Source: a virus
Taxonomy: Duplodnaviria; Heunggongvirae; Uroviricota; Caudoviricetes
Direction: 5' to 3' (one strand)
IMG/VR virus record: IMGVR_UViG_2850784384_000004
DNA length: 37,979 nucleotides
In this document: piece after piece, positions 1-37,979 of the stretch
Position numbering within the stretch: position 1 is the stretch's first letter
Layout: the number at the start of each line of letters is the position of its first letter
Program-made: the position numbers and the translations under genes
Notes under the pieces: generated by a model
What the model was told of the DNA's origin: nothing
Seen by the model: the letters and a program-made list of their open reading frames with translations, nothing else
The model's database searches: none

Positions 1-20940: not shown

Positions 20941-21794
20941 TGGCATTATTACTGGAGCCACTGCAGTTCACCTTTATGAGTCACGCACTGCTGATTTCAC
21001 TGGTAGTTTCCATACCCTGTGCGCTGCTGTCGGTCTTTCTGGTCCTGAAAGGTTGGGCACTGATGGGTGACGCGATGAGTCATGCGGTTTTTCCTGGCAT
21101 CGTGCTTACCTGGATTCTGGGGTTACCTCTGGCTACAGGGGCATTCGTCGCCGGAGTATTCTGCGCGGTGGCGACGGGATACCTGAAAGACAACAGCCGA
21201 ATCAAGCAAGATACAGTTATGGGGATTGTTTTTTCTGGCATGTTTGCCGCAGGTCTGATCTTGTATATTGCAATTAAACCAGACGTACATCTTGACCATA
21301 TTCTTTTCGGCGACATGCTCGGGATAACCATCGGCGATATAATCCAGACGGTGATTATTGCCGGGCTGGTTACACTTGTTATTAGCGTAAAATGGCGGGA
21401 TTTTTTGCTGTTCAGCTTTGATTATCAACAGGCGCAGGTAAGCGGTTTGCATACGAGATGGCTGCATTATGGGCTGCTGTGCATGGTTTCCCTGACCATT
21501 GTGGCGACGCTGAAAGCAGTAGGTATCATTCTCTCTATTTCTCTGCTCATTGCGCCTGGCGCCATTGCAGTACTCCTGACACAACGCTTTCATATTGCGC
21601 TCCTACTGGCGACTGGCATATCGGTAATAGTGTCAATGACTGGTGTCTGGCTGTCCTTTTTTATCGACAGCGCACCAGCTCCGACGATTGTCGTCTTATT
21701 CGCGGTCGTGTTCATCATGACGTTTACCGTTACCAGCATCAACGCACGCACAAAGGGAAACGCCCATACACAGGATCTGTTATCACCCAATTAG
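20937..21794 (+). CDS. sitD: Mn/Fe ABC transporter permease SitD
   Basis: 285-aa polytopic membrane protein, paralogous to SitC. Confidence 0.9.
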   Translation: MMALLLEPLQFTFMSHALLISLVVSIPCALLSVFLVLKGWALMGDAMSHAVFPGIVLTWILGLPLATGAFVAGVFCAVATGYLKDNSRIKQDTVMGIVFSGMFAAGLILYIAIKPDVHLDHILFGDMLGITIGDIIQTVIIAGLVTLVISVKWRDFLLFSFDYQQAQVSGLHTRWLHYGLLCMVSLTIVATLKAVGIILSISLLIAPGAIAVLLTQRFHIALLLATGISVIVSMTGVWLSFFIDSAPAPTIVVLFAVVFIMTFTVTSINARTKGNAHTQDLLSPN

Positions 21795-21956
21795 CACAAC
21801 ATCCGAGGACAGCATCGTCCGCCAGCCTACAGAAGTCCGGAAAGCCATGGAAGGTCGTTGGGAGGAGGTACGAATTCTATCATGCAAAAAATACGTAAAA
21901 TCGATAACGCCTAGAAATCATTCAATACTCGCACTATCGAAAGTTTACCAGCCAAC

Positions 21957-21985
21957 CGCGGCACGTTCCTGCATACGACGTGCCG
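21957..21985. repeat. conserved hairpin element, copy 2 (GCGGCACGT-N11-ACGTGCCGC), immediately 3-prime of tfa
   Basis: Perfect 9-bp inverted repeat; homologous to 2632..2660. Confidence 0.6.
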
Positions 21986-21994
21986 CAGCTTCTG

Positions 21995-22618
21995 TTATTC
22001 CACGATAAAATTCCTAACCGAATTCAAATCCTTCAGACTATTCAGCTCTTCCTTCAGCTCCCGCTGACGGCGATAAATCTCATCGTTGCGATCGACCTGC
22101 GCCTGCACCATTGCTGCCGCCAGTTCTTCCAGTTCCGGCATCGACAGTTTCACCTGCTGATTATCGGCATCGCTCCACGCCATATGTGTTTGTGCTGTGA
22201 CAGATTTTGCCAGCATGACTACCGGGGACAGGCGGCCCAGTGAGTCGGGACCAGCATTCCAGATACGACCGTTCCATTCAAACGTGAACAGCTTCGCCTC
22301 CTGTTCTGCGCGCCATGCTTCAATTTCCTGACGTCTGGCCTCTCTGGCCGCTTCCAGCATTTCTGGTGTCACAGTGAATGGGGCTATCTCACCCCATTTG
22401 CCGCTTTGCAGTTCCTGCCAGATTTGCTGACCCGTCGGAGCGACATCATCAGCGGTGGCTGTGTAGGGGACTGCCTGGTCCCTGTCGTCAAAAAAAACGT
22501 CACAGTCTACTGCGCCACTTTCGGTATAACGGGGATTAATGATTTTTTTAATTTCCACGGTGCATTCCTCACGATGTGCGAATAAAAAGCCCGGGCATTG
22601 CGCCAGAGACATGAGCAT
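21995..22618 (-). CDS. phage tail fibre assembly protein (Tfa-like), intact copy
   Basis: 207-aa ORF; ~675 bp near-identical to 4905..5578. Confidence 0.65.
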   Translation of the reverse strand: MLMSLAQCPGFLFAHREECTVEIKKIINPRYTESGAVDCDVFFDDRDQAVPYTATADDVAPTGQQIWQELQSGKWGEIAPFTVTPEMLEAAREARRQEIEAWRAEQEAKLFTFEWNGRIWNAGPDSLGRLSPVVMLAKSVTAQTHMAWSDADNQQVKLSMPELEELAAAMVQAQVDRNDEIYRRQRELKEELNSLKDLNSVRNFIVE

Positions 22619-23758
22619 CCGGCACCCCGGACAGGGCGCAATATGACCCCGGTAATGAATGCTCTGAACATCCCGTAATGAAAAATTGTGGGGATGCTAT
22701 ATACGTTCCGGTGGGAGTACTGGGCACTGAAATCCCCACCGGTCCCAGTCGTGAGCCTCTGTATGACTGCCCCCTGACAAGTCTGATGACTTTATCACCG
22801 TCAGCTTCTCCCTGGTACGCAGCAATAATCAGCCCGCCAATGTCAGGGTCTCCCCATCTGTTGCGGACAGAGCTCGCCACGATTCTGTAAATAATATCTT
22901 CTGTGGTTATATTTATTTTCACCCAGTCAGTCAGTCTGGATATGGGCCAGTAGCGGTAGCGGGTGTGATAAATGGGGCCGTTAATGCCGTAAAAAGTAAG
23001 GGATTTGGCTCTGTACCGCGGTTCTGTTGTCTCAGGGCGTGCATCAGTCCACCGGATGCTGAGCACCCCTTCAAACCGTGTGTCGGGTATGATGATGCCG
23101 TAGGGGCCAGCAACGGAATATTCACCTGGCAGCGCATTCCTTACCCAGGCCAGGAAATCACTCTTAGTGTCAAAACGGATAACATCTTCAGGCAGAAAAG
23201 CACACCCAAAGCCGAATGCGCCGGGTATCGCCAGACGGCCTTTTGTCCGGTCGTAAATGTCGCTCTGTGCTTCCATCGTGGCCGCACTTTTCAGCCCCAG
23301 ATTATCCCGGGACTTCTGTTGTGCCTTTTCGCCTGCTGCTGCGATTTCAGACAGATGGTTAGCCGTTTTCAGAGTGCCGGTCAGCGCAGCATCAATGTCA
23401 TTTTTGGCCTGCTCTGCTGCGCCTGCGCCACCATTTCCTCAAAGCGTTTGACGACATCTGGTTTCAGGTCGCCCTCATCAGGAGCAATCAGAAAGTCATT
23501 CAGCGTACCGGGCTTTGAGTCCTCATATACAGCAATGTCGCCAACGTTGTACTCGTTGTGCCAGTCCTGTTTCAGATACACACCATATTTTCCAGTCCGC
23601 GCATGGAAACAGTATTCACCATCGTTTCCTGTCATCACATCAGCAACAGTGTGCATCACCACTTCCGGGGTGTTTACCCGGGATTTCAGAATAATATGGT
23701 ATCCGGACATGGAGATACCTGCGCCATCAGTCAGCGCACCTGATATCACTACAGACAT
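22569..23758 (-). pseudogene. phage side tail fibre protein, frameshifted
   Basis: N-terminal domain with VYEDSKPGTLNDFL motif (23381..23758); remainder in another frame (22569..23276); frame break near 23430. Confidence 0.65.
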
Positions 23759-23781
23759 AGTTTTTCTCGCGATAAATTAAA

Positions 23782-24269
23782 TCAGGAAGAAATTTCCGGA
23801 GAAGCGGGCCATTCAATGGCGTTGTATGAGGTTTTATCAGTGATGACACTGAAATCCATCGCCTGCAGCGATTTCGCGTAAATGCGGTACGCTTTCAGTT
23901 TTTCCCGGTCTTCGTCGCTGATTAGCCCCAGCAACAGGTCTTCTTCCCATTCCCCTGTCCGGGCACTGACCTGAGCCAGAAGGGCATCACGCTCATCTTC
24001 CGCTTTGAGTCTGTAGTCAAAGACAAATTCATCATTGCGGTAAAACCAGTAACCCGGCGCGGTAATGCGGCGGTTGGCGGTAATATCAGGAACTTCAATA
24101 ACACTGGCGTTACGGGGTTCAATGCCTGTCACATCCTTACCGACCCACACCACGCGACCGTCTCCGGTGTAAGTTATTTTAATTGTGTCCTGGCGAAATT
24201 CTTCAGCTCTTCATACCAGTTTTTTCCGTCTTCTGAAAAAAGCCAGGTGACCGAATATCGTTTTGTCAT
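23782..24269 (-). pseudogene. tail fibre assembly protein (second Tfa type), 1-bp deletion frameshift
   Basis: N-terminus [25 protein letters not shown] then frame break; C-terminus ...AIEWPASPEISS typical of Tfa. Confidence 0.6.
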
Positions 24270-24349
24270 CTGATATTGTTCTGCTGTTTTCGGATTACCC
24301 GTAGTAATATTTTTTAAATGCAACATTGTTAAATACTCGCTACGTTATA

Positions 24350-24702
24350 CTAGGTGCCATTAATCAGTTTTTGCAGTGGTCGGTAATACACACCGTCAAC
24401 GTTATCCGCTGAGTTACGGCCGGTATCCGATATCGCCATCCCTGACAGCCCGTGTCCCGAAGGTGCGCAAAATCTCCACGAAACGGTGTTACTGCCGGGG
24501 CTGTAATACATTTCATGGCCATACCGTACATCCTGTACCCCCTCTGTTCGATATTTATAGCGGGCATCGAAGTTTCCGTAATTTAACGGAATTACCTGTC
24601 CGTTAACAGTGAACACTATGCTGTTATCCGGGTTTCTCTGGCTGAAAAAATGCCAGCCTGAATCATCGCCAAGCTCTGCAACAACAGGCCTGGATGGATT
24701 AC
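24350..24702 (-). pseudogene. C-terminal fragment of a tail fibre/receptor-binding protein truncated by IS600
   Basis: ORF 24350..24718 begins inside IS600 end; native part has no start codon. Confidence 0.45.
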
Positions 24703-24745
24703 TGAGGTGTACTGGCAATAGCGGACACTACCATTTGTTCTTTTT

Positions 24746-25564
24746 TTAAGCAGCCATCTGATGATATTTTTCCCTGAAGGCTGCCGGGGAGATATTCCCC
24801 AGACGAGAGTGACGACGCTGACGATTGTAGAAAATCTCAATGTATTCCCGTATTACTGAGATGGCTTCATCCCGGTTATTAAAACGATAGTGGCTCAGGC
24901 TCTCATTTTTCAGCGTTCCCCAGAAGCTTTCCATCGGAGCGTTGTCGTAACAGTTACCTTTACGCGACATTGATGTTTTCAGACCAGACTGCTCCTGTAT
25001 GACCCGGTAATCGTATGCGCAGTACTGTGAACCTCGATCAGAGTGGTGGATTAGCCCGGCAGGTGGGCGCTGGCTCCTGAGCGCCATAAACAGGGCTTTA
25101 CCTGTCAGCTCTTTTGTCATGCGCTCTCCCATGGCGTAGCCGACAATTTCACACGTATAAACATCTTTGATGCCAGCGAGGTACAACCATCCCTCCTGTG
25201 TGGCAACATACGTCAGGTCCGCCACCCAGACCTGATTTGGTGCTGTAGGAGCGAACGTCTGGTTCAGCAGATTTGGCGCAACTGGCAGATTGTGGTTCGG
25301 GTTCGTAGTCGCTCTGAACTTGCGTTTCTGCTTACAGCGTAGCCTCAGCTCCTTACGAAGACGTGCCAGTCGGTCACGACCAACGATGATGCCATTCTCT
25401 GCCAGCTCCGTCTGGAGCCGCCGGGTTCCATATGTTTCGCGAGTGCGGATATGTGCCACCTTAATCTCCAGTTTTAGCCGCTCATCACTTTGTTTTCTGT
25501 CTGAGGGTTCATGCTGTACCCAGTTGTAATAACCGCTCCTGGATACACCAAATACCTGACACAT
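24746..25564 (-). CDS. IS600 transposase OrfB
   Basis: Identical to copy 1. Confidence 0.9.
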   Translation of the reverse strand: MCQVFGVSRSGYYNWVQHEPSDRKQSDERLKLEIKVAHIRTRETYGTRRLQTELAENGIIVGRDRLARLRKELRLRCKQKRKFRATTNPNHNLPVAPNLLNQTFAPTAPNQVWVADLTYVATQEGWLYLAGIKDVYTCEIVGYAMGERMTKELTGKALFMALRSQRPPAGLIHHSDRGSQYCAYDYRVIQEQSGLKTSMSRKGNCYDNAPMESFWGTLKNESLSHYRFNNRDEAISVIREYIEIFYNRQRRHSRLGNISPAAFREKYHQMAA

Positions 25565-25599
25565 CGCTTCAATGGGAAATTGTTGTCGCCATTGTTCGA

Positions 25600-25902
25600 T
25601 TAACGCGTATTTTTCAGCGACTCCTGTGCAAAATACGCTGTTGCTTTTTTTAATATATCTCGCTCAAGGCGAGCTTCATTTAACGCCTTACGCAGTTGCA
25701 GAATTTCAGATTCCAGTTCAGCCACCGTGCGGGAACCAGGAGTACCGAGCCCTTTTCTGGCGGCGGTAACCCATTGTCCTAAAGTGCCTTCAGGAAGAGA
25801 TAATCGGGAAGCGCCTTCACTGATCGAAAGTTGATTTTCAAGAACCGTTCTGACAGCTTCGGCTTTGAACTCTTTAGAGTAACGTTGGGTTTTTCTGCTC
25901 AT
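25600..25902 (-). CDS. IS600 OrfA
   Basis: Identical to copy 1. Confidence 0.9.
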   Translation of the reverse strand: MSRKTQRYSKEFKAEAVRTVLENQLSISEGASRLSLPEGTLGQWVTAARKGLGTPGSRTVAELESEILQLRKALNEARLERDILKKATAYFAQESLKNTR

Positions 25903-26180
25903 TATTAGCTCCTTCTGATGCCATTCTATTTCAGGAAGGAGTGTCCGTTAAACTCAGGCTACCTCACTGGTTATGGGTGATCGGGGAGAGAGTTTCAACA
26001 GAGATTTGAGTGGTCATAACGATAACTCCGTACATTTGGAAATTATCGCCACCGACGACGCCAATCGAACTGGTGGCGAACTGTGCAGGGTTGGCGTAAC
26101 CGGGTACGGAAACCGGCGAGCCTTTCGGCTCCCCCACACAGCCCGCCATAAATCGCGAATGTGACTGTGCAAACGATATG

Positions 26181-26201
26181 AAAAAAGACGCGGGCGCGTC
26201 T
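26181..26201 (-). terminator. intrinsic terminator downstream of late promoter (tR-prime-like)
   Basis: Minus strand: AGACGC-GCCC-GCGTCT followed by UUUUUU. Confidence 0.55.
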
Positions 26202-26263
26202 CATATCGCTCCGTAAACATCCGGGACGCCAATCCCGACGCCAGATTTTGCTGGCGCGTGAGG

Positions 26264-26293
26264 AATATAGCCCCGGATAACAGATTGAGTCAA
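26264..26293 (-). promoter_or_regulatory. late promoter pR-prime-like (TTGACT-18 bp-TATATT) overlapping Q stop codon
   Basis: Strong -35/-10 directly 3-prime of Q, as in lambdoid late regulatory regions. Confidence 0.5.
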
Positions 26294-26844
26294 CAAACGG
26301 TTTTTAGATCCCCGGAAGAGAATGCATCACGCATCGGTAGATAGAGCATATATTCAGCAAGATTTAGCCATACATCTACCCGACTGCAGCACGTCCGGAA
26401 ACACCACTCAGGGTGTGCGTCATTCAGCAATTCAGCCATTTTACGCTTAGTCATCCCCCGCCCTTCATACCGTTGCCGGAGGACACTAATCAATCCAGGA
26501 TGCTCTGCCAGCACCTCACTTATGACTCTATCAATACATAACGCCTCTGCATCAGTACAATGCGCCAGCCAGGTCTTTTGCTTGCCATTGATCATCTCTC
26601 GCAAAAACGCTTCCAGCTCAGGTTTCTCTATTCCCGCTTTTTTCATCCTGCGCAGGGCTTCATTGACGGCTGTTTTCGTCAATTTTTTGGATGCCAGCAA
26701 CTGGTTAAACATATTTCCCGTCTTACCGCCGCCAATATACGACCAGCGCCCCCACATGCGCAGTTTTCCCTGAATCCAGACACTTTCCAGCGTGGTGAGA
26801 CGAAGGTGTTCCCCGCTTTTGCCTGTATTTGTTGGGTAAATCAT
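26290..26844 (-). CDS. phage antitermination protein Q-like
   Basis: Position at end of nin-like region followed by promoter and terminator; family call from recalled motifs; start set at internal Met (MIYPTN...) abutting upstream gene. Confidence 0.55.
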   Translation of the reverse strand: MIYPTNTGKSGEHLRLTTLESVWIQGKLRMWGRWSYIGGGKTGNMFNQLLASKKLTKTAVNEALRRMKKAGIEKPELEAFLREMINGKQKTWLAHCTDAEALCIDRVISEVLAEHPGLISVLRQRYEGRGMTKRKMAELLNDAHPEWCFRTCCSRVDVWLNLAEYMLYLPMRDAFSSGDLKTVC

Positions 26845-27131
26845 AAATAACCTTCCTTTCTCCAGATTTCTTGTGTGCGAAAAACACCTTCTGCATGCAT
26901 CAGGCGTAATTCTTCTTTGGTGTAATCGCTGGTTTTTACCCGCCCGTCGATTAAATCGTGGCATGAGCTACAGGCAATCGCTGCCTGCATATCGTGTGGT
27001 TTTGTCGCTGTTCCGCACGTCCCCGCCAGCCTGTAATGCGCCAGCACAGAAGTTTCGGGATTGTGATTGCAGTAGCCAGGAATTCTGACGGTGCACATCT
27101 GCCCCCGCGCCGCTTTACGTAAATCCACCAT
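26841..27131 (-). CDS. YbcO-like Cys-rich putative nuclease (DUF1364-like)
   Basis: 96 aa; MVDLRKAARGQMCTVRIPGYCNHNPETSVLAH...CSSCHDLIDG pattern as I recall for YbcO. Confidence 0.5.
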   Translation of the reverse strand: MVDLRKAARGQMCTVRIPGYCNHNPETSVLAHYRLAGTCGTATKPHDMQAAIACSSCHDLIDGRVKTSDYTKEELRLMHAEGVFRTQEIWRKEGYL

Positions 27132-27730
27132 TACGCAAACTCCAGTAACTGCGCGGCCACATTTTCGACTTCCTCCGGAGAGGAAAATTTACGGAACAGG
27201 ATCCAGTTCCACAGCACATTCAGTACAGATTTATAAACCTGCTGAAACTCGGTTTCGTCCATGTTCGCAAATGCGATAGATTTTGCCCTGCGCCCACGAC
27301 TACCATCAGGATAAATATGCTCGGTGTAAAATCCGGCCTGAATGGTTACCCACTCGCGGAAAGCGTCAAACGACTTTAGCAATGCCGTATCCCGGGTTCT
27401 GCATGTCGCAACTGTATTAAGGTATTGCTCTGCGGCATCACTCAGGGCTGGAGTGTGTTCCCGACCTACTGATTCGCACAGGTAATCAACGAAGCCTGAT
27501 ACCAGTTTTCGTTCGCGAGGCGTGATCGCCCCACCGACCGGAGTCCAGTAATCAAATCCCAGTTGCAGGAGTTTGAAAAAACGCTTGTGGAATGCGTAGT
27601 TACGCACACGCTTAAAGTCTGCGTGTATCCACTCACCTATTTTGATTTGATGCAAAAAATCGCAACTCTCCGGCGTCGCCGGGAGAAGTAATCCGGAAGA
27701 GGTTTGTTTGACCAGTTGTATATGCGCCAT
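27131..27730 (-). CDS. lambdoid nin-region protein (DUF1367-like; assignment tentative)
   Basis: 199-aa ORF contiguous with ybcO-like and Q-like genes. Confidence 0.4.
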   Translation of the reverse strand: MAHIQLVKQTSSGLLLPATPESCDFLHQIKIGEWIHADFKRVRNYAFHKRFFKLLQLGFDYWTPVGGAITPRERKLVSGFVDYLCESVGREHTPALSDAAEQYLNTVATCRTRDTALLKSFDAFREWVTIQAGFYTEHIYPDGSRGRRAKSIAFANMDETEFQQVYKSVLNVLWNWILFRKFSSPEEVENVAAQLLEFA

Positions 27731-27863
27731 CGTAGTTCTCCGCTGGCGCAGTAGAATGGGTGTTCAGCCCGTTATGTAGTATACCAGAATTAATGCCAAT
27801 ACTAACAGGGTAATGCTGCCAACTTACTGATTTAGTGTATGATGGTGATTTTAAGGTGCTTGC

Positions 27864-28139
27864 GTGGCTTCCATTTCCATCAGATGTCCTTCCTGCTCCG
27901 CTACTGAAGGCGTGGTGCGTAACGGCAAAAGCACTGCCGGACATCAGCGCTATCTCTGCTCTCATTGCCGTAAAACATGGCAACTACAGTTCACTTACAC
28001 CGCCTCTCAGCCCGGTACGCACCAGAAAATCATTGATATGGCCATGAATGGCGTCGGATGTCGCGCCAGTGCACGCATTATGGGCGTTGGCCTCAACACG
28101 GTTTTACGTCACTTAAAAAACTCAGGCCGCAGTCGGTAA
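27864..28139 (+). CDS. insA: IS1 InsA
   Basis: 91 aa. Confidence 0.9.
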
Positions 28140-28561
28140 CCTCGCGCATACAACCGGGCAGTGATGTGATTGTCTGCGCTGAAATGGACGAACATTGGGG
28201 CTACGTCGGTGCTAAATCACGTCAGCGCTGGCTGTTTTACGCGTATGACAGGATACGGAGGACGGTTGTGGCGCACGTCTTCGGTGAACGCACTCTGGCC
28301 ACACTGGAGCGTCTTCTGAGCCTGCTGTCGGCCTTTGAGGTCGTGGTATGGATGACGGATGGCTGGCCGCTGTATGAATCACGCCTGAAGGGAAAGCTGC
28401 ACGTTATCAGCAAGCGTTACACTCAGCGCATTGAGCGACATAATCTGAATCTGAGACAACATCTGGCAAGGCTGGTACGGAAGTCACTGTCGTTCTCAAA
28501 ATCGGTGGAGCTGCATGACAAGGTCATCGGGCATTATCTGAACATAAAACACTATCAGTAA
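28058..28561 (+). CDS. insB: IS1 InsB
   Basis: 167 aa. Confidence 0.9.
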
Positions 28562-28578
28562 GTTGGAGTCATTACCTA

Positions 28579-28830
28579 CTAACAGGATGCTCTGACTCGC
28601 AATTCATCCAGCAGTTTATCATTTCCCATAATGTCACTTACCCTCATCGGTAAAAAAATTGCCTTTCGACCATTACGATACATTATTGATTTTGGGATTT
28701 CAGGGAAGTAATCCATTTCGACTATAACTGACAGGTCATCACGACGTATGACTGCGTATTTGCTACTAAATAGTTTCTTTATTTTTTCCACGATGCCCCC
28801 AGGTTTATAAGTACAAACGGTTATATCCAC
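28579..28830 (-). CDS. hypothetical prophage protein (83 aa); stop codon lies inside the IS1 target duplication
   Basis: ORF from track; AT-rich; positioned between hok and nin genes. Confidence 0.4.
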   Translation of the reverse strand: MDITVCTYKPGGIVEKIKKLFSSKYAVIRRDDLSVIVEMDYFPEIPKSIMYRNGRKAIFLPMRVSDIMGNDKLLDELRVRASC

Positions 28831-28976
28831 ATAGAGACAAAAATATTAATCTGATAAATATTTATTTCACGCCGTATATTTGATTGTTTAATGTGCAAGT
28901 ACAATGACTTTTATTTTTTGTTGTGTATATAATCAAATATATGGTTATTTTTCACCCTGCGTATTCAGCACGCAAC

Positions 28977-29000
28977 AAAAAACCCGCCGAAGCGGGTTTA
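28977..29000 (-). terminator. intrinsic terminator downstream of hok
   Basis: Minus strand: AAACCCGC-UUCG-GCGGGUUU followed by UUUUUUG. Confidence 0.6.
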
Positions 29001-29066
29001 GTGCGGGTGCGTTGAGGATGCCTGACACATGAGAGGTGGCGAGGGATTTCTCCCCCGCCTGGTCTC

Positions 29067-29222
29067 TTACTCCTCAGGTTCGTAAGCTGTGAAGACAGCG
29101 ACCTCCGTCTGGCCGGTTCGGATTCGTACCTCGCAGAGGTCTTTCCTCGTTACCAGTGCCGTCACTATGACGGTTAAACAGATGACGATCAGGGCGATTA
29201 ACATCGCCTTTTGCTGCTTCAT
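29067..29222 (-). CDS. hok: Hok/Gef-family type I toxin (HokD-like small membrane peptide)
   Basis: MKQQKAMLIALIVICLTVIVTALVTRKDLCEVRIRTGQTEVAVFTAYEPEE, 51 aa; in-frame upstream extension to 29279 may correspond to the mok-like leader. Confidence 0.85.
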   Translation of the reverse strand: MKQQKAMLIALIVICLTVIVTALVTRKDLCEVRIRTGQTEVAVFTAYEPEE

Positions 29223-29560
29223 AGCCTGCTTCTCCTTGCCTTTCGGCACGTAAGAGGCTAACCTACATTTGTGAGACATAGATTGGGCCTCAGATTAATG
29301 TTAAGCGTCTTGCAGGACGCGTAATGTTAACTGGGGCTTTTCTCTGTCTGCCTTACAGTGGCATGCCCGAGGCAGACAGCCTCAAGCACCCGCAGCAATC
29401 TTACCGATACCGATAAGAAAACGCTATTTTTTATTGCCAGCACCTTCTATCCAGGCTAATTTATCTGCGTCAGAACGGCGCAATGCGCTCGCCTGAGATA
29501 CGTTTACTTGCCATGGTAACAACAGGTAACGGCAATTGCTGTTTCTGTTTTGTTTCCTTC

Positions 29561-29591
29561 AAAAACCCCGGACCATCAATCCGGGGTTTTT
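29561..29591. terminator. bidirectional intrinsic terminator hairpin
   Basis: AAAAACCCCGG-ACCATCAAT-CCGGGGTTTTT; A/T runs on both sides. Confidence 0.6.
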
Positions 29592-29676
29592 GTTTGTTAA
29601 CCCCAACGGCAAATCGAATACACCACCAGCGCCACCGCCATCGCAATTCCTACCGTGGTGAATGCCTCAGGCCAGG

Positions 29677-30042
29677 TCATTGATTCACCTCCTGCGGTGG
29701 TTCCGGTAGCGGCATCCAGTGAGTTGAGCTCTCTACTTCAACGCCGTCTTTGTCCACAAAAGCCATCTTATTCCCGCCACGAGTGGGGCAAAAAACCTTA
29801 TCCCAGGAACCGGGGAATACATTCCCGAGATCATCGAGAAGAATCACATCGCAATATTCAGCAGGAACTGCATCACTACAGCTTATCCAGCCAGCCAGAG
29901 TTACCGGAGAGTTGCCAGCCTTACGCATGGCCATTTCCACGATTTCAACCATATCTCCTGGTGGAATTTTACAAAGTTGCCCAATACATTTCTGCTGCCT
30001 GGCATATTCGAGAATGTGCTCCAGTTTGGTTCGATTAATCAT
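29677..30042 (-). CDS. DUF551-like prophage protein
   Basis: C-terminal THWMPLPEPP motif typical of DUF551 family. Confidence 0.5.
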   Translation of the reverse strand: MINRTKLEHILEYARQQKCIGQLCKIPPGDMVEIVEMAMRKAGNSPVTLAGWISCSDAVPAEYCDVILLDDLGNVFPGSWDKVFCPTRGGNKMAFVDKDGVEVESSTHWMPLPEPPQEVNQ

Positions 30043-30707
30043 TATTTATCTCCCTTAAGCATGGCAGCGCGGCAGGCGTTCCAGCCATCAACATAATCAA
30101 ACGTATTACTATCGTTTGGCCCGATTTCATCCGGCACTATCGGCTCTGGTTGGATAGTGACGTTGGCAAAGGCAGCACGCAAACCGGTTTTAATTTCTTC
30201 GATTTCATCAGAGCCAAGCGATGAATCTGACAGTGCGTGATGGAATGCGTAAGCCATGTCGTCGTTTACTGCAACCGGCACTGCCGGCGCTGCGTAAAGC
30301 GGTGTTATATCTGCCCGAAAATCACATGCTTTATGCAGTCGTACCCAACGCTCAACTTCCGCTTTGTAAAAATATATAGCAGTGAACGTATTAGATTCCT
30401 GGTCAACTTGAGTAAACGTCACCTTCCACGCTACAGCTACGGCTTTCCATCCATCAGGTTGTCGCATTCGCGGGGCAGCATAAAGCTCATGCATTCCATC
30501 AGGCAGCGAGTGACCCACATACTCACCGAACCCGTCAATACACATGCCCCCATCTTCAACAATGCATTCCGCTACAGGCTCTGCTTCCAGTGATGCCAGA
30601 GCGATAAGCGCCAGTTCACGAATTTCACCGCCGTCTATATCGTCAATATCATCGCGGCCAGAAATGTTAGCCAGCCATTGCAGTCGCTCTTTGGTAATAG
30701 TAGTCAT
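30042..30707 (-). CDS. hypothetical acidic prophage protein (221 aa)
   Basis: ORF coupled to neighbours by overlapping stop/start; internal LYAAP duplication. Confidence 0.45.
   Translation of the reverse strand: MTTITKERLQWLANISGRDDIDDIDGGEIRELALIALASLEAEPVAECIVEDGGMCIDGFGEYVGHSLPDGMHELYAAPRMRQPDGWKAVAVAWKVTFTQVDQESNTFTAIYFYKAEVERWVRLHKACDFRADITPLYAAPAVPVAVNDDMAYAFHHALSDSSLGSDEIEEIKTGLRAAFANVTIQPEPIVPDEIGPNDSNTFDYVDGWNACRAAMLKGDK

Positions 30708-37979: not shown

Follow-up and report, generated by a model that had tools for sequence, protein, structure and literature searches.

An isrK–C4 antirepressor cassette cut by IS600 is the likely source of the promoter and terminator behind a Q21-like gene in a prophage remnant

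In phages P1 and P7 and in P4, an antisense RNA is excised from the very transcript that it controls (immI of P1/P7, in the order a1 b1 – c4 – a2 b2 – icd – ant, Citron and Schuster 1990; P4, in the order seqA–CI–seqC). The RNA carries two short recognition sites, a' and b', and meets two sets of targets: a1b1 lies upstream, and a2b2 lies where ribosomes bind to a leader ORF that is coupled to ant. A few bases, which differ from phage to phage, determine its specificity. In Gifsy-1, the order antQ–isrK–orf45–anrP–isrJ has been described, and the control of the antirepressor by isrK has been studied experimentally (Hershko-Shalev et al. 2016, PMC4825925). The Salmonella IsrK is a stable, Hfq-binding RNA of 77 nt (PMC2330248; PMC4825925); its Gifsy-1 promoter gave 280 units in a lacZ transcription fusion compared with 3 units without the promoter, and read-through shows that its terminator is leaky (PMC4825925). 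In the canonical late unit of phages lambda, 21, and 82, a Q-family gene precedes the strong promoter pR' with its Q-binding element; a sigma-dependent pause element, the intrinsic terminator tR' at the end of a short transcript, and the late genes come next.

The stretch of phage DNA that we analyzed (IMG/VR record IMGVR_UViG_2850784384_000004, 37,979 nucleotides, hereafter the window) contains a Q-like gene with a promoter and a terminator directly behind it. The first-pass annotation interpreted this arrangement as an orphaned late-control unit whose late genes had been replaced by IS600. Our analysis favors another explanation. The region is very likely the 5' part of an isrK–C4 antirepressor cassette that lies behind an intact DUF1133 Q gene and is cut by IS600 17 codons into the antirepressor. 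That Q acts on this promoter and terminator as its late unit is most likely wrong, because the probable target of this Q is a conserved segment that follows the gene in relatives and is deleted here. Unless another genome is named, coordinates below refer to the window, and all features lie on its minus strand.

The Q-like gene (26290..26844) is intact and encodes a 184-aa protein of the DUF1133 family (Pfam match at 2.7e-108). The first-pass annotation was right to call it Q-like. The protein has a marginal match to Phage_antitermQ (PF06530, 27.6 bits against a cut-off of 26), and it shares the N-terminal motif WxxGxLxxWGxW with Q21-type antiterminators. A profile of the DUF1133 family (A4) matches Q21 in the PDB (6P18/6JNX) over residues 94-180 with E = 1.5e-8, which contradicts the possibility, raised at the time, that the protein is unrelated to the Q families. 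The alignment places a 12-residue insertion in Q21 that is absent from DUF1133. An AlphaFold2 model built from a 16-sequence alignment was too poor for a fold search (mean pLDDT 51.8, pTM 0.42), and it is on the profile-to-PDB sequence match that we class the DUF1133 protein as distantly homologous to Q21, the antiterminator of phage 21. Upstream of Q, in the same orientation, are genes for a YbcO nuclease (26841-27131) and a DUF1367 protein (27131-27730). The order DUF1367, YbcO, Q is also found in three relatives (L001, L005, and L006), and the orthologue from E. coli CFS3292 is identical to the protein studied here at 177 of 185 aligned positions (184 residues plus the stop).

The promoter behind this gene is sigma-70-like (TTGACT-18-TATATT, 26264..26293) and agrees with the consensus at 10 of 12 positions. 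The stop codon of Q (TGA, 26292-26290) lies within its -35 hexamer, confirming the near-consensus promoter over the Q stop codon that had been noted earlier. It is homologous to the isrK promoter of Gifsy-1 (TTGACA-18-TATATT), and it ends 7 nt before 26257, which places +1 at position 1 of the Rfam isrK model. The intrinsic terminator, which had been placed some 60-70 bp downstream of the promoter, is equally real as a sequence feature: the terminator scan and the predicted fold both give a hairpin followed by U6 at 26185..26202, 55-72 nt from the transcription start. Together they delimit a 77-nt gene (26181..26257) with two 5' hairpins, a linker, and the terminator hairpin. The Rfam isrK model (RF01394) matches this gene untruncated over positions 1-77 of 77, with 75.6 bits against a gathering score of 50 and an E-value of about 1e-14 in a search of the whole window. 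By this match, the promoter and terminator beside the Q-like gene are those of an already described element, the phage small-RNA gene isrK.

IsrK also contains the sites expected of an a1b1 segment. Its b1 site (26223..26236, GGGATTGGCGTCCC) is complementary to b' of a C4 RNA and its a1 site (26207..26221, GATGTTTACGGAGCG) to the a' loop; the Rfam model c4-a1b1 (RF03163) scores 52.2 bits over IsrK. The C4-type RNA, the equivalent of Salmonella STnc1160, is located at 26069..26153; the Rfam model RF01695 covers it from position 1 to 87 of 87 and scores 77.6 bits, where 45 is the gathering score. In its minimum-energy fold (-45.9 kcal/mol, z = -4.6 compared with shuffled sequences), a' is exposed in the loop of hairpin 2 (26114-26100) and b' is single-stranded (26101-26088). 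The second set of targets follows on the 3' side of C4: b2 (26055..26068, TCGATTGGCGTCGT) repeats b1, and a2 (26024..26038, CAAATGTACGGAGTT) overlaps the Shine-Dalgarno sequence of the antirepressor (GGAG, 26029-26026). The matches to isrK, c4-a1b1, and C4 are full-length and above threshold, and they occur in the expected order and spacing.

Could the promoter and terminator be chance matches in decaying prophage DNA? Motif scans taken by themselves would allow this, since consensus scans find features at close to the level of shuffled sequence (2 promoters with 1.4 expected, 3 terminators with 1.2 expected). Chance does not, however, produce end-to-end covariance-model matches with E-values of about 1e-14 to 1e-16, nor a unit that is kept in hundreds of phage and prophage records and whose Salmonella orthologue has been characterized experimentally. 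We give this explanation practically no weight and consider it refuted.

How specific is the pairing between C4 and its targets? Whole-molecule duplex prediction between IsrK and the downstream RNA gave energies no better than those of shuffled IsrK, and the longest ungapped complementary stretch was uninformative because shuffles reach 9-10 bp in about 80-90% of trials. Pairing was therefore judged from register-specific segments and from covariation across 17 distinct cassettes with 6 a-types and 5 b-types, which replaced both of those tests. In each of the 17, a1 resembles a2 and b1 resembles b2, and the sites are complementary to a' and b'. Mean duplex energies of cognate and non-cognate pairs were -9.5 and -5.9 kcal/mol for a1:a', -10.0 and -5.0 for a2:a', -15.3 and -9.0 for b1:b', and -9.6 and -4.6 for b2:b', so that cognate duplexes are on average 3.6-6.3 kcal/mol more stable. 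IsrK nucleotides 14-47 are predicted to form a helix with nucleotides 148-185 of the transcript (dG -32 kcal/mol). Since whole-molecule energies between IsrK and its target beat shuffled controls by only about 2 sd, the argument for pairing rests on covariation.

The leader ORF, the equivalent of orf45, appears in the ORF list at 25964..26149. Its start lies within C4, it shares the reading frame of the antirepressor start, and a TGA at the end of IS600 terminates it; its match to Phage_ASH is weak, and its intact version in the E. coli relative L001 has 224 aa. Only the first 17 codons of the ORF6N-domain antirepressor gene are present (25967..26017, MTTQISVETLSPITHNQ) before IS600 cuts it, and the window holds no copy of the rest elsewhere. 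Intact orthologues, both with an ORF6N domain, are found in L001 (7702-8376) and in Gifsy-1 (AnrP). The distance of about 215 bp from the terminator to IS600 given in the first-pass annotation is correct to the base (215 bp, with the insertion sequence at 24703-25966). This interval is not an empty gap but holds the C4-type RNA gene, the target sites, and the beginning of the antirepressor.

From these elements, and by analogy with P1/P7 and Gifsy-1, a mechanism can be proposed for the intact cassette. A strong promoter of the constitutive type would start the 77-nt IsrK, which would end at a leaky intrinsic terminator and carry a1 and b1. Read-through RNA would contain the C4-type RNA, whose a' loop and single-stranded b' are predicted to pair with a1/b1 and with a2/b2, the a2 site lying over the Shine-Dalgarno sequence. 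C4, or an equivalent fold in the long transcript, would mask the ribosome-binding region and keep the antirepressor silent. Free IsrK would compete for a' and b' and open translation of the leader ORF and the antirepressor, which would then inactivate the prophage repressor and turn on the early operon, including Q. For the present locus, we infer promoter activity, read-through, and C4 processing from Gifsy-1 and P1. Because the output gene, the antirepressor, is gone, the cassette in the window could at most still make IsrK and C4 RNA.

Among the described systems, this layout is that of Gifsy-1, in which the elements occur in the same order (isrK 5037-5113, C4 5139-5222, then AnrP); DNA identity is 79.7% over a stretch that begins with the -35 hexamer and reaches into the first part of the antirepressor. 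The two loci share the promoter at the Q stop codon, the 77-nt IsrK, the leaky terminator, the C4-like RNA (STnc1160) over a leader ORF, and the ORF6N antirepressor. The type of b1, b', and b2 is GGCGTC in both, whereas the a-type is TCACCG in Gifsy-1 and TACGGAG here. The upstream Q proteins belong to unrelated families, PF06323 (Q82-type) in Gifsy-1 and DUF1133 (Q21-like) in the window. The leader ORF is in frame with the antirepressor here but ends at an overlapping AUGA in Gifsy-1, and in the window the antirepressor is cut after 17 codons, with isrJ and the lysis genes absent. With P1/P7 and P4, the locus shares the two recognition sites, the two target sets, and the matches to the Rfam C4 and c4-a1b1 models. 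Unlike in P1/P7, the a1b1 segment is a separate, terminated small RNA, which is an activator in Gifsy-1; the antirepressor is of the ORF6N type rather than P1 Ant; and the element resides in a lambdoid prophage beside Q.

What has IS600 removed? The insertion sequence (copy 3, 1264 bp, 24703..25966) lacks a 3-bp target-site duplication, its flanks reading CAG and GTA, which points to an IS-mediated deletion or rearrangement. A simple insertion was rejected because the target duplication is missing and the flanks come from non-contiguous prophage regions. Directly past IS600 is a fragment that matches the tail fibre/tail protein region of relatives but has no Pfam match of its own. A gene for tail-fibre assembly is also found there, as is an N-terminal piece of a tail-fibre gene. 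The window as a whole contains no homologue of the lysis, head, or terminase genes of intact L001. The earlier statement that no lysis or structural genes follow is thus correct for lysis genes, while the tail-fibre remnants past IS600 speak against it for structural genes. The E. coli relative shows what the next gene used to be. L001 agrees with the window at every one of the 262 nt counted from the isrK start, and the 224-aa ORF6N antirepressor ORF comes after this stretch. Because the next gene in intact relatives is the antirepressor, the terminator led into the antirepressor operon and not into late genes. The first-pass annotation was right about a loss downstream.

Might the remnant still be useful? 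IsrK and C4 RNA could act in trans, either on host mRNAs or on incoming or resident phages with an antirepressor cassette of the same a/b specificity, which would amount to immunity as in P1 immI. Identity to the intact relative is 100% for the promoter, IsrK, C4, and both sets of target sites, while the Q gene is noticeably more diverged (94.8% identity over the whole 884-nt query and 99.7% over its last 384 nt). Precedents exist as well: C4 of P1/P7 is described as conferring immunity in trans (Citron and Schuster 1990, as cited in PMC8201110), and IsrK acts in trans in Salmonella. The identity to the relative may, however, mean no more than that the deletion is recent. The window has one further cassette (7200-7815), and its a and b types both differ, which makes it an unlikely trans target of IsrK from the 26-kb locus; cross-pairing from IsrK copy 2 to the copy 1 target is predicted to be weak (-22.9 kcal/mol, compared with -33.0 for the cognate pair). 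Overall, we consider residual function in trans unlikely.

The possibility that Q acts on this promoter and terminator deserves closer attention. The first-pass annotation implied a pR'-tR' model in which the DUF1133 Q would load at the promoter and suppress the terminator at 26202-26185, with IsrK as the short pR' transcript, comparable to lambda 6S RNA; in a weaker form, PisrK would serve both roles in cassette-bearing prophages. The geometry is that of a canonical late unit, with the promoter over the stop codon of a Q21-superfamily gene and the terminator within 72 nt of the start. In L001, moreover, a simple consensus scan of the interval from Q to the holin gene yields PisrK and no second strong sigma-70 promoter. 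As the conserved post-Q segment has no convincing promoter either, PisrK could contribute to late transcription in loci that have the cassette. The search for a pause-inducing qut-like element called for earlier had a mixed outcome. A -10-like CAAAAT at +8 to +13 of IsrK could in principle cause a sigma-dependent pause, and the same hexamer is the conserved loop of IsrK hairpin 1. An 8-bp direct repeat of the kind that forms the Q21 binding element (10.1101/651190) is not visible by inspection between -40 and -1. The partial read-through of the isrK terminator in Gifsy-1 would suit the model too, and the cassette abuts the Q stop codon in both Gifsy-1 and DUF1133 prophages, which could be more than an insertion hot spot.

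The promoter and the initial transcribed region are, however, not linked to the Q family, unlike in canonical late units. Homology of the cassette begins at the -35 hexamer in three contexts with unrelated upstream genes, namely the DUF1133 Q in the window, the PF06323 Q in Gifsy-1, and ninE in VT2-Sakai, and the promoter, spacer, and initial transcribed sequence are the same behind all three. In VT2-Sakai (Sp5; ninE–isrK–C4–orf34–ant, isrK 75.5 bits, C4 66.7 bits, ORF6N Ant), the cassette is intact but lies in the nin region rather than next to Q, and the Q gene (PF06530, Q21/Q933W-family) is 2.4 kb further downstream. A cassette identical to the VT2-Sakai type is also found behind DUF1133 genes, for example in L023. 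To our knowledge, each Q protein acts only at its own promoter. Nor can sequence similarity be detected between Q proteins of different families (10.1101/651190), and it is thus unlikely that they load at a common site. In addition, homologous a1b1–C4 modules work in P1/P7 without any Q.

A comparison of 82 DUF1133 loci points to a different target for Q. The cassette is absent from 50 of them, and there a conserved core with a terminator is found at +17 after Q (in L006, the segment spans 4549-4660). In the 32 loci with the cassette, isrK is always at +36, and the same core is retained behind the cassette at +855 to +1065 in 31; in the remaining one, the sequence ends 882 nt after the Q stop. 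The segment has a plausible -10 (TAAACT) and a downstream -10-like TAYGCT for a DUF1133 Q promoter but no acceptable -35, and the consensus scan of the cassette-free loci finds only an intragenic TTGGCT-18-TATATT. Gifsy-1 offers a parallel: in Q82-family phages without the cassette, the stop codon of Q lies directly within the isrJ promoter and transcript, whereas in Gifsy-1 isrJ follows anrP, so that the sequence abutting Q in cassette-free relatives is isrJ and not isrK.

These comparisons identify the cassette as a mobile module that has inserted repeatedly, either in the nin region or after Q and ahead of the segment that Q itself probably targets. The post-Q segment with its terminator is a better candidate for the cognate Q site, and it is deleted here together with the lysis and head genes, as neither the conserved core nor any L001 late gene has a homologue in the window. 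Action of Q on this promoter and terminator fits poorly with a unit that recurs behind an unrelated Q82-type Q and behind ninE and is missing from 50 of the 82 DUF1133 loci. We regard the pR'-tR' model, including its weaker form, as quite unlikely.

A combination of both systems can also be imagined. Where the cassette separates Q from its original target, Q may have come to load at the isrK promoter, with CAAAAT (+8 to +13) as the pause element, IsrK doubling as a pR'-type transcript, and Q driving read-through into the antirepressor. If so, the antirepressor would turn on the early operon, the early operon Q, and Q more antirepressor together with the late genes, in a positive feedback loop of which the Shigella remnant would be an orphaned half. 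We rate such co-option as very unlikely. On the preferred interpretation, that of an interrupted isrK–C4 antirepressor cassette, the annotation of an orphan late promoter would be replaced by an isrK gene, a C4-type antisense RNA gene, and a truncated antirepressor beside an intact Q21-like gene. More generally, a promoter and a terminator directly behind a Q gene need not be pR' and tR', and DUF1133 proteins emerge as Q21 homologues with a well-conserved candidate target segment. As a separate observation, IsrJ, a small RNA of Salmonella, has the appearance of a short pR' transcript that belongs to a Q82-family Q.

The predicted transcript running from promoter to terminator beside the Q-like antiterminator gene is, base for base, the IsrK small RNA, and the locus represents, in degraded form, an element already known and characterised by experiment: a cassette of the isrK gene, a C4-type antisense RNA gene and an antirepressor gene. 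Scanning the whole window with Rfam at gathering thresholds gave full-length minus-strand matches to isrK (RF01394; 26257-26181; 75.6 bits), c4-a1b1 (RF03163; 26270-26218; 52.2 bits) and C4 antisense RNA (RF01695; 26153-26069; 77.6 bits), and the first of these therefore identifies the transcript. All on the same strand, the promoter-like site (TTGACT-18-TATATT; 26293-26264) overlaps the end of Q, whose stop codon TGA (26292-26290) falls within the -35 hexamer; a hairpin with a U-tract lies at 26202-26185, and IS600 copy 3 (24703-25966) begins 215 bp farther on. The first-pass annotation had placed the open reading frame (26290-26844), promoter, terminator and IS600 correctly; the 215 bp it took as empty contain the C4-type RNA gene. 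Beyond C4, also on the minus strand, come a repeat of the b site (b2; 26068-26055), a repeat of the a site (a2; 26038-26024) overlapping a GGAG Shine-Dalgarno sequence, and the antirepressor ATG at 26017, whose frame reads MTTQISVETLSPITHNQ before entering IS600, whose sequence supplies TGA. The closest intact relative, in E. coli CFS3292, is identical to the window over 262 nt from the isrK start, and there the antirepressor runs on to 224 aa with an ORF6N domain.

The same layout is found in Salmonella Gifsy-1 (antQ, isrK, orf45, anrP, isrJ), where Rfam places isrK, c4-a1b1 and C4 in the same order. The Gifsy-1 isrK promoter yields a 77-nt IsrK, and terminator read-through gives an isrK-orf45-anrP mRNA that is translationally silent; in trans, IsrK switches on translation of the leader ORF and thereby that of the antirepressor AnrP, which raises antQ operon expression (PMC4825925). 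STnc1160, a stable RNA 3' of IsrK, was likened by its authors to the P4 CI RNA (PMC4825925). The P1/P7 immI operon is a further relative of the module; a passage of PMC8201110, citing Citron and Schuster 1990, places icd-ant under the control of C4 RNA.

At the level of sequence, the pairing scheme of the cassette is established by covariation. The retrieved loci supplied 38 cassette instances, representing 17 distinct sequences. In every type, a1 (IsrK nt 37-51) and a2 (the antirepressor ribosome-binding site) share one short word complementary to a', the loop of C4 hairpin 2, while b1 (a segment of IsrK hairpin 2) and b2 (just 3' of C4) share a second word complementary to b', a single-stranded stretch of C4. 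The 17 cassettes variously combine six a-types and five b-types. Mean duplex energies for cognate versus non-cognate pairs were -9.5 vs -5.9 kcal/mol for a1:a', -10.0 vs -5.0 for a2:a', -15.3 vs -9.0 for b1:b' and -9.6 vs -4.6 for b2:b'. The C4 of the window is predicted to adopt the canonical shape with a' and b' both exposed (-45.9 kcal/mol, z = -4.6). The window also keeps helix b-I, the name given by Hershko-Shalev and colleagues to the pairing of the middle of IsrK with the 3' half of the C4 region (PMC4825925); here IsrK 14-47 would pair with transcript positions 148-185 (predicted -32 kcal/mol). By analogy with P1/P7 and Gifsy-1, C4 (or a cis fold) would block the antirepressor ribosome-binding site, and IsrK would relieve this block.

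In the window, the output of the cassette is lost, since the remainder of the antirepressor gene is absent; at most IsrK and C4 could still be made. By homology to the CFS3292 relative, whose sequence beyond the IS600 junction has no homologue anywhere in the window, the missing parts are the rest of the antirepressor gene, the conserved segment that follows Q, and the holin, endolysin and terminase genes. A simple IS600 insertion was rejected: copy 3 lacks a target-site duplication (CAG vs GTA), and its far side adjoins a piece of DNA that corresponds to the tail-fibre region in related prophages, after which come a gene for tail-fibre assembly and an N-terminal tail-fibre fragment. These features therefore indicate an IS-mediated deletion. 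Four IS600 copies (488-1753, 11688-12951, 24703-25966 and 36757-37979; 99.8-100% identity), three oriented alike and one in the opposite orientation and truncated where the window ends, offer ample substrate for such deletions. An ALIL pseudoknot (RF01497; 120 bits), a frameshift element of the IS3 family, lies at 15148-15264 (+).

The Q-like gene itself is intact (26290-26844, minus; 184 aa). Its product matches DUF1133 (2.7e-108) and, barely over threshold, Phage_antitermQ (PF06530; 27.6 bits vs a cut-off of 26) in Pfam. Used alone, its sequence matched the Q21 antiterminator structure weakly (E = 0.013, two collinear stretches), and a family profile built from 16 sequences matched Q21 (6P18, 6JNX) over residues 94-180 (E = 1.5e-8), as well as at an N-terminal tryptophan-rich motif. 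This match stands against the protein being unrelated to Q families. PF06530 is the Q21/Q933W family (10.1101/651190), and we therefore assign DUF1133, from these profile matches, to the Q21 superfamily, as one of its divergent branches. Modelling with AlphaFold2 gave a structure too poor for use (pLDDT 51.8). Upstream lie DUF1367 and YbcO nuclease genes, and then ORFs at 27864-28561 (+), presumably IS1-like from their InsA/InsB pattern, which probably lie between Q and its early promoter. Beyond these, a Rem-like ORF (28579-28830) and a hok/sok type I toxin-antitoxin (29067-29391, minus; sok 118 bits in Rfam; Hok-like ORF 29067-29279) follow the gene order of the Qin-like prophage in relatives such as that of CFS3292. 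PP818812.1, 'Actinobacillus phage vB_Apl-pPE4', is 92-93% identical to this E. coli/Shigella prophage region, hok/sok included, and its host assignment looks doubtful.

Is the isrK promoter, PisrK, the target of Q? Four lines of evidence suggest that it is probably not. When the window, Gifsy-1 and VT2-Sakai are aligned, homology begins at the -35 hexamer and spans IsrK, C4, b2, a2 and the antirepressor start; sequences 5' of it are unrelated. The upstream gene is DUF1133 in the window, a Q82-family Q (PF06323) in Gifsy-1 and ninE in VT2-Sakai, and on this alignment the cassette is independent of it. Unlike the Q-adjacent cassette of the window, that of VT2-Sakai is separated by 2.4 kb from the Q gene downstream of it, which belongs to PF06530 (Q21/Q933W family) and whose stop codon is overlapped by another promoter-like site, with a terminator next. 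The promoter and transcript of isrJ in Gifsy-1 (5836-5947) come after anrP; in the cassette-free Q82-family phages compared, Klebsiella phage ST11-VIM1phi8.1 and Escherichia phage PhiR47_2, they directly overlap the Q stop codon (2501-2620 in both L087 and L088) and precede the lysis genes. Salmonella IsrJ thus resembles the short pR' transcript expected beside a Q82-type Q.

The region after DUF1133 genes points the same way. In 50 of the 82 DUF1133 loci examined, isrK and C4 are absent and a conserved core (...TAAACTGCTTCAATTCCGGTAYGCTTCGCAAAGCTGTATCGCGAGGCGAA) of ~75 nt stands at +17 from the stop codon. A terminator hairpin of variable sequence follows, and then variable cargo such as tRNA genes, morons (including one for a 189-aa membrane protein) or lysis genes. 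The other 32 loci carry isrK at +36, and in 31 of them this core recurs past the antirepressor gene, at +855 to +1065; in the remaining one, the sequence ends 882 nt past the Q stop. Taken over 78 loci, core and terminator hairpins come after every DUF1133 gene examined, for example at 4549-4660 in the cassette-free relative L006 and at 8390-8510 in the CFS3292 relative. On this pattern, the cassette behaves like an insert that parts Q from a segment otherwise travelling with it. For DUF1133 proteins, we propose the core as a candidate Q-utilisation site. We looked for a convincing promoter in the conserved segment and none was definable, and PisrK is the sole strong consensus promoter from Q to the holin gene in the CFS3292 relative; we therefore retain action of Q at PisrK, though we consider it improbable. 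The first-pass reading of an orphaned late unit is thus supported in part: it stands for the Q-family gene, a Q21 homologue, and for the promoter and terminator, but the unit they form belongs to the isrK cassette and is probably not Q's own.

A second isrK-C4 cassette occupies 7183-7815 (plus; promoter ~7200-7229, isrK 7234-7310, C4 7335-7422), with no Q gene upstream, and drives an ORF for a Rha-domain antirepressor. This ORF appears broken near 7780-7815, ORF 7778-8071 continuing in another frame, and an IS element, which we take to be IS2, starts at ~8068. We rejected this cassette as a partner of the Q-side IsrK, as its a (CACTCGAG) and b (GTGGAAA) types both differ; judged by these words, cross-talk between the two is unlikely. 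The viral contig L020 likewise holds two isrK cassettes of different a-types (positions 825 and 4087, ~3.3 kb apart), one of them upstream of a Q gene. Elsewhere in the window, a Shigella chromosome is suggested, in combination with IS600, by a CssrB small RNA (2631-2813, minus; 151.6 bits in Rfam) that adjoins a gene for a 571-aa leucine-rich-repeat protein (2942-4657, plus), presumably an IpaH-family effector.

Follow-up and report, generated by a model that had tools for sequence, protein, structure and literature searches.

[quoted passage not shown] A second point of reference is hokD (relF) of E. coli K-12, located in the relBEF region of the Qin prophage; hokD has been described as rearranged and without canonical components, and the hok copies of K-12 as inactivated (PMC12214031). 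The third is the hok/sok (parB) locus of R1, which resides on a plasmid, where post-segregational killing is proven, and whose mRNA has been described in a closed and an open form (PMC9841398). In our comparisons, R1 was represented by an R1-type locus on plasmid pMTY1886 (L004).

The locus lies in the 37,979-nucleotide stretch of DNA that we analyzed as a whole (IMG/VR record IMGVR_UViG_2850784384_000004), referred to as the window. According to our analysis, it is very probably a complete, ordinary hok/sok type I module of the hokD/hokW subtype with the canonical mechanism, and both its kind and its sequence family are already known. Over 400 nt it is 92.8% identical in DNA to hokW-sokW, with which it shares the mok/hok/sok layout, the lambdoid prophage setting and a 27-aa small ORF just upstream. 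The two systems differ in four C-terminal residues of the toxin (TAYEPEE in the window against VDYESEK in HokW) and in residues 2-4 of the Mok product; moreover, the phage that hosts hokW is inducible, whereas the prophage of the window is degraded.

The toxin gene and the Mok frame

The coding part of the locus comprises the following features, in which SD stands for Shine-Dalgarno and (-) for the minus strand.

29067-29222 (-), hok toxin gene, 51 aa, from the ORF list
29232-29237 (-), SD of hok, AAGGAG
29067-29279 (-), mok frame, 70 aa, in frame with hok and with a common stop codon, from the ORF list
29277-29279 (-), AUG of mok, nt 113-115 of the mRNA

The original prediction had named a HokD-like toxin of 51 aa, and the assignment holds: the product matches HOK_GEF of Pfam (PF01848; 81.6 bits, E=3e-23) and is 100% identical to HokD of E. 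coli K-12. With zero substitutions between the two proteins, the inactivating changes that had been considered a possible refutation are absent. HokD is among the studied Hok homologues that are toxic when overexpressed (bioRxiv 10.1101/2025.08.07.668861). By comparison, the Hok proteins of the window and of R1 are only distantly similar; HokW, four residues off the window Hok, is 44% identical to R1 Hok (PMC8621323).

The mok frame adds 19 codons in frame upstream of hok and has its own SD, a GAGG located 8 nt 5’ of the mok AUG. The mok-like extension suspected earlier is therefore present, arranged like the annotated mokW/hokW of 933W, where both frames also end at one stop codon. Translation of hok would be coupled to the mok frame.

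Organization and folding of the hok mRNA

The elements of the hok transcript are listed below in the order in which they occur from its 5’ end; nt positions count from the predicted +1.

28976-29391 (-), predicted full-length hok mRNA, ~416 nt, starting at the G of GGGUGCUUGAGG and ending in the terminator U-tract
29398-29403 (-), -10 box of the hok promoter, TAAGAT, by homology
29380-29391 (-), tac (translational activator element), nt 1-12, pairing with fbi in the full-length RNA and with ucb in the 3’-shortened RNA
29369-29383 (-), 5’ hairpin GAGGCUGUCUGCCUC, nt 9-23, corresponding to the metastable hairpin that nascent hok mRNA forms
29331-29340 (-), ucb (anti-SD box), nt 52-61, pairing with the mok SD in the full-length RNA and with tac in the shortened fold
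29287-29293 (-), SD region of mok, CUGAGGC, nt 99-105, sequestered by ucb in the full-length RNA and paired with dcb in the shortened RNA
29254-29291 (-), Sok target hairpin of the processed mRNA, nt 101-138, from predicted folds
29254-29258 (-), dcb, GCCUC
29038-29059 (-), 3’ UTR hairpin GGCGGGGGAGAAAUCCCUCGCC, nt 333-354, with a 9-bp stem and a GAAA loop, in both the MFE and the centroid structure
29005-29017 (-), fbi (fold-back inhibitory element), nt 375-387, pairing with tac
28980-28999 (-), intrinsic terminator of the hok mRNA, from the terminator scan

We set the +1 at G 29391, which is the first base of the alignment to the Rfam family RF01794 and has the -10 box 7 nt upstream. In 24 related loci, a -10 box (TAGAAT, TATAAT or TATATT) is found equally far from this G. 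With TAGCGT, the -35 position is poor, and it falls inside a rare spacer that is unlike the sequence of other loci. Both this promoter and that of Sok were identified by homology and went unflagged in a generic sigma-70 scan. Similarity to other hok loci ends at ~29399, so that the module covers ~425 bp (28976-29403) and its leader 169 nt (29391-29223); the leader of ~340 bp that had been claimed for the locus is thus an overestimate.

The full-length 416-nt RNA is predicted to fold with -176 kcal/mol (z=-7.25 against shuffled sequences). In this closed form, nt 1-12 and nt 375-387 are joined by 12 of 12 possible tac-fbi pairs with one bulge, on which the MFE and centroid structures agree, and ucb pairs with the SD region of mok. 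When the first 25-40 nt are folded alone, the 5’ hairpin forms, whose counterpart in the R1-type locus is GAGGCUUUCUGCCUC. [quoted passage not shown] This hairpin equals the consensus structure of RF01794. It is found in folds of the first 140 nt as well as of a 362-nt shortened RNA; the mok AUG lies in its stem, its loop (CUCACAA) corresponds to mok codons 2-4, and pairing of its base helix amounts to 97-100% in 35 loci. Both forms are as described for R1 hok mRNA (PMC9841398).

A counterpart of the 3’ UTR hairpin is present in 35/35 aligned loci. It lies upstream of fbi, and given the role assigned to such a hairpin in the work on R1 (PMC9841398), we would expect 3’ exonucleolytic trimming to stop there.

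The R1-type locus has the same order of elements, an in-frame mok, the tac-fbi closure and a Sok promoter placed over the hok SD, as in the window, and the 5’ ends of the two mRNAs represent the same motif (GGCGCUUGAGGCUUUCUGCCUC in the window, GGGUGCUUGAGGCUGUCUGCCUC in the R1-type locus). In the plasmid locus, the apical region of the 5’ stem is longer and the Sok hairpin shorter.

Conservation of the two folds among related loci

A scan of one genome per species yielded 53 loci encoding relatives of the window Hok, including 34 independent loci with a recognizable tac, from Escherichia, Shigella, Kluyvera, Citrobacter, Pantoea and Photorhabdus. RNAduplex over-extended the helix on long as well as on shorter flanks, and a script that explicitly counted all 12 tac/fbi pairs was used instead. 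The helix is fully paired in 32 of the 34 loci, and its composition varies at position 4 (UA 21, CG 11, UG 1, CA 1), position 11 (GC 26, GU 7, AU 1) and position 12 (GC 18, AU 15, GU 1). These compensatory changes support the fold-back structure.

Both folds were also examined on a MAFFT alignment of 35 mRNAs. The Photorhabdus-type loci lack the bulge, so MAFFT places their fbi one column out of register, and for this reason only tac-fbi pairs 1-6 were counted in the alignment. The closed fold is 91% paired, compared with 36-44% when the partners are slid, and includes 11 pairs with changes on both sides; the ucb-SD pair of columns 77-119 is AU in 23 sequences and GC in 12, with none unpaired. 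For the open fold, pairing amounts to 77%; the tac/ucb helix within it reaches 99% but does not vary, and covariation is therefore silent on this helix either way. The window sequence fits every tested pair. Fold-back elements, which the original prediction had proposed to look for, are thus both present and conserved.

Some loci of the scan provide internal contrasts: the K-12 type (L008) has relE upstream, as does a Kluyvera locus with relE sequence (L029), a hokC-type locus (L017) is without fbi, in L007 tac is degenerate, and in L049 Hok is frameshifted.

The Sok antisense gene

The strand opposite to hok, denoted (+), carries the following features.

29236-29264 (+), Sok promoter, with -35 TTGCCT at 29236-29241, a 17-nt spacer and -10 TAACCT at 29259-29264
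~29271-29341 (+), Sok antisense RNA, ~71 nt, with the positions of the annotated sokW carried over

The -35 box overlaps the hok SD of the opposite strand. The promoter is that of sokW of 933W/Sp5 base for base, in its -35, spacer and -10 alike, and the antitoxin lost its activity when the -10 region of sokW was mutated (PMC8621323). The sok-like antisense gene anticipated for the leader thereby gains a promoter identical to an experimentally mutated one. The R1-type Sok promoter is similar (TTGCGC-17-TATCCT). The predicted Sok RNA overlaps the mok AUG, and its fold (29271-29345; -30.7 kcal/mol, z=-5.93) consists of a single-stranded 5’ tail, a long terminator hairpin and a U-tract; the extended terminator hairpin is like that of hokW-sokW.

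The Rfam sok family and the CssrC RNA

The leader of the locus matches RF01794, named “sok antitoxin”, at 29217-29391 on the minus strand with 118.1 bits against a gathering threshold of 59 (E=1.7e-26), over model positions 1-157 of 157. The name and the type given by Rfam would make this minus-strand match the antitoxin RNA itself, a reading to which we assign next to no probability and which strand and coordinates led us to reject. The match lies on the hok-coding strand and runs from the tac sequence to the hok AUG, whereas Sok is the reverse complement, at 29271-29341 on the plus strand, in agreement with the annotated sokW. In addition, the family derives from CssrC, an RNA of ~340 nt with the same strand as its flanking genes.

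CssrC was detected as a minus-strand RNA of ~340 nt by Northern blot in S. flexneri 301 by Peng et al., whose main text makes no mention of hok or sok (PMC3071730). The Northern probe, GTGCGTTGAGGATGCCTGACAC, matches 29007-29028 of the window exactly on the plus strand, and it would therefore detect a minus-strand RNA containing fbi, which is the hok mRNA. With RF01794 on the sense strand of hok and the CssrC probe in the hok 3’ UTR, the model describes the leader of the hok mRNA. The CssrC band thus points indirectly to synthesis of hokD-type mRNA in S. flexneri. Since L009 and L015, further hokD-type copies in S. flexneri genomes, also match the probe, the band may stem from more than one copy and is not assignable to the one in the window. 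CssrC itself is likely to be the window locus: CssrB is found in the same window, with relative order and strand alike, although the two are 26.6 kb apart in the window as against 17.8 kb in strain 301.

The main value of these results is for annotation. The locus should be labelled a complete hokD/hokW-type hok-mok-sok locus and not a bare toxin gene, and its match to the Rfam “sok” family marks the strand of the hok mRNA leader and not the antitoxin.

Relation to relBE and distribution of the locus

K-12 hokD has the hok SD, the coding region, the 3’ hairpin, fbi and the terminator in common with the window. Similarity between the two begins only ~15 nt before the hok AUG; in K-12, the 3’ end of relE stands in place of tac, ucb, the start of mok and the gene for Sok, all of which the window keeps. 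This is consistent with the published view of hokD as a rearranged copy (PMC12214031). A tblastn search of the whole 38-kb window with K-12 RelB, RelE and Rem returned nothing (best E 0.07-0.5), in line with the original prediction, which saw no relB/relE-like genes in the flanks. The relBEF-type arrangement, with relB and relE upstream of a hok without leader or Sok of its own, is accordingly not what the window contains, and the stand-alone unit that had been proposed takes the form of a self-contained module with its own leader and Sok. An 83-aa ORF at 28579-28830, considered as a candidate for Rem of Qin, has zero similarity to it and no Pfam match.

To place this arrangement, we counted the leader in complete E. 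coli genomes with a 250-nt query over the leader and hok start, covered at at least 80%. The stand-alone hokD-type leader occurs in 4022 of the 5426 genomes, while the K-12 relE-hokD junction occurs in 1165. The lack of relBE is hence the common state of the locus rather than a peculiarity, and the relBE-hokD fusion of K-12 is a derived, minority arrangement. RefSeq annotates the matching E. coli loci as hokD type I toxin.

Neighborhood and prophage context

The surroundings of the module include the following features.

29677-30042 (-), DUF551 gene, upstream neighbor
29560-29592, strong, effectively bidirectional terminator upstream of hok, from the terminator scan
29404-29592, rare spacer and terminator, ending in the terminator of the neighboring operon
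27809-28576, IS1, with a 9-bp target duplication TACTAACAG
32233-32976, DnaC/IstB-like gene, at the start of the early-region order
26290-26964, Q-like DUF1133 gene, antiterminator-like
24703-25988, IS3-family element, beyond the Q-like gene

The window represents a Shigella flexneri-type chromosome with a decayed lambdoid prophage. It is 99.94% identical over 1553 nt to a S. flexneri locus (L011), IS1 junction included, and many genomes of 4.4-4.7 Mb likewise have the order DUF551-hok-small ORF-IS1-DUF1367-YbcO-DUF1133. The early region of the prophage is transcribed toward lower coordinates in the order DnaC/IstB-like gene, DUF977, HNH gene, DUF551, hok/sok, DUF1367 and Q-like DUF1133, which places hok/sok in a nin-like region between the replication genes and the Q-like antiterminator.

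The DUF551 neighbor reported earlier is confirmed. Terminators had been claimed on both sides of the locus, and both are present (28980-28999 and 29560-29592); the upstream one, however, belongs to the transcription unit of DUF551 and the small ORF. In 933W, hokW lies 45 nt from the small ORF without an intervening terminator or spacer, whereas the window has both. The spacer of 29404-29592 occurs in only ~30 of 5426 E. coli genomes. We searched it for a hidden function and discarded the idea: it has no Rfam match above threshold, the weak ones being driven by the terminator, and no promoter-like site. Two further candidates were set aside, namely a sub-threshold isrK match in the hok 3’ UTR (30.6 bits, gathering threshold 50), which we took as a resemblance of hairpin and terminator, and gene L0139 of 933W as a DUF551 homologue that would indicate shared context, to which there is no similarity.

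Between the hok terminator and IS1 there are ~400 nt, and the insertion coincides with the stop codon of the next small ORF. Apart from IS1, the flanking sequence is collinear (98%) with that of an E. coli prophage lacking the element. Given the clean duplication and the position outside the module, which is left untouched, we rejected it as an inactivating insertion. In K-12, hokA, hokC and hokE have adjacent IS elements.

Beyond the Q-like gene, the window contains C4/isrK RNAs, tail-fibre fragments, a sitABCD-like transporter and further IS copies. Of the ORFs scanned in the prophage segment (~22000-37000), none was found to encode a holin, an endolysin or a head or tail protein, and the prophage therefore looks defective. 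This bears on a role like that of hokW-sokW, in which induction would remove Sok, Hok would be made, and early membrane damage would speed lysis and phage release. Such a role would suit the identity to the Sok promoter and the overall DNA identity of the nearest tested relative (PMC8621323), and the position in a lambdoid early region would, in principle, permit read-through from the early promoter on induction. With the lysis and morphogenesis genes lost, on the other hand, there is no phage to release; what follows the Q-like gene is the C4/isrK RNAs, the IS3-family element and tail-fibre fragments, and the strong terminator at 29560-29592 separates the upstream operon from hok. We consider a role in lysis timing very unlikely for this copy.

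Proposed mechanism and role

The sequence analysis shows that every element is present, intact and conserved. For the steps of the mechanism we rely on R1 hok/sok and hokW-sokW, from which the toxicity of Hok, the transcription and 3’ processing of its mRNA, the turnover of Sok and cleavage by RNase III are carried over to the elements found here. A weak promoter would give rise to a stable hok mRNA of ~416 nt, in which the 5’ tac would pair with the 3’ fbi and ucb would cover the ribosome-binding site of mok, leaving the RNA untranslated and not bound by Sok. Slow trimming from the 3’ end would take off fbi and halt at the GGCGGGGGAG...CUCGCC hairpin. The 5’ region would then refold, with tac paired to ucb and the mok SD to dcb, exposing mok and forming the Sok target hairpin, and translation of mok would drive the coupled translation of Hok. 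Sok, presumably a short and unstable RNA made from the stronger promoter on the opposite strand, would pair with the mok start region, and the duplex would be degraded by RNase III. Once Sok is no longer supplied, because the DNA is lost or transcription stops, the processed mRNA would be translated, and Hok would enter the inner membrane and collapse the membrane potential.

The module could also be structurally complete and yet an inert passenger of a dead prophage, with hok barely transcribed or Sok always in excess. We hold this to be unlikely, but it carries appreciable weight. It would accord with the poor -35 of hok inside a non-conserved spacer, with the heavy decay of a prophage full of IS elements, with the description of the K-12 hok copies as inactivated (PMC12214031) and with negative killing tests of chromosomal hok genes, in which intact hokA (E. 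coli C), hokB (K-12) and hokC (ECOR24) gave no post-segregational killing, as cited in bioRxiv 10.1101/2025.08.07.668861. Unlike the K-12 copies, however, the copy in the window has every element and none of them is interrupted, IS1 having landed beyond the terminator; its Hok is unchanged relative to a toxin reported to be toxic on overexpression (bioRxiv 10.1101/2025.08.07.668861), a hokD-type mRNA can be detected in strain 301 of S. flexneri (PMC3071730), and the layout is kept in many genomes of Shigella size.

Defense by abortive infection, in which a lytic phage would shut down transcription, Sok would be depleted and the cell would die before the phage matures, appears improbable to us, considering that hok is not enriched beside defense systems and that the effect on T4 required a high copy number (bioRxiv 10.1101/2025.08.07.668861).

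Returning to a complete module with the canonical mechanism, the locus may persist selfishly or may stabilize the surrounding island, so that the stabilization suggested in the original prediction is one possible role among several. A more specific and decidedly speculative proposal, to which we give a low probability, joins several of these observations: the intact S. flexneri copy would act as an addiction anchor against the loss of a decaying, IS-bounded remnant with fitness and virulence cargo (sitABCD-like, IpaH-like), and the several hokD-type copies of one genome would be independent of one another through divergence in the first ~16 nt of Sok. Three Sok variants occur in S. flexneri, of the L011, L009 and L015 types. 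If true, the anchor role would explain the presence of a perfect module inside a collapsed phage. The locus is a possible natural single-copy test case for an intact chromosomal hok/sok stabilizing a degraded Shigella prophage island.

With respect to Sok specificity, 64 of 71 positions are identical between the predicted Sok and SokW, and six of the seven differences fall within the first 16 nt. The differences are thus concentrated in the target-recognition tail, and cross-recognition between the two systems may be reduced.

Sequence upstream of the hok promoter

The region between the DUF551 gene and the hok promoter contains the following segments, given with their coordinates:
29597-29680, minus strand: hydrophobic open reading frame of 27 aa, MTWPEAFTTVGIAMAVALVVYSICRWG
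29404-29592: spacer of about 190 bp between this reading frame and the hok promoter

The start codon of the 27-aa reading frame overlaps the stop codon of the DUF551 gene (ATGA). A close copy is found a short distance upstream of hokW in phage 933W, where it follows an unrelated gene. The segment carrying the reading frame is present in about 1300 E. coli genomes; it is absent from most other hok loci. At its end the spacer has a terminator that is strong and effectively bidirectional. Of the 5426 complete E. coli genomes searched, only about 30 carry this spacer, and it has no RNA-family match. It takes the place of the -35 region present at other hok loci.

Annotation of the leader and codon 47 of hok

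The hok leader matches RF01794, labeled “sok antitoxin (CssrC)”, at 29217-29391 (minus strand). What this family models is the sense-strand leader of the hok mRNA rather than the antisense RNA Sok. An automated annotation based on the match would place the antitoxin on the wrong strand.

Within the hok gene itself, codon 47 (Tyr47; 29081-29084, minus strand) falls within a UACG motif, and the sequence TACGAA at this codon is unchanged in all 35 aligned hok mRNAs. UACG is the motif for A-to-I editing by TadA, and low-level editing that changes Tyr to Cys has been reported for the K-12 hokD mRNA (PMC12214031).

Related loci in other genomes

Three hokD-type loci are present in one S. flexneri genome: L011, which is near-identical to the locus in the window, L009, and L015. 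Their leaders are nearly identical outside the Sok 5’ tail (29271-29290, plus strand, in the window), while the tails themselves differ at many positions, as do, in consequence, the first mok codons. The sequence comparison suggests that these copies do not cross-regulate one another. In Kluyvera sp. CHPC 1.2972 (locus L029), the 3’ end of relE is joined directly upstream of the hok gene; the relBE-hok fusion is therefore not limited to relatives of E. coli K-12.

Prophage remnants and insertion sequences in the window

Other RNAs and cargo genes identified in the window are as follows:
2631-2813, minus strand: CssrB sRNA (151.6 bits)
2942-4657, plus strand: IpaH-like effector gene with LRR_TTSS and NEL E3 ligase domains
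7234-7422, plus strand: isrK and C4 antisense RNA pair
18345-21794, plus strand: metal ABC transporter of four genes (ZnuA-like, ABC ATPase, two ABC-3 permeases)
26069-26270, minus strand: second isrK/C4 copy, in opposite orientation

The minus-strand isrK/C4 copy, which also has a c4-a1b1 target match, is flanked by the Q-like gene and an IS. The paired copies suggest that the window holds two prophage-remnant immunity or late-control regions. The CssrB sRNA is directly upstream of the IpaH-like gene and divergent from it. The metal transporter resembles sitABCD and sits amid prophage fragments, adjoining a truncated phage integrase gene (17219-17872).

Insertion sequences crowd the region, and the elements are as follows:
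16465-17232 and 27809-28576: inverted IS1 pair, about 771 nt, 100% complementary
490-1753, 11688-12951, 24703-25988 and 36737-37979: IS3-family element (rve transposase), about 1.26 kb, last copy inverted
8021/33723 and 13196/34970: other duplicated IS segments
15148-15264: ALIL frameshift pseudoknot

A target duplication of 9 bp, TACTAACAG, marks the IS1 copy at 27809. The segment of about 10.6 kb between the two IS1 copies includes the Q-like gene, C4/isrK, tail-fibre fragments, and the sitABCD-like transporter.
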